Assembly: GCA_031385045.1 (NCBI GenBank)
Contig: JANNBC010000048.1
Coordinates: forward strand, 64,001 to 128,000
Direction: 5' to 3'
Origin: a bacterium
GTDB lineage: Bacteria > Bdellovibrionota_C > UBA2361 > CALJRW01
DNA: 64,000 nucleotides
Shown: piece by piece, positions 1 to 64,000 of the stretch
How the letters are laid out: each line of letters opens with the position of its first letter
Position numbering within the stretch: position 1 is the stretch's first letter
Translations under genes and position numbers: made by a program
Notes under the pieces: generated by a model
Told to the model about the DNA's origin: nothing
What the model saw: the letters and a program-made list of their open reading frames with translations, nothing else
Database searches by the model: none

Positions 1-162
1 AGTTGTCAATAAATTATGTAGCTAAAAAGTTGCTACTTCGCTCCTGTCGAAGATGCTGGCAGAGTAATGATTAATAGAATTACAGTTACTAATAAACTTA
101 GCGGAAAAGGCAAAGTATTGTAAGCCTTGAATTCTTAAAATAATTCCCTCCGAAATCCAAAA

Positions 163-459
163 TCAGGATTTATGACGAGAACTAAAATACTTTGTTACCT
201 GCAAATAATCCTCATGAGTCCCACAAAAAGAGATCAAGGCAAAATACATAACTGCCCTGATGGTTTGCTTAAAGCCAAACTGAACATCTGCATCTGCTGC
301 GAATGGCTGACTAAATTTTTCATCGGCTAATATCGTGGCAGGAGTAGGTTCAGATTTAATGGTAGGTTTAATTTCGGGTTTTAAAGGCTTCGGACGATCA
401 ACTAAATTTAAATTAGCGAATGAGGGGAATGGAGCGGTGAGTTGTCCTGTCATAAGCAC
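163..459 (-). CDS. hypothetical protein (Pro/Lys-rich N-terminal half)
   Basis: 98-aa ORF; GAGG SD-like sequence upstream of the GTG/ATG starts (459/453); no family recognised. Confidence 0.5.
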   Translation of the reverse strand: MLMTGQLTAPFPSFANLNLVDRPKPLKPEIKPTIKSEPTPATILADEKFSQPFAADADVQFGFKQTIRAVMYFALISFCGTHEDYLQVTKYFSSRHKS

Positions 460-615
460 GGTGCCTCAAAAACCAAATTTAACTTAACTAAAAGCAATTA
501 TTTTTTGAACTTATTCTATAGATAACAGCATATTTACCTACTGCCAATATACTAAAGTTAATTGGGGCTTAGTCTAATAATTCAGAACAAACGTTCAGTC
601 AGGCAATTGCTGACA

Positions 616-1296
616 CTATGGAAAGTTTATCTCTGCAACTTGATTGGAATTAATTAATAGTGGCTCAATCTGAAAGGGAACAAAGCCAAGATCTGCAACC
701 GAGAGAGTCGTCCCATCAGGAGAGGACTGCAGAGCTGTCAAAATCTCTAGGATCTCTTGCTTAGTTAACAATATCTCCCCCAAATCATTAGTCTTCAACC
801 CGATTAGTTCTCGAGAACTCGGGCACGGGGCCGTTACACAACGAATGCCAGTATCAATCATCAATTTAACTTCCTGATTCTTGAGCACGACAGTTTGTGA
901 TTTTAAGAGCAATTTGAGTTGTAAGCCATCAATTGATTGAAGCTCCGCGAAAGTGCGACATTTTTGATTATAACAAAGACTTTTAGTCGTCCTTAGAGCT
1001 TGATCTAAAGAACAAGATTGGGAAGGATAATGGCAGATCTCCTGTAGCTCCGCTCGATGTTTAATTAGCTGCGAAATAATTTCAGAATCTGTATGAGCAA
1101 CATCAGCAGCGCACAAGTCCCAATTAATACTAGCAGTCTGACATACTACCCCACTACTACAAGTATTTTTTATCGTAGAAACTAACTGTTGATAATTCCT
1201 CTCAACCGCTTGGCAATCAATTCTTCCTTGCTCTGCAACACTTATATTTGCAAGTAAAAAAATACTAAATAAATATCTTAGAAAAGCTTGATCCAT
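616..1296 (-). CDS. secreted Cys-rich hypothetical protein
   Basis: N-terminal signal peptide, multiple Cys, GIRCVTAPCP motif. Confidence 0.7.
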   Translation of the reverse strand: MDQAFLRYLFSIFLLANISVAEQGRIDCQAVERNYQQLVSTIKNTCSSGVVCQTASINWDLCAADVAHTDSEIISQLIKHRAELQEICHYPSQSCSLDQALRTTKSLCYNQKCRTFAELQSIDGLQLKLLLKSQTVVLKNQEVKLMIDTGIRCVTAPCPSSRELIGLKTNDLGEILLTKQEILEILTALQSSPDGTTLSVADLGFVPFQIEPLLINSNQVAEINFP

Positions 1297-1328
1297 TGGG
1301 AATTTTTATTCAAATCAATAATCTTTGG

Positions 1329-2186
1329 TTAATTAAACATCGTGCATTGATCGAGTCTTGGTCTTTTAATTAAAATTTTTATTGTAGTTTCAATCGCATC
1401 ATATTGCATTGCCACTCGTTCTTTTAAATCATCAGTAGTTAAGGTTTCCACAGTAATTGACATGCAATGCTCACCGTTAGTCACAAATCTATCCAGTAAT
1501 GCCGCCTCACGAAGATGTAAATTTTGATTATCTTCCGTACAGTGAATTACGCCAGCATTAATTTCAGCACCATAAAGTCGCTTAGCATGGTGGACCAAAT
1601 GTCCTGAACTCTGCCAATTATCAATAATCCTACCTGCAATCGGATAGGTATGGTTTGGAACACCATGTAAATACAAATAAGATCCTATTGGATCATCAGA
1701 CTCTCCCAAATCCATTGGAGAGGTTGGATTATCCTCATGAAGGTGTAGTAAAAAATCTATCGATTTTCCCCATCTGTTCATCGATAAGATTAACTGCCTA
1801 GCTTCAGGAACATTTGTCTCAAAATAAAACTCACGATTAATATCTTGACCTTTAGCTGTCAATCGCGTTCCAGCATTAAATCCATCAGGATTGACGCATG
1901 GGTAATAAACTAAATTAACCTGATCGAGATACTTATGGGCTTCATTAGTCCAAAATTTATGAGCTGCTTCAACCCCAGCAACTTCATCCCCATGAGTTCC
2001 AGCAACAATCATTAAGGTTGGTAAATTTGGATCTGTAATCTGAGTCAGCATAACAAGAGCCTTTCCTAGCTGTGAATAACCATAGCAAGTTCGTTTTTGA
2101 TGAATAAAATCAGCTGAAGAATCAAGCAATGATTTTAGTAGTTTTGCAGAGGGAGCTTGTGCTTCAAATCGGCTCGACAACATCAT
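1329..2186 (-). CDS. M14 family zinc carboxypeptidase / succinylglutamate desuccinylase-aspartoacylase-like protein
   Basis: GTHGDE (HxxE), NPDG, DINR, LHE and a C-terminal catalytic Glu (TVET). Confidence 0.8.
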   Translation of the reverse strand: MMLSSRFEAQAPSAKLLKSLLDSSADFIHQKRTCYGYSQLGKALVMLTQITDPNLPTLMIVAGTHGDEVAGVEAAHKFWTNEAHKYLDQVNLVYYPCVNPDGFNAGTRLTAKGQDINREFYFETNVPEARQLILSMNRWGKSIDFLLHLHEDNPTSPMDLGESDDPIGSYLYLHGVPNHTYPIAGRIIDNWQSSGHLVHHAKRLYGAEINAGVIHCTEDNQNLHLREAALLDRFVTNGEHCMSITVETLTTDDLKERVAMQYDAIETTIKILIKRPRLDQCTMFN

Positions 2187-2209
2187 AAAATTGAACCTTA
2201 TTAAGATCT

Positions 2210-2417
2210 ATAGTGAGTCCAAAAAATAAATTACTTTAAAAACTGACGATTTTGTTTGGACTCCCTATTTATGTTGTTTTTAGCTATGCAAACTTGGATA
2301 TCCACCGCCGCAATTGCTTCGGCGTGACAAGAATCCAAGATTTGCATTAGCCGTAATGACAGTATTTAATTTACTAACGTAAATTATTTTTTGTCATTAC
2401 TTTACAATTCAGTAAAG
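2210..2417. repeat. cluster of stacked inverted repeats (REP/MITE-like)
   Basis: IRs 2210-2226/2252-2268 (15/17 match), 2283-2299/2333-2351, 2353-2361/2392-2400 with inner 2367-2386, and 2400-2417. Confidence 0.65.
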
Positions 2418-2572
2418 GTTTTATTAGCTTGATCCTAAAAAATCCTTACCCTTGTTCTCAATATCCTCCAATTTTTGTTGATAACCTAGAAAAATCTTAA
2501 TTCTATGAATGGTTGTTCTTTTTTAAAGGAATTAATTGGATTAAGAAAAATTTATGATTTATACACCAAAGA

Positions 2573-2803
2573 TTACTTAATTCGTAAGTCGCAACTCTCA
2601 TCTATTAAATCATAAATTATTTCCGCCTCACCTCTTTCTAGCTGACGAATGACCTGAGAAACTTTTTGATCAAGCGAGTATTCCTCCATTCCATAATCAG
2701 TGCCTTCTCTTAAAATAAAAGACTCAATGACACCTCTTAAGGCTTCAACAGATAATTCTTGATAAGAAACTACGATTAAATTTTTTGATTCATTCTGAGA
2801 CAT
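2573..2803 (-). CDS. yheU: YheU (UPF0270) family protein
   Basis: LSVEALRGVIESFILREGTDYG...QLERGEA signature. Confidence 0.85.
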   Translation of the reverse strand: MSQNESKNLIVVSYQELSVEALRGVIESFILREGTDYGMEEYSLDQKVSQVIRQLERGEAEIIYDLIDESCDLRIK

Positions 2804-2805
2804 AG

Positions 2806-5800
2806 CTATACTATTTTTACTTCTAAGGTTTCTAAATAAACTATTTTACATGAAATTTGACTAAAAGGGATTTGATACATTTCACTAACCGCTTCCTTGT
2901 AGCTTTCGAGCTGTTCTGTATGAAATTGATAATGCTTAGACGGGATTAAATCACTTTTAAAATCAATAATCTCAGCATACTTTACTTGACCATTCAAACA
3001 GCCAAGAACTAAGCGATCAATTGTCCCGACACTTAAACCTTTTTGTGTAACTACAGTAAAACGCCGCTCTCGCTCTACTTTTAAATCATGATTAACCCAT
3101 TGCTGATAACTGGCTCTGCTTAATAAATTAATAATTGCCGGCTCTTGGATATTTTTTAGAAAGAAAGCTACAGCTTCATGTACTTCTTCCTCGGCACAGA
3201 GATGCTGTCCATTAGACCAGTCTAATAAATCTTTTAAAACTCTTTCCGGCTGAGCGGAAAAAGTATCAATCCAATCAATTGATTCGTAGAGGCGATGTAA
3301 AAGTGTCCCTTTATTCCGAGCTTTCTTACCCTCGATACTATGCCCGCGAAACTGTACTTTCGTTTTAGTTTTAGAAGGAGTAACACGAGGAATATTTCTT
3401 AATCCTAAGGTCTGAGTGCCCGCAAAGTTTGGATTAAGTGAAATCACTATCTCAGGTTTCACTTCCTGATTGTTTTTACTAATCAACCGATTCCAATTAA
3501 TATCCCCTTCAGAATAAATCAGTTGCGCCTCGATTATATCAGCATTTTTTCCTTTAGACTTCTTCCGACTATCTTGGCTAGCAATAACTTGATTAGCATT
3601 TGCTAACAGCTTTCCAACTGTTGCAGAAGATTTTTGAGTATCTGTAAAAAGATATAGTGCATAACGTGCCCTAGTAAGTGCAACATATAAAACACTTAAA
3701 GCATCAACAGCTTCAGCAACTTGTTCTTCATGATATGGCGCATTAAGTTCAGAATGAATTACTCTTACCTTTTCTGGAAGACTAACTAGGACTCTACTTG
3801 GCGCTTCAAAGATAGAACTTTTATAAGTCATGACTGGCTTAGCATGGAAGCGGCTAATCTCATGATCTAAATCTGCCAAGAAAACAGCATCAAATTCTAA
3901 TCCTTTAGATTGATGAATTGTCATTACCTTCACAGGACTTTGTTCTGGATCAGGTATTTTCAATTTTCTAACATATTCTACAAATGCCGTGAGCGAAGCA
4001 GTCTTTCCTTGGTTAAAGGTAATTGTGGCATTCACTACCTGTTGTAACTTTGTTTGGTCTCTGGCGGCACACAAAGAATCAAGTTGTCTCGCTAATTCGG
4101 CTAAAACTGACCTGAGATTTTGATTAAGCAATTTATTTCGAAAATTTCTTCCAAGCAGATCAAGCTCTTCTAAAGAAGCAGTTCTTGCTATCCCAAAAGC
4201 CTCAGCCAAAGGAGAACTAGCTACATGATAATGAGCAATTCTATCCGCGGGATGATCCATTAGCCAAAGAAAGGAGAGTAGCGTTGTCACCACTGGCGAA
4301 TCAGTTAAGAATGAGCCACCCTCACCACTTGCAGGCACAGAACGTTTTTTGAGTTCATATAAACACTTAGCTAAAGCTTGATGATTTCGAACTAATACTC
4401 CAATCGAAATAGTAGGGTTCGCTAAATAAAGACTTTGAACCTGATCCGCCATTAAAGTAATAGAAGACTCCTCTCCCACTGCAACAAACGATACATACCC
4501 AGGAAGTTCTTGATTAAACGCAGTATGCCGATCAAAACGTTTCTGCCAAATAGATCCAGCTTGTTGGAAGCGAGCAAGAACAGTATTCTCACTGATTTTT
4601 TCAAAAATATAATTCACATAGTCCAAAACAATTTGAGAAGAGCGACGAGACACCTCTAACCGCTCAGTCTCTAGCTGCTCCCAACGCGACTCAAGCTGAT
4701 CAAATATTTCGGCAACCCCACCACGAAAACCATAAATCGCTTGTTTCGTATCACCAACACAAAAAAAACTATGACTTCCATCAGCATGAGCTAGCACCTC
4801 AGCTACAATTGGTTCTAATAAAACCCATTCGGCAAGTGATGTATCTTGAAATTCATCTAATAAAATATGATTAATTTTAGTATCAATTCTAAAATATAAA
4901 TCGGTCAGATTTTCAGAAATTGTTGCTTGTTGTAAAAGTCTTTTGATATCATCAAAAGACACAGCGTTAGCTAGATTACGTTGCCCCTCATAAAGTTGCA
5001 CCAGACTTTCCATTAAAACTCTTAGTGCAACCGTTTGCTGATGGGTTCGATTTAAAACACGATAACGAATTTGTTGAACGATTGGTCGAGTAAGTTGTAA
5101 AAGCTCCTCAGGAATCTCTACTTTATTGAAGGAATCTGGTTCTCCAATAATTAGCTTCTGTAAAAGCTTACTGTCCTCATTTAAGCTCCTCCCTTCCCAG
5201 TATCCAGAGCCATTAACTAAATCAATAATTTTATTTAATCCATTTTGGAAATGTATGTTGGGCTTGCCAGATTTATTAAGTGGAACTGAAAAATTTTGAA
5301 GTTGCTTGATTGCTTCCAGTAAATCTTCTGCTTTCGGCTCCGGACATTGAAAATCACAATTCCATGATTCTTTGGTACTTGTATAGATCAGCTCTTGTAG
5401 TTTAGAGACTTTATCAACTAAGGCACCATGAACCTTGCGAGTTCCTTGGTTATTTTGAAGTAAGGCAAGCAACTCTAATAGCTTTGCACTATCCTGACAA
5501 AGCTCTTTTACTGCTTCATCAAAAAATGTTGTTGTTTCCGATGGATCTAAGATCCGCCAACTTGTAGGCAACCTCAACTCGGCGGTAAAACTTTTTGCCA
5601 GACTAATAAAAAAGCTATCTAAGGTCCTAATCTGTAAGCGGTGTTGAAAGGCAATGAAATTTTTTAAAGTTACCACAACCTTTTCCAGTTTTAAATTAGC
5701 AATATCTAACTCCTGGCCAAGTTGCCTAGCTTTTTGTGAATCTGTTGCTCCCACAACCAAACGTTGGAGAATACGTTCCCGAATTTCGCCTGCTGCCTTT

Positions 5801-5952
5801 TTTGTAAAAGTTGTTGCCAAAATCTTATCAGGCTGTTCACCAAAGAGTAATAATTGTAAGTAACGTGACGATAGCTGAAAGGTTTTTCCTGTTCCAGCGC
5901 TAGCACGAACAACTTTTGGTGGTAGTAAGGACTCCACAGATAGATTAGACAT
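2806..5952 (-). CDS. addA: AddA-like UvrD helicase with C-terminal RecB-type nuclease
   Basis: ASAGTGKT, TFTKKAA, LDEFQDT, VGDTKQAIYGFRG, TIHQSKGLEF, LYVALTRA, GTIDRL/IIDFKS; ATG 5952 overlaps the addB stop. Confidence 0.85.
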   Translation of the reverse strand: MSNLSVESLLPPKVVRASAGTGKTFQLSSRYLQLLLFGEQPDKILATTFTKKAAGEIRERILQRLVVGATDSQKARQLGQELDIANLKLEKVVVTLKNFIAFQHRLQIRTLDSFFISLAKSFTAELRLPTSWRILDPSETTTFFDEAVKELCQDSAKLLELLALLQNNQGTRKVHGALVDKVSKLQELIYTSTKESWNCDFQCPEPKAEDLLEAIKQLQNFSVPLNKSGKPNIHFQNGLNKIIDLVNGSGYWEGRSLNEDSKLLQKLIIGEPDSFNKVEIPEELLQLTRPIVQQIRYRVLNRTHQQTVALRVLMESLVQLYEGQRNLANAVSFDDIKRLLQQATISENLTDLYFRIDTKINHILLDEFQDTSLAEWVLLEPIVAEVLAHADGSHSFFCVGDTKQAIYGFRGGVAEIFDQLESRWEQLETERLEVSRRSSQIVLDYVNYIFEKISENTVLARFQQAGSIWQKRFDRHTAFNQELPGYVSFVAVGEESSITLMADQVQSLYLANPTISIGVLVRNHQALAKCLYELKKRSVPASGEGGSFLTDSPVVTTLLSFLWLMDHPADRIAHYHVASSPLAEAFGIARTASLEELDLLGRNFRNKLLNQNLRSVLAELARQLDSLCAARDQTKLQQVVNATITFNQGKTASLTAFVEYVRKLKIPDPEQSPVKVMTIHQSKGLEFDAVFLADLDHEISRFHAKPVMTYKSSIFEAPSRVLVSLPEKVRVIHSELNAPYHEEQVAEAVDALSVLYVALTRARYALYLFTDTQKSSATVGKLLANANQVIASQDSRKKSKGKNADIIEAQLIYSEGDINWNRLISKNNQEVKPEIVISLNPNFAGTQTLGLRNIPRVTPSKTKTKVQFRGHSIEGKKARNKGTLLHRLYESIDWIDTFSAQPERVLKDLLDWSNGQHLCAEEEVHEAVAFFLKNIQEPAIINLLSRASYQQWVNHDLKVERERRFTVVTQKGLSVGTIDRLVLGCLNGQVKYAEIIDFKSDLIPSKHYQFHTEQLESYKEAVSEMYQIPFSQISCKIVYLETLEVKIV

Positions 5953-8713
5953 CGGCTTCCTCTTCAATAAACTGACTAGTTCCTAGCAGGGAAGCAAAAG
6001 CATCTCCGGGGTAAGACTGTTCGCTTGGAGGCCAAAACTCTTGACGACGGATTCTACGAATTATATCCGAGGCAACTTCACAAGCATCGGCTAACTCTTC
6101 TTTAGTCCAATTAACAAATGTCACCATTTTCTCTAATGGCAATTCAGGCACTAGGCGTATATAGCCCAGTTGCATTTCCCCAGAGAAACCATTTTGACTT
6201 AAAATATAATGATAAAGTGGTAACTGGAGATCGATCCAAGCATGATCTTTACGATGAGCTTTTTCAGGCTCTAGTGTTTTTTCTCCTAACTTATAATCAA
6301 ACACTGCCCATATTTTTTGAGTTGGATGATAATCAATCCGATCAATCCGACCATAGATATGAAAATCTTCTCCATCAACGGTCATCAGAGTCCCAGCAGA
6401 TTTTTGAGGGTATTCAATCTCTTTGGTAATCCATCCAGCCTGTCGCCAACCAACTTGCCAATTTGCAAACTGTTTTAATCTAATTCGCAACTGCTCTCTT
6501 TGAATGATCACAGCCGGCAAGGGATTGGTTCCAAATTGTTCTAAAAAAACTTCATCAAGAACTTCAGAAAGCTTGTTAAGCACATTTTCTAAAGAGCTAT
6601 TTTTAAGCCCAACATCGCTACGAATAAATCTTGCTAAAACTTCATGTCCTAAGTTACCAAACAATCTTCCATCCATTTCCAACATTAATGGATTAACTTC
6701 AGCTAGTTTTAATATATGTAATAAATAAAACCGATAGGGACAAGACAAATAACTTCTAAATGCGGTGACTGACAAAATAGTAAGCGGTCGCATTTGTTTT
6801 TCGGGTTTAGGCGGAATCTCCCACTTAGCAATTCTACTAACCGCCTCACTTGCAGTACCTAAAGTTCTTACTGGTAAGTCTGTTAAATAAAGCTGTCTGA
6901 CTTTTGATAAAAAATTTTCTTCGCCACTACTAACAAGCAAACGACTTGGTAAAAGTGAATTGCCTTCTGCATCAAAATGAAAATAAAGCAGCTTTAAATG
7001 TGGAACCGAGTTAACTAATGCTAATAAGACAAAAGCATCTCTAGCATAACGACGTTCATTATCTAATAGTCCAAGGTGCTTACGAACGCTTTGTGGCAAA
7101 AAAGGATCCGAATTAAGAGACTCTGGAACCAGTCCCTCGTTCATTCCACAAACTACAATTACTGGAGCGTCTTCTAGTTGCAACTCTAACCATCCAAGTG
7201 TATCAATTTCTGAAGAATCTCTTTCCTTGGGGAGATTAATTTCAGCAACAAGTTTTAAAAAAAGATCTAGCGCCTCTGCCCCAGAAACTTCAGGCAATAA
7301 AGTATTTTGAGCTTCAGCAATTAAATTCCAGACGCTGTCCATTGCTTCTAACTCCGCCTGAAATTCTGATGCTTCAGGATAAAAAGCTAAAAGTAAATTC
7401 TGTAGATCAGTAATCCATAATTCCAAAGACCTAGTCGCATAGCGAAAAGGTGCCAAAATATCTTCTAATACTTCTTCTGCTTGAATAGCATATTGCTCCT
7501 CAGGTTTTAATTTCTTAGGGTGCTTAAAGACCTCTGACTGTAAATGATTCATTTGAAAAAGATCTAAATTTGCAATCAAAGAATCAAGTTCAGACAACCC
7601 TTGAAGCAAAAGTTTCGGTCTTAATAAACTTTCAACTTCTGGAAAACGAATTAGATCATAAAAATCATTAATTTTTCTACTACTTAAGAATCGAGAAATT
7701 TTGGCTAATAATTGTCCTGGCCTCGTTTCAGATAAAGCTACTCCTGCTGGATCATGAAGTTTTTGCCCAGCTTCAAGAAAGATACTCTCAAGGTAAGGCA
7801 TAAGTTTTTGATCAGTATGACCAAGGATAATTTCACTATGATGATAATTTCCATTTAGATCGTTAATGATTCCTAATGTTGCAACTGCCTGATCGCGAGC
7901 ATCAACAGTAGGGATAATTAATTCACTATTAATTTCCAGAGCACGCTCAAACCAAGCATCAGTTTTAATACTTCCATAAAGATCAAAAGCATCTTGTTCT
8001 GATTCCGGGGCATGAATTAAAGAGAAAACAGGACAACTCAATTGATCAATCATTTGACAGGTCACGAGATTAAGCTCACGCACAGCACAAATAATAATCG
8101 TACCTTGATACTTAATTTCTTTAAGCTGAATCGCCGTTAGTCGAGCTCGATGCCGATCTGTTAAATTTGCCTGAGATAAACTATTTAAATAATCTTCTTG
8201 GATTCCAGCTAAAATCTCCCACCGGGAATCTTCTGGGGCAATGGGCATTTCCGCAATTTTGCTACCAGCCTCAGCAAATGTCATTAAATTAGCTGATAAC
8301 TCAGAATCTAAACTAGCAATGTTCTTGGCAATTCCAAACCAACTTCCTAAGTTCTCTTTACTTGGAAGAAGTCCAGCAATTTGCCTAACACATTCTGGCT
8401 GAAATTTAGTTAAAACATCGATCCTTGCAAGGTTAGCTTCTAATTCACTGGCGACAGGAAGGTGTGAAAGATAAAGTTTTTCTGGCAGAGAACCTGTCGT
8501 GATAAATGTTGGTGGCGTTAGAATTAATTTTTGTTCCTGAGCATAGAGCGCTAACTTTTCTTGTAGCCTCCGCCCAGCCTTTGCACCAGTAAAAACGAGT
8601 AAACACTCCCCAAGGTTAAGCTCCAGATCACAGGAATATCTCTCAACTAGAAATTTTAAAATTCCATCTAAAGCTGGCTGTTTCCAGTCACAGAAAATTC
8701 GTTCTGGGGTCAT
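5945..8713 (-). CDS. addB: AddB-like inactive helicase with PD-(D/E)XK nuclease domain
   Basis: LSVTAFRSYLSCPYRFY, GRIDRID, FDYKLG, LQLPLY; translationally coupled to addA. Confidence 0.8.
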   Translation of the reverse strand: MTPERIFCDWKQPALDGILKFLVERYSCDLELNLGECLLVFTGAKAGRRLQEKLALYAQEQKLILTPPTFITTGSLPEKLYLSHLPVASELEANLARIDVLTKFQPECVRQIAGLLPSKENLGSWFGIAKNIASLDSELSANLMTFAEAGSKIAEMPIAPEDSRWEILAGIQEDYLNSLSQANLTDRHRARLTAIQLKEIKYQGTIIICAVRELNLVTCQMIDQLSCPVFSLIHAPESEQDAFDLYGSIKTDAWFERALEINSELIIPTVDARDQAVATLGIINDLNGNYHHSEIILGHTDQKLMPYLESIFLEAGQKLHDPAGVALSETRPGQLLAKISRFLSSRKINDFYDLIRFPEVESLLRPKLLLQGLSELDSLIANLDLFQMNHLQSEVFKHPKKLKPEEQYAIQAEEVLEDILAPFRYATRSLELWITDLQNLLLAFYPEASEFQAELEAMDSVWNLIAEAQNTLLPEVSGAEALDLFLKLVAEINLPKERDSSEIDTLGWLELQLEDAPVIVVCGMNEGLVPESLNSDPFLPQSVRKHLGLLDNERRYARDAFVLLALVNSVPHLKLLYFHFDAEGNSLLPSRLLVSSGEENFLSKVRQLYLTDLPVRTLGTASEAVSRIAKWEIPPKPEKQMRPLTILSVTAFRSYLSCPYRFYLLHILKLAEVNPLMLEMDGRLFGNLGHEVLARFIRSDVGLKNSSLENVLNKLSEVLDEVFLEQFGTNPLPAVIIQREQLRIRLKQFANWQVGWRQAGWITKEIEYPQKSAGTLMTVDGEDFHIYGRIDRIDYHPTQKIWAVFDYKLGEKTLEPEKAHRKDHAWIDLQLPLYHYILSQNGFSGEMQLGYIRLVPELPLEKMVTFVNWTKEELADACEVASDIIRRIRRQEFWPPSEQSYPGDAFASLLGTSQFIEEEADV

Positions 8714-8851
8714 GAAGCGACTATGGTAGATAAAATGGACAGCTTCAACTTACATTCTTTAAAAGAATAGACTAGAATGAACCTGAGTTTTTAAGAAATT
8801 CTAACATTGAAAAATTACTATTACAATCGATAAGCAAGATTTCAAACCACC

Positions 8852-9124
8852 ATGTCAAAAACAATAGATTTAAAAATTCAAGTCTCTGTTCGTGCCAAAA
8901 AATCAGAGATTCGCGGCTGGCATGAAGACCGCATCAAAGTGAGTTTAGCGGCTATTCCCGAAGATGGCTTGGCAAATAAAGAATTAGTAAAATTATTTTC
9001 AACAATTTTAAAGATTCCTAAAAGTCAGATTAACTTAATCCAAGGTTCGCAATCTAAATTTAAAACCTTACGGATCTCTGGCCTCGAGTTAGAAAATCTA
9101 CCTTCGTCTTGTCAAAGACCTTAA
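8852..9124 (+). CDS. DUF167 / YggU family protein
   Basis: KVSLAAIPEDGLANKELVKLFS...GSQSKFK. Confidence 0.85.
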   Translation: MSKTIDLKIQVSVRAKKSEIRGWHEDRIKVSLAAIPEDGLANKELVKLFSTILKIPKSQINLIQGSQSKFKTLRISGLELENLPSSCQRP

Positions 9125-9247
9125 TTATCAATAATATCCTAAAAAATATGTTTTTTATAATATCTTAATGGACTAAAACAGGCTAAAACCTTGTCTGCCT
9201 TTCATGGCCTAAGCTACGTGTAAATAAGAACTTTCAAATTAAATTTT

Positions 9248-10501
9248 ATGTCTAAGTTAAGCAAACTTAATTCTGAACAAATGGCCTGGATCGCTGTGAT
9301 GGTTGCAGCGCTCGGTTATTTTGTTGATGTTTTTGATATGTGGCTTTTTGGTAATTTTCGAGTTGCCAGTCTGCAATCTTTAGGTTTAGGGCCAGAAGAG
9401 ATTACTAACGTTGGTGTTACCTTACTTAACTGGCAGCAGGCCGGCTTTCTGATCGGTGGATTTATCTGGGGAGTCATGGGAGATAAAATGGGTCGCATGC
9501 AGGTTATGTTCGGCTCCATCTTGATCTATTCACTAGCAACTTTTTTAAATGCCTTTGTCACTGATATCACCCAGTACGCTATCTTAAGATTTATTAGTGG
9601 CTTGGGACTTGCTGGAGAAATAGGAGCCGGGATCACATTAATTGTAGAACTCCTACCTCGAGCAAAACGTGGTGTCGGGACAACTATTGTTACCTGCTTA
9701 GGTGTATCTGGTGCCGTCGCTGCAGCAATTGCTGGCAAATATCTAGACTGGAAAACTGCTTACATTGTTGGTGGCTTAATGGGCTTTGCACTTTTAGGCT
9801 TAAGACTCTTTGTGCATGAATCAGGAATGTATAATAAAGTTAAAGAAAAATCGGATGTTCCTCGCGGTTCGTTATTACTGATCTTTGGACACTCTCGTCG
9901 CTTTCTTCGTTATTTTAGTTGCGTGATTTTAGGTATTCCCATTTATCTATGCTTTGGACTAATGGTTACTTTCTCTCCTGAGATTGTCGGTGCTTTTGGT
10001 ATAACTGAAAAATTTATTGTACCGGACGTTATGATTTATGGTGCAATTGGTCTAACACTCGGTGATTTATTTGCTGGTATCCTTAGCCAGTATCTCCAGA
10101 GTCGAAAAAAAGCAATTTTAATTTTCTTAAGTTGTGCCACTATATTAGGACTGATTGTAGCTAGTGGAGTACCAAGTACTATTTTTCAATATAAAATTCT
10201 AATTGGATTAATGGCTTTGTTTACTGGCTACTGGGCTTGTCTAATTACAACGTCGGCCGAACAATTTGGCACAAATATTCGGGCAACTGTTGCTACCACT
10301 GTTCCAAATATTATCCGAGGAACATCAATTTTACTCACTATGGCATTTGCTCATTTAAAGCCTAGTATCGGAATTGGTAATTCTATTTTATTAATTACGA
10401 TTGTTGTCTTTGGATTGTGTTTTTTAGCACTGCTTGGAATCCAAGAAACATTTCATAGGGATTTGGATTATGTGGAGACTAAGTCTAAAAAATTGACTTA
10501 A
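9248..10501 (+). CDS. MFS transporter
   Basis: ~12 TM segments; GVMGDKMGR motif A; RFISGLGLAGE. Confidence 0.9.
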   Translation: MSKLSKLNSEQMAWIAVMVAALGYFVDVFDMWLFGNFRVASLQSLGLGPEEITNVGVTLLNWQQAGFLIGGFIWGVMGDKMGRMQVMFGSILIYSLATFLNAFVTDITQYAILRFISGLGLAGEIGAGITLIVELLPRAKRGVGTTIVTCLGVSGAVAAAIAGKYLDWKTAYIVGGLMGFALLGLRLFVHESGMYNKVKEKSDVPRGSLLLIFGHSRRFLRYFSCVILGIPIYLCFGLMVTFSPEIVGAFGITEKFIVPDVMIYGAIGLTLGDLFAGILSQYLQSRKKAILIFLSCATILGLIVASGVPSTIFQYKILIGLMALFTGYWACLITTSAEQFGTNIRATVATTVPNIIRGTSILLTMAFAHLKPSIGIGNSILLITIVVFGLCFLALLGIQETFHRDLDYVETKSKKLT

Positions 10502-10536
10502 AAGTGATATTCAGTTTTTGAGCTTATTAGATGAAA

Positions 10537-12315
10537 TTAAATAGCTAGATCATAATAAACATACTTCATAGCCTGCATAAAAACTCCAAATCGCTTTAGT
10601 AAAATATCTGGTGTTTCCTTCGCATCAGTTTCTAAAACCCAGCCTAAGTAACCTGTCCCTCTGGTTAAAAACTCCAGTTTTAAGTGATCAAATGCTGATA
10701 AACCTTCCTTGATTCCTAACTGTCCATTTCCCTCCGTCCTAAAATAGGATTCTCGCAAAGTTAACAGCGTCTTTGCAAACAGTGGACTCCAAGCGACAAC
10801 AGGCAAGTCTAATATCGCCTGACAAAGCTTTTCTTCTTGTTCAAAAGTCACACCGGCAGATTGTAAAACTTGAGCGACCGCCTTGGGATCAATATAAATA
10901 GAATTTTTTGTTAAGAACTCATACAAAATATGCTTTTCCTTTGTCGGATCTAATTCCTTTGCAACTAATTTTTCAGTTGGTCCAGAAATTTTAGTATCAT
11001 GGATATTAAAAACTTGATAAAATCTAGAGCAGTAGACATACAATAAATAGTGAATCAATTCTGGAGTTTCTTGATATCCATCGTTATTTAATACTTCCTG
11101 AACAACTAATAAGTCTTGAATAAATTGTCCTTGAGCATCTAACAATTGTTGTCGAGTTTGTAGCGTTTCGCTATCAGGATTATTTCTGGCGAGAGAACTA
11201 ATGAAATTTATTTTAATTGCCAGTGCCTCAACTGGTAAAAATTTTAATTCGGGAGTAGCCTGCCAGAGATCTACTGTAATTTGACGGAGGGTTGTTAAAA
11301 GCTCTTGATCCTCAATGACACTAGTAAACCTGTCCATCTCAGTAGGACTTAAACTTGTTAAGTGGTGTAACCAATCATGATCAGCCATCTGATATACTGC
11401 TTGAATCGCTTGATAGATTCGCTGATCAATTTTATTTCCAGTGATACTCGCCACCCGAGAAAGAGCATTCATCGCTCGAGCATCAATTTCAACGGTACTC
11501 AGAGTTGCTGTATAACTAATAATTTGATCTTCAAATCTTCGCGGATAAACTAATTCTGTGAAAGTATGATTATATAAAAAACCACTAACTAATTGTGGAT
11601 TAAATAAATCCATTGTTGCGTGCGAAGAGTTGAGATCAGTGAATAAAGGAGAGATAACGACGGCAGAGCCCATAACTCTTCCAGTTCGAAAACTAATTTT
11701 AGCATGTAGTTGATGTAAATCAGGACATTCCTGATAAGCAGAAATTGAATCTTCTAAATTGCTTAACCTTGCACCTGCATTCTCTAGACTACTAACTACA
11801 GCTGAATAAAAACTATCACTTTGCATTTGGAGAAGTTGCAATTGATGAAGCTTCTCAATAGGGGTTGTCATTAATAAATTAGTAAATTCTTTTTTATTAA
11901 AACCACTTCTTGCTCGATACTCATTGGTAAAAAATGGATCTAGTAAATCTTCACTTAGATCAAGACAATGAATTTGTGAACATAACGAATACAACTTAAC
12001 AATTACTTTTTCAGAAGTTAAGTATTCAAATAGTTCTTGGCGTGATTCACGGACGTAGGTTAGTAGACTTTTATAGAGGATATCAGGCGTTGAATAGAAT
12101 AGCAGACCTAAAATTTCAGAATTTGTACCAGGTTCATTGCCTGTAGAATTTCGACAATGAATTAAGAATGATTCAATTTCAGTGGAAAGCTTTTTAACAG
12201 AACCAAGAACATTTTGTGGCTCTAAAGATACTAAAAAGTTAGCTGACAGATCAGAATTAACCTGCGCTGGAACAGCTACTAAACTTGTTTTTGGTGAACT
12301 CTGACCACGAATCAT
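10537..12315 (-). CDS. hypothetical protein (DHDWLHH cluster)
   Basis: 592-aa open frame; no family recognised. Confidence 0.7.
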   Translation of the reverse strand: MIRGQSSPKTSLVAVPAQVNSDLSANFLVSLEPQNVLGSVKKLSTEIESFLIHCRNSTGNEPGTNSEILGLLFYSTPDILYKSLLTYVRESRQELFEYLTSEKVIVKLYSLCSQIHCLDLSEDLLDPFFTNEYRARSGFNKKEFTNLLMTTPIEKLHQLQLLQMQSDSFYSAVVSSLENAGARLSNLEDSISAYQECPDLHQLHAKISFRTGRVMGSAVVISPLFTDLNSSHATMDLFNPQLVSGFLYNHTFTELVYPRRFEDQIISYTATLSTVEIDARAMNALSRVASITGNKIDQRIYQAIQAVYQMADHDWLHHLTSLSPTEMDRFTSVIEDQELLTTLRQITVDLWQATPELKFLPVEALAIKINFISSLARNNPDSETLQTRQQLLDAQGQFIQDLLVVQEVLNNDGYQETPELIHYLLYVYCSRFYQVFNIHDTKISGPTEKLVAKELDPTKEKHILYEFLTKNSIYIDPKAVAQVLQSAGVTFEQEEKLCQAILDLPVVAWSPLFAKTLLTLRESYFRTEGNGQLGIKEGLSAFDHLKLEFLTRGTGYLGWVLETDAKETPDILLKRFGVFMQAMKYVYYDLAI

Positions 12316-12511
12316 TTGCTAATCGGCTTAATTATTTATCCCTGATAGTTATGCTTTAAATTTGATTCCTATGATAGTCTCGGAAAGAAAATTATAATTC
12401 TACTAAGTATTTGTTTTATTTGGGATTTTTAATCGTAGTAAGGAGGCTCGGAAAGTAACTGTAACTGTATTTAAGGCGTAAGCTTAAAATTTACAGCATG
12501 CCGTACTAGTT

Positions 12512-12802
12512 TTAGCGATCTTGAGCTTTGCGCGGATAGGTAATCTCAGCAACTTTGCAATCATCACGACAAATCAAAGAAACATGGTCGAGGTTTAATT
12601 GCATTGTTTCACCTTCAATCTTAACGGCAACAATCTGTTTTTTATCACTAGCATTTTGAGCTAGAGCACTTTCTAACTGCGAGTATCCATTTTTAAGTTT
12701 AATTAGGACGCCACTTTCCGTAATAATAGTAGCCCCGTCCCCAGCAAAAGCAAAATTGATCGGTAAGAGTAATAGCAAAATTAAAGAGATTTTTTTAAGC
12801 AT
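12512..12802 (-). CDS. small secreted hypothetical protein
   Basis: Signal peptide MLKKISLILLLLLPINFAFA; CxxxC near the C-terminus. Confidence 0.7.
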   Translation of the reverse strand: MLKKISLILLLLLPINFAFAGDGATIITESGVLIKLKNGYSQLESALAQNASDKKQIVAVKIEGETMQLNLDHVSLICRDDCKVAEITYPRKAQDR

Positions 12803-13050
12803 TTTTACAATTAAAGATAAGCCTAATTAATTATCAAATTTAACGGCCCCATTTGCAATAGTTTATTATAGCGACAGCTTCCAAATCCCTAAAATTAAGC
12901 CTTAGTTGTAGATTACTAAAAATTACTAGCAATTAGAGGTTAAAATAGCTTTCTACCTCCAGAATCTAGCTTCTCAAATAATTCTTCCACGCACTTTCTT
13001 AACAAGCAATTTAGTCTATTATACGTTCCAAGATTTATTAAAGCTAAACA

Positions 13051-13674
13051 ATGTCCTCACTCCTTAGTGAATTTCAATTAGATTTACACCTTGTTAAACG
13101 ACTAGCTAATTTAGATTTTGCAAATCCTGTTAGCTTGGAACTAAGTTTTCCCAAAGCGCTCTGCTTTACAATTCTTCCTGATGACAAACTTGTAATAATC
13201 TTTTCAGAAAATCTGGACTTATGTCGTGATGGGCTGCTTAGCTCTGCGGAAAGTGTTATTAGATCCTCCAGAAATTGCCAAGATCCGATTACGACTGTTT
13301 CAGAAGCATTAGCAATCTTTATTCAAACAAAGAAAGGTTTTGCCTTTAATTTTAGCAAAATGCCTCTTACAACTTCTGATATAGAAATATCTACTACTCC
13401 ACTATCACTTCAAATCGAGACCTTCCCTGCTTTTAATCCTTGTAGTCATTCCAGTGATACTCCAACTATTTTTGTTGCACTACCTGAGATTCCAATTGGA
13501 ATTAATCCCCTAAAAAAAATAAATAACACTGGCCTCGCAACTCTTGTATTAACTACAGAGACTCGATCTGAAACTCCTCAAATGACTCGCGCTGATCGTT
13601 TAAAATATCTAGAATCCCGAACCATAAATACTAGAAGTGAAAACCCTGGAGAGAGAAATCATCGTCGCCATTAA
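13051..13674 (+). CDS. hypothetical protein
   Basis: 207-aa ORF; no family recognised. Confidence 0.6.
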   Translation: MSSLLSEFQLDLHLVKRLANLDFANPVSLELSFPKALCFTILPDDKLVIIFSENLDLCRDGLLSSAESVIRSSRNCQDPITTVSEALAIFIQTKKGFAFNFSKMPLTTSDIEISTTPLSLQIETFPAFNPCSHSSDTPTIFVALPEIPIGINPLKKINNTGLATLVLTTETRSETPQMTRADRLKYLESRTINTRSENPGERNHRRH

Positions 13675-13704
13675 ATTAGTTAAGTTTTTTATTAATTAGA
13701 AAAT

Positions 13705-14976
13705 ATGAAAGTATTACCTGCAATTACCAGTCAATTATTAAGCCTTAGCCTATATTGTTTACCAATAGCAAAAGCTGAGGAAAACAATCAGGTAATGCCA
13801 AATGCACCAAAAGAAAATTTGGAACTAACAAAATCAGCAGAAGCACTTACAATGCTCAAAAAATTTGAAGAAACTGGCAGAACAAGGAACTTTGATATTT
13901 TAAAAGCTGCTAAGCCAGAAGAAAGAGTAAGGCTATTACAAGAACAAGAGAAGCAAATCATTCAAGTGATTAATAGCTTAGCAAAACTTTATAATTTGCC
14001 TGTTACAGATCCTGGGCTTCGCCTCACTCCAGCAAACTTCCAAACCCTGACAGAACCATTAATCACGGAAATTTTTAAAGATAAACAAACTATTTTATTC
14101 CCTAGATCATTAATCATAAATGAAGAAGAAGGAGTCATCCTCTATACTTTACCAGTTACTATTGCCGAAAAATATCAAGAGCGTGTGATCCCACGAGAAT
14201 ATCAAATCGCTGGTTTACTTAATGACAACAACATATCTCCTGTTAGCTTTCACCAAACCTCTGTTCCATTCTTTGAAGTAATGATCGCCGGGCCCCATGA
14301 AGCAATAATCTCCCAAGTAGCACCCAAAGACTACTCGCTCACAAATAAAACTGGTGCTGTGATCTTTAAAGATCGCCTCGCAGGCGAATTGAAAGCTGCT
14401 TCTAAAGGAGTCCCTGCGCCAATCGAAAAAATTGAGCATGCACTAGCTGTTAGAATTACTACTTTTGCCATGACTGATATGTCACCTGAGGTTCCTCCAA
14501 TAATGAAATTTGAGGGAAAAGAATTTCAAAAAGTTCAACTTGGACAACTCTTTGGAGATTATAAATTTTTAAACTCAACTAAAAGTCTTGGCTTAGAATT
14601 TTTAGTTTATGATTTGCAAATTGCTGAAAAAACTAAAGATCCCCAATATCAGTTATCCCTCCTGATTCTTAAAAAAGCCTTGGAGAATTTTATTACTGAA
14701 CAAGATATTCGTGGCTCGCATCTCAATACTTTAATCGGACAACAAATCGGTGATAACAAACAGTTCTATCCAACACAAATTGCTAATCTTAGAGTAGATC
14801 TTCAAACTAAAGCTCCCACAGCAATCTTGTCAGAATTGTTTTCTATAGCAATAAAGCAAAAAACTACAGACTTAACAGTAACTAGAGTTCCATTGATGGA
14901 AAGTTTCTACCTCACTTATCTAAATACAATGGCTGATGAAGTAGATAATATTAGAAACTCAATTAAGCTAAAGTGA
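13705..14976 (+). CDS. putative secreted hypothetical protein
   Basis: 423-aa ORF with a signal-like N-terminus ending AKA. Confidence 0.7.
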   Translation: MKVLPAITSQLLSLSLYCLPIAKAEENNQVMPNAPKENLELTKSAEALTMLKKFEETGRTRNFDILKAAKPEERVRLLQEQEKQIIQVINSLAKLYNLPVTDPGLRLTPANFQTLTEPLITEIFKDKQTILFPRSLIINEEEGVILYTLPVTIAEKYQERVIPREYQIAGLLNDNNISPVSFHQTSVPFFEVMIAGPHEAIISQVAPKDYSLTNKTGAVIFKDRLAGELKAASKGVPAPIEKIEHALAVRITTFAMTDMSPEVPPIMKFEGKEFQKVQLGQLFGDYKFLNSTKSLGLEFLVYDLQIAEKTKDPQYQLSLLILKKALENFITEQDIRGSHLNTLIGQQIGDNKQFYPTQIANLRVDLQTKAPTAILSELFSIAIKQKTTDLTVTRVPLMESFYLTYLNTMADEVDNIRNSIKLK

Positions 14977-17100
14977 GCTGTTAAAAAATTCTAATAATTG
15001 TTTTAATTCTCTCTTCCCTTTAAAGGTATAAAGCTTCTGAGAACGATGCTCTGCTGGTAGAGCTATTTTAAAAGAAAGGAAATTAGAGTGAGAACCAGAA
15101 CCCGTCATGTATAATACCAAGCGATCTGCTGGAATATTATTTGCAATGTCTTTCAGAGGTGCAAATTTTTCTGAATCAGCAATTCTAATGTCTGTAATCT
15201 TAGGAGCAAGTTCCATCATTAATTCTGCTTTTAAAGGATTTACTCGCTCCAGCGGCATAACAATCAGGATACTCTTAAAGCTTGGAGGACATTTAATTGT
15301 TAGTGGTTTAACAAACTCAACTATTTTACCTTCACCAAGATCATCCTCCCCACTTTGGCTTAGGCTAACTAGTTGCTTGATTTCACCGTGTTTAGCTTCA
15401 AGCCAACTAGCAAACAAATCAACCTCTTGATGTACCTTACAATGTGATAGCTTATTTACTTCCGTTAATCTTTGTTCGTAGGTAGCTAAAAAATCGGGAT
15501 TAGTTAAGACATGTTGGAAATAAATCCGGCGCATTCGGTGGCTATCTAGCGTACTCTGATAAAAGCTGGAAGTTAAATGATCTTTGATATGTCGACAAAT
15601 GTTGTTAGCAACATCTGAGCTCTCCCCATACTCACTAATTGCCTCTCTAAAAAGTCGTCCACACTGATATTTATTAAAAATTTGTCGAGCTTCAATTAGT
15701 CTAGAATCCAATAAAATTAAATCGGATCTTTTAGACGTACTTGCTAATTCACCTTGATCTACTGCGCTAATTTCACGAGTAACCTGACGAGTTAAGTGCA
15801 TGACGGCCTCAGGACTTAAAGTGTCAGGTAAACTTTGAAGATCTAAAGAATTTAATTTTAAAATCATAGCTTTTTTTCGCTCTGATTCTTTACCAAATAA
15901 AGCTTGAGCTTGAGTAATCAGATCCGTCCGCAACAGGTCTCCTCTTTTAACTCCATCAATTAAACTCTGTAAACATTCTGGATCATTATTTACAACAAGA
16001 TAATTTTGAATCTTTTCTATGTATTCAGGAGCCTGATCAAATAGTGCACTTAAGAACTCCGAATTCAAAACCTTGCCCAACTTCACAGTTGAATCAGAGA
16101 TAGTAATTAGTAATCGGCCTAAAGGATGATCATTTGAGCTTCCAAATTCAATCAAAAGCTTTAATGCTTCTGATTGATCAAAACTATTTGATTTTGCAAC
16201 TCGTTCGGCAATTGCCAAATACTCGGGACGTTCTGTTAAAAAATCAAAAATTGTAGCTGCTTCTGAGCCAGCGACAGTAAGAATTGAGATCATCTTACTT
16301 CGCTCTCGTCGCTCTAGTTTTAACAATGCTTGATAACAAGCAACTCCATAATGATATTCAGAAGCATCCGCATTTTTCACTAATAACTTATATGCCGAGT
16401 AAAGCTCAGCTGGTTTTTTATCCTTACAAATAGCTTGATAAGCAAGTTGATCATTTGCCCAATCACTATGATCCATAAAACTAAATAATATTCCATGGAA
16501 AATACCATTGGTGACATTTTTTAAGCTTGGAAATTCTTGGGTATCAAAAAGATATTTATCAATACATTCCTTCTTAACCCCAGCCATAATCCCCTGAATT
16601 TCTTCCGGAAGATTTTCTGCAATTTTTAAGACAACACTAAAAAAACTTTCAAAGTAGTCGAGTGAAAGTTGCATAATCTTTGGATCTAATGCCCGATTTA
16701 GATGCATGATATTTGTTGCAATATTATCAGGCAAAATAGTCAAGGTTACGGCGTTACAAGCCTGTGGTGTTAAATCACCATTACTTTTTTGTTTCAAAAC
16801 CTTGGCAGCATTAAGGAAGATATATCTTAAATTATTAACGGTGCGTTCAGTTAGTACTTCTCCAAAATCTTGATGTATCTCACCATTCGCGATTAGCTCT
16901 CGACAGGAACGCACCGAATAAAGGATTATCTTACTAGCATCCTTCCAATTTAATTCAGGAGCTAAAAAAACAAGATCTAGCCACTTAAGCCCATTGTCAC
17001 TTGGCGAAAAACCTAATTTGCGTAGTTCATCTAAACTTCGATCAAAAAGTTGATTAATCTGCTCTCTGATTGGCTTTTCTGGTTCTATTCCAGGAATCAT
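14968..17100 (-). CDS. large helical hypothetical protein with possible C-terminal DUF2325-like domain
   Basis: 710 aa; C-terminal LVLYMTGSGSH...KLYTFKG resembles the DUF2325 beta-xT..SH pattern. Confidence 0.65.
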   Translation of the reverse strand: MIPGIEPEKPIREQINQLFDRSLDELRKLGFSPSDNGLKWLDLVFLAPELNWKDASKIILYSVRSCRELIANGEIHQDFGEVLTERTVNNLRYIFLNAAKVLKQKSNGDLTPQACNAVTLTILPDNIATNIMHLNRALDPKIMQLSLDYFESFFSVVLKIAENLPEEIQGIMAGVKKECIDKYLFDTQEFPSLKNVTNGIFHGILFSFMDHSDWANDQLAYQAICKDKKPAELYSAYKLLVKNADASEYHYGVACYQALLKLERRERSKMISILTVAGSEAATIFDFLTERPEYLAIAERVAKSNSFDQSEALKLLIEFGSSNDHPLGRLLITISDSTVKLGKVLNSEFLSALFDQAPEYIEKIQNYLVVNNDPECLQSLIDGVKRGDLLRTDLITQAQALFGKESERKKAMILKLNSLDLQSLPDTLSPEAVMHLTRQVTREISAVDQGELASTSKRSDLILLDSRLIEARQIFNKYQCGRLFREAISEYGESSDVANNICRHIKDHLTSSFYQSTLDSHRMRRIYFQHVLTNPDFLATYEQRLTEVNKLSHCKVHQEVDLFASWLEAKHGEIKQLVSLSQSGEDDLGEGKIVEFVKPLTIKCPPSFKSILIVMPLERVNPLKAELMMELAPKITDIRIADSEKFAPLKDIANNIPADRLVLYMTGSGSHSNFLSFKIALPAEHRSQKLYTFKGKRELKQLLEFFNSSL

Positions 17101-17230
17101 AATTTATGGTGATTTTGATATAATTAGTAACAGCACTAAGTTACTTAGTTATGCTAGTTAAAAAATAACTGTTACCATTTCTTTAATTTTTAGTAAGCGT
17201 TCAGGTAGTCATTATAAAGAAAGATCAAAT

Positions 17231-17421
17231 CCCCTTTAAGGGGTCAATTTACGAAGTAAATTGGGGGTAGCTTGGTCCTCCCGTAGCTTTAGCGAAGGGG
17301 GAGAGACGACTAGCCGTTCACACCACTGGACAAAATCGTTCAGATTTTGACAAAGAAACAGCTGGATCTGCTTTCTTTGAGCATCTTGGCAAAAGACTTT
17401 TACCTAACACGTGAACGGCTA
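17231..17421. repeat. composite REP-like hairpin mosaic
   Basis: CCCCTTTAAGGGG; CAATTTAC-GAA-GTAAATTG; TCCTCCCGTAGCTTTAGCGAAGGGGGA; perfect 11-bp IR TAGCCGTTCAC 17311-17321/17411-17421. Confidence 0.7.
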
Positions 17422-17531
17422 TAATTTTTACGCATCAGTTATAATAGACTAACTAGCTGTAATTACTACTAATCTGACAAGGGCATTAGCAACCATGGAG
17501 TATTTCGCTATCGATCAGACTTGTAGCACTA

Positions 17532-17540
17532 TGCTATAAT
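17532..17540 (+). promoter_or_regulatory. extended -10 promoter (TGcTATAAT), probably leaderless
   Basis: Perfect TGnTATAAT ending 7 nt before ATG 17548; no SD. Confidence 0.55.
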
Positions 17541-17547
17541 ACTGTTT

Positions 17548-18159
17548 ATGAGAAAATTTCCGATACTCTTACTCCTAATTAGTAATCTTGCCATGGCAGA
17601 GATTTATAATTGCAATGGAACTTGGTCTAACAAACCTTGCCCTGAAGGGGGAGCACTTGAATCAATCGTAGAAATCAAACGAGCGCCTCAAACTCCTGAG
17701 GAGATATCGGCTAGTCAAAAGAAAATGATTGTTCACGATCTCCAAACTCTTAAATTTAATGCGGAACGCGAAACTGGATTAATGTTTGTTATTTCTGATA
17801 TCCTAGCAATTTGTAATAGTCAGGACGCCACCCTAGAGGACTGCACAGAAAAGGCTAATCAGAAAGTTGATAGTATTACGAAGTCGCTTACTGATGTTAA
17901 AATTAGTCGTGAAAATAATAAGACAAAAAAGCCTGAAGATCAGCAGGTAAGCGATCCCACAACTGATAAAAACGTCTCAATTACAGTAGTTGAAAACCGC
18001 GACCCCTACTACAAACGCTTTCCATGGTATCGACCTACTCGACCAAAACCATTCCCAACAAGTGAGCCAGATCGACCTGTTATTCAGCCACCAGTAACTC
18101 CTGAACCTCCAGTGAAACAACCAGGGAAGCAAAGTGGTGGTGGAATTGGAATTAAATAA
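17548..18159 (+). CDS. secreted protein, DUF4124-like N-terminus and Pro-rich tail
   Basis: Signal peptide + AEIYNCNGTWSNKPC; Pro-rich C-terminus. Confidence 0.7.
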   Translation: MRKFPILLLLISNLAMAEIYNCNGTWSNKPCPEGGALESIVEIKRAPQTPEEISASQKKMIVHDLQTLKFNAERETGLMFVISDILAICNSQDATLEDCTEKANQKVDSITKSLTDVKISRENNKTKKPEDQQVSDPTTDKNVSITVVENRDPYYKRFPWYRPTRPKPFPTSEPDRPVIQPPVTPEPPVKQPGKQSGGGIGIK

Positions 18160-18165
18160 GACTAA

Positions 18166-19368
18166 TTAGTTATCAGAAAAAACTTCTTCTAAAAGTTGCT
18201 TATAACTTTGTGGATGATGAAACTCAGGTTCTTCACGATTGTTTAATAAATGTACTGTTTCATTATATCCCCGCTCAATTAAACCTTGAATGTAATCAGG
18301 ATCAAGGGCGACATAGGATAATGTTTCATAGGCGACTTCTTCCCCTAATCTATTCTTTAAAATCTTAAAAATTGGCCAGATTGGGCCTACCGCACCAATA
18401 AACTTTCGAGACGAAGTATTTACAGAATTTTTTAAAAGTTCCCCCAGTGGTTTACGACAACGGATCACAAAAGTTTCCGGTGGTCGTAGACAAAAAGTCT
18501 TTTCTTGCGCTTCAACTTCCCAAGATGGACGTGTATCTAAAGAACTATTCTGGCGATTTAACCACCAATCTCTTCCGGAAATATCAATTGAGATAATTCG
18601 CTCTGCTCCCATCCGCACAGCTGGATCAACTGGAACATTCTGAGAAATACCACCATCAACTAAGCGCACAGTTCCTTCCTTGGTATCAAGTTCAACTGGT
18701 GGCAAGACAGAAGGTAGAGCTGCTGAGGCAAATCCATGCTTAGCCTGTAAAGAATCTACATAACAAACATCAAAACTTGCTCCTAACATCGCCGGTGACT
18801 CCAGCTCTTTATGAGAACTAACAAATAATAATGGTCGACGAGTCTCCCCCTCGATTGTTGTCATTACTCCAACAGACTCTAATTGCGACAAACGGTTATT
18901 AGGATGAAGTCCGCCATGATCATTAATGACTTGATCCACTCGCTCCATTAATGGTCGAGGATTAAAAATTGATTCGGTATTAGAATTAGGGCCGGGATTT
19001 AAAGATTGGATAGCGGCAACTTTGATTGCTCGAAAAAAAGAAGCTGAAGGACTGTCGGCAAAGGTATTACGAAAAGTTCGCTCCTTCCAAAGCTCCTCGG
19101 TAACTTCTACGGCATGAGCAATTCCCTCTTTTAAACAAGCACTAATCAATAAACCATTAATGGCTCCAAGGCTGGAACCAATCACTACCTTAATTGGATT
19201 ATGTTCTTGATCTTGTAGATAGGGGATTAGGGCCTTTAATGCACCAATTTGATAAGCTGCCCTACTTCCACCACCCGATAAAACTAAGCCGATAGCTCCT
19301 GCTCTTGTTGACCAGGGTGTTTTGTTTAAAATTGCTTTTTCTTGAAGATTTCTTGGGTGACGTCGCAT
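18166..19368 (-). CDS. patatin-like phospholipase
   Basis: LSGGGSR, GSSLG nucleophile elbow, VDGG. Confidence 0.9.
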   Translation of the reverse strand: MRRHPRNLQEKAILNKTPWSTRAGAIGLVLSGGGSRAAYQIGALKALIPYLQDQEHNPIKVVIGSSLGAINGLLISACLKEGIAHAVEVTEELWKERTFRNTFADSPSASFFRAIKVAAIQSLNPGPNSNTESIFNPRPLMERVDQVINDHGGLHPNNRLSQLESVGVMTTIEGETRRPLLFVSSHKELESPAMLGASFDVCYVDSLQAKHGFASAALPSVLPPVELDTKEGTVRLVDGGISQNVPVDPAVRMGAERIISIDISGRDWWLNRQNSSLDTRPSWEVEAQEKTFCLRPPETFVIRCRKPLGELLKNSVNTSSRKFIGAVGPIWPIFKILKNRLGEEVAYETLSYVALDPDYIQGLIERGYNETVHLLNNREEPEFHHPQSYKQLLEEVFSDN

Positions 19369-19454
19369 AATTAATTTAGTAGTGTATCGCTGCTGTAAAC
19401 ATTTCTACTTACTGTTAGGATGCACCTAACTGAACATTTTATTTAAACAAATTC

Positions 19455-21173
19455 ATGAAAAGGCATAATTCTGCGACAATTCTCCTTCTTACTTTCATTA
19501 TATTAGCTTTATTAGCGTGTGGGAAGAAAAAAACTGAAAATGAAACTAACTCTTCTAATCTAAAGGAAAAGGTAACGGATCTATTTGACACCTCCTCAGA
19601 AGAACAAGCACTTTTAGAAAAACTACCTGCCAACACCCTATTTTATGGCTTTGTTGATTTAGAAAACCCTAAATATCAATCATTTCTAAAAAGCCCTTTT
19701 GCCAAATATGGAAATGTTTTTGAAAGTATTAGCAAAGGTGTCAGCAGTCCTGGCCTAAAAGGCAAAGACAAATTAGTGACAGAGATTCTAGCCAAGTTCT
19801 CTGATCAAGAAGGCAAGAATGTTCTTAGCCTCTATCGCCAGTCAGCAGACCGAGTTAGCAGTTACCTATTCTTTATTGCTGGAGATACCGCACAAGATTT
19901 AAGCTTTAATACCTTTGCTTACTCCAAAGATAAAAAATATTTTATCAACAACTTTGAACAGCTGACTCAAGAATTTAGCACCGCTGGATTATCTCTAGAC
20001 CCAGCAGCGGAAGAACTTAAAATTGGATCTCAAGGGAAAAGTTTTAATATTCCGGATACAACTTCTCAATTGCATGTGATTGCTGATGAAAATTTCCTAG
20101 CACTTAGTTCTTCAAAGACTGCCGCTAGTAGATTATTTACCAAACAAGAAGCTAGTGATCGATTTGACTACAAAAATAATCTACCAAAAGAGTTACAAGA
20201 TAATATCAGCGGTCAGCCAATTCTTTTTGCGGTAGCAAACTTTGAGCGTATTTTACAACTAGTTCCAGGCCTTGGATTAATCAATCCAAAGTACAAACAA
20301 TTGTTAAATTTAATCCCCAGACAAGCGCTATTTACTAGTGACTTTAACGAAACTCCTGAAAGTAAATTAAGTTTTCATCTTCCAGCAGCCTCACTGCCAG
20401 TTAACTTACAAGGCGCCCTTTCCGGTAGCTCAGCTAAGGCTTGGGAAACTTTTTCAGCCAGCACTTTCTTAGGATTTAATCTAAATCTTGGATTTATTAA
20501 AAAGGTTTTAAGGTTTCTAACTACAGATGTGCTTGATCCAACAAATGTAATGCAAACTAAAACTCTGACTGAAGCTGGTAATTACTTACCAGAAAATGGC
20601 GAGCTTGGAGTTGCCTTAACAAATTTTAACATTACTGGATTTCCGGATTTGCAACTAACAGTACCGTTAACTAATGCCCTAGAAAAAATTGCCCTAGTTA
20701 AAAGCTTAATCGCTAGTCAAAAAAGTGCTGGAATGGGTAATATGGAATGGCAAGAGAAGTTAATTGCAGAACAACCAGCAGAGTACATTGTGACACCATT
20801 TGGAATTGGCTTATACATTAATACTAATGGTGATCAGGTAAAAATTGGAACCTCAGAAACTGCCTTAAAAGAATTGATTGCACCAAGTGCAACTCTACTG
20901 AGCTCACTAGATCCAAAGCTACAGTTTGCTCCAAACAATACAATCTTCAGCTTTTACCTAGACTACGCCAAGCTCTATCGCGTAGCACAAAGTTTTAGGA
21001 GTATGATGTCCATGTTTATCCCACCAGATCAGGGTACTCAAATTCAGACCTTCTATCAAAAGTTAGAAGAGCTTAAAAATCTTGTTGTCTTTGGTGATAG
21101 CTCTTACAAAAATGACATCCTAGAGTTTGGAGTAAAACTTCAGACTATTACTCCTCCAGCTCCTCAGAGCTAG
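19455..21173 (+). CDS. lipoprotein (DUF3352-like)
   Basis: Lipobox LLAC; LPANTLFYGFVD start of a beta-rich repeat domain. Confidence 0.65.
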   Translation: MKRHNSATILLLTFIILALLACGKKKTENETNSSNLKEKVTDLFDTSSEEQALLEKLPANTLFYGFVDLENPKYQSFLKSPFAKYGNVFESISKGVSSPGLKGKDKLVTEILAKFSDQEGKNVLSLYRQSADRVSSYLFFIAGDTAQDLSFNTFAYSKDKKYFINNFEQLTQEFSTAGLSLDPAAEELKIGSQGKSFNIPDTTSQLHVIADENFLALSSSKTAASRLFTKQEASDRFDYKNNLPKELQDNISGQPILFAVANFERILQLVPGLGLINPKYKQLLNLIPRQALFTSDFNETPESKLSFHLPAASLPVNLQGALSGSSAKAWETFSASTFLGFNLNLGFIKKVLRFLTTDVLDPTNVMQTKTLTEAGNYLPENGELGVALTNFNITGFPDLQLTVPLTNALEKIALVKSLIASQKSAGMGNMEWQEKLIAEQPAEYIVTPFGIGLYINTNGDQVKIGTSETALKELIAPSATLLSSLDPKLQFAPNNTIFSFYLDYAKLYRVAQSFRSMMSMFIPPDQGTQIQTFYQKLEELKNLVVFGDSSYKNDILEFGVKLQTITPPAPQS

Positions 21174-22098
21174 TTGTTAGGCTGGATTGGTTTTTCTTAA
21201 GTCCAAGAAAAACCAATCCACCAATTAGAGCTAAAACATAAGATTTAGCCCTAAGTACCAAACCCACCCCTAAGGCTTCTTCTGGTGTCGCCCCTAGTAA
21301 TGTTAAAAAATAAAAGAAGGCGCCTTCCTGTATTCCTAAACCATTGGGCGTTAAAGGAATAGCCGAAATTAATAAAACAATCGGTAAGACAACAAACATT
21401 TGTAATACTGGAGCATCCCACCAACCTACAGCCCAAGCTGCAGCCAAGGTATTCATCACTGTCAAACTATGAAAAAGAAAAGAAATCCCCAGTGTTACAA
21501 CTAGTAACTTTGGTTGTTTAAACATTAAACGGACAGCCTCTTGAAAACTAGCAAGCTTTGGAGTGAACTTTTGAAAAAACTTCCAATAAGGAAAAATGAT
21601 TTGAAAATTAAATTTTAGGGTAAAAATAATGATAGCACTGAGGACTAGTGAAATAAGTAATAAAATATAAGAAACCTTTGGTGCTAATCCTGTTAACCAA
21701 GGCAAAGCTAAAAGTGCCAACAAGAGCATGGCAATAAAACCACTTAAACGCTCCATAAAGGTTGCTGCTAAACTTTTAGAGCGAGATTGCTTATCTGTAA
21801 TTAAAAGACTTCGGGCCAAGTCTCCGCCGACAAAGGATGGTAACAATAAATTTACAAAGTAACTTAGTAAATAATATCGATAAAGCTTAGCAAGACTAAC
21901 TGTAATTCCTGTCGAAGCTAAAAATATTCCCCACTTTAAAGAACTGACGTATATCATAACAAAAGAAATCAGCAGTAAAAACCCAGCTAACCCCCAAGTT
22001 ATATTTTGAAAAGCACTTACTAATTCCGAGAAATCAATAACTAAAAACAAACTTCCAAAAATGATTAATGCAAAAAGTAATTTTAAATATTTAATCAC
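21148..22098 (-). CDS. lysylphosphatidylglycerol synthase TM-domain / flippase-like membrane protein
   Basis: NLLLPSFVGGD, MERLSG, IPLTPNGLGIQE. Confidence 0.85.
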   Translation of the reverse strand: MIKYLKLLFALIIFGSLFLVIDFSELVSAFQNITWGLAGFLLLISFVMIYVSSLKWGIFLASTGITVSLAKLYRYYLLSYFVNLLLPSFVGGDLARSLLITDKQSRSKSLAATFMERLSGFIAMLLLALLALPWLTGLAPKVSYILLLISLVLSAIIIFTLKFNFQIIFPYWKFFQKFTPKLASFQEAVRLMFKQPKLLVVTLGISFLFHSLTVMNTLAAAWAVGWWDAPVLQMFVVLPIVLLISAIPLTPNGLGIQEGAFFYFLTLLGATPEEALGVGLVLRAKSYVLALIGGLVFLGLKKNQSSLTTSSEELEE

Positions 22099-22102
22099 AG
22101 TA

Positions 22103-23179
22103 TTACTCTAAAACTTTTGGAACACCTTTACTAATTGTTTTCATGATAAACCCAATACCTTGAATATCTCCTTCGGCATCAAATGAATATTCACCAAAAT
22201 TACCAGTAAACTTTCGTCCCGATTTCAGCAAATCAGGGATTGTAAGCTTTTCAGAATTGGCAATTTGAATCAATCGCAAAGCTTCATAAGCAGTGATAAT
22301 TACTGAATCCAATCCCCGAACTTGGAATCCAGCTTGATAGAAACGGTTCATCGCCTGCTTACCATCTGTCGTTAAGATTCGATCAAGTGGAGTAAAATCA
22401 ACATAACTTAAACCCTCTGCCAATTCCTTGGCCTCTTCTAAAAAAGTTTTTGACCCGGGATGATAGGCTGCCAAGATTGGAATATTCCAATGCAAGCTTC
22501 GTGTAATTTTTAGTTGTTGCAAAAAATCGCCTTGGTCAATTGGATTTAGAAATAGGGCTTCTGGAATAGCATGCTTAAGTTTAACCAAGAGAGTTCTAAA
22601 ATCATTATCTCCTGGATTATAGTCAAGGTTTACAGAGTTAATTTTAGATTTTTCTAAATTAGCAAGAAAAGACTCTTTTAAATCCTGGGCATAATCACTT
22701 TGATTACTAAGTATTGCCACTGAGTGAAACTTTTGTTGCCAAACATATTCCGCAAGTTTTTTGGCAACCAACTGGTCACTTGGCGTTGTTCTAAAAATGT
22801 CTCCTGGCTGCTTTGTCACTTCAGGAGAGGAAGCACAGGTAACAAGCATTGGTATTTTCGATCGGGCATAAATTGGCGCAGTTGCAATAGCTACATTACT
22901 ACAAGTAAACCCAAGTACTAAATCTACTTTATCAATCTCAATAAATTTCTTAGCAATGCTCACCGCCTTAGAGTTATCACATTGATCATTTTCAATAATT
23001 AATTCAATCTGATTAAGCTTTAAATCTTCTTTAGCAAACTGAAAGGCATCACGCATATCATTACCCCACTGTTTCCCGGGACCAGTTAAATCAACGGAAA
23101 CACCGATTTTCAGGTATTGCTGATCTGCAAAACTAACTGTTGCAAACAAGAAACTTAATAAAAAATATCTCCAAATCAT
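22103..23179 (-). CDS. LivJ-like periplasmic binding protein
   Basis: KIGVSVDLTG, ENDQC, IFRTTPSD, GNFGEYSFDAEGD. Confidence 0.85.
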   Translation of the reverse strand: MIWRYFLLSFLFATVSFADQQYLKIGVSVDLTGPGKQWGNDMRDAFQFAKEDLKLNQIELIIENDQCDNSKAVSIAKKFIEIDKVDLVLGFTCSNVAIATAPIYARSKIPMLVTCASSPEVTKQPGDIFRTTPSDQLVAKKLAEYVWQQKFHSVAILSNQSDYAQDLKESFLANLEKSKINSVNLDYNPGDNDFRTLLVKLKHAIPEALFLNPIDQGDFLQQLKITRSLHWNIPILAAYHPGSKTFLEEAKELAEGLSYVDFTPLDRILTTDGKQAMNRFYQAGFQVRGLDSVIITAYEALRLIQIANSEKLTIPDLLKSGRKFTGNFGEYSFDAEGDIQGIGFIMKTISKGVPKVLE

Positions 23180-24048
23180 TTTCTTAATTCAATTAAAATT
23201 CTTCGCGGTGCAGGCCAGCCTTCAATAGTTAAATCAGAATTAACTGGATCTAAAAATTCAGCTAGACTTTCATAAGGAGCAAGTGGACTCACTCGCTGCT
23301 CATCTAAACTAGTTTGAGACACAGAAAGCAGTCGGTGCTTAGTAAAGCCAGCTTGTTGTGTCCAACGTACCAGACCCGGAATGCTTGTTAAATGATAAAT
23401 ATTTTTCATTTTTGAATAGCGATCTGGGATTAGGATTGGCTCAATCTGATCTCCAGGTAAAACCATTGTCTCTAATAAGACACACCCATCAGGTTTTAAT
23501 GCTCGATAAAGATTATTAATAGACTGAACTGGCTCGCGCCGATGATAGAGTACTCCCATCATTAAAATCAGATCAAAAGCCTCTGGGAAATGTGGCAAAT
23601 CCTCGACTCCTTCAGTAATGTAACGCAACCGATTATCGCGAATAAAATGTGATAATAACTGATGTTGATAATGACAGTTCTTAAATGGATCAAATCCACA
23701 CACAAGCTGTGGGTTTAGGGTTAAAAGCTTAAACATGAAGTACCCGTTACTACAGCCAACATCAGCAACAGTTTTATCAGAAAGATCTGGTAAGATTGCT
23801 TTTAACCTCTCCCATTTTATATTACTTAACCATTCACTATTTAGTTCATAATCAAATAATCGGTAGGGTCCCTGCCTCCAAGAGATCATACTATTTACAG
23901 CTTGCTCCAGCGCATTATGCTGTTCCGAGCTAATTGGATTTTGAGAATAAATCTGAATGGCATCAGCTTGTAAATCAACTGACCAATTTCCATCAGCAAA
24001 AAGATCTTTGACTAAACGGATGGAAGCATTAATTAGATCGTGCTGCAT
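23176..24048 (-). CDS. cmoB: tRNA U34 (carboxy)methyltransferase CmoB homologue
   Basis: WRQGPY, EWLSNIKW, DVGCSNGY, MGVLYH, RYSKMKNIY, TIEGWPAPRR. Confidence 0.85.
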   Translation of the reverse strand: MQHDLINASIRLVKDLFADGNWSVDLQADAIQIYSQNPISSEQHNALEQAVNSMISWRQGPYRLFDYELNSEWLSNIKWERLKAILPDLSDKTVADVGCSNGYFMFKLLTLNPQLVCGFDPFKNCHYQHQLLSHFIRDNRLRYITEGVEDLPHFPEAFDLILMMGVLYHRREPVQSINNLYRALKPDGCVLLETMVLPGDQIEPILIPDRYSKMKNIYHLTSIPGLVRWTQQAGFTKHRLLSVSQTSLDEQRVSPLAPYESLAEFLDPVNSDLTIEGWPAPRRILIELRK

Positions 24049-25216
24049 CTTCGTAAACTTTTAATGTTAAATCCCAGGTTCGATTCCAAGTAAATTTTTG
24101 CGCTTGCAAAGGCCCTGCCACTCGATCGATCTTGCGCTGCTCCGGATTTCGAATAACCTCAAACATTTCCTTGGCATTTTGCTCTGAAGCTCTTGGATCA
24201 AGATAATGAGCAACATCACCTAGAACTTCAGGCATAGCAGAAAGTTTAGTACTAAAAACAGTTGCCCCAGCCGCCATTGCTTCTAGCGGTGTTAAACCAA
24301 AACCTTCATAGAGACTAAAAAAGCACATTGCTTCACAATTTTGGTAGAGAGTGATTAGTTCCGCATCTGCCACAAAACCAAGCTCCAGAACATCATCAAC
24401 CAAAGCAAGCTGATCAATCAAAGCTTTTAATTTAGGATATTCGCGATCCTGATTGATTCGTCCCACTAAAAAAAGTTTGGGGAAATTATTTAAAAGATGC
24501 TTCTCTTGATACAATTTTTTTAACTCCGCATAGGTCACTAACAATCCGCTAAAATTCTTTCTTGGATCTATCCCACCAACATATAATAAAAATTTAAGAT
24601 CGGCTGCTAAATTATATTTAGCAAGGATCTCGCCTAGATTTAAATTCGAGTTTTCAAAATAAACAGCATCAACACCAAGTGGCGTAACTGAAATTTTCTC
24701 AGCAGGAATTTGCAATTGGTGAATTAAATCATTCTTGGAACATTCGCTAATAGTAATAATCTGACTGGAGTTTTTTATTGCTTGAAGTTCAAAAAAACGT
24801 GCTAAATGATACCGCCAATTAGGATTATCGGCTTGATATAAATCTTTACAGACAATTGGAATCAGATCCATCACTGTCAAAATGTACGGCTTTGCACACC
24901 ACGTAGGCGCATCTGTTTGTGCTAGAAAGTGTAAATGGGAAAATTTTTTTAACTGAGCTCCAGACAATTTAAATGGATACAATAATTGCTGTTTTAAAGT
25001 TTGCCGCCCAGCAGGTGCCAAATCAATCAATTTTGCTAAACAAGAATTAGCTAATACCTCGCGATGATTAAAATATCCGTAGCTTATGGTGCTTGTATTT
25101 TTTTCTAAAAACTTTTTAAATTCTCGAGCATACTTACCAATCCCTCTAGTACTATGCTCCTTAAAGGTTGGATCAAGCGCACTAAAATCAATTCCAACTT
25201 TGAAATCTTTGATCAT
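24029..25216 (-). CDS. glycosyltransferase family 4
   Basis: YVGGIDPRKN, SLYEGFGLTPLEAMA. Confidence 0.9.
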   Translation of the reverse strand: MIKDFKVGIDFSALDPTFKEHSTRGIGKYAREFKKFLEKNTSTISYGYFNHREVLANSCLAKLIDLAPAGRQTLKQQLLYPFKLSGAQLKKFSHLHFLAQTDAPTWCAKPYILTVMDLIPIVCKDLYQADNPNWRYHLARFFELQAIKNSSQIITISECSKNDLIHQLQIPAEKISVTPLGVDAVYFENSNLNLGEILAKYNLAADLKFLLYVGGIDPRKNFSGLLVTYAELKKLYQEKHLLNNFPKLFLVGRINQDREYPKLKALIDQLALVDDVLELGFVADAELITLYQNCEAMCFFSLYEGFGLTPLEAMAAGATVFSTKLSAMPEVLGDVAHYLDPRASEQNAKEMFEVIRNPEQRKIDRVAGPLQAQKFTWNRTWDLTLKVYEDAARSN

Positions 25217-26277
25217 ACCAGCAGTAGTTTACTAAGATTAGTTTGAAATTTATCAAAAGATAAACTTTGTACTCTTTCTTTGCCAGCTTGAATTAATTTT
25301 TGACGAAGCTCTTGATTGGTATGAACTTCTTCAATTAATGCCGCAATCTTTAAATGATCTTTCTCATTAACTAATAAGCCACCTGCTCCAATCGTATCTG
25401 GGAGTGCCGAAGAGGCATAGGCAATAACTGGTAAGCCAAAATGCATTGCCTCAACAACCGGCAAACAAAATCCTTCATGCTCACTCATGCAAAGATAGAC
25501 TGATGAATTTTCATATAATGCTTTTAGTTCGGAATCTGCAAAGCAACCAACAAAGTTAACTTCTTTTTCTAGTCCAAGAAAGTACACCAAGCGTTTTAAA
25601 CTAAAGGAATAAATCTCTGTATCAATATCAATTCCTGGCAACCAAAGCTTGAGTGGAATTTTTAACTTCTCTTTAATCAGATAAGCAACTTTAATAATAT
25701 CTTCAATACATTTATTAGGAGCAAAGCGACCAACATGTACTAAATGAAGACAGGGATCATTTTGTAACAAGCTAGCAATTCCAGGATTTGTTTCCATCTC
25801 CCAACGCACAGGGTCTATTGGTAAATCAAGTACTTCCGCTTTAAAACCAAGCTCTGCTAGTTCACCAGCATTAAATTTAGAATCCGCAAGAATTCTATTA
25901 CTAAGACCAAGTAACTCCGGCAACTCTTTCGCACCTTGCTCAATGTCATTCGCCACTCGGGGATTAATGCCCGCGTAATACTTAGAGGGAGTAAGATTAT
26001 GATAAATTAAAACTCGCTCGGCAGCAGTAAGTGATCGATATAAATCATTTAAAGGTGATCCTAAGGAGTAATGTAGGATAATTTGCCCCTTAAAGTCTGT
26101 GGCAAGTTGCTGGTAAGGAATGGTTAAGCCTTTTAGTTTTGGATGCTCATTAATCGCATAAATCTTAGAATCGCATCCGGCCTGGAGCAGTGCTCGTTGC
26201 ATAGCCAAAACCTCCCCCGAAATAGCATCGCCGTAACTTAAGGTATGAACTAATTGGTGAATTGATTTTTGACTCAT
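25213..26277 (-). CDS. glycosyltransferase family 4
   Basis: VGRFAPNK, SEHEGFCLPVVEAM. Confidence 0.9.
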   Translation of the reverse strand: MSQKSIHQLVHTLSYGDAISGEVLAMQRALLQAGCDSKIYAINEHPKLKGLTIPYQQLATDFKGQIILHYSLGSPLNDLYRSLTAAERVLIYHNLTPSKYYAGINPRVANDIEQGAKELPELLGLSNRILADSKFNAGELAELGFKAEVLDLPIDPVRWEMETNPGIASLLQNDPCLHLVHVGRFAPNKCIEDIIKVAYLIKEKLKIPLKLWLPGIDIDTEIYSFSLKRLVYFLGLEKEVNFVGCFADSELKALYENSSVYLCMSEHEGFCLPVVEAMHFGLPVIAYASSALPDTIGAGGLLVNEKDHLKIAALIEEVHTNQELRQKLIQAGKERVQSLSFDKFQTNLSKLLLV

Positions 26278-26299
26278 CGTTTAATTTGAAACTCTCTAA

Positions 26300-27076
26300 C
26301 TATAGACATTCCGCAAATGTTTCTCTGTTTTTTAGGTAGGTATTTTTGCCTAAAATATAGATCAAAACCCCGAATAAAAACACAACTGAAATATTCCAAA
26401 GAGGTGGCCACTTACCATCAATTAAAATAGCGTGATAAGACTCAATTAATAAAGCAATTGGATTAAAATCAATTGTAAAACGATACTGTTCCGGAACTGT
26501 AGTAACTGGATAAATAATCGGACAAAGAAAGAATAATAGATTAAAGACATTTCCTAATAAATGCTGAATATCTCGATAGAAAACATTTAAGGAAGCAAAA
26601 AAAAGTGCTAAGCCATACATTAATCCTAATTGTAAAAGAATGATTAACGGTAGCGCAAATATCTTTTCAGTTAGTGGAATTTTATAAATAAAGATGAAGA
26701 TAAACAACAAAATTAGTGATAACAGGTAATGCACCAAGTTAGTTAAAATTGCGACTGCTGGTAAAATCTGCGGAGGAAACATTGATTTTGTAATTAGGCT
26801 GCCACCAGAACTAATTGAACTAGTAGCTTCAATCAAACCTGAGTTAAACCAAGTCCATGGCAGTAATCCACAAAAAAGATAAACACTATAATTATCATTT
26901 GAATCTAGTCGGGCATAATACTTAAAAACTAAGGTATAAATTAGCATGAATAAAAGCGGATTGAGAAATGACCATAGAAATCCAAGTGTTGACCCACGAT
27001 AGCGACTCGCTAATTGACGCCCCACCAGCGCTAGAATTAAACCACGATATTTAATTAGTTCTGCAAAAATACTCAT
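26300..27076 (-). CDS. wzm: ABC-2 polysaccharide export permease (Wzm)
   Basis: RYRGSTLGFLWSFLNPL, RDIQHL, CPIIYP, NPI. Confidence 0.9.
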   Translation of the reverse strand: MSIFAELIKYRGLILALVGRQLASRYRGSTLGFLWSFLNPLLFMLIYTLVFKYYARLDSNDNYSVYLFCGLLPWTWFNSGLIEATSSISSGGSLITKSMFPPQILPAVAILTNLVHYLLSLILLFIFIFIYKIPLTEKIFALPLIILLQLGLMYGLALFFASLNVFYRDIQHLLGNVFNLLFFLCPIIYPVTTVPEQYRFTIDFNPIALLIESYHAILIDGKWPPLWNISVVFLFGVLIYILGKNTYLKNRETFAECL

Positions 27077-28377
27077 GAATTAAACTGCCAAGAATGTTGT
27101 AAATGAAGCACGCCGATCTGATCATGCTGAGATTGAACTGAAAACTTAATTGCGTTTTTATGATAATCATAGGCATACCCATCTTCCCGGTGGACAGCCA
27201 AATCAAGATAATAAGTATTTGTTAGCAAATTAGTTGATGGAATCACAATACTAACAACACCTTCTATTGCTAAGTCTCGTGTTTCCACTCTTTCTAAGTG
27301 TGTATTTGTTCCAATTATATTTAAACCATCAGCGCGATTAATTCCAAAACCAAAGACAACAGATTTTTGTGGAGCATGAATTTTGTAATAAATATTAACT
27401 ACACTTGGCTCCCCTGTATGAAATAGAACCTTCTCTTCACCTTTAAAGTTAGTTAAAGTTGCACGAGTAATTTCAATCTCACGACTTCCCCAACGCTCAT
27501 AAGCAAATTTCTCAAGCTCTTCATGAGCTTCAGGCTTAGCTGTCTTAGCATTAACGCTAATTTGTGTTGCCTCGCGTGACTTGCCTAAAATTTCTTCTTC
27601 TATACCTTTCTCAATAAACTCTCGGTAATGATCAATCACCCGACGTGGATGACCACGGTCTTTCACTTCGCCTTTATTTAACCAAATAACTTCGTCACTC
27701 CAACGTTCGATAGCACCTAAATCATGGCTCACCATAAAAAGAGTTTTTTCTTGACTACGCAGCTCGGCAACTTTCTCTTGGCACTTCTGAACAAAGCCGG
27801 CATCCCCTACTGCTAAGACCTCATCAATCAATAAGATATCTGGATCCGTATTCACTGCAAGACTAAAACCTAAACGCATAAACATACCAGAGGAATATGT
27901 TCTAACAGGTTGATCAATGAAATCTTGAAGTTCGGCAAACTCAACAATCTGATCAAACTTTTCATTAATTTGTTTTTTAGTTAATCCATATAAGATTCCA
28001 GCTAGATATAGATTCTCCCGGCCAGTAAAATCAGGATGAAATCCAGCCCCTAATTCAATCAAGGCTCGAACCTCACCATTAATCTTAACATGTCCATGGT
28101 CAGGCGCATAAATACCAGTAATTAATTTTAATAAAGTTGACTTACCAGAGCCGTTGCGACCAATAATTCCAACAGAGGCACCTCGTGGAATACGAATAGT
28201 TAAATCTTTAATCGCTGTTGTTTGAATAATATTCTGAGCAATCTTCTTTTGAAAAGGCTTAGTGACTAAAGACTTCAGAGTAGTATAGCTTCCGGTAAGA
28301 TTTTTACTTCGATTAAAACTCTTCGATAGCTCAAAGATATCTACGGCGTAATCTAGTTTAGAATCGATAGTACTCAT
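27073..28377 (-). CDS. wzt: polysaccharide ABC ATPase with C-terminal carbohydrate-binding domain (Wzt)
   Basis: GRNGSGKST, YSSGM, IDEVLAVGD; C-terminal RWGSREIEI Wzt_C-like domain. Confidence 0.9.
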   Translation of the reverse strand: MSTIDSKLDYAVDIFELSKSFNRSKNLTGSYTTLKSLVTKPFQKKIAQNIIQTTAIKDLTIRIPRGASVGIIGRNGSGKSTLLKLITGIYAPDHGHVKINGEVRALIELGAGFHPDFTGRENLYLAGILYGLTKKQINEKFDQIVEFAELQDFIDQPVRTYSSGMFMRLGFSLAVNTDPDILLIDEVLAVGDAGFVQKCQEKVAELRSQEKTLFMVSHDLGAIERWSDEVIWLNKGEVKDRGHPRRVIDHYREFIEKGIEEEILGKSREATQISVNAKTAKPEAHEELEKFAYERWGSREIEITRATLTNFKGEEKVLFHTGEPSVVNIYYKIHAPQKSVVFGFGINRADGLNIIGTNTHLERVETRDLAIEGVVSIVIPSTNLLTNTYYLDLAVHREDGYAYDYHKNAIKFSVQSQHDQIGVLHLQHSWQFNS

Positions 28378-28919
28378 TATTTGATTATATAAATATCAGA
28401 TAGGTTGCGGTAATAATCTTCATGATTCATTCCATAACCAACAAACCACTCTGGGCCATCAAAATTAAAGCCAATAAAATCAGGTTTAAATAATGGCTCT
28501 TGTAAGTGACGATTGACTAAAACTGCAGAGTTTACTTGACGAGCCCCAGCGTTAATAAAATTTTTAGAGATGTGATGAAGCGTTCTTCCAGAATCACAGA
28601 TATCATCAATTAAGAGAATAATCTGATCTTTAACATCAAAGCCCATGGAATCAACCTTTACCTCTTCGCGTTGACTATTATCTTCAGCATTATATGACCA
28701 ACAACGTACTGGAGAAATCGAAACGGAACAGTCAATTGCCCGCACTAAATCAGCAAAGAAGAAAATTGATCCTCTTAAAATTGGCACAACTACAACCTGT
28801 TGTTGCACTGGAAGTTGCAATGACTCAATCCAATTAGAGATTTTAGATCCTAATTTATGATTAACTGCTTGTATTTCAGCAGCAGAGTATTGTAATTTAA
28901 AGTTATTCGGTATTTGCAT
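28377..28919 (-). CDS. hpt: hypoxanthine phosphoribosyltransferase family protein
   Basis: ILRGSIFFFADL, SY loop, LIDDICDSGRTL, FVGYGM...YRNL; start could be 28937. Confidence 0.75.
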   Translation of the reverse strand: MQIPNNFKLQYSAAEIQAVNHKLGSKISNWIESLQLPVQQQVVVVPILRGSIFFFADLVRAIDCSVSISPVRCWSYNAEDNSQREEVKVDSMGFDVKDQIILLIDDICDSGRTLHHISKNFINAGARQVNSAVLVNRHLQEPLFKPDFIGFNFDGPEWFVGYGMNHEDYYRNLSDIYIIK

Positions 28920-28961
28920 AACACTTAAGTTGTTCAAGAGGCCTGAGAAATTACTATATAA

Positions 28962-29354
28962 ATGAATATTTTCAAAATCTTACTAATTACTAGCTACCTA
29001 GCTCTTTGCGCTTGCCAGCAACAGCCAGCTTATCAAGAACTTAAAGAGGAACTTAGCCAGAGTCTACAAGAAATTAATTCTAAAATATCCAAAGAATACC
29101 AAAAACACGAGGATGGAATCGGCAAGCTAGCTAATGCTGAACTAGACAAACTCCAGGCAATTGAGTACCACGTTTTTGAACTTGGCAGCGAGGAGTCAAC
29201 TGAACAACACCAACAGAAACTAAATGAAATCGGTAAAGAACGTTGGGATTGTTTCTTTATTGATAAATCAAATGAATTTTACCGCGTTTATTGTCGTCGG
29301 ACACCGAAGTCTTACTTGAGATATCTATCTAGAATTCCAAATTTTATTCCTTAA
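28962..29354 (+). CDS. lipoprotein, hypothetical
   Basis: Lipobox LCAC; C-terminal LNEIGKERWDC resembles DUF4177-like domains. Confidence 0.7.
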   Translation: MNIFKILLITSYLALCACQQQPAYQELKEELSQSLQEINSKISKEYQKHEDGIGKLANAELDKLQAIEYHVFELGSEESTEQHQQKLNEIGKERWDCFFIDKSNEFYRVYCRRTPKSYLRYLSRIPNFIP

Positions 29355-29361
29355 ATTTCCG

Positions 29362-30165
29362 ATGAAATTCTTACCCTATTGCTTACTACTTATTTTCTTA
29401 ACCTCATGTTCTGTCCAACGCAAACCAGTTGTGGCAGGAGAAATTCCATTACAAGGCGACTTGAACCCTCAAGAGATTGAGTATGGAGCACAAGTTTTTA
29501 ACCAACTGGCAGCTGAGTATCCAATGGAAGAGGATCTAGCATTAAACTCACGAGTTAGAAAAATTGTTACCAGACTGTCAAATGCTGCTTCCGGTAATAA
29601 CGGAGGAAATCCTTGGCATGTCTATGTGTTTAAGGATGATAATTTTAAGAATGCTGCGGCTACAAGGGGAAACTATATTTTCGTTTGGACTGGAATTCTT
29701 AATACCACTGAGAGTGACCATCAACTTGCAACAATTCTGGCCCATGAAGTAAGTCACGTCCTAGCAAACCACACAACGCCAACCTCGGGAGAAGCAGCAA
29801 ATCAAATTATAGCTGGCAGTAGTGGACAAGTTGCCTCTTCCGTCCTAGCTGCCAGTGGTCAATACTATGGAATTGCCAATATCGCTGGCCAACTCACATC
29901 TGCATTAATGCAAGGGTTAATTGTAAATCCAGGATCACAACGGTTAGAAAGTGAAGCTGATACCATTGGCTTATTTTTAATGGCCAAAGCTGGTTACAAT
30001 CCTCAAGCTGCCCTAGATTTTTGGAATCAAGTTCGACAAGATCCTAACTTTGGCGGTGCCTCCATTAGCTTCCTATCCACTCACCCAAGCTCCGAAGCCC
30101 GAATCATCAATATCGAGAAATACCTCCCCCAAGCCCAAATCCTCTACCACAAATCCCGCAAATAA
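29362..30165 (+). CDS. M48 family metallopeptidase lipoprotein
   Basis: Lipobox LTSC; LAHEVSH; ESEAD; STHP. Confidence 0.9.
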   Translation: MKFLPYCLLLIFLTSCSVQRKPVVAGEIPLQGDLNPQEIEYGAQVFNQLAAEYPMEEDLALNSRVRKIVTRLSNAASGNNGGNPWHVYVFKDDNFKNAAATRGNYIFVWTGILNTTESDHQLATILAHEVSHVLANHTTPTSGEAANQIIAGSSGQVASSVLAASGQYYGIANIAGQLTSALMQGLIVNPGSQRLESEADTIGLFLMAKAGYNPQAALDFWNQVRQDPNFGGASISFLSTHPSSEARIINIEKYLPQAQILYHKSRK

Positions 30166-30170
30166 CCTCC

Positions 30171-30189
30171 CCCCGACTTCTCTGATACC
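30171..30189 (+). repeat. dispersed motif copy CCCCGACTTCTCTGATACC
   Basis: Related copies at 41175, 44892, 52542 and 52592. Confidence 0.7.
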
Positions 30190-30337
30190 TTATTAACTTA
30201 ACTTAGCGCATTAAGACTACCACCCAACATCACTGTTACTTAAAAAAGCGAAAAAATGGCATATCTTCACTAGCCCCCCAAATACCACTAAAGTCCCAAT
30301 TCCTATCAGCCGATACCCATTAAAATCAAGGAAGATT

Positions 30338-30928
30338 ATGAATTGGCTATTAAACATCTTAAATCAGTTACTCAACCACAAGACTCAGGAAGACACCTGG
30401 CATCGTATTTCAACTCCAGTTCGCCGGATGAATGCTGATGTCCAAATTAAAAACACTATACAGCCTCCAGATTCATACTCAGAACAACTTTTTCAACAAA
30501 AAGTATCGATGATTGAGCAATCTTTGCGACTTGCTAAAGATCAAGCAAAAAGTATTAATCAAGCTGTACAGAATATTCCAACTCATCCGGAAAGCATTGA
30601 AGAAGCTATTAAAGAAATCATTAAAAATTGTGATGCCGTGTCTCTAAGTGGGATACAAATATTAGAAGGCGAACCAATTCACCTAAAATATCAACAACAA
30701 GAACTGGTTATCCAATTGCCTTCATGTAGTAAAGAAATTCTTGATTTATCAAGAGATCGGAAGTTTCTACCTAACGTAAATCAAAAAGTGCAGGAATTAA
30801 GCTTAGCTATTGATGCCTCCCTAGAAAATTTACAAAAATTTCTAACCAAAATTGAAACCGGACAACAAAATTATCTTTCTGCTGGCATTGACTTAAAGCT
30901 TTTTCAAAGCCAAATAACTGATGCCTAA
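30338..30928 (+). CDS. hypothetical coiled-coil protein
   Basis: 196-aa ORF preceded by AAGGAAG. Confidence 0.65.
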   Translation: MNWLLNILNQLLNHKTQEDTWHRISTPVRRMNADVQIKNTIQPPDSYSEQLFQQKVSMIEQSLRLAKDQAKSINQAVQNIPTHPESIEEAIKEIIKNCDAVSLSGIQILEGEPIHLKYQQQELVIQLPSCSKEILDLSRDRKFLPNVNQKVQELSLAIDASLENLQKFLTKIETGQQNYLSAGIDLKLFQSQITDA

Positions 30929-31059
30929 TCTGGCGATGCTTTAACTTAGCACTCACCTAGACAAAAGAGACCCAGTTTGGGAATCTTAGTCATCAATGAT
31001 ACAATACTCCTTAAGTAATGATCAATTTGCGATGACAAGTTATTATTGTTAATTATAGT

Positions 31060-31141
31060 ATATACTAAAACCGATTAGGTTTTAGCGAACTGCTAGGAAA
31101 AATGCGGATTGCATTTTTAGTTCATTGGGGTTTTAGTATAT
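31060..31141. repeat. miniature inverted-repeat element
   Basis: Perfect 13-bp terminal IR ATATACTAAAACC/GGTTTTAGTATAT with internal hairpins. Confidence 0.6.
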
Positions 31142-31224
31142 TTGTTTTCCCCAGATAAAATGCTTGTAAAATAAGCATTTTAGCCTGAGCAACCCCCTTG
31201 GGTCGCTTCAAGCGCTTTGCGCTT

Positions 31225-31279
31225 GATATACTAGGCGACTAATTTTAGAACAGTAATTTCTAATGTCGCCTAGTATATC
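31225..31279. repeat. miniature inverted-repeat element
   Basis: Perfect 15-bp IR GATATACTAGGCGAC/GTCGCCTAGTATATC; inner TTAGAA/TTCTAA. Confidence 0.65.
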
Positions 31280-31348
31280 TAAAAAGTAATTGACCTGAAG
31301 AGCGTTAAGCCTTTGGTTGGACACCATATTTGTTATTTAGCTATTTCA

Positions 31349-32710
31349 ATGTTTCAAAATTTATCTGATAAACTAACTACTGCACTAAAAAGTCTCCGCG
31401 GTAAAACTGTAATCTCTGCACAGGATCTCGAAGCCACTCTGAAAGAGGTACGCCTTGCTCTCTTAGAAGCTGATGTAAATTATAAAGTTGCTAAAGATTT
31501 CTGTGCTGAAATTGCTATTCTTGCTCAAGGCGAAGAAGTTTTAAAAAGTCTGAAACCAGATCAACAAATTATTAAGATTGTACATGAGCAGCTTAAAATC
31601 ATGCTTGGTTCAAATGCCAGTGAGCTTAATATTAAAGTTGCCCCACCAGCAATTATTATGTTGGTTGGTTTACAAGGGTCTGGGAAAACAACAAGTTGCG
31701 GCAAATTAGCAATTTACCTTCGCAAGCAATTAAAGCGTAATCCACTGTTAGTCCCTGCAGACATTTATCGTCCTGCTGCGATTGAACAATTAAAAACTTT
31801 AGGCAAACAAATTAATGTTCCAGTTTACGACACTCAACCAGGACAAAAACCACTACAGATTGCCGAGCTTGCGGTAGAGCAAGCGAGACTAATGGGTCAT
31901 GACATTGTAATTCTTGATACTGCTGGTCGCTTACAAATTGATACAGAGTTAATGCGAGAATTAGGTGACATCCAAGCCTCAATTAAACCCCAAGAAATAC
32001 TCTTAGTTGCAGATGCCATGACGGGGCAAGAAGCTGTAAATGTTGCTCAAGGTTTTAGCGATCAACTGGCACTAACCGGATTAATTCTTACAAAGCTTGA
32101 TGGTGATGCCCGCGGTGGAGCAGCATTATCTATGCTAAAAGTAACTGGCCAGCCGATTAAATTTATTGGTTTAGGAGAAAAAATAGATGCTCTAGAAGTC
32201 TTTCACCCAGATCGCCTAGCTTCCAGAATTCTTGGTATGGGTGACATGCTAAGCCTAATTGAAAAAGCATCAGAACAAATTAACATCGAAGATTCTCTTA
32301 AGCTACAAAAGAAATTTCAAAAAAATAGTTTTGATCTAGAGGACTTCCTTTCCCAGTTAAGAATGATGAATAAGATGGGCAGTATTAGCTCACTGATGTC
32401 CATGATTCCAGGAATGGATAAAATGGCTAAAAAAATAGATCCAGAAGCTGCAGAGAAAGAGCTCCGCAAAACAGAAGCGATTATTTTATCAATGACAAAA
32501 AAAGAACGGATTAATCCAGACATCTTAAACGGTAGTCGTCGAAAAAGAATTGCTAACGGATCGGGGACACAAGTTCAAGACGTAAACCAGCTCTTAAAAC
32601 AATTCTTAGAAATCAAGAAGATGATGAAACAGTTCAACAAGATGGGAATGGGGAATATGATGAAAGCAATGGGCGGGAAAAATCCCCTCAGTATGCTAAA
32701 AGGGCTTTAA
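31349..32710 (+). CDS. ffh: signal recognition particle protein
   Basis: MFQNLSDKL, GLQGSGKTT, DTAGR, TKLDGDARGG, Met-rich M domain. Confidence 0.97.
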   Translation: MFQNLSDKLTTALKSLRGKTVISAQDLEATLKEVRLALLEADVNYKVAKDFCAEIAILAQGEEVLKSLKPDQQIIKIVHEQLKIMLGSNASELNIKVAPPAIIMLVGLQGSGKTTSCGKLAIYLRKQLKRNPLLVPADIYRPAAIEQLKTLGKQINVPVYDTQPGQKPLQIAELAVEQARLMGHDIVILDTAGRLQIDTELMRELGDIQASIKPQEILLVADAMTGQEAVNVAQGFSDQLALTGLILTKLDGDARGGAALSMLKVTGQPIKFIGLGEKIDALEVFHPDRLASRILGMGDMLSLIEKASEQINIEDSLKLQKKFQKNSFDLEDFLSQLRMMNKMGSISSLMSMIPGMDKMAKKIDPEAAEKELRKTEAIILSMTKKERINPDILNGSRRKRIANGSGTQVQDVNQLLKQFLEIKKMMKQFNKMGMGNMMKAMGGKNPLSMLKGL

Positions 32711-32719
32711 CTGAGACTT

Positions 32720-33049
32720 CTACTGACGACTCGAACGTAACTCTTTTAATTTTTTCTTAAGTCTTAAATATTTGCGTTCAGTAGAGTTCATTGATTCGAT
32801 AGTGGCTTCTAAATCTGATTTTTGAAATTCACAAGTTTGAATACTCTGTTTCGAAATTTGTAATTTTGTTACTAAACATTGGCCAATATAGTAATCAAGA
32901 CATGGAGACTGCGAATCAGAATATTCATCCAATAAATTACCATTATCATCACAAGGATAAACTGCCGCACATACAACACCATCTTCCGCGATCGCACCTT
33001 GCCCTAAGATAAAAGAAATTAAGAAGAAAGCGGTGAGTAATTTTTTCAT
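32720..33049 (-). CDS. small secreted Cys-containing protein
   Basis: Signal peptide MKKLL...AIA; VVCAAVYPC; coiled-coil tail. Confidence 0.65.
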   Translation of the reverse strand: MKKLLTAFFLISFILGQGAIAEDGVVCAAVYPCDDNGNLLDEYSDSQSPCLDYYIGQCLVTKLQISKQSIQTCEFQKSDLEATIESMNSTERKYLRLKKKLKELRSSRQ

Positions 33050-33329
33050 ATTAAGAACCAAGTAGTTTACAGGATACATATCTGATACATATTATGATCT
33101 GCTTCATGTAATTGTTGCAGGGGAATGATTAAATATTTATAAGAAACTAGCAAGTTTTAAGTGTTTTTATAATATGCAATAATATCAATATGTTGCAATA
33201 TCACCCTAACCAGATAATCCCTGCCTAGACGTCACTTTGCCTTGATTTAGCTAAAATTGCTATCAACAAATAAATTTGTTATAAAACCTCTTCGTAATTT
33301 TTAAAATTTTTAAAACTTGGAGTTATAAA

Positions 33330-33719
33330 GTGGCTGTAGTTATTGGACTATCTAGACAGGGTCAAAAGAAACTTCCCTTTTATCGTATTGTTGTCAAACA
33401 AAAAGGGACTAAACGCGATGGTAAATTTATTGAAATCGTTGGAAATCATAATCCCCTATTAAATCCTGCTGTTACTTCTTTCAAAGAAGAACGCGTTAAA
33501 CATTGGATCTCTGAAGGTGCTATACCATCTTTATTAGTTTCAAATCTTTTAGAGAAATCATTCCCTGGATACTACAAAGGAATTGTTACTGCTCGTAAAG
33601 AAAAAATTAAAGCAAAGAGACTTGCTCGAAAAGCGAAACAAGGCCCAGTTGCTAAAAAAGCTGCTGTTGCAAGAAAGCCAAAAGCTAAGAAAGTAGCTGT
33701 GAAAAAAGCAAAGAAATAG
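33330..33719 (+). CDS. rpsP: 30S ribosomal protein S16 (Lys/Ala-rich C-terminal extension)
   Basis: GTG start; GQKKLPFYRIVV, RDGKFIEIVG. Confidence 0.95.
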   Translation: MAVVIGLSRQGQKKLPFYRIVVKQKGTKRDGKFIEIVGNHNPLLNPAVTSFKEERVKHWISEGAIPSLLVSNLLEKSFPGYYKGIVTARKEKIKAKRLARKAKQGPVAKKAAVARKPKAKKVAVKKAKK

Positions 33720-33728
33720 TATCTCACA

Positions 33729-34439
33729 TTGTCTGACACTAAAAACCTCGTTCCATACAAGTTTTCAGTTCTAACAATCTTCCCAGAGCTTTTTGCTAGT
33801 TACCTTGAAGCTAGCCTAATCGGTAAAGCTATTAAAAATCAAATCGTCGAAATTAACTTAGTTAACTTTCGGCGATTTGCAGAACCTCCCCATTTCAAAG
33901 TTGATGACGAGATATATGGTGGTGGAGCTGGTATGCTTCTAAAACCAGAACCACTTATCAAAGCAATCACGGAAGAAGAAGCTCGATTACCTCACGCCAA
34001 AAAGATCTTACTTAGTGCTTCTGGAAAAAAATTCACTCAAGCAGTAGCTAATGAACTTAGTAAAGAATCAGAATTAATCATGGTCTGTGGTCGCTATGAG
34101 GGTGTCGATCAACGGGTCATCGATTTAAAGATTGATGAAGAATATTGCCTAGCAGATGTAGTCTGCATGGGTGGAGAAGTCCCAGCAATGATGATCCTTG
34201 AAGCTATTACACGCCTCTTAACGGAAGGGATCGGAAATCCGGATTCTCTACTAGAAGAATCTTTCTCAATCACAAACAATCAGCAAACCCTACTAGAGGC
34301 TCCCCAATATACCAGACCTCCAGAGTATGAGGGTAAAACTGTTCCTGAGGTACTACTATCTGGTAACCATTCTAAGATTAAAGAATGGCGCCTGCAGGAG
34401 GCAATAAAAAAGACTAAAAAAAACAGGCCTGACATATGA
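33729..34439 (+). CDS. trmD: tRNA (guanine37-N1)-methyltransferase
   Basis: VDDEIYGGGAGM, CGRYEGVDQR, PQYTRP, LLSGNH. Confidence 0.95.
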   Translation: MSDTKNLVPYKFSVLTIFPELFASYLEASLIGKAIKNQIVEINLVNFRRFAEPPHFKVDDEIYGGGAGMLLKPEPLIKAITEEEARLPHAKKILLSASGKKFTQAVANELSKESELIMVCGRYEGVDQRVIDLKIDEEYCLADVVCMGGEVPAMMILEAITRLLTEGIGNPDSLLEESFSITNNQQTLLEAPQYTRPPEYEGKTVPEVLLSGNHSKIKEWRLQEAIKKTKKNRPDI

Positions 34440-34987
34440 ACCTAAATGTAATCTTATTGCATGATAAAATGATGGATAAACAAGGTGATCTTGTGACGAC
34501 TTCGTTAACAATGATTGATCTTCATGATATCTGTCGAAGCTGTTGTACTTATGGTGTTAACAACTTCTTTATTGCTCACCCATCTACTTCATTAAAGAAA
34601 CTTGCAAGGACATTAAAAAATCACTGGGAGGTTGGATTCGGCGCAACTTATAACCCAAATCGCAAAGAAGCTTTAGGACGAGCGCGGATTGTGCATGATT
34701 TAGATGAAGCTATCAATCTCATAGATTTAGAGCATGGTGAATTACCAAAAATTTTAGCTACTTCAGCACATCTTGGCGGAGAAAGAACAAAATTCTCCGA
34801 AATAAAAAAGTTGATGGAAGATGAAAAACCATATCTATTAATGCTGGGAACTGGCTGGGGTATGTCGGATCAATTATTGGATCGAGCTGACTATTTTCTG
34901 GAACCTATAAATGGCCCTACTGACTATAATCACCTCTCTGTAAGATCTGCTTGTGCAATCATGTTGGATCGAATCTTAGGTGTCTAA
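34436..34987 (+). CDS. SPOUT RNA methyltransferase (DUF2168 / Methyltrn_RNA_4-like)
   Basis: DLHDICRS, YNPNRKEAL, GTGWG, YNHLSVRSA; ATGA overlap with trmD. Confidence 0.85.
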   Translation: MNLNVILLHDKMMDKQGDLVTTSLTMIDLHDICRSCCTYGVNNFFIAHPSTSLKKLARTLKNHWEVGFGATYNPNRKEALGRARIVHDLDEAINLIDLEHGELPKILATSAHLGGERTKFSEIKKLMEDEKPYLLMLGTGWGMSDQLLDRADYFLEPINGPTDYNHLSVRSACAIMLDRILGV

Positions 34988-36022
34988 TTAAAAATCGTTA
35001 AGTACGATTGGAACATCAGCTTCCCGATCTTTAAAATTAAAAAACCCGAATTCAGGATCCGGAATCTGCTCTAAAGCTATTGTCTGACAATCTATATCGC
35101 CCAATGAGCACGAGCTAAGAATTTGATAAAGCTGTTTAACATGAACATAGGTGGCAAGAACTGTTGGCGCATATGTGATCTCTCTGTTAGGAAAAGAACT
35201 ACGCACCTTCACAACAAAACTAGCTGGAGTTGGTGGATAACCAAACCCAACAAACTGTCCTTTATACTTAGGAAACTTTTTTAATAATTCAGGTGTAACT
35301 GTTTCCGTGGAAGTAAAAATTTTTGGTTTAAAATTATACTGAGATAAAGCTTTAACTAAATTATTGAGATCAGGGACATATGCCATAGAAATAATGGTTT
35401 CAATTTTTTTTGATTGAAGTCGCTTCACTTGGGTTAATACATCATCCCCATAATTAAACTCAGCAACTTCATATTCTGGAAAAACCATTCTAACACCTTC
35501 ATCACAAAGGTCTCCAAACTCAGAAATTGGCTTAAGATGGGCAATTGCTTTTACTCCCCCTTGCTTTGCTCTCTCCGCCAATAATTTACAACCTTCAATA
35601 TAATTTAAATAAGTCTTGAATGCATAACGATTACTACTAAGAATTGACCTAGCGGCTGCTGCATATAAAAGAATCTTCTTCTGTTGCTCTACTAACTCCG
35701 ATATCGCAATTGAGGGCGCGGCAAAATCAGAAAAAACGGCATCGACATGATCAATTAATAATGCTTTCTGCGCTACTGCGATTGCCTCTTTTGGTTGCAG
35801 CTTGGAATCATAAACAAACAATTTTAGTAATTCTTGATTCTGATTAATTTCCTTTGCTGCTTGATCTGCACCTAAAACCGTCTGACTACCCCAAAATGCA
35901 CCTGGCCCAGTTAAGTCTGTAATGATAGCAATTCGAACCGTTTGTTTTGGTTCAGCTAAGACAAGTGATGTACTATGAAATAATAAGAGTAATAGAACAC
36001 AAATTACTTGATAGTTCCTCAT
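34988..36022 (-). CDS. LivJ-like periplasmic binding protein
   Basis: Signal peptide; RIAIITDLTGPGAFWG, VYDSKLQP. Confidence 0.8.
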   Translation of the reverse strand: MRNYQVICVLLLLLFHSTSLVLAEPKQTVRIAIITDLTGPGAFWGSQTVLGADQAAKEINQNQELLKLFVYDSKLQPKEAIAVAQKALLIDHVDAVFSDFAAPSIAISELVEQQKKILLYAAAARSILSSNRYAFKTYLNYIEGCKLLAERAKQGGVKAIAHLKPISEFGDLCDEGVRMVFPEYEVAEFNYGDDVLTQVKRLQSKKIETIISMAYVPDLNNLVKALSQYNFKPKIFTSTETVTPELLKKFPKYKGQFVGFGYPPTPASFVVKVRSSFPNREITYAPTVLATYVHVKQLYQILSSCSLGDIDCQTIALEQIPDPEFGFFNFKDREADVPIVLNDF

Positions 36023-36810
36023 ATGAAAAGCAAGATTAGAATTCCAATAATTATCCGATAATACCCAAAAGGCTTCAAGGAAAATCGATTCAATAAAGCA
36101 ATAAAAAACTTAATTGCAATAATAGCGACCAAAAAGGATACCACGAATCCTACGGCTAATATTGGCAAATGCTCGGAGTGAAGAAAGCGCCAACTCTTAT
36201 AAAGATCGTAACCAACGGCAGCAAACATGGTTGGTACAGCTAAGAAAAATGAAAATTCTGCTGCTATTTTTTTTTCACAACCAAGTAACATTGCACCGAC
36301 AATAGTGCTCCCAGAACGAGATACTCCAGGACATAATGCAAGACATTGGAATAATCCGATTTTAAGACAATCAAGATATGATAGTTGATACTCAGAATTT
36401 TTAGTCGGTTGGTTAATTAACTTTTCAATTACTACTAAGACGACCCCACCAAGAATCAGTCCAATTGCTACGGTTGTAGAATTAAATAAATGTTGTTTGA
36501 TAAACTTATAGGCTAATAAACCAAAAATAAGCGCGGGAAATGTAGCCAAAGACAACTTAAGAATCCCCGACTTCCCTGAGAAACCTGATTTAAGCTTAAA
36601 ATTCACCAAATTGAAAAATTTACTTCGATATAAGAAAAGAACAGCCAAAATGGCACCTAACTGTATAAACACAGAAAATGTATCTGCAAACTGACCTTCA
36701 AAATTAAGTAATTTGCCTACTAGAATAATATGACCTGTACTAGATACTGGTAGAAACTCGGTTAGTCCTTCAATTATTCCTAAAATAGTTGCCTTAATAA
36801 GATCCGACAT
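36019..36810 (-). CDS. uppP: undecaprenyl-diphosphatase
   Basis: EGLTEFLPVSSTGH, PGVSRSG, EFSFFLAVP. Confidence 0.95.
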   Translation of the reverse strand: MSDLIKATILGIIEGLTEFLPVSSTGHIILVGKLLNFEGQFADTFSVFIQLGAILAVLFLYRSKFFNLVNFKLKSGFSGKSGILKLSLATFPALIFGLLAYKFIKQHLFNSTTVAIGLILGGVVLVVIEKLINQPTKNSEYQLSYLDCLKIGLFQCLALCPGVSRSGSTIVGAMLLGCEKKIAAEFSFFLAVPTMFAAVGYDLYKSWRFLHSEHLPILAVGFVVSFLVAIIAIKFFIALLNRFSLKPFGYYRIIIGILILLFI

Positions 36811-38231
36811 TAAACTCTTGATACCCCATCCAACTTAGCCTGATTCATCACTGCCTCTGTCACCTTACTCGCAACCATAGGATTAAAAACATTAGGGATA
36901 ATTAAATGTTTATTTAGAAGTTCAGGAGCAATACTATCTGCGATTGCTCGTGCCGCCGCAAGCTTCATACCCATAGTGATTTTACGAGCACGACAAAGCA
37001 TTGCACCCTTAATAATCCCTGGAAAGCATAAGACATTATTTACCTGATTAGGATAATCTGAACGCCCTGTGGCAATAACACCAGCGATATCTGCAATTTC
37101 ATCTGGAAAAATCTCTGGTATTGGATTGGCAAGAGTAAAAATTAATGGATTTTTATTCATCGTACTAATCATCTCCCGTGTCACAACTCCTGGTTGTGAG
37201 AGCCCTAAAAACATATCTGCGCCTACCAATGCGTCTCCCAACGTCCCTGAGATATTATCTGGGTTAGTGACCTTAACGAGCTCTTCTTTCATCGAATTCA
37301 TTCCCTTTGTTCGTCCTCGATAAGCTATCCCCGAGGTATCACAAGCTATAATATTCTTAGCACCAGCCTCTAATAGTATTTTAATACAGGCGACCCCTCC
37401 AGCTCCAAATCCATTCACAACAATTTTTAAATCTTCCAACTTACGATCTAAAACCTTCAGGGCATTATAAACCCCGGCTAAAACTACTACCGCAGTTCCA
37501 TGCTGATCATCATGAAAAACAGGAATATCTAGAGCTTCAATTAGCCGTTCTTCAATTTCAAAACATCGCGGGGCAGAAATATCTTCTAAATTAATTGCCC
37601 CAAAAGTTGGCGCTAAATAAATAATAGTTTTAATGATTTCTTCAGTATCTTTTGTATCTAAACAAATTGGAAAGGAATTAACCCCTGCAAATTCCTTAAA
37701 TAAAACCGCCTTCCCTTCCATAACAGGCATTGCTGCGGCTGGACCAATATCACCTAGACCCAAGACTGCAGTTCCATCCGTGATTACAGCTACACAATCA
37801 TTTTTAATAGTATATTGATAAGATTTCTCAGGGAACTCGTGGATTAACTGACAGACTCTAGCCACACCAGGAGTATACGCCCTAGATAATTCATCACTAT
37901 TTCGTATCTTTAGTTTTGGCTGAGTAGTTAACTTACCACCTTCATGCATTTTTAATGTATCATCTTGCCAAGTTAGGATTTGAACAAAATCAAACTTTGA
38001 AAAATGTTTAACAATTTCTTCAGCACTCTCTGTACTTTTGGCATTAATGGTAATCTTACGAATTGTACTCTCAAAATCAGAACTAACTAGCTCCACTTCA
38101 GCAATAGAACCACCTAGCTCAGCAACTTTTGATAGCAACAACGCAAATTTACCAATAATATTAGGAATTTTAACTGTCACCGTTACGGAATATCCAGCTG
38201 AAGGAATGGCAAAGGTCGAAGAATTATGCAT
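36810..38231 (-). CDS. malic enzyme with N-terminal ACT domain
   Basis: [46 protein letters not shown]. Confidence 0.92.
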
Positions 38232-38421
38232 AGATTTTGAACAATAAAATCAACAGGCCAATAGGATTTATGTAAAAAAAGCCAACAGATAAGCGCTTGG
38301 GGCAATTTTTATACACTACTCTAGGGCATTAAAATCCATAATCTATTAACATATTAATAGAAGAAAGCGAATTGCCAATTTAACTTGTATTTAAGCCTAA
38401 ATAAAAGTTGAATCTTCTCTC

Positions 38422-38449
38422 TTGACGGTCTGCTTATTAACTCTATTAT
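38422..38449 (+). promoter_or_regulatory. sigma70-type promoter of metK
   Basis: TTGACG-N16-TATTAT, 27 nt upstream of the ATG. Confidence 0.5.
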
Positions 38450-38476
38450 TAAAGGAATGATCAATTTAAAAAAAGT

Positions 38477-39664
38477 ATGAGCCAAAAATATTTAAAAACA
38501 AATTTATTTACTTCTGAATCTGTTTCTGAAGGACACCCTGATAAAATCTGCGATCAAATTAGCGATGCTATTCTTGATGCTTATCTTAGAAAAGATCCAA
38601 ACAGTCGCGTTGCCTGCGAATCCTTAGTAAAAAACAACAACGTTGTGATTGGTGGAGAGATTACCAGCAGTATCTCGATAGATCACGAACAAATTATCAG
38701 AGAAACAATCAATAACATTGGCTACAATGATTCAAAGCTTGGCTTCACTGGAGCGTCTTGTGAAATCATTAAATTCATAAGCGAACAATCACCTGAAATT
38801 AGCATGGGCGTATCTGAAGGTGAAGGCTTACATCAAGAACAGGGTGCTGGCGATCAAGGCCTGATGTTTGGCTTTGCATGCAATGAGACTGAAGAACTGA
38901 TGCCAATGCCAATATCATTATCACATAAGTTACTTTATGAATTAGCTAGAAAAAGAAAAAATAAAGAAGTAAATTTTCTACAACCTGATGCAAAATCTCA
39001 AGTAACTGTTCGATACGAAAATAACAAACCTAAATCTATTGATGCAATTGTTATCTCTACCCAACACAACGAAGAAATCTCCCTAGATGATTTAAAAGAA
39101 TATCTAATCGAGGAACATATCAAAAAAACCATCAAGGAAGAGTACTTAACTAAAGAAACTAGATACTACATCAATCCTACCGGTAAGTTTGTAATTGGTG
39201 GTCCAGTTGGTGATTGTGGATTAACTGGACGTAAAATTATTGTAGACACTTATGGTGGGTATGGAAGACATGGAGGAGGCGCATTTTCGGGTAAAGATCC
39301 TTCGAAAGTCGATCGCTCTGCCGCCTATATGGCAAGATATATTGCAAAAAATATTGTTGCAGCTGGACTTGCCAAGAAATGTGAAGTTCAACTTGCCTAC
39401 GCCATTGGAGTTGCAGATCCGGTTGGAATTTATGTATCTACTTTTGACACAAGCGAATTCCCTGAAGAGCAATTTGCCTCAGCAGTAAGTGAAATCTTCG
39501 AGCTAACACCAAAAGGTATTATTAAATCTCTAAATTTACTAAAACCAATATACCAACCAACTGCTTCATATGGACACTTCGGAAGAACCCCAACCAAGGA
39601 AGGACTATTTAGTTGGGAAAAAACTGATAAAGTATCCGATCTTCAATCTTACTTTAAAATTTAA
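38477..39664 (+). CDS. metK: S-adenosylmethionine synthetase
   Basis: [28 protein letters not shown]. Confidence 0.98.
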
Positions 39665-39675
39665 TAACTAACTAT

Positions 39676-40602
39676 CTACTTTGCGACAAATAAAACTGGG
39701 CGATAAGTACCGGGTGGAAATTCAGCATTAAGGTTTCCATTTCGATACTGCTCTGAGGCATTCTTGAATGCAAAATAGATCTTGAAGTACCAGTCAACAA
39801 ACTTAGCCCATCTGACTGAACAGATAGAAAGAATCCTAGGTCGTTTTTTATTAAAATTGCTTTGTTTGGTATTTTTTGGCAAGGATCCTGGTTGTTTTTT
39901 TAGTAATTTATCGCGCCCTACAAAGCCAACTCCATTACTCATTCTGCTTTGTACAATTTCTCTGATTCGCACTTCTAGTTTTTGAATCATCAATTTTTCA
40001 TACTCATTCTGAGTAAGACTCTCATACCCAGGCAATCTTTTAAATTTTAATTGAACAGTGTAAGTATAATCTTCAATCCTAACATCATGAGACCATCTTT
40101 TCTTCTCATTATAATCTTTCCATTTCACCACCTTAAACTTTCGTACTATCCCCCTGATTGAATCATAAAAACAATTATACCCGGGATAATCTTTAATATG
40201 CCTCACCAATCCATCCTTAACCGGCTGTAAGACAGTATAAAAAAAATATTCTTCAATATCATCAGCACCAGGCGTAAACTCATTGGAGTATCTTCTAGCA
40301 AAGAGATTACTTCCTGGAAATTGACCACAACGTCTACTTACAGCACGAGCAATTGAAGCATTAAGATCTCTCATAAAACTAGCCCGATTGGAATTAGGAA
40401 AATGTGCCAGCTCATGATGATGATTCCCCTCAATCGCAATAGCATATAGATCTACATTATAGATCTCAGAATACTTAGCAGTGTATGCCAAGATATCCTG
40501 TTCTAGCTGAAAATTATTAATGAACCATAATTCGGAGTTCCTTGTTCTCGTCGTACAAAAGGAAGCTATTTCTGATGATTCAATTCTAGGATGATAAGAC
40601 AT
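39676..40602 (-). CDS. HUH/Y1 tyrosine transposase-like protein (RAYT/IS200-like)
   Basis: CTTRT, EGNHHH (HUH), FMRDLN, LFARRY, YTVLQPVKDGLV (catalytic Tyr), DYPGY, C-terminal FPPGTY. Confidence 0.8.
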   Translation of the reverse strand: MSYHPRIESSEIASFCTTRTRNSELWFINNFQLEQDILAYTAKYSEIYNVDLYAIAIEGNHHHELAHFPNSNRASFMRDLNASIARAVSRRCGQFPGSNLFARRYSNEFTPGADDIEEYFFYTVLQPVKDGLVRHIKDYPGYNCFYDSIRGIVRKFKVVKWKDYNEKKRWSHDVRIEDYTYTVQLKFKRLPGYESLTQNEYEKLMIQKLEVRIREIVQSRMSNGVGFVGRDKLLKKQPGSLPKNTKQSNFNKKRPRILSICSVRWAKFVDWYFKIYFAFKNASEQYRNGNLNAEFPPGTYRPVLFVAK

Positions 40603-40659
40603 ATAGTAACAAATAAATTATTACTTGCTTATCGACTTGATTATAAAAAAGTTGCTCTT

Positions 40660-41085
40660 CTAATTAACTACACCTTCAAAGTATCTGTTAACTTGATCTG
40701 TAGGCTCAATATCTTTTGAATCATATGATACATGTCGACGATATTCATCTAATTCTATCCTATTGTTCTTGAGTAAATCATAGTTATTTTGAATAATAGA
40801 GTTATTATCTTTAATTTGCTTGTTTTGTTTATATTTTTTATACGCATACCTTGAGACAAGAACTGTCCCGGCACCTATCCCGGCACCAAGCCCGGCACTA
40901 GCTAATATATCACCATCAGAGATTGCCGCCCCGACTAACGCACCAGCGCCTGCTCCAATTCCAGCACCTACACCTGTAGCAGCTAAAGTAGACATGCCTT
41001 GCTCTTCATCGATTGTTGCGCAACCAACTAAGAGAACAAGTGAGAAGATAATAACTGTAAATTGATGAAATTTTTTAATACACAT
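40660..41085 (-). CDS. glycine-zipper lipoprotein
   Basis: Lipobox LVGC; GVGAGIGAGAGALVG repeats. Confidence 0.8.
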   Translation of the reverse strand: MCIKKFHQFTVIIFSLVLLVGCATIDEEQGMSTLAATGVGAGIGAGAGALVGAAISDGDILASAGLGAGIGAGTVLVSRYAYKKYKQNKQIKDNNSIIQNNYDLLKNNRIELDEYRRHVSYDSKDIEPTDQVNRYFEGVVN

Positions 41086-41139
41086 ATATGTATTATCAAA
41101 GTTGACTTAAATTTTGATTCAGATCAACATAATTTAATC

Positions 41140-41784
41140 ATGAAAAACAATTGTAACCCTTATTCTGACTTAATCCACGAATTCTCTGATACCATCTGGA
41201 ATGGCCTAAACAATCTACAACTAGCTGAAATTACAAGTAAATTAACTAGCTACAATGATATTTACCTTGAAATTGGCAGTGGCTCAGGAAATTTTTTAAT
41301 TAATCTAGCTAGTGCTAATCCAGACAAATTATACGTTGGAATTGAGCTAAGATATAAACGTTGCGTTAGAACGGTGCAAAAAGCTCAAAAGTTAGCCATT
41401 CAAAATCTACTAATTATTAGAGAAGATGCTAACTTAGTCCTTCCCCAACTTCTCCGAGAATCTATTAGTGGAGTTTATATCAATTTCCCGGATCCGTGGG
41501 CAAAAAAACGCTGGCTTAAACACCGCATGATTTCTATAAAGTTCCTAGATGAAACCTCTCGTATCTTAAAAAAAGATGGATTTATTAAGCTCAAAACGGA
41601 TCATTCCGACTATTATTACTCGAGTAGAGAGATCTTTCAAACTCACTCACAGTTTAAACTGCAAGACTTTTCCGAAGATCTACACAATAGCGACCTAAAA
41701 AAAACTAATATTCTTACGGAATTTGAGCAGTTATTTCAATCTAAACAAAAACAGATCTACTTTGTACATTTTACACGAAGCTAA
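41140..41784 (+). CDS. trmB: tRNA (guanine-N7)-methyltransferase
   Basis: LEIGSGSG, GIE, NFPDPW, KHR, KTD, TEFE; ATG 41140 preferred because it avoids overlap with the divergent gene. Confidence 0.92.
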   Translation: MKNNCNPYSDLIHEFSDTIWNGLNNLQLAEITSKLTSYNDIYLEIGSGSGNFLINLASANPDKLYVGIELRYKRCVRTVQKAQKLAIQNLLIIREDANLVLPQLLRESISGVYINFPDPWAKKRWLKHRMISIKFLDETSRILKKDGFIKLKTDHSDYYYSSREIFQTHSQFKLQDFSEDLHNSDLKKTNILTEFEQLFQSKQKQIYFVHFTRS

Positions 41785-42137
41785 TCCAAACAAAATACTT
41801 ACCTCTTGACTGCTTTTCTAAGTACAACTAGTTGATTTATATCAAATTATTTCTCTCCCTCCCTTCAAAATTCAATTCTTAGCTAAAAGACTGAACATCT
41901 ATTATAGAAAAATTTTTATTTATATCTTTATCAGTCACTACTCAATTATAATAAATATTAGATTGAAGATTTCAGCTAGGCACATTTGTTTTGATGATCA
42001 GGGCAACTTTTCTTGGCTAAGATTCGATATAGAGAATAATGATTCAGAAGATAATTTTTGAATATTTAAAGAAGACTCTTTCATCATAGTAATAGAAGAT
42101 TAACCGTAAAGTTAGTCATTAATTTCTAAGGTTTTAT

Positions 42138-42317
42138 ATGAAGAATAAAGTTATAAACAATAAAATTAATAAAGTTGAAACAACTATCGGTGAGCTTGTT
42201 GAAGCTGTAACAAAGATTGCGGCTGAACATACATCAAATGAGCAAGAGCAATACATGCTAGCGTCACAGGCGATGGAAGAGCTACTGAATGCGCAACAAC
42301 AACTAGATTTTAATTAA
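42138..42317 (+). CDS. small helical hypothetical protein (59 aa, absent from ORF track)
   Basis: MKNKVINNKINKVETTIGELVEAVTKIAAEHTSNEQEQYMLASQAMEELLNAQQQLDFN; AAGG upstream; protein-like composition. Confidence 0.7.
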   Translation: MKNKVINNKINKVETTIGELVEAVTKIAAEHTSNEQEQYMLASQAMEELLNAQQQLDFN

Positions 42318-43125
42318 TCACAAATAAATCTGTTGAGATTTCTTTGTCAATCTGTGACTGCAAGTTACGGATATTAATTTTGACATCGTACTCCGGCACC
42401 TCCAGTTGAAGTATCTTGGGAAGTAATTGGTCTTCAAATGTTGCGTAATTAAGAATCTTACCTTTTAATATTACCTTTTCAGAACCCTTCTTATAAATAA
42501 GAAAATCTTGAATGAGGTTATCTTGATCAGCGTTCCAAAAAAATTGCTGATCTTCCGTATAGTATGAAAGTAGATTTTTATTAGAAAAAATCTTAATTGA
42601 ATCTAGCAACCAATTTTCCGGTGGTCTCCCACGTAGAATACTAAGAATCTCTTCTAAAGTTATTGGAATATGATAATATTTTTCGAATAAATCTTCAGTA
42701 AAAGCACCAACTTCTTCGGCATTTTCTTGAGAATCATAATAAACATAATTCTCACCATTTGATATAAAATAATTACTAACCCAGCCTGCTTGCAATGGAT
42801 ATGTTTCAACCCGAAACATATTTGGCGCTTTAAAAACCAAGCCCTGTCGAAAAGTATTAAAATTTTTGCCATATTTAAGACTAACATTAAGCAGAAATTT
42901 TGCACTTTCAATAGATTGCTGATTTTTTAATTCTAGAATTTTGTTACTAAGTGCAAGAAGTTCTAGTGGGACTCCAGTCTGCTGTGGATAAGGCTGATAG
43001 GCTTTTGAAGTACACGATGCTAGCAACAATAAAGCAAGCACCAGCATCCTAACTGGCCATTCATTAATTAAATTAGGCGCCAACTTAAACTGTCGACAGA
43101 AGAATGATTGATTTCTTAACTTCAT
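42310..43125 (-). CDS. LolA/LolB-like lipoprotein (DUF4292-like)
   Basis: Lipobox LLASC (likely start 43047); FKAPNMFRVE; located downstream of a TPR gene. Confidence 0.65.
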   Translation of the reverse strand: MKLRNQSFFCRQFKLAPNLINEWPVRMLVLALLLLASCTSKAYQPYPQQTGVPLELLALSNKILELKNQQSIESAKFLLNVSLKYGKNFNTFRQGLVFKAPNMFRVETYPLQAGWVSNYFISNGENYVYYDSQENAEEVGAFTEDLFEKYYHIPITLEEILSILRGRPPENWLLDSIKIFSNKNLLSYYTEDQQFFWNADQDNLIQDFLIYKKGSEKVILKGKILNYATFEDQLLPKILQLEVPEYDVKINIRNLQSQIDKEISTDLFVIN

Positions 43126-43144
43126 AAAAATGAATTGATACCTA

Positions 43145-44857
43145 CTATTTTGAAATCTTGCTCTTTAATCTAACTTTTAACTTTCGGATTTCACTACTCA
43201 GATCAGCCTGGTTAGCAATTAATGAGGATTTTAAATAATACTCTTGTGCCTTCTTAGTATCACCAAGCTCTTTAATAATATCACCATAATGCTCTAATAA
43301 GACTGGATCGTCAGGTAAAAACTTAAGTGCTCGATTCATTTGCTCTAAAGCAGCTGGATAATTTGCTTGTTTATAAAAAATCCAAGCTTTTGTATCGATA
43401 AAATATGCGCTCTGTGGGTCAAAAACTAAGGCCTGATCAACATACTGATGTGCGATATCAAGATGAGTACCTGCTTCAGCATAAGTAAAGGCAACAAAAT
43501 TGAGTGCATCCTGATGATTTGGGTTTAGCTCTAAAATTTGAGCTAAAATTTCTAAACATTCAGAATCTCGATTTAATTCTTGGAGAACAACGGCATATTC
43601 AAACATTAATGCTTGCTCATTCGGAAACTTTTCTAATAAATCAGGTAATAAATCTTCTAAGACGCTAAACTTTCTTTGTGCGTGCAATAAGCGAATGTAC
43701 ACCAACCATAATTCAAGATCTCCTTGATAGGTTTTAATCCCAACAAGTTCTTCCATCACCTTAGAGGCTTCAGGAACTTTCCGCATCTGTTGTAAGATCG
43801 TAACTGCTCCGAGCCTAGACTTTAAAAAATGAGGACTCTCTGCTGGAACACTCATGAATTCTTGGACGGCTAAATCATATTTTTTTAAATTATTAAAGAA
43901 TGTTGCCAAATAAAACCTTACAGGGATGAAATCTGGATACATCAAGGAAAAGACTTGCAAGCTAATAATCGACTGATTTATGTTTTGTTGGCTAATAAAA
44001 CTGCTTAAGTATTTAAAATTATAATCTCGAATCATTTCAGGGACAGAACGAGTAGGTTCAATTAATGACTCTAAGCGTTCAGAAACTGCGGGATCTTGCT
44101 CGATCGATAGCAATAAATCCCTTGCAAAGGCATGCTTTCTATTTTGAATCTTTGTAGTCTTGAGATAGTCTTGAAGCTCAGAGGTATTTTTAGATCTAAT
44201 CAAAAACTCCAGATATTCATTCTCTAAGGCGACACACTCTGATTCTAAAATATGACATTGCTTAAAAACCCGATTGGCCTCTTCTAGATTGTCACTTGCA
44301 GCATAGGCTTCGGCCAATAACGGTAATGTGAAATTACGTACTTTTTCGTTCCTAATCTTTGCTATTTCATCAATCAAACTATTAGCATCAGAAGTACTTC
44401 TAATTTCTCCAAAAAATTTAGCGATTAATAATTCATCGGCTTTGGGAAAAGCTTTAATTCCTTGATCAAAAGTTGTTTTTGCGAGTTCTTCATTATTATC
44501 TACTAAAAGTAAATCTCCAAGGAGGATATAATCAATCAACTCTGGGTTAATACGAATCTTTTCCTGTAATAAATAAATAGATTCCTCTACTTGCTTTTTA
44601 GTTAGCGAAATTTCTAATAATCTTAGAATATAGTTCCCAGGATCTTCGTTATTGGCTTTGGCGGCTAAGCTTTGATAGTGCTGATAGGAACGCTCTAAAT
44701 CTTCATTTTTAAAAGCCAATTCACCAACAAGAAAGTTATAGTATTGGGAGGACTGCGTCTGATACGATCTTGGTGGCTTACTTGGGAAAATTGCTTGACT
44801 ACTGCACCCTGAGCATAGGAGCAAGAATAGCACGATCAGAATTCGGACATTATACAT
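43145..44857 (-). CDS. TPR-repeat lipoprotein
   Basis: Lipobox-like CSGC; ALNFVAFTYAE, FIDTKAWIFYK, LLEHYGD. Confidence 0.85.
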   Translation of the reverse strand: MYNVRILIVLFLLLCSGCSSQAIFPSKPPRSYQTQSSQYYNFLVGELAFKNEDLERSYQHYQSLAAKANNEDPGNYILRLLEISLTKKQVEESIYLLQEKIRINPELIDYILLGDLLLVDNNEELAKTTFDQGIKAFPKADELLIAKFFGEIRSTSDANSLIDEIAKIRNEKVRNFTLPLLAEAYAASDNLEEANRVFKQCHILESECVALENEYLEFLIRSKNTSELQDYLKTTKIQNRKHAFARDLLLSIEQDPAVSERLESLIEPTRSVPEMIRDYNFKYLSSFISQQNINQSIISLQVFSLMYPDFIPVRFYLATFFNNLKKYDLAVQEFMSVPAESPHFLKSRLGAVTILQQMRKVPEASKVMEELVGIKTYQGDLELWLVYIRLLHAQRKFSVLEDLLPDLLEKFPNEQALMFEYAVVLQELNRDSECLEILAQILELNPNHQDALNFVAFTYAEAGTHLDIAHQYVDQALVFDPQSAYFIDTKAWIFYKQANYPAALEQMNRALKFLPDDPVLLEHYGDIIKELGDTKKAQEYYLKSSLIANQADLSSEIRKLKVRLKSKISK

Positions 44858-44891
44858 GGTTTAAAAATCTTCAAAATTTAACTAAGTTGCT

Positions 44892-44910
44892 CCCCGACAT
44901 CTCTGAGAAT
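44892..44910 (+). repeat. degenerate dispersed motif copy CCCCGACATCTCTGA
   Basis: First 15 bp match the consensus of the 30171/52542 copies; intergenic. Confidence 0.55.
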
Positions 44911-44920
44911 TTAGATTAAA

Positions 44921-45829
44921 CTATTTATAAAGCTTCTCGCCCACTCCAGCAAGCACCGCAGTTTTCCAGCGTCGATGGAACCAAAACCATTCTTCCGGGG
45001 CAACCAAAATCATTTCTTGCAGATCCTGCGAACAGACATCTGTAATCTTGTAAATCTTTTCATTCATACCAAGCGATTTATCCTGATATAGCTCTTGAAA
45101 TTCTTGAATTCTGATATTCAGTCGATATTTACCATCTTCTGTTGAATTCATGCAGAAAGATACCATTGGAAGCTCATATCTCGCTCCGACTAGACCTACT
45201 GCGGGGGTAGTGGCAGCATACTTACCAAACCATTTGATAAAAACTCCCTGACTCCGAACAACATTCTGATCAAAAAGAATTGCTACATCCATCTTCTCAG
45301 AAATCATTTTGAAAATTCTACGAATAGCCCCTTTTCTAGGAATTAGCTGATTACCACCCTTGCTACGTTGCTCATTCCACCAAAGATCTAAGGCCTCAGG
45401 CTTTAGCTTACGCGCGACAAAAGCGATTGGACCAAACTGGACGCAAAGGTAACGAAGAATGAACTCAAAACTACCAATATGACCAGTTAGAATTAGAATT
45501 GGCTTATCAGGATATCTAGCTTTGAGATCTTTTAATTTCTGAAGATCGGGGCATTCAATATTCTCTAATATCCAGCTATCAGACAGTTCTTTCTGTCTTA
45601 GAACATCAACAATACAACGCCCCCAAACTCGATAGGACTGATTTAGAATCTGATAGTACTCCTCAGGAGTTTTATTGGGTAATGCTATCTGTAAATTAAT
45701 CAAAGCCGTCTTTCTTAAGTCTTTAATTAAGAAACCTAAACTTTTCAAAATTAAGCTAAAGATGCTAATTCTTAATGCCAGCGGCAAAAGATTGAAACAA
45801 AAAATTGTATTTTTAATTAACCAGTACAT
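44921..45829 (-). CDS. lpxL: lipid A biosynthesis acyltransferase (LpxL/HtrB family)
   Basis: TGHIGSFE (HxxxxE), FDQN, PEEWFWFHRRWKT. Confidence 0.85.
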   Translation of the reverse strand: MYWLIKNTIFCFNLLPLALRISIFSLILKSLGFLIKDLRKTALINLQIALPNKTPEEYYQILNQSYRVWGRCIVDVLRQKELSDSWILENIECPDLQKLKDLKARYPDKPILILTGHIGSFEFILRYLCVQFGPIAFVARKLKPEALDLWWNEQRSKGGNQLIPRKGAIRRIFKMISEKMDVAILFDQNVVRSQGVFIKWFGKYAATTPAVGLVGARYELPMVSFCMNSTEDGKYRLNIRIQEFQELYQDKSLGMNEKIYKITDVCSQDLQEMILVAPEEWFWFHRRWKTAVLAGVGEKLYK

Positions 45830-45835
45830 AATTTA

Positions 45836-47689
45836 ATGATTAACATTAATAGATTAATCAAGTTAAAAGATAAATATCCAGATTTTTTGACTAATCAGGC
45901 TGCCTTAAGCCTTTTTTTAGCTAAGAACTTACCCCTAAGAATTGCGGGAATAACGATTAATCAACCTAATTACTGCCAAAGTACTACTTCCATCAGAGAC
46001 GAATTACAAAAAATTAACCATTTTTTTAAAATCAATTTTCTTACAATTAATGACTCTAATCAATTAAGGGAGGTATTTGAACAGATCCCAACATGCCTAG
46101 CAACAGAATATGATCAAAATGCTGAAGTGATCTTCGATAACTTACTTTGTAGTCCAGCTAAAAATATTACTGGTACTTTTTATACACCACAAACCATCGC
46201 CAGCCTATTAGTGAAAGAGACATTAGCTGAAGAACCAAGCATTAATTTTCAATATCTTGATCCAGCCTGTGGGGCAGGTATCTTTCTAAAAGCTTGCCTA
46301 AAAATATTTACCGGCAATTCTGAAAAGAAATTAACATTCATAGAAAATTCTTTATTTGGATATGATATTAATCAACAGGCCATAGAAATTTGTAAGTTCT
46401 TACTTTTAATTGAAGCCTTAAAAGACCACCCCAATCTCAATCGCAAAACCACTCTTCCTGATTTAAGTAAGAATTTTATCTGCCAAAATAGTCTACTCAC
46501 AGAAATTGCTCAAAAGTTTGATTATATCTTTTGTAACCCTCCTTTTGGCTTATCTCGCAATCAACAAATAGAGCAAGGAGAATTGGAAGAACTGACTAGG
46601 ATTAACAATTGGTTTTTTACAGGCAAACTTAATAAATATCTATTATTCTCCTTGAGATGCTTTCAGATGCTTAAGCCACAGGGATCTGCCGGCATCCTAA
46701 CACCTAACTCTTGGCTAGGTATCAGAGATGGCGAGAGCTTCAGGAAATATCTTTTAAATGAAAAAGCCCTGCCTAAGATTTTATGCTTTGAAAAAAAAAT
46801 CTTCCCAAAACTTGGAGTGGAAACTGTTATCAGTATAATTTCTAAAAAACCAACTTCAAAGGTAATAATTAAAAAATTTAATCCTGAATTTGAATTAGCT
46901 AAATCTACCGAGATTGATCATCATGTAATTTCTAATCATAAGAACTGTCTTATTCCCATGATTTGGCATGAGAATTTTCTAAATATTTTTAATCACTTAC
47001 AAAAAACGACTAGTCCTCTTTCTGACTCCAAGCTAAATATTACTCCATCGATTGCCCTACAAGTTTATAGCCTAGGTCGTGGAACACCTCCTCAATCTGC
47101 AGAAATAGTCAAAAATAATTCTTTTCATTTTAAGAATAAACATACAGTGACAAGCCACCCTTATCTAAATGGCAAAGACTTAAGCTCCTTTCAGATCAAT
47201 TGGTCAGGGCAATTCTTAGACTACGGCCCCTGGGTAGCTGAATTTCAAGATTTTACACGCTACCAAAAGCCTCGATTACTCCTGAGAGAAGTACTAGGGA
47301 AACCACCCTACGTTATCAAGGCAACTGTAACTCACGAGATCTATTTATATAATAGATCCATTCTACACATCCATGCTCAAGATCCCAAGATTCTGCCACT
47401 AATTAATACAATTATGAATTCAAAATTTGCTAGTTTTTACTTATTGATTAAAGGAAGAAAAACAAACCGTAAAATCTTCCCAAAAATTGTCTTAGATGAC
47501 CTAAAAGATTTCCCACTGCCCAATTTAGTCGATTATAATTCAAATGAGCTGAATGTCTTACTGGATAAGCCTTTAACTAGCGAAAATCGTTCATTACTTG
47601 ATAAATTAGTCTATAAACAATATTCTTTAAATTCAGAACAGATTAAGACTATTGAAGATACACTACAAGAATGGAAAGCGACATTTTAA
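45836..47689 (+). CDS. N6-adenine DNA methyltransferase (TaqI/Eco57I-like with C-terminal TRD), orphan
   Basis: GTFYTP, DPACGAG, GYDIN, NPPF, PNSWL, PRLLLRE, MNSK. Confidence 0.85.
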   Translation: MININRLIKLKDKYPDFLTNQAALSLFLAKNLPLRIAGITINQPNYCQSTTSIRDELQKINHFFKINFLTINDSNQLREVFEQIPTCLATEYDQNAEVIFDNLLCSPAKNITGTFYTPQTIASLLVKETLAEEPSINFQYLDPACGAGIFLKACLKIFTGNSEKKLTFIENSLFGYDINQQAIEICKFLLLIEALKDHPNLNRKTTLPDLSKNFICQNSLLTEIAQKFDYIFCNPPFGLSRNQQIEQGELEELTRINNWFFTGKLNKYLLFSLRCFQMLKPQGSAGILTPNSWLGIRDGESFRKYLLNEKALPKILCFEKKIFPKLGVETVISIISKKPTSKVIIKKFNPEFELAKSTEIDHHVISNHKNCLIPMIWHENFLNIFNHLQKTTSPLSDSKLNITPSIALQVYSLGRGTPPQSAEIVKNNSFHFKNKHTVTSHPYLNGKDLSSFQINWSGQFLDYGPWVAEFQDFTRYQKPRLLLREVLGKPPYVIKATVTHEIYLYNRSILHIHAQDPKILPLINTIMNSKFASFYLLIKGRKTNRKIFPKIVLDDLKDFPLPNLVDYNSNELNVLLDKPLTSENRSLLDKLVYKQYSLNSEQIKTIEDTLQEWKATF

Positions 47690-48870
47690 ACCACGAAAAT
47701 ATTACCAGATTAACAATTGATGGTAAGGATGTAATCCTTATTGGAACTGCTCATGTTAGCCAAGAGAGCGTTGATTTAGTGCAAAGAGTAATCACTGAAG
47801 TTAAACCCGACACAATTGCCGTTGAACTTTGCGACTCTCGATATCAAAGTTTAAAAAATCCTGAAAAATGGAAAAGCCTAGATCTCTTTACTGTGATTAA
47901 AGAAGGTAAAGCCTTTGTTCTACTTTCCCAACTAATACTTTCTAGCTTTCAGAAAAAAATTGCTAAAGAATTAAAGATCCAACCTGGAGCTGAAATGATG
48001 GCGGCAATTAAGTTAGCTGAAGAACAAAATGCTCATTTAGTGTTAGCTGATCGAGACGTTAAAACAACACTTAAAAGAACTTGGGCTAACCTAAGTTTTT
48101 GGCAAGGATTAAAAGTGATGTCCACACTGCTGGCAGGCTTATTAACAAACGAGAAAGTATCTGCAGAAGATATTGAGAAATTAAAAAAGAACGATGCCTT
48201 AGAGGATGCAATGAAAGAATTTGCTACGCAGTTTCCAACTGTTCGAGAAAGCTTAATTGATGAACGAGATCAATACCTAGCAGAAAAAATTCGCATCGCT
48301 TCAGGCAATACAATTGTTGCCGTGCTAGGAGCTGGACACTTACCTGGAATTAAAAAATATATTTACACTCCCAGAGACTTAGCTCCTCTAGAAGTGATTC
48401 CACCTCCTGGAAAATTTAAAAAATATTTCTCTTGGAGCATCCCAGTACTTTTTGTTTTAATCATTGTTTACTTAATAATCAATGGTAGCTCAGGAGAAGC
48501 AACTGGCTTTGTTTCTCTTTGGGTAATCCTAACAGCTTCCTTAGCAACATTTGGAGCCCTAGTTGTGCGAGCCCATCCGCTGACAACTCTTTCTGCTGCT
48601 ATTTCAGCACCGCTGACAACAATCCATCCATTAATTTCAGTTGGAATGGTTGCTGGATTAGTTGAAGCCTATATCAAAAAACCAACGGTATCTGACCTAG
48701 AAACCATTTCTGAAGATCTAACAAGCTGGAATAAGGCGATTAATAATCAAGCAATCAAAATATTTTTAGTCCTGATTTCTACAAATTTATTTACTAGTAT
48801 TCCTGCACTTTCTGTAATTCTTTACGGAACAATTACAACCGCAACTTCTTTCTTAAAAAATATATTTTAA
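47671..48870 (+). CDS. TraB/GumN family (pheromone shutdown-like) protein
   Basis: IGTAHVS, AVELC, PGAEM, DRDV, LIDERD, LGAGH; C-terminal TM helices. Confidence 0.9.
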   Translation: MESDILNHENITRLTIDGKDVILIGTAHVSQESVDLVQRVITEVKPDTIAVELCDSRYQSLKNPEKWKSLDLFTVIKEGKAFVLLSQLILSSFQKKIAKELKIQPGAEMMAAIKLAEEQNAHLVLADRDVKTTLKRTWANLSFWQGLKVMSTLLAGLLTNEKVSAEDIEKLKKNDALEDAMKEFATQFPTVRESLIDERDQYLAEKIRIASGNTIVAVLGAGHLPGIKKYIYTPRDLAPLEVIPPPGKFKKYFSWSIPVLFVLIIVYLIINGSSGEATGFVSLWVILTASLATFGALVVRAHPLTTLSAAISAPLTTIHPLISVGMVAGLVEAYIKKPTVSDLETISEDLTSWNKAINNQAIKIFLVLISTNLFTSIPALSVILYGTITTATSFLKNIF

Positions 48871-48872
48871 TA

Positions 48873-49130
48873 ATGAATGATCCTTTTTTAAGATTTTATA
48901 CCTTTGCAACGATTACGCTAAGTTGCTTCACCGGAGTGCTCATTGCAGTACCATTAGCTTTAAGTAATCCAAATCCACTTGCCTTATTATTGCTACCGTT
49001 CTTTGGCACAATGGGTGGCATTGCTGGATATAGACGTAGAAATAGCCGTATTTTCTTTTATTTAAGCCTATTTGCGGTAGTAGTTTTATCAACTATTATT
49101 TGTGTTAATATAGTCAAGAATGAATTCTAG
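48873..49130 (+). CDS. small membrane protein
   Basis: Three hydrophobic segments; operonic spacing. Confidence 0.7.
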   Translation: MNDPFLRFYTFATITLSCFTGVLIAVPLALSNPNPLALLLLPFFGTMGGIAGYRRRNSRIFFYLSLFAVVVLSTIICVNIVKNEF

Positions 49131-50106
49131 TATTATCCAAACAGCTAAGTCAGTCCTCGCCTCTGAAGCACAAGCAATTTGTGATCTAGCGGAAACTATT
49201 GACGAACATTTTGTCAGCTCCGTAAAAGCCATTTTGGAAATGGAAAGGCATGGACATGTAATTGTCTCTGGAATGGGAAAAGCGGGTTTAATTGGTACAA
49301 AAATTTCAGCAACATTAGCTTCAATTGGAACTGCTTCCTTTTTCTTACATCCAGCAGAAGCTTTACATGGAGATCTAGGTCGCTATCGAAAAAATGACAT
49401 TGCTCTAATCCTTTCTAATTCTGGGGAAACTGAAGAGATCTTAAAAACAATTCCTGCAATCCGCAGTATTGGATGTCCAATAATTTCAATCACTGCTACC
49501 CATGACAGTACACTAGCAAAGCAGAGCGATCTAACTATTGCCATTGGCAACTCAAATGAAGCAGGCAGTCTCGGATTAGCGCCAACAACCAGTACCTGTA
49601 AAATGCTGGCGATCGGCGATGCCTTAGCAATGTGCCTAATGCATGAGAAAGGTTTATCCGCCAAAGACTTTGCTTTTTATCATCCTGGAGGAAACCTAGG
49701 AAGAGCACTAGTAAAAGTATCAGAGCTAATGCGTACTGGAGATGAACTTTGCGTTCTAAGCGATCAGCTCTCAATTCAAGAAGTAATTAAAAGCTATAGC
49801 GCCACAAAAGGTCGTCCCGGAGCTTCAGTATTAGTCAATCAAGCAGGTAAAGTCACCGGAATATTTACAGATGGTGACTTAAGACGTTGTCTGGATCAGG
49901 GCCTTAACTTTTTAAACCAACCAGTTTCCTCTGTAATGGGCAAATCTCCAAAATCAGTCAGACCCGATCTACTGGCAATGGAAGCATTAAAAGCCATGTC
50001 ACAATTTAAGATCGACCAAATTATTGTGATGAATGACAACTGTGAGCCCTTGGGAATGTTAGATATTCAGGACATCTGTTTCTTAGTCCCCGGCTCTCAA
50101 ATCTAA
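49120..50106 (+). CDS. kdsD: arabinose-5-phosphate isomerase (KpsF/GutQ family)
   Basis: GMGKAG, HPAEALHGDLG, SNSGET, APTTST, HPGG, CBS pair. Confidence 0.92.
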   Translation: MNSSIIQTAKSVLASEAQAICDLAETIDEHFVSSVKAILEMERHGHVIVSGMGKAGLIGTKISATLASIGTASFFLHPAEALHGDLGRYRKNDIALILSNSGETEEILKTIPAIRSIGCPIISITATHDSTLAKQSDLTIAIGNSNEAGSLGLAPTTSTCKMLAIGDALAMCLMHEKGLSAKDFAFYHPGGNLGRALVKVSELMRTGDELCVLSDQLSIQEVIKSYSATKGRPGASVLVNQAGKVTGIFTDGDLRRCLDQGLNFLNQPVSSVMGKSPKSVRPDLLAMEALKAMSQFKIDQIIVMNDNCEPLGMLDIQDICFLVPGSQI

Positions 50107-50222
50107 ATAATTCGCAATTAGCCAACAACTTTTGAAAATAAATATCGATTAGTTAATAAGCAAGAATCAGCAGTGTCCCGATTAAAGTTTTAAAAATCTT
50201 TCAATTAACTCGATTAATAAAA

Positions 50223-50633
50223 ATGATTCATAATAATCTAGCGGGATTCACATTAACTGAATTACTATCAGTCATCATGCTTGTAGGAATAGTCTGGGCG
50301 ATCTCTAATTTAACTGGATCCGAAATACAAAAAACAATTACAGCTAAAACTGAACTAGAGCAGTTAAAATTAGAATTCGAAAAACAAATATCATATGCAA
50401 ATATTACCAAAGAAAAAATTCAAATAATTCCAGAGAATATAAGACTAAAGGTTATCGGGAATAAATTTATCTACGAAATTCCACTAAAAAATCAACTCCT
50501 AATTAATTCTAACGAACATCAACTAAATTTTCACCCCAGGCAAGTTTGCTCTCCAGCCAGTATTTCCTCGAATGCAAATAAAAGCTGTCATTTAATAATC
50601 TCCTTGCGATGTCGTATGCGAATTCAATGCTAA
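50223..50633 (+). CDS. prepilin-type protein (FimT/GspH-like)
   Basis: AG|FTLTEL class III signal. Confidence 0.75.
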   Translation: MIHNNLAGFTLTELLSVIMLVGIVWAISNLTGSEIQKTITAKTELEQLKLEFEKQISYANITKEKIQIIPENIRLKVIGNKFIYEIPLKNQLLINSNEHQLNFHPRQVCSPASISSNANKSCHLIISLRCRMRIQC

Positions 50634-50878
50634 GTTTTAATCATAATGGATTTGGTCTACTCGAAATATTACTTAGCTTAATAATTTTGAGTCTGATGAT
50701 TGGTTCGATCCTCTCCCTTCAAAACAAATCATTATTAGAACGCAACATTAGTCGACCAAAGTTCGATTCAGCTTCAGGTGAATTTAAAAATTGCCAAATA
50801 AAGAGAATAAAAACTTATAAGATACTAGTTTGTAATGAACTCAATTTCCCTAATCTTCCAAAATATATCTTCTTTTAA
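50627..50878 (+). CDS. prepilin-type protein (PilV/GspI-like)
   Basis: NG|FGLLEIL class III signal; small size. Confidence 0.7.
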   Translation: MLSFNHNGFGLLEILLSLIILSLMIGSILSLQNKSLLERNISRPKFDSASGEFKNCQIKRIKTYKILVCNELNFPNLPKYIFF

Positions 50879-51719
50879 CATAACTCAAAGGCAACAGGCT
50901 TCAAGTCTGATCGAATTACTAGTAGTAATCTCACTCAGTCTCTTTCTTTCCTTAGTTGGCTATCAAGTCCTAAAAACTTCAATCGCAATTAAAAAAGTTA
51001 TCGGTATTGATTATCAAAAAAGTTATCAAGCCGTGCGGCTTAAAAGTTTAATCGAAGATATAATTCAAGATCTCAGCTGGCATACTTTGCCAATTGAACC
51101 AAAGATTTTCGGTAAAGGCGAAATTAATATTGATGGCGATCCATTTCTACTTAGTAGCGATCCATTAAAACTACCAAACGTAAGATCGGATGCGATTAGC
51201 TACCTGAGCCTAGATTATTCTCATTTAATCCATGTTACTTTGAATGAAAATCTAATCTTAGAAGGTTGTAGTGATAAGCTTATTCCTAATATTCTATATA
51301 ATTTTATTGGAATTGACTTGGGTGGAGTTAGCTATTTCCAAGGCTATGCTAGAAAAATAGCAGTAGGTTGCTATCAATTCCAAGTTATTCAAATGCCAAA
51401 TTTAATCTTGGCTAAACGTCATGAGAAGTTTCCGATATTTACTAAAATCTTGATTCCAGTGGTTGATGAATATTTAGTATATGTAGATCGAACAAATCAA
51501 CTTCGATATGTAACACTTAAAGGCTTAAATATTTTGGAAAACCAGCCAGTTTTTGAAGATGCTCCAGATTTATCACTTAGCCTGATTAAATATGAACAGG
51601 TCTGGCAATTAGATTTAAGGTGGAAATATCCAGAGCAGCTACCAGAGAAAGAATTTAAGCAAGTTGGGACAGCTCGACTTGCTCGCCAGTCACTCGGAAA
51701 TTTATTATTAAACTTATGA
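50835..51719 (+). CDS. prepilin-type protein (PilW/GspJ-like)
   Basis: A|SSLIELLVVI; size and position in the cluster. Confidence 0.7.
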   Translation: MNSISLIFQNISSFNITQRQQASSLIELLVVISLSLFLSLVGYQVLKTSIAIKKVIGIDYQKSYQAVRLKSLIEDIIQDLSWHTLPIEPKIFGKGEINIDGDPFLLSSDPLKLPNVRSDAISYLSLDYSHLIHVTLNENLILEGCSDKLIPNILYNFIGIDLGGVSYFQGYARKIAVGCYQFQVIQMPNLILAKRHEKFPIFTKILIPVVDEYLVYVDRTNQLRYVTLKGLNILENQPVFEDAPDLSLSLIKYEQVWQLDLRWKYPEQLPEKEFKQVGTARLARQSLGNLLLNL

Positions 51720-52504
51720 AAGGTTTAATTAGTATCTACTTACTAATTATCTTAATGATCTCTACAGTATTAATCCTCGGTACATTTGAAGAGACCTTTA
51801 GCATGTTAACTCAGATTAAATTTAGCATCAGTCATCAAAGAAAAATTGCAAATCAACAAGAAATTTTGCTTGGTCAATTAACAGACCTGGATCCTACCAC
51901 TTCCCAAAGGAAGTTTTGCGTTCAGAATCAATCGGAAAAACTTTGTTACTTAAACAATAGTTTATTTGATCAAGGCAATCAGTCCGACATCATTGCAAAT
52001 CTTAGTAATCAAAATCTACTACTAGACTTCGCTAATTATGAACGATTAAGCGAAAAATGTGTTTATTCAATCCCAGCACAAAACCAGCTAGAATGGAACT
52101 TGGTTAACCCCAAAACCTGCTTACAAATTAAATCTTCATTAAAACCTGAAGCTTATTATGAATTTAACTTGGCATTGGAAGATTTTGAAATATCAACTAA
52201 GCAACTGTTACTTATAAATGGATATACTGCAATTAATAACCTACTAGTCATAAAAAATGCTACGATCATTAGTCTTGGAGACTTAATCATCGATAATTTA
52301 ATCCTTACCGAACAGGCGGAAATCAATTTAATTTCGGTTCGCGGCAAAGTACATATTCGACATTATAGCGAGGATGCTCATTTGTTTCAGAAAACTGATT
52401 CTTGCTGGCAAATTGGCTCTGGCTATAAAAGACCTTCTATCCCAAATCTAAAATTTATCGAAACAATGGCCTTTAGCCTAACTCCCAAAATCCCAAGCAA
52501 TTAA
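51716..52504 (+). CDS. prepilin-like protein (PilX/GspK-like)
   Basis: KG|LISIYLLIIL lacking Glu5; last gene of the cluster; ATGA overlap. Confidence 0.6.
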   Translation: MKGLISIYLLIILMISTVLILGTFEETFSMLTQIKFSISHQRKIANQQEILLGQLTDLDPTTSQRKFCVQNQSEKLCYLNNSLFDQGNQSDIIANLSNQNLLLDFANYERLSEKCVYSIPAQNQLEWNLVNPKTCLQIKSSLKPEAYYEFNLALEDFEISTKQLLLINGYTAINNLLVIKNATIISLGDLIIDNLILTEQAEINLISVRGKVHIRHYSEDAHLFQKTDSCWQIGSGYKRPSIPNLKFIETMAFSLTPKIPSN

Positions 52505-52541
52505 TACCCGCCCCATGCTAATTCCAAGATCAAATGGCTTT

Positions 52542-52610
52542 CCCCGAGTTCTCTGATACCAAAATAGAACGGTGAAATCGTTATTTCATCCTCCCGATAT
52601 CTCTGATACT
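52542..52610 (+). repeat. tandem pair of the dispersed motif flanking a hairpin
   Basis: CCCCGAGTTCTCTGATACC (52542) and TCCCGATATCTCTGATACT (52592), 50 bp apart; GGTGAAAT-cgtt-ATTTCATC between them. Confidence 0.7.
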
Positions 52611-52646
52611 TGGGTTTTAAGTGAAGTCTTGGTATATAGATAACTA

Positions 52647-53516
52647 ATGATTATCATTCACACCGCAATTCACCCGGAAGCCAAACCACTAATTTCCATG
52701 TTACAGCTAAAACGGGACTTAGATTTTGCTGTTTTCGAATTATACCAAAATAAGGAATTTGCTTTAGTTGTCTCAGGGATTGGTAAAGTTAATACTGCAA
52801 TTGCCTTAGCTACAGCTATTCAATATTTAAAAGGACAAGGACAGCTTATCTCTGGCTCAACCCTAGTAAACTTCGGCTTAGCTGGAGGAACAGGGGAATT
52901 TCAATTTGGAGAATTATACTATGTTCAAAAAATTACTGACCAAGCAACAGAGGCAAACTACTATCCAGACTTAATTTATAAACATCAACTACCTCCCGCA
53001 ATCTTAACAACATTTGATCGCCCAGTTGCTCGTGCTAGCTTTCCAGAATTATCTAATACTCTTGTGGACATGGAGGCTTCCGCATTTTTTCACACAGCAA
53101 ATAAATTTGTTGATGTCCATCAAATTCATTGCCTTAAAATTTTGATTGATCATTTAGCTCCAGAAGACTTTAAAATTGATCTTGTCAGTGAATTAATTGA
53201 TAAAAAGCTCAACCTAATAAAAGACTTTTTAGATTCCTTACCTAGATCTCCAATCTTAGAAGACTTAAGTCTAAATGAGATTGCCGAAGAGCAAACAATT
53301 GAAAAAGTGATTGCTGATTTAAAACTGAGTAAATCGCAAGCACAACAACTTCGAGATCTAGTAATGCAATACCACACGATGACTCACCTACTCTTTGCTG
53401 ATTTTATTCGAAGCTATCATTACCGAGTCTCGGAACACAAAAGTATTAATGCCAACAGTTTTGAAAAACTAAAAGCAAAACTATCAATTGAAATTGGAAA
53501 GCACCTTGGAAACTAA
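52647..53516 (+). CDS. nucleoside phosphorylase/MTAN-fold protein (SPL-associated)
   Basis: VVSGIGKVN, NFGLAGG, VDMEASAF, KILID. Confidence 0.8.
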   Translation: MIIIHTAIHPEAKPLISMLQLKRDLDFAVFELYQNKEFALVVSGIGKVNTAIALATAIQYLKGQGQLISGSTLVNFGLAGGTGEFQFGELYYVQKITDQATEANYYPDLIYKHQLPPAILTTFDRPVARASFPELSNTLVDMEASAFFHTANKFVDVHQIHCLKILIDHLAPEDFKIDLVSELIDKKLNLIKDFLDSLPRSPILEDLSLNEIAEEQTIEKVIADLKLSKSQAQQLRDLVMQYHTMTHLLFADFIRSYHYRVSEHKSINANSFEKLKAKLSIEIGKHLGN

Positions 53517-54510
53517 ATTAAGCCGTGCCTTTGATACGATTTATATTGAGAAAGATGCCAAAGATTACCCAGTTACAATTAATATTCTAAACCAATTTAA
53601 AAAATCACAGCAAATTTCCATCAATTCGTATCAAGAAATATTTAATCGTAATCGACAAGATTTTAGACAACAAAAGCTCTCGCCCAAGCTGATTTTGGCG
53701 ATTAAAAAAGATTCCTATCTTTACCCTGGGAGCTCTTTTACTCCAAGCTTTAACCAACCACATTTCTTTTATAATGCAATGGCTCTAAACTGCCTATATG
53801 ACTGTAGTTATTGCTACTTACAAGGCATGTTTAACTCAGCAAATTTAGTAATCTTTGTTAATGAACAAGATTTCTATCAAGCAACATTAGATAAGCTAAA
53901 AGAATTAGGAAGTTTGTACTTAAGTATTTCCTATGATACTGATTTACTAGCAATTGAACATTTAACTGGCTACTGTGCAAAGTGGATCACACTTTGTCAG
54001 CAGAACCCGAAACTCCTTGTCGAATCAAGAACTAAAAGTGTCAACTTTAATGCCATCAAAGAGCTAGCTCCAGTTGATAATTTTATTTTATCTTGGACAC
54101 TGAGTCCACTAAGCGTGAGCCAAAGGATTGAAATTAATACTCCAAGTCTTGTTAGTAAAATAAAAGCTATTCAGAATGCCCAAGCACAGGGATGGAAAGT
54201 TAGAATCTGCTTTGACCCACTATTAATGCACGTAGATTGGGCTAAGCAATATAAAGATCTAATCAAATTAATTAATAGTGAATTAGACTTAAATTTGATT
54301 AGAGATTTTAGTATTGGAAGCTTTCGAATGAATGATAGCTTTTATAAAAAAATTCAAAAAAGCCGTCCACAAGATCCGCTTTTTGCTTATCCGTACGACC
54401 GCATTGAAGGAATTATTTCTTATCCTGAAGAGCAAGATCAAAAACTTAAGCTGACCGTTTGTGATTTATTAAAAGAAAGTGGTGTGCCTACAGAAATGAT
54501 CTTTTGCTAG
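53488..54510 (+). CDS. spore photoproduct lyase-like radical SAM protein
   Basis: NCLYDCSYCYLQG, ESRTKS, SWTLSP, CFDP; TTG start. Confidence 0.85.
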   Translation: MKLESTLETKLSRAFDTIYIEKDAKDYPVTINILNQFKKSQQISINSYQEIFNRNRQDFRQQKLSPKLILAIKKDSYLYPGSSFTPSFNQPHFFYNAMALNCLYDCSYCYLQGMFNSANLVIFVNEQDFYQATLDKLKELGSLYLSISYDTDLLAIEHLTGYCAKWITLCQQNPKLLVESRTKSVNFNAIKELAPVDNFILSWTLSPLSVSQRIEINTPSLVSKIKAIQNAQAQGWKVRICFDPLLMHVDWAKQYKDLIKLINSELDLNLIRDFSIGSFRMNDSFYKKIQKSRPQDPLFAYPYDRIEGIISYPEEQDQKLKLTVCDLLKESGVPTEMIFC

Positions 54511-54552
54511 TTTGGTTGGACAATGTCTGTTGGTTAAATATCGCTAAACTCT

Positions 54553-54963
54553 TTAAATTGATTGGAGAGTCACAATAATATTACGAATAGAACCGCGCTG
54601 GCGATGTTCCCAAAGATAGATCCCCTGCCACTGGCCTAACATTAAGTTACCTTGGGAGATGGGAATAGTTAAGCATGTATTAGTTACAACAGATTTTAAA
54701 TGCGCCGGCATATCATCTGCTCCCTCATAGATATGAGTATAGTTGGGATCATTTTCAGGAATGAAGCGGTTAATCCAAGATTCTAAATCATTCCTCGCAG
54801 ATGAGTCAGCATTCTCTTGAATAGTTAAGCTGGCCGAAGTGTGTTGAATAAAGAGGTGACAAAGACCACTTTCGATTGTCCTCTGATTAACTAGTGAAAT
54901 TACCTGTTCTGTAATTTCCTGTAACCCCTGTCTAGTTGTTTTAATTTTAAGACTAGTGATCAT
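54553..54963 (-). CDS. yjbQ: YjbQ (UPF0047) family protein
   Basis: HTSASL, QENAD, H..EG.DDMPAHLK, LGQWQGIYLWEHR. Confidence 0.9.
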   Translation of the reverse strand: MITSLKIKTTRQGLQEITEQVISLVNQRTIESGLCHLFIQHTSASLTIQENADSSARNDLESWINRFIPENDPNYTHIYEGADDMPAHLKSVVTNTCLTIPISQGNLMLGQWQGIYLWEHRQRGSIRNIIVTLQSI

Positions 54964-55601
54964 TATAAGTTCACCAACAGCACTTGAAAGATACCAATCA
55001 AAAGACCAATCACACCACCAACAATTTCTACAAACTTAAATTCTCGATGCATCACAGACAAGACTATCTCCTCTAGACGCTCTGAGGAAAAATTAGCAAC
55101 TTTATCATAAACAGTATCGCGAATATCAAAACTAGTTTCTAAATCGGAAGAAATATTATTAATCGTGTTTGCAACGGAACCTTCTAGTTCCTTAGCAATT
55201 AAGTTTTTAATAGTGTTGGCAAGTTCATTATTTAAAAACATGCCTAGCATTGGAATTGCAACAGGAAGCTTGTTGGTGATAATATTATCAATTTCCGTAA
55301 CAATAACCTTACGTAAATCAACAGCATTTAATGTTTGATCTAATTTAGATTTTAAATCTTGAACACTTAATAATTCGGTAGACACCACGTGAGCAATTTT
55401 TTCTGCAAGCACTAACTGTCTTTTAGGAAAAACACCTTGGATATTAAAGCCTAAAACATTTACTGCCGCTCTTGGCCTAAAAAGCATTTTGACGGCAACC
55501 CAGTTTGTGAACCAGCCGATCAAAGCACTGATTACTGGAATAATCAGCCATAAATAAGCATTAATAACAGCTGAAATTTCGGGAAACGACTCTTCTATCA
55601 T
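54963..55601 (-). CDS. DUF445 family membrane protein
   Basis: IGWFTNWVAVKMLFRP; EFKFVEIVGGVIG. Confidence 0.88.
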   Translation of the reverse strand: MIEESFPEISAVINAYLWLIIPVISALIGWFTNWVAVKMLFRPRAAVNVLGFNIQGVFPKRQLVLAEKIAHVVSTELLSVQDLKSKLDQTLNAVDLRKVIVTEIDNIITNKLPVAIPMLGMFLNNELANTIKNLIAKELEGSVANTINNISSDLETSFDIRDTVYDKVANFSSERLEEIVLSVMHREFKFVEIVGGVIGLLIGIFQVLLVNL

Positions 55602-55784
55602 AGAAATATACCTAGTTTGATATTAACGGGAATTAGTTTTTGGAGCTATAATATAACAGTGAATCCAATTTTTTCCAATTCAGAATAATCTTTACGGATG
55701 TTTAAAGTTCGCTTGCTAGTTTATATTCATTTTAGTTCTAAATTTCTGTATTATCACATAATCAGCTTTAATAAATTTCTTCTA

Positions 55785-56267
55785 ATGATTAAACAACGTC
55801 CTAAAACAATTACCTTTGACAATCCAATTGCTGGTGGCTATCAGACATTTAAGAAAGTCTTTGGAGTTATTCTTGTGCTAGTTGCAATTTATGCGGGAGG
55901 TTCGATTTGCCTATTTGGAATTAAAGCAATTAAAGGTCAGGTCACCTTAACCGATAACAGTTTTATCAAACAAATTGTTCCAGAAGATGGAGCAGGCCGC
56001 TCATTTAAACTAAACCTACCGACAGATAATCCAGAAAAAGCCATACAAACGGTTATTGAAATTCCTAGAAATATGCTACTAGTGTCAGCCTTATTTATTG
56101 GAACTTTAATTTTCGGATTAATCGCTCGACTTATTATCGCCTTATTAAATGGTGGGATAAGCTTAATGAAAGATGATGTCTCTTTTGTTTTTGAAAGACT
56201 TCGTAGAGAAATCGAAAGAAACAAAATACCAACAATATCTACTGATTCTGATCTAGATAGGCCTTAA
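55785..56267 (+). CDS. hypothetical membrane protein (2 TM)
   Basis: Two hydrophobic helices; ATG 55785 preferred over 55698. Confidence 0.65.
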   Translation: MIKQRPKTITFDNPIAGGYQTFKKVFGVILVLVAIYAGGSICLFGIKAIKGQVTLTDNSFIKQIVPEDGAGRSFKLNLPTDNPEKAIQTVIEIPRNMLLVSALFIGTLIFGLIARLIIALLNGGISLMKDDVSFVFERLRREIERNKIPTISTDSDLDRP

Positions 56268-56853
56268 CAGTGGAAACGATAGTTTGAGTTTGTCGATCGA
56301 TTTCTAAATTTAATTCATCCCCAATTAAATAATTTTTCAAGTTAGTTAGGCGTAAGGTTTCAGGAATCAAACTCACTTGAAAAGAGTTTTGGTTAGAATC
56401 TGGGGAGACGATTGTTAAACTTGCCCCATGAAGCCCAACATAGCCTTTAGGTAAAATATATTCCATAAATTTTGCATCAACTTGTAGAGTAAGAAGATAA
56501 TTATTTTCTGGCTGTTTTAAATCAATTATTATGACTGTGGTATCAACATGCCCTGAAAGCAAATGCCCACCAAGTTCATCACCAAATTTCAAAGAACGCT
56601 CGATATTTACTAGCACTCCTAGCTTTAAAAACTTTAAAGTCGTTACTTTCAAAGTTTCCGCAATTATATCAAAATAAACATTATGGCCTTCAATTTGTGT
56701 TACTGTCAGGCAAACTCCATTGACACTAACACTAGCACCGATCTTTAAATCTAATAGTAGCTCCTCGGTCAGTGCAACAGCAAAACGAGTTAAGCCATTT
56801 TTATTTTCTAGTTCACTAACCGGAAAGGTGCCCTGAATAATCCCTGTAAACAT
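56239..56853 (-). CDS. ribC: riboflavin synthase (alpha chain)
   Basis: MFTGI start, NGVCLTV, GGHLLSGHVD, LIPETL. Confidence 0.95.
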   Translation of the reverse strand: MFTGIIQGTFPVSELENKNGLTRFAVALTEELLLDLKIGASVSVNGVCLTVTQIEGHNVYFDIIAETLKVTTLKFLKLGVLVNIERSLKFGDELGGHLLSGHVDTTVIIIDLKQPENNYLLTLQVDAKFMEYILPKGYVGLHGASLTIVSPDSNQNSFQVSLIPETLRLTNLKNYLIGDELNLEIDRQTQTIVSTVKAYLDQNQ

Positions 56854-57671
56854 TATTTATTTCCTTTAGCTTTTTGACAGGCTGGACAAAAATGCGTGCC
56901 TCGTCCCGCAAACTTAATCTTAACAATCACTTTATTACAACGCGGACAAGACTCCCCTTCCCGATTAAATACTTTTAACATATTTTGGAAATTTCCGCCT
57001 TTAGATTCTTCAAAATAGAAATTAATAAAAGTTGTCCCTTGATGCTTAATACTAAAGTTTAAAATTTGAGGTATTGCTTTAAACAATTCTACTATTTGAA
57101 TCTTAGAAAGATTACCCGCTTTGGTCGCTGGATGAATTTTTGCTTGCCAGAGAACCTCATCCACATAAATATTTCCGAGCCCAGCTACTTTTGATTGATC
57201 TAATAAATAAGCCTTAATATTCTTGGCTGATTTATTTAAAGCTGCTTGGAATGGTGCTAATTTAAAATCTTCTCCAAGTGGCTCTGGTCCTAATTTCTTT
57301 TCTAAAATAGTTAAATCAGGATGATATTCTACAGTACCAAATTTTCTGGTATCAACAAAATGCATTTTACCCTGACTTAAATCTAAGGAAAAAGTCGTAT
57401 GCTTCGGGGCTTGAGCATTAAACTGGAATTGTCCCGTCATTCGTAAGTGAAAAATGAGATAGCCTTCAGATAAATGTAAGACAATATACTTAGCACGTCG
57501 CGTAACTTGGATAATTTTTTTCCCAAGAATTTTATTTTTAAGAACATGAAAAGAGGAGTGCAAGATTATGCGAGAATAATTCTGATAAATCTGACAATTT
57601 TTAATAGTCTTATTTTCAAGCTTTGGCCGAATGCTTTTAACAACAGTTTCAACTTCAGGTAGCTCAGGCAT
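56853..57671 (-). CDS. mutM: formamidopyrimidine-DNA glycosylase
   Basis: MPELPEVE, HLRMTG, GLGNIYVDE, CPRC...CPAC zinc finger. Confidence 0.97.
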   Translation of the reverse strand: MPELPEVETVVKSIRPKLENKTIKNCQIYQNYSRIILHSSFHVLKNKILGKKIIQVTRRAKYIVLHLSEGYLIFHLRMTGQFQFNAQAPKHTTFSLDLSQGKMHFVDTRKFGTVEYHPDLTILEKKLGPEPLGEDFKLAPFQAALNKSAKNIKAYLLDQSKVAGLGNIYVDEVLWQAKIHPATKAGNLSKIQIVELFKAIPQILNFSIKHQGTTFINFYFEESKGGNFQNMLKVFNREGESCPRCNKVIVKIKFAGRGTHFCPACQKAKGNK

Positions 57672-57725
57672 TGAACAGGAATGGTGAGGAGTTATCCTAG
57701 TATTCTAAGATAACTCCAAATTGTA

Positions 57726-58991
57726 CTAGTATAAACCAGGAACAGGATATGCTTGGCAAAATTCTTTAACTTCTGCTTTGATCTTCACAAGCTTATCAGT
57801 ATCTTTATGCTCCTTAAGAGTCGTAACAATCCAGTTAGCTAACTGCTTCATTTCTTGCTCTTTCATTCCACGACTAGTGGCTGCTGGCGTTCCCAAACGA
57901 ATTCCACTTGGTCTTAAAGGTGGATTTGGATCATCAGGAATAATTTGTTTATTACAAGTAATATTCACTTCATCTAATAAGTGCTCAGACTCAGTACCAT
58001 TTAAGCCAAAGCTTGCTGCTGTATTAGCAACCATCATGTGATTATCCGTACCACCAGTAATTAATTCACAATTATTCTTCATTAATTCATTTGCAAGCGC
58101 TTTAGAGTTAGCTAAAACTTGTTTAGCATAAACTTTAAATTCAGGCTCCAAAACTTTCTTCATCGTAACAGCAATCGCTGCTACAGTTTGCATATGTGGT
58201 CCACCTTGCAAGCCTGGGAACACTGACTTATCAATATCCTTAGCATATTTTTCTTTGCAAAGAATCAAACCAGCTCTTGGTCCACGCATTGATTTATGAA
58301 CAGTAGTAGTAACGATATCAAAACCATACTTAAGTGGATTTCTCATCTCCCCAGCAGCAATCCATCCACCAATGTGGGAGACATCCGCCATTGTGATGGC
58401 ACCAACTTCATCCGCAACTTTTTTAAAATCTGCATAATCTAAATCACGCGGATAAGATGTATAACCACAAAGTACGATCTTTGGACGATGTTCCTTAGCA
58501 ACTCTCATTAGATCATCAAAATCAATCTTACCTTCATTCTGAGGATCGGTCTTATAACGAACAAAGTTAAAAATTTTCCCCATGTGAGAAACAGGAGCGC
58601 CATGCGTTAAATGCCCGCCATGAGAAAGATCCATTCCAAGAACAGTATCTCCTGGCTTCAAGAAAGCTAAGTAGGCAGCTTGGTTCATCGGCGATCCAGA
58701 AAGAGCTTGTACATTAGCGTGTTCAGCACCAAAAGCTTGCTTAGCTCGCTCAATTGCTAAACTCTCAATTACATCAGTATATTCCTGACCCCCGTAGTAG
58801 CGTCGCCCAGGGTATCCTTCAGCATATTTATTTGTAAAAATGGATCCATTAGCAGCAAATACCTCAGGGAAAACATAATTCTCAGATGGAATTAATTCGA
58901 TACCATCCTTCTCACGCTGCTCCTCACCTTTAATCGCGTTATAAATTTCAGGGTCATTTTGCTGAAGAAGTTCTAGACACTTGGGATGCAT
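57726..58991 (-). CDS. glyA: serine hydroxymethyltransferase
   Basis: ELIPSEN, NKYAEGYPG, HGGHLTHG, TTTVHK, SGIRLGTP. Confidence 0.97.
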   Translation of the reverse strand: MHPKCLELLQQNDPEIYNAIKGEEQREKDGIELIPSENYVFPEVFAANGSIFTNKYAEGYPGRRYYGGQEYTDVIESLAIERAKQAFGAEHANVQALSGSPMNQAAYLAFLKPGDTVLGMDLSHGGHLTHGAPVSHMGKIFNFVRYKTDPQNEGKIDFDDLMRVAKEHRPKIVLCGYTSYPRDLDYADFKKVADEVGAITMADVSHIGGWIAAGEMRNPLKYGFDIVTTTVHKSMRGPRAGLILCKEKYAKDIDKSVFPGLQGGPHMQTVAAIAVTMKKVLEPEFKVYAKQVLANSKALANELMKNNCELITGGTDNHMMVANTAASFGLNGTESEHLLDEVNITCNKQIIPDDPNPPLRPSGIRLGTPAATSRGMKEQEMKQLANWIVTTLKEHKDTDKLVKIKAEVKEFCQAYPVPGLY

Positions 58992-59219
58992 AAAGTATTC
59001 CTAATTTAAAGTAAATTTCTAATATAGTTGCCGAAAAAAGTAATTTACGGCGAGTATGAATAATCGATTCTCATACTACAAAAACAATACCAATAGCATT
59101 TCATAAAAATCTTACAAACAACAAAGATCTATAAGAAAGGCTATCAATCAAAAAAGTAGTAAAAAACTATCCTTTTTTACTTGCGAAATCAAGCTTTCTA
59201 GAGCTATCCTTTAGCGGTA

Positions 59220-59609
59220 ATGCAATTAAATCTAGTTAATATAATATTCGTTGGCCTGGGCGGAGCCCTAGGCTCAATCACTCGCTATTTAGTCTCTATA
59301 TTTGAGAAATATTACTTTAAAGCAGAATACTCTCTACCACTAGCCACGCTTAGTGTTAACTTAATTGGTAGTTTTATAATTGGCTGTTTTCTATCAAAGC
59401 TCTTACAACCTAACTTTCAACATTCCGCTTGGACAAGCTTTATGGTGATTGGACTACTTGGTGGATTTACAACCTTCTCTAGTTTCTCAGCTGAAAACAT
59501 TAAGCTAATCATGGAAGGGAAAATCTTCCTAGCAATTTTATATATCTTTATATCGATCACAATCGGCCTACTAATGACTTACCTAGGATTCCTATTAGCT
59601 AGAACTTAG
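59220..59609 (+). CDS. crcB: fluoride efflux channel Fluc/CrcB
   Basis: GGALGSITRY, VNLIGS, GLLGGFTTFSSF. Confidence 0.93.
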   Translation: MQLNLVNIIFVGLGGALGSITRYLVSIFEKYYFKAEYSLPLATLSVNLIGSFIIGCFLSKLLQPNFQHSAWTSFMVIGLLGGFTTFSSFSAENIKLIMEGKIFLAILYIFISITIGLLMTYLGFLLART

Positions 59610-60951
59610 CAGCATCTTTTATTAGCTGAAAAATTTGTCTCTGCTTTATTGCTCCATGAAAATTTTCAGAGCCAGCACCGATTGCAAAAAGTGCCACATC
59701 TTCTCCGCCATGCTTAGCAGATGCACTGTTAATCAATGAATTTTGATGATAATGCTTATCATTAGAAGGAATACTTTGTTTATTACCTGCATACCTAGCT
59801 CCTGGGCCAGATAGATAATTTAAAAAACTATATTTAGCAGGATAGGACTCAGGATCATGCCCCTGCCCTAAAATACTTTCTGAATTTTTAGGATAACCAA
59901 CGATTCCTAGAGTATGACTATGATCGGCTGTAACGAGGATTAATGTATTACTAAGATCTACCTTACTCAAGGCAACTTCCACTGCCTCCCCGAGCTGTAT
60001 AGTTTCTTCTAAAGCATTCTTGGCTAAGTTCTCATGATGCGCATGATCAATTCTTCCACCTTCAACCATTAAAAAGAAACCATTAGAACTTTTTTGATAC
60101 AAAAAATCTAAACCCGAAGCGACCATCTCCGAAAGTGAGGGATCTGTTTGCTTATTTCGCTCTCCCTCATAAGCCATATGACCAGGTTCAAATAATCCTA
60201 AAAGTTTTTTAGTCTTATTAAAATCAGTCGCTAAAAGATCTGCTTTATTCCAAACATACTTAGAATCAAGGCTTTTCTCCGTCCAACTTTTAATTAAATC
60301 TACACCGTCCAATCTAAGCCCTTGAATATTTGGATATTCGGGATCTACTTGAGAGTTACTCAAGAACCTCTGCCTTCCTCCACCCAGCACCAAATCAAGT
60401 CCATCTCCACTAGAAAAATCTATTAACTGTTTAGCAATATCAGAAAAACCTTTTGCTCGTAATGCTTCTGGCATTTCCGCATCTGATTGCCATGCGCGCT
60501 CTGGAGAATGCGAATAAAAACCTGCCGGCGTCGCATCCGTTATGGCCGTTGTCGTTATTAAACCAGTTAATCGACTTCTCTCTTTAGCATAACTAAGTAA
60601 TGACTTAGTATTAGCTTGTTTAAAATTGGCAAAGCTTCCACGCCTAACTAAGTTATCCAAGCCAAGCACGCCACTATTTGCTGAAACTCCAGTAGCAATT
60701 GCTGTGGCAGTACAAGCAGAATCTGGCACTAAATAATCATTGCATTTGACATCAACCAAGGCGGTATAAGGAAACTTTTCAAAACTAAGATTATCTTTTT
60801 GATTTAATTCTTGATTTAATTTGCGGGCAGCCGTTAAGGTACTAATACCCATACCATCCCCAATAAAAACAATGATATTTTTCGTTTCTGCAAAAACACT
60901 TGAGGAAAGAACTAAAGATAAAATTAGAAGTGTAAATAACTTTTTAAACAT
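59599..60951 (-). CDS. alkaline phosphatase (PhoA type)
   Basis: FIGDGMG, DSACTATA, EGGRIDHAHH, TADHSH, HGGEDV; signal peptide. Confidence 0.92.
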   Translation of the reverse strand: MFKKLFTLLILSLVLSSSVFAETKNIIVFIGDGMGISTLTAARKLNQELNQKDNLSFEKFPYTALVDVKCNDYLVPDSACTATAIATGVSANSGVLGLDNLVRRGSFANFKQANTKSLLSYAKERSRLTGLITTTAITDATPAGFYSHSPERAWQSDAEMPEALRAKGFSDIAKQLIDFSSGDGLDLVLGGGRQRFLSNSQVDPEYPNIQGLRLDGVDLIKSWTEKSLDSKYVWNKADLLATDFNKTKKLLGLFEPGHMAYEGERNKQTDPSLSEMVASGLDFLYQKSSNGFFLMVEGGRIDHAHHENLAKNALEETIQLGEAVEVALSKVDLSNTLILVTADHSHTLGIVGYPKNSESILGQGHDPESYPAKYSFLNYLSGPGARYAGNKQSIPSNDKHYHQNSLINSASAKHGGEDVALFAIGAGSENFHGAIKQRQIFQLIKDAAKF

Positions 60952-61133
60952 TTTTCTGATTTGAAATTAAGATAAACAGTACAGAGGTGGCAAAAACAAA
61001 CTTAATTGGGTTTAGTATATTTCTCTAGGAAAGCAAGAGCAATCATTCAATTTATATTTTTGTGAATTATCACTATTATTTAATACTCAATGGGTAATTA
61101 AATTATGATCGCTTGAAGCAGGATACTTTTATA

Positions 61134-61167
61134 TTATTTAGCATTTGGTATATCAAATGCTAAATAA
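61134..61167. repeat. palindrome with perfect 14-bp arms
   Basis: TTATTTAGCATTTG-gtatat-CAAATGCTAAATAA. Confidence 0.7.
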
Positions 61168-61170
61168 GAC

Positions 61171-61212
61171 AAAAAAAAGTGGCCCCCAGTAGTTTCCTAC
61201 CGAGTGCCACTT
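61171..61212 (-). terminator. intrinsic terminator of the OM beta-barrel gene
   Basis: Minus strand AGTGGCACTCGGTAG-GAAA-CTACTGGGGGCCACT followed by a T-tract, ~20 nt after the stop. Confidence 0.8.
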
Positions 61213-61230
61213 CATTTAGGTAATTACAAA

Positions 61231-61896
61231 TTAAATATCAAATTTGTAACCAACTGATAAAGTTAACAGGTGGTTAACTTGTGTATTCTCACCAACCATC
61301 TGAATACGATAGTCAGGCTTAACAAACCACTCTGGAGTTAAGTTAAGAAATGCACCTACGCCAGTCTGAGCGTATAGAGCAGTATTTCCATCAGAAGTTG
61401 GGTCTTCGTATTTGTTAACACCTAAACCCAAAGCTACGTATGGATCAACTTCAGCACCTTTAGAATCTTCTTCTAAATGGTACATAACATCACCAAAGAA
61501 TCGGATAGCAGAAGTGTCTTCAGATAAAAAGAAACGGTTAGCACCAGGGTGCTGTCTGTTTCTGATATCTGGACTAAATCCAAATCCAACTTCAGCAGAG
61601 ATTCGAGGAGCGATATGGTATCCACCAAATCGAACATCAAATGTATGGCTATCTAACAACTCATTGTCTTTCTCACGGATTTCAAAACCACCACCTAAAG
61701 ATACGTAAAAAGTATCAGAAGATACTGTTTCCATAGCAACTGGCTCAGATTTTACAACAGCCGGCATGACTGGCTTAGCTTGAGCTGGAGCCGCTGGTTT
61801 TTTATAATAGCAAGGTTCACCTGGAAAACACCCGTCAGCAGACGCATTGCTAACCAAGAAACCTAGACTTAATAATACAAGTAATAGTTTTTTCAT
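61231..61896 (-). CDS. outer membrane beta-barrel protein (OmpA-like TM domain)
   Basis: Signal peptide; DPYVALGLG; QTGVGA; C-terminal SVGYKF. Confidence 0.85.
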   Translation of the reverse strand: MKKLLLVLLSLGFLVSNASADGCFPGEPCYYKKPAAPAQAKPVMPAVVKSEPVAMETVSSDTFYVSLGGGFEIREKDNELLDSHTFDVRFGGYHIAPRISAEVGFGFSPDIRNRQHPGANRFFLSEDTSAIRFFGDVMYHLEEDSKGAEVDPYVALGLGVNKYEDPTSDGNTALYAQTGVGAFLNLTPEWFVKPDYRIQMVGENTQVNHLLTLSVGYKFDI

Positions 61897-62194
61897 GATT
61901 ACTCAAAAAAATAAAAACATAAAGTCAGGTGAATTCCCGACAAATTACAACTTAAGTGAGATATAATACATCTAATTATTACAATCTAGCTAGATGAAAA
62001 TAGACAATATTCTTTTTATTTGCATATTTTACTTAAAAACTAGCATCTGTCTTGATAACCCATGAATATTACTAGCTTTTTATTAAAAATAAAAATTTAT
62101 TTTATATTTATATGGATAAAATTTTTACCTGTACTCCAGAGATACGATCCTTCACTACTAAGATGACTTAAAAAGGATAGTCACTATTTAGAAT

Positions 62195-62285
62195 CCCCCA
62201 CCACACCCTAACTTTCTGCGATCGGACACTGACTCGCACCATGACTAGTCGAGGCTAGCCAAGATCCTGACTGCTAAGTGTACAA
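62195..62285. other. GC-rich structured intergenic element (candidate ncRNA or REP remnant)
   Basis: 52% GC over 62191-62290 in very AT-rich flanks; two hairpins closed by a G-U-rich outer stem. Confidence 0.4.
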
Positions 62286-62426
62286 TAAGCAAACTTTTCA
62301 AATAAATTATTTCTAGAAAAAGTTTTTATTTAAGAAGTAGAAGAATATCATCTAACACTATAGATTGTTGATCAAGCTATTTTCCATACCGATAAATTAA
62401 AAATTATCCTAGAATCAAAATATTGC

Positions 62427-63776
62427 ATGAAACATCGTCATCCAAACAAAAAAATTATGGTTATAGCAGACAAGCTAGTACATCCATTTCAAGAATTTAT
62501 GCGTCAGAAAAGTTCTGGCGGACTTGTCTTATTAGTTTGCACCTTAATTGCTCTAATTTGGGCGAATTCTCCTTGGGCACATTTATATCATCAACTCTGG
62601 CAAACAAAACTAACAATTGGATTTGGAAACCTTATATTGGCTAAGCCACTAGCACTGTGGATTGATGATGGATTAATGGCTGTTTTCTTTTTCCTAGTTG
62701 GATTAGAGATTAAACGGGAAATATTAACTGGAGAATTATCCACCATCAAACAAGCAACACTTCCTTTTATCGCGGCTCTTGGTGGCATGGTCGTTCCCGC
62801 AATTATCTATACACTTTTTAATCATAACCAACTGACTGTTGCCGGCTGGGGGATTCCAATGGCAACAGATATTGCTTTTGCTCTAGGAGTATTGGCACTG
62901 CTGGGAAACAGAATTCCTTTAGCATTGAAAGTTTTCTTAACGGCCTTAGCTATTGTTGATGACCTAGGGGCAGTTCTTGTAATTGCACTCTTTTATACAA
63001 ATGAAATTAACTGGATTAATCTATTCTACGGAATAATTATTATTGGATTTCTAATTAGCGCCAATCGCCTAGGTTTTCGTCATGCAAAAATATATGCCAT
63101 CCTGGGTATTCTTCTCTGGTTTGTTTTTCTTAAATCAGGAATTCACGCGACAATTGCCGGTGTGGTTTTAGCTTTTACAATTCCATCGAAGTCTCGAATC
63201 AACTGTAAAGAATTTGTAGAAACTAGTAATGGTTTAATAACTCAATTTGAAAATGCTAATAACAATGCGACAGCAATTCTAAATGAGCAACAACAAGCTG
63301 CGATTGAAGGCTTACAACATAGTTGTTATGAGGCAGAAGCTCCTCTGCAAAGATTAGAGAACTCTTTGTTGCCCTGGGTCAGTTTTTTTATTATGCCCCT
63401 ATTTGCATTAGCTAATGCCGGTGTATCTTTTCACGGAGATCTATCATCCTTATTTACTAGCCCTGTTAGTCTTGGTATTGCCAGCGGCTTAATCTTCGGT
63501 AAACAAATTGGGATCAGTTTATTTATTTGGCTTGGCATCAAGCTTAAAATTACGACACTCCCAACAGGAACAACTTGGCGACAGATATACGGTGTTAGTT
63601 GGCTAGCTGGGATTGGCTTTACTATGTCAATTTTCATTTCGAGCTTAGTCTTTGGACACTCTCCAGAAACATTAGCAATTGCCAAGCTTGGAATCTTATC
63701 AGCCTCATTTATCGCTGGAATCGTGGGATGGATAATCCTAAAAACAGCTCCCAATGTAATAAATAAAAATAACTAA
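62427..63776 (+). CDS. nhaA: Na+/H+ antiporter NhaA
   Basis: DGLMAVFF..VGLEIKRE, GWGIPMATDIAF, LAIVDDLG, GIGFTMSIFI. Confidence 0.96.
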   Translation: MKHRHPNKKIMVIADKLVHPFQEFMRQKSSGGLVLLVCTLIALIWANSPWAHLYHQLWQTKLTIGFGNLILAKPLALWIDDGLMAVFFFLVGLEIKREILTGELSTIKQATLPFIAALGGMVVPAIIYTLFNHNQLTVAGWGIPMATDIAFALGVLALLGNRIPLALKVFLTALAIVDDLGAVLVIALFYTNEINWINLFYGIIIIGFLISANRLGFRHAKIYAILGILLWFVFLKSGIHATIAGVVLAFTIPSKSRINCKEFVETSNGLITQFENANNNATAILNEQQQAAIEGLQHSCYEAEAPLQRLENSLLPWVSFFIMPLFALANAGVSFHGDLSSLFTSPVSLGIASGLIFGKQIGISLFIWLGIKLKITTLPTGTTWRQIYGVSWLAGIGFTMSIFISSLVFGHSPETLAIAKLGILSASFIAGIVGWIILKTAPNVINKNN

Positions 63777-63784
63777 GTCTTCGA

Positions 63785-64000
63785 CTAGCGACAATCAAGA
63801 CAGGTGCTTTGTAAGTAAATAGTCTCCTGTTCAGAATTAACTGATAAGGTTTTTAGGCGTTTTAAAAAGGACTCACCAAAAACTTCTCCATGATAATCTA
63901 ACTCTTTTAAATTACCGCAACTAAAACAGTTGATAAAAATATGAACGCTACTCGGGCACTGATCACAATGTTGACATGGGAAATAACCACCTTGAGCTTC
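63785..64000 (-). CDS. Fur/Zur family transcriptional regulator, C-terminal part (5' end outside window)
   Basis: Manual translation ...GGYFPCQHCDQCPSSVHIFINCFSCGNLKE...QSTCLDCR*: HxxxxCxxC and terminal CxxC; not in ORF track. Confidence 0.8.
   Translation of the reverse strand, partial: EAQGGYFPCQHCDQCPSSVHIFINCFSCGNLKELDYHGEVFGESFLKRLKTLSVNSEQETIYLQSTCLDCR

Follow-up and report, generated by a model that had tools for sequence, protein, structure and literature searches.

The M48 gene end

The window, by which we mean the whole 64,000-nucleotide stretch of DNA that was analysed, comes from the genome designated here G000, and at the locus of interest the 3' end of a peptidase gene is followed by a pair of short repeats, a stretch of intergenic DNA and a second gene in the same direction:

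29362..30165, plus strand: intact gene for an M48 family peptidase, 267 aa (open reading frame; Pfam PF01435, E 1.9e-30)
30061..30165, plus strand: C-rich silent-site tract, the last 34 codons of the M48 gene (codon counts)
30172..30188, plus strand: repeat copy 1, a half-palindrome of the type CCC-R-A-NNN-C-N-CTGA-Y-AC (pattern and weight matrix)
30223..30239, plus strand: repeat copy 2, decayed (alignment with the same-genus genome G001; weight-matrix score 20.7 bits)
30242..30330, plus strand: intergenic tract with C far in excess of G, and A in excess of T (composition; G001 alignment)
30338..30928, plus strand: co-directional open reading frame, 196 aa (ORF call; silent-site composition)

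In the last 34 sense codons of the M48 gene, 21 of the 27 codons that can end in C do so, and positions 30061-30180 hold 51 C against 10 G, while only 5 of the 40 codons in 29581-29700 end in C; these counts had been made in an earlier, sequence-only reading of the window and came out the same on recounting. The final codons had also been said to end in C without exception, which is correct, and the run is 11 eligible codons long in place of the 10 then given. At the silent sites of the tract, the fourfold positions carry 10 C, 3 A, 1 T and no G, and at twofold positions C is found in 7 of 8 C/T sites and A in 6 of 7 A/G sites. Two elements of the earlier description have to be modified. Namely, what had been called a gradient is a step of about 110-150 nt, and the change, which had been taken as purely synonymous, is not so: the protein is intact, but by our reading of the alignment some 9 of its last 34 residues differ from the orthologue in G001. 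The excess of C over G does continue to about 30330, as had been claimed, with a GC skew of -0.64 in 30061-30165, -0.64 in 30166-30241, -0.49 in 30242-30330 and -0.11 past 30330, where it fades; over 30061-30330 as a whole, the GC skew is -0.59 and the TA skew -0.21. Close to where the intergenic tract ends there is a possible third half-site (30307-30317), weak and unscored, and the silent sites of the following open reading frame, for which neither Pfam nor NCBIfam gave a match, are at background level from about 300 nt beyond the motif. A search of Rfam for structured RNAs gave no match near threshold.

How unusual is such a gene end? Open reading frames were called mechanically over the whole of G000, with 2345 kept and 2335 of these having a stop, and in the C-ending fraction of its last 34 codons the M48 gene ranks first among the 2335 ends (0.78, as compared with a mean of 0.19, a standard deviation of 0.09 and a runner-up at 0.60; binomial p 1e-9, or 2e-6 after correction). 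Equal skew at many motif-free gene ends would have refuted the sequence-only reading, and none of the other ends approaches this value. It is possible to ask whether chance or an assembly artefact could have produced the patch: the assembly consists of 61 contigs, and among the contig pieces listed from independent runs none spans it. However, the corrected p value stands against this, the frame and the protein align with G001 through the patch, and the patch is neither of low complexity nor duplicated, with only the motif recurring in blastn, so that we consider an artefact very improbable. The observation at the M48 end is real and far beyond chance, and the M48 gene itself is a bystander whose 3' end bears the shift.

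In a genome-wide scan of G000 for synonymous C patches, the M48 patch scores best. Other C-rich synonymous patches lie beside other short tandem or palindromic repeats (C48:40626-40979, C39:11194-11569, C26:27656-27882 and C2:131260-131491), and further ones, on either coding strand, are intragenic, with no motif copy found (C52:30553-30709, C33:32990-33107, C2:124698-124797 and C5:40623-40950).

The repeat and the Y1/HUH nuclease family

The motif reported in the sequence-only reading, a 19-mer at 30171 that recurs with one mismatch at 52542 (shuffled sequences give 0.01), is confirmed, but it does not stand alone, being the first member of a direct pair with the decayed copy at 30223, whose counterpart is intact at the same place in G001. 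Three further features of the window are relevant here:

39676..40602, minus strand: Y1/HUH (RAYT-like) nuclease gene, 308 aa (Pfam Y1_Tnp; alignment; fold match 4er8)
44890..44911, plus strand: weaker single intergenic copy of the motif, without 5' skew (matrix; flank test)
52543..52609, plus strand: second repeat pair, 52543-52559 and 52593-52609 (pattern; C-rich 5' tract)

The pattern CCCGA-NNN-C-N-CTGATAC occurs 7 times in G000 and a form relaxed by one step 7 times in G001, with 0 occurrences of the reversed control, and a weight matrix built without the leading C run gives 14 matches above 17 bits, against 0 with the reversed matrix. Seven matrix matches fall within about 13 kb of the nuclease gene. 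The motif is found mostly as direct pairs, spaced 40-120 nt apart in intergenic DNA, and three of these pairs, including 30172/30223, occupy orthologous places in the two genomes. A fuller version of the repeat, GGTCTCTGACAC, has 12 copies in the related genome G024 and 16 in G035, and in G029 the repeat is the palindrome GGTGTC-W-GACACC, with 54 copies in that genome and 0 in three congeners. In the copies of G000 and G001 the right arm is left, as is the CCGA start, and by folding the hairpin is lost, copy 1 included; a GTAG foot is absent from the 15 motif copies inspected. CCGA begins most copies in G000, G001 and G024, but not most of the repeats that flank Y1 genes.

Two observations on individual copies may be added. 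At G000:C55:46079-46300, a motif copy precedes argF and inverted copies lie inside the 5' end of that gene, in whose first 50 codons 13 of 33 end in G, among the top 15 of the 2345 open reading frames; and in G024, 11 of the 12 repeat copies are on the contig minus strand, and large C- and G-rich patches occur independently of motif orientation.

The protein encoded at 39676 has a weak match to Pfam Y1_Tnp and contains H61-x-H63 and Y122-xxx-Q126, with Y122 and Q126 invariant across 21 homologues (signature Y-TVL-QP). Its structure model (pLDDT 88) finds as best Foldseek match the E. coli TnpA_REP structure 4er8 (E 1.3e-6), and also the TnpA proteins of IS608 and ISDra2. Judging by the HUH motif, the catalytic tyrosine and the modelled TnpA fold, all three of which are present, it is a member of the TnpA_Y1 superfamily. 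Its NCBIfam score of 36 bits lies under the cut-off of 80. In 7 of the 21 homologues, the second His of the HUH motif (alignment column 63) is replaced by Gln, which may mark weakened enzymes.

Homologues of this protein are present in 63 of the 91 sampled genomes of the order (threshold E 1e-40). Of the 30 best loci, 15 have the repeat core in the 300 nt upstream of the gene and 16 have it, inverted, on the downstream side, the opposite orientations accounting for 6 and 7 of the 30 and the background being 31 of 546 windows; since the core pattern was chosen post hoc from those same flanks, this count has a descriptive value. The Y1 gene of G006 and that of G029 are bracketed by the same repeat variants that are dispersed in each genome, and no repeat was found in the flanks of the gene in G000 and G001. 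The sequence-only reading had named the 39676 gene as a candidate actor at the motif, and the tie holds: by sequence, the motif belongs to the terminal inverted repeats of this gene's family. Given this kinship, which the repeat comparison shows at the level of sequence, the paired 17-nt motif at 30172/30223 is best described as a worn member of a Y1/HUH family terminal repeat, and the 39676 gene as the resident, immobile member of that nuclease family.

G000 has a second, divergent Y1/HUH gene (C28:356-1322, 322 aa, of the Y-xxx-NP type), the flanks of which are without this repeat. In G016, positions C1:400000-419999 hold dense clusters of another short repeat with a GGACACCC core, and the same genome has six near-identical Y1 genes as well as a DinB-type match.

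Strand-specific skew around the repeats

Within the genus, the 120 nt 5' of each motif were compared with the local background and with 3066 control windows. The C excess exceeds 100% of controls at the 30170 pair and 99.7% at the 52540 pair, which bears out the C-rich run that had been described before the 52542 copy; the 5' skew is not seen at the other two pairs of G000 or at its three single intergenic copies. Among the G001 fragments examined (160 kb of 3.3 Mb), all three pairs lie at the 95th-99th percentile and a single intergenic copy does not. Taken together, 5 of 7 paired clusters are at or above the 95th percentile, where it should be noted that the 30170 locus was preselected and that orthologous pairs are not independent. 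The other copies of the motif speak mainly for the sequence-only proposal, with skew at 2 of 4 pairs of G000, 3 of 3 pairs of G001 and in G029; against it stand the single intergenic copies of G000 (0 of 3) and most repeat-bearing relatives.

When the last 34 codons are compared with the remainder of the gene, their C excess is +0.54 for the M48 gene and +0.16 for its G001 orthologue, which has the conserved motif pair and the highest value among 24 orthologues, while it ranges from -0.17 to +0.06 in the 23 orthologues from other genera; the same skew in motif-free orthologues would have counted against the sequence-only reading, and these 23 are without it. Among the silent sites that align within the final 150 nt, C is private to G000 at 12 (where G001 has T at 8, A at 2 and G at 2) and private to G001 at 1. 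Silent divergence between the two genomes is not raised near the motif (0.50 versus 0.44) and is saturated, and because silent sites are near saturation, a raised mutation rate cannot be seen in this way. Contigs of near-identical strains, for which no variant is listed in the patch, are uninformative in this respect.

The pattern is very strong in G029, where 50 stretches around the 59 palindrome matches listed gave, with duplicates merged, a test set of 42 loci. In genes that end at the repeat, C occupies 0.54 of the fourfold sites within 250 nt, as compared with 0.30 far from it, and in genes that start at the repeat G occupies 0.41, as compared with 0.26 far from it; twofold sites shift likewise. 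Of the 36 loci with full flanks, 34 are richer in C on the left than on the right, in both gene orientations (mean +40 against +5 in controls, p 1.5e-11), 27 are skewed on both sides, and the compositional switch is positioned exactly at the repeat, while the composition stays flat around 94 intergenic anchors of G029 that are free of the motif. Relative to controls, the strand that leads 3' away from the repeat has base frequencies of 0.66 for A, 0.63 for C, 1.61 for G and 1.03 for T, irrespective of the neighbouring base; C is lost most sharply within 100 nt of the repeat, and the gain of G decays over about 700 nt. Fourfold purines rise from 0.50 to 0.60. The proteins are also affected: Thr, Pro and His are up in genes ending at the repeat, and Glu, Gly and Val are up and Lys, His and Asn down in genes starting at it. 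Three genes chosen for their strong skew, with the query from a paralogue-rich family excluded, have values of +0.18 to +0.29, as compared with -0.27 to +0.11 for 11 orthologues from palindrome-free relatives. In G029, and at most of the paired copies within the genus, the shift in composition, its strand, its range and its tie to the repeat are thus matters of direct observation. In addition, G029 has at C40 (1309-2232 of the examined stretch) a tRNA-like gene cluster with an inverted repeat of about 90 nt on either side, each having the palindrome at its end, and a dinB gene (Pol IV) begins about 40 nt past the right-hand repeat.

These data bear on two readings in which the repeat would not be the cause. 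First, the M48 transcript may have been selected to end in a Rho utilisation tract, rich in C and poor in G, and the motif would then be a regulatory site that has nothing to do with it. The rho gene is present in G000, as in all 12 genomes searched, the tract is located at the end of a gene, on its sense strand, and extends beyond the stop, the untranslated part (30166-30330) fits, and both skewed pairs of G000 lie downstream of co-directional genes. However, half of the tract (30061-30165) is translated, and ribosomes would be expected to mask it there; none of the other gene ends among the 2335 comes close, the tract is missing from the 23 orthologues, and the G029 genes that start at the repeat turn G-rich on their sense strand, the opposite of a rut site, so that the G029 pattern does not follow the sense strand. 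Such G-rich gene starts are beyond what a Rho tract can explain, and for the M48 end we regard it as highly improbable. Second, causation may run the other way or be a coincidence, with C-rich patches arising otherwise and repeats inserting or surviving in them. G000 does have other C-rich synonymous patches without a motif copy, the skew is missing at most of its motif copies, and G024 and G035 are patchy whatever the orientation of the motif. That said, the switch in G029 falls exactly at the repeat and control anchors seldom reach such values, the orthologous genes are flat in motif-free relatives, and the motif pair is older than the gain that is specific to G000 (the 12 C-only sites against the single one in G001), all of which makes this reading improbable, if somewhat less so than selection for Rho.

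How general is the phenomenon? Apart from the two genomes of the genus, 12 repeat-bearing genomes of the order were examined, and of these one has the mirror-image pattern (G029), one has a pattern on one strand (G075), and the other ten (G024, G035, G039, G008, G070, G079, G026, G074, G078 and G064), with 2-22 intergenic copies or clusters each, have no clear polar skew, several of them being slightly enriched in C over the 100 nt immediately 5' of the repeat. Most of these skew-free relatives carry the nuclease. In G075, the flanks are C-rich on both sides of a one-armed repeat, in 8 of 10 and 9 of 10 clusters, a count that has no motif-free control and derives partly from tandem C-rich duplications; this resembles the M48 locus more than G029 does. 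The identical palindrome outside the order shows no such polarity at 25 loci of Achromobacter and Bordetella and at 52 loci of other taxa, and these 77 loci (of 80 listed, 3 being duplicates, with 42 further loci left out) exclude the skew as an intrinsic property of the palindrome. Within G000, none of the 14 families listed of other abundant repeats is surrounded by strong skew. One palindromic repeat of about 200 nt, at 31060-31285 of the window upstream of ffh, has about 26 loci in the genome and no strong flanking skew.

A bias tied to the repeat might also arise without any nuclease, if an outward promoter or R-loop start, or a hairpin or cruciform that stalls or breaks the fork, exposed the strand 3' of it. 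Deamination of the non-template strand is expected to give the same polarity, the perfectly palindromic repeat of G029 goes with the strongest effect, and the presence of the nuclease does not predict the skew. On the other hand, the G000 copies cannot fold, yet two pairs are skewed; the identical palindrome is free of skew in other taxa, as is the long palindrome of G039; and at the M48 locus promoter and terminator signals are at chance level, the minus-strand promoter-like site near 30335-30362 being one found where 1.2 are expected. We think this explanation unlikely, while granting it some weight. As to host factors, G029 has a true dinB and G000 umuDC instead, but the presence of a Y-family polymerase does not predict the skew (6 genomes with and 3 without a match, 41 versus 35 clusters, p 0.64), and the idea is no more than a lead. 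Loss of mismatch repair is rejected, mutS being present in all 12 genomes searched.

Proposed origin of the skew, and known systems

What remains of the sequence-only proposal, that of a mutational process centred on the motif and driven by an HUH nuclease, is its local, strand-specific and repeat-tied part, borne out by G029, the orthologues and the gene ends; the skew is not universal, being present at only 2 of 4 pairs and at 0 of 3 single copies of G000 and missing from most repeat-bearing relatives. A repeat-linked mutational cause of the skew is, in our judgement, probable. That the nuclease is the trigger of this bias has about an even chance of being correct, and the same evenly balanced judgement applies to the M48 patch being a local, strand-specific mutational scar of nicking at the repeat followed by resynthesis or by exposure of single-stranded DNA.

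In outline, the nuclease would recognise the repeat and nick one strand at or near it, as suggested by analogy with E. coli TnpA_REP, and the strand 3' from the repeat would then be displaced as single-stranded DNA or remade by a host polymerase from the 3'-OH. HUH enzymes cut DNA and do not resynthesise it, so a host step would be needed. At the M48 locus, the affected strand would be the minus strand, from the repeat pair into the gene end. Over rounds of rewriting it would gain G and lose A and C (by A>G, C>T and some pyrimidine>G changes, if the presumed chemistry is correct), leaving the opposite strand C-rich; the direction is seen as composition. With the protein kept by selection, the changes would accumulate at silent sites, and episodic activity could leave some copies and lineages marked and others unmarked. 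The errors might arise in the exposed strand by deamination (C>T, A>G), or in the new strand from wobble and oxidised dGTP, which give A>G, C>T and T>G. The rise in fourfold purines hints at a transversion component and so favours synthesis errors, a question that standing composition cannot settle. Among the observations against the scar model is the excess of C over G that runs 140 nt 3' of copy 1, and copies 2 and 3 are needed to explain it. According to the available text of the E. coli study, the cuts that TnpA_REP makes in single-stranded DNA lie 5' or 3' of its repeat and range over more than 400 nt, and in the model proposed there host polymerases extend the 3'-OH (PMC3333891).

The system has close relatives in the literature. 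In TIRtrons (TIRYT), as described in the accessible part of Di Nocera et al. (2013, PMC3733652), a Y1 gene has flanking inverted repeats that are also dispersed singly or in pairs; these correspond to subclass 2.1 of Quentin et al. (2018). The reverse strand of our motif, GGTRTCAG, resembles the GGGGWSAS consensus taken from that text, agreeing with it at 6-7 of 8 positions. About half of the homologous genes have the repeat next to them (15 of 30 on the upstream side, 16 of 30 on the downstream side), the gene copies of G000 and G001 being without it. In contrast to class 2, which has Y-xxx-NP, the 39676 protein has Y-xxx-Q, and a flanking skew is not mentioned for TIRtrons in the accessible text (PMC3733652). 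With REPtrons (PMC3333891, PMC8266576; Ton-Hoang et al., Corneloup et al.), as far as these accounts extend, the system shares the HUH/Y1 fold, a single-copy immobile gene, dispersed intergenic repeats and a proposed nick followed by host extension, but it differs in that G000 has neither a GTAG foot nor a hairpin, the 39676 protein has about 170 extra C-terminal residues, and the G029 flanks show no dinucleotide footprint of C|T-like cleavage. The Y..Q signature agrees with TnpA_Y1 class 3 (Quentin et al. 2018, 10.1101/279083), and the CCGA start of the motif resembles the CnGA foot; however, most repeats flanking the homologous genes lack CnGA, and the comparison with this class is by signature and description, as given in the available part of that paper.

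The skew as such has another parallel in GRINS, in which GC and TA skews are locally intense, are correlated and recode genes, and for which, in the consulted part of Nivina et al. (2021, PMC8256042), error-prone synthesis is proposed. The M48 patch (-0.59 GC, -0.21 TA) exceeds the absolute skew threshold of 0.15 used there. GRINS are described there as duplicated regions of more than 500 bp in multi-module genes (PMC8256042), whereas the M48 patch, by comparison with that description, is 270 nt long, single-copy, anchored at a short repeat and of defined polarity; with this length, and only the motif recurring in blastn, its membership in GRINS is excluded.

More broadly, at the skew switch of replication origins and in the gradient of the mitochondrial heavy strand, the strand 3' of the start is G/T-rich, decaying with distance, and engineered nickase-polymerase mutators, of which EvolvR is an example, have the same polarity and decay. 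Unlike these, the scar described here spans hundreds of bases, at dozens of dispersed sites and independently of gene orientation. In the literature searched, with subscription journals mostly outside its coverage, we found no report of REP or TIR repeats being surrounded by a halo of skew or of mutations; the word "skew" is absent from the accessible main texts of 10.1101/279083, PMC3733652, PMC3333891 and PMC8266576, and in that of 10.1101/2021.07.10.451892 it has another sense. The repeat and the nuclease are akin to known TIRtron and REPtron systems. What surprises is the strand-specific scar beside the repeat, the cause of which is inferred: one relative shows it very strongly, G000 has it at some of its paired copies, and most relatives are without it.

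We tentatively suggest, rating this at somewhat below an even chance, that a domesticated HUH/Y1 nuclease with its dispersed repeats may be a natural nick-directed mutator, in which the strand leading 3' from each repeat is rewritten again and again towards G over several hundred bases, to a degree that recodes the silent sites of ordinary neighbouring genes and shifts their amino acids. For RAYT-like nucleases, the literature describes, in the parts available, cutting in vitro and models (PMC3333891, PMC8266576). If our suggestion is correct, the scar would be a read-out, from sequence only, of the activity of such a nuclease in vivo, would predict the strand that is cut, and would chart the places, strands and lineages in which these enzymes are active. 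Local skews of the GRINS type would then have a specific origin that can be put to the test, and where a gene ends beside a repeat, its codon bias should not be taken as a sure sign of selection.
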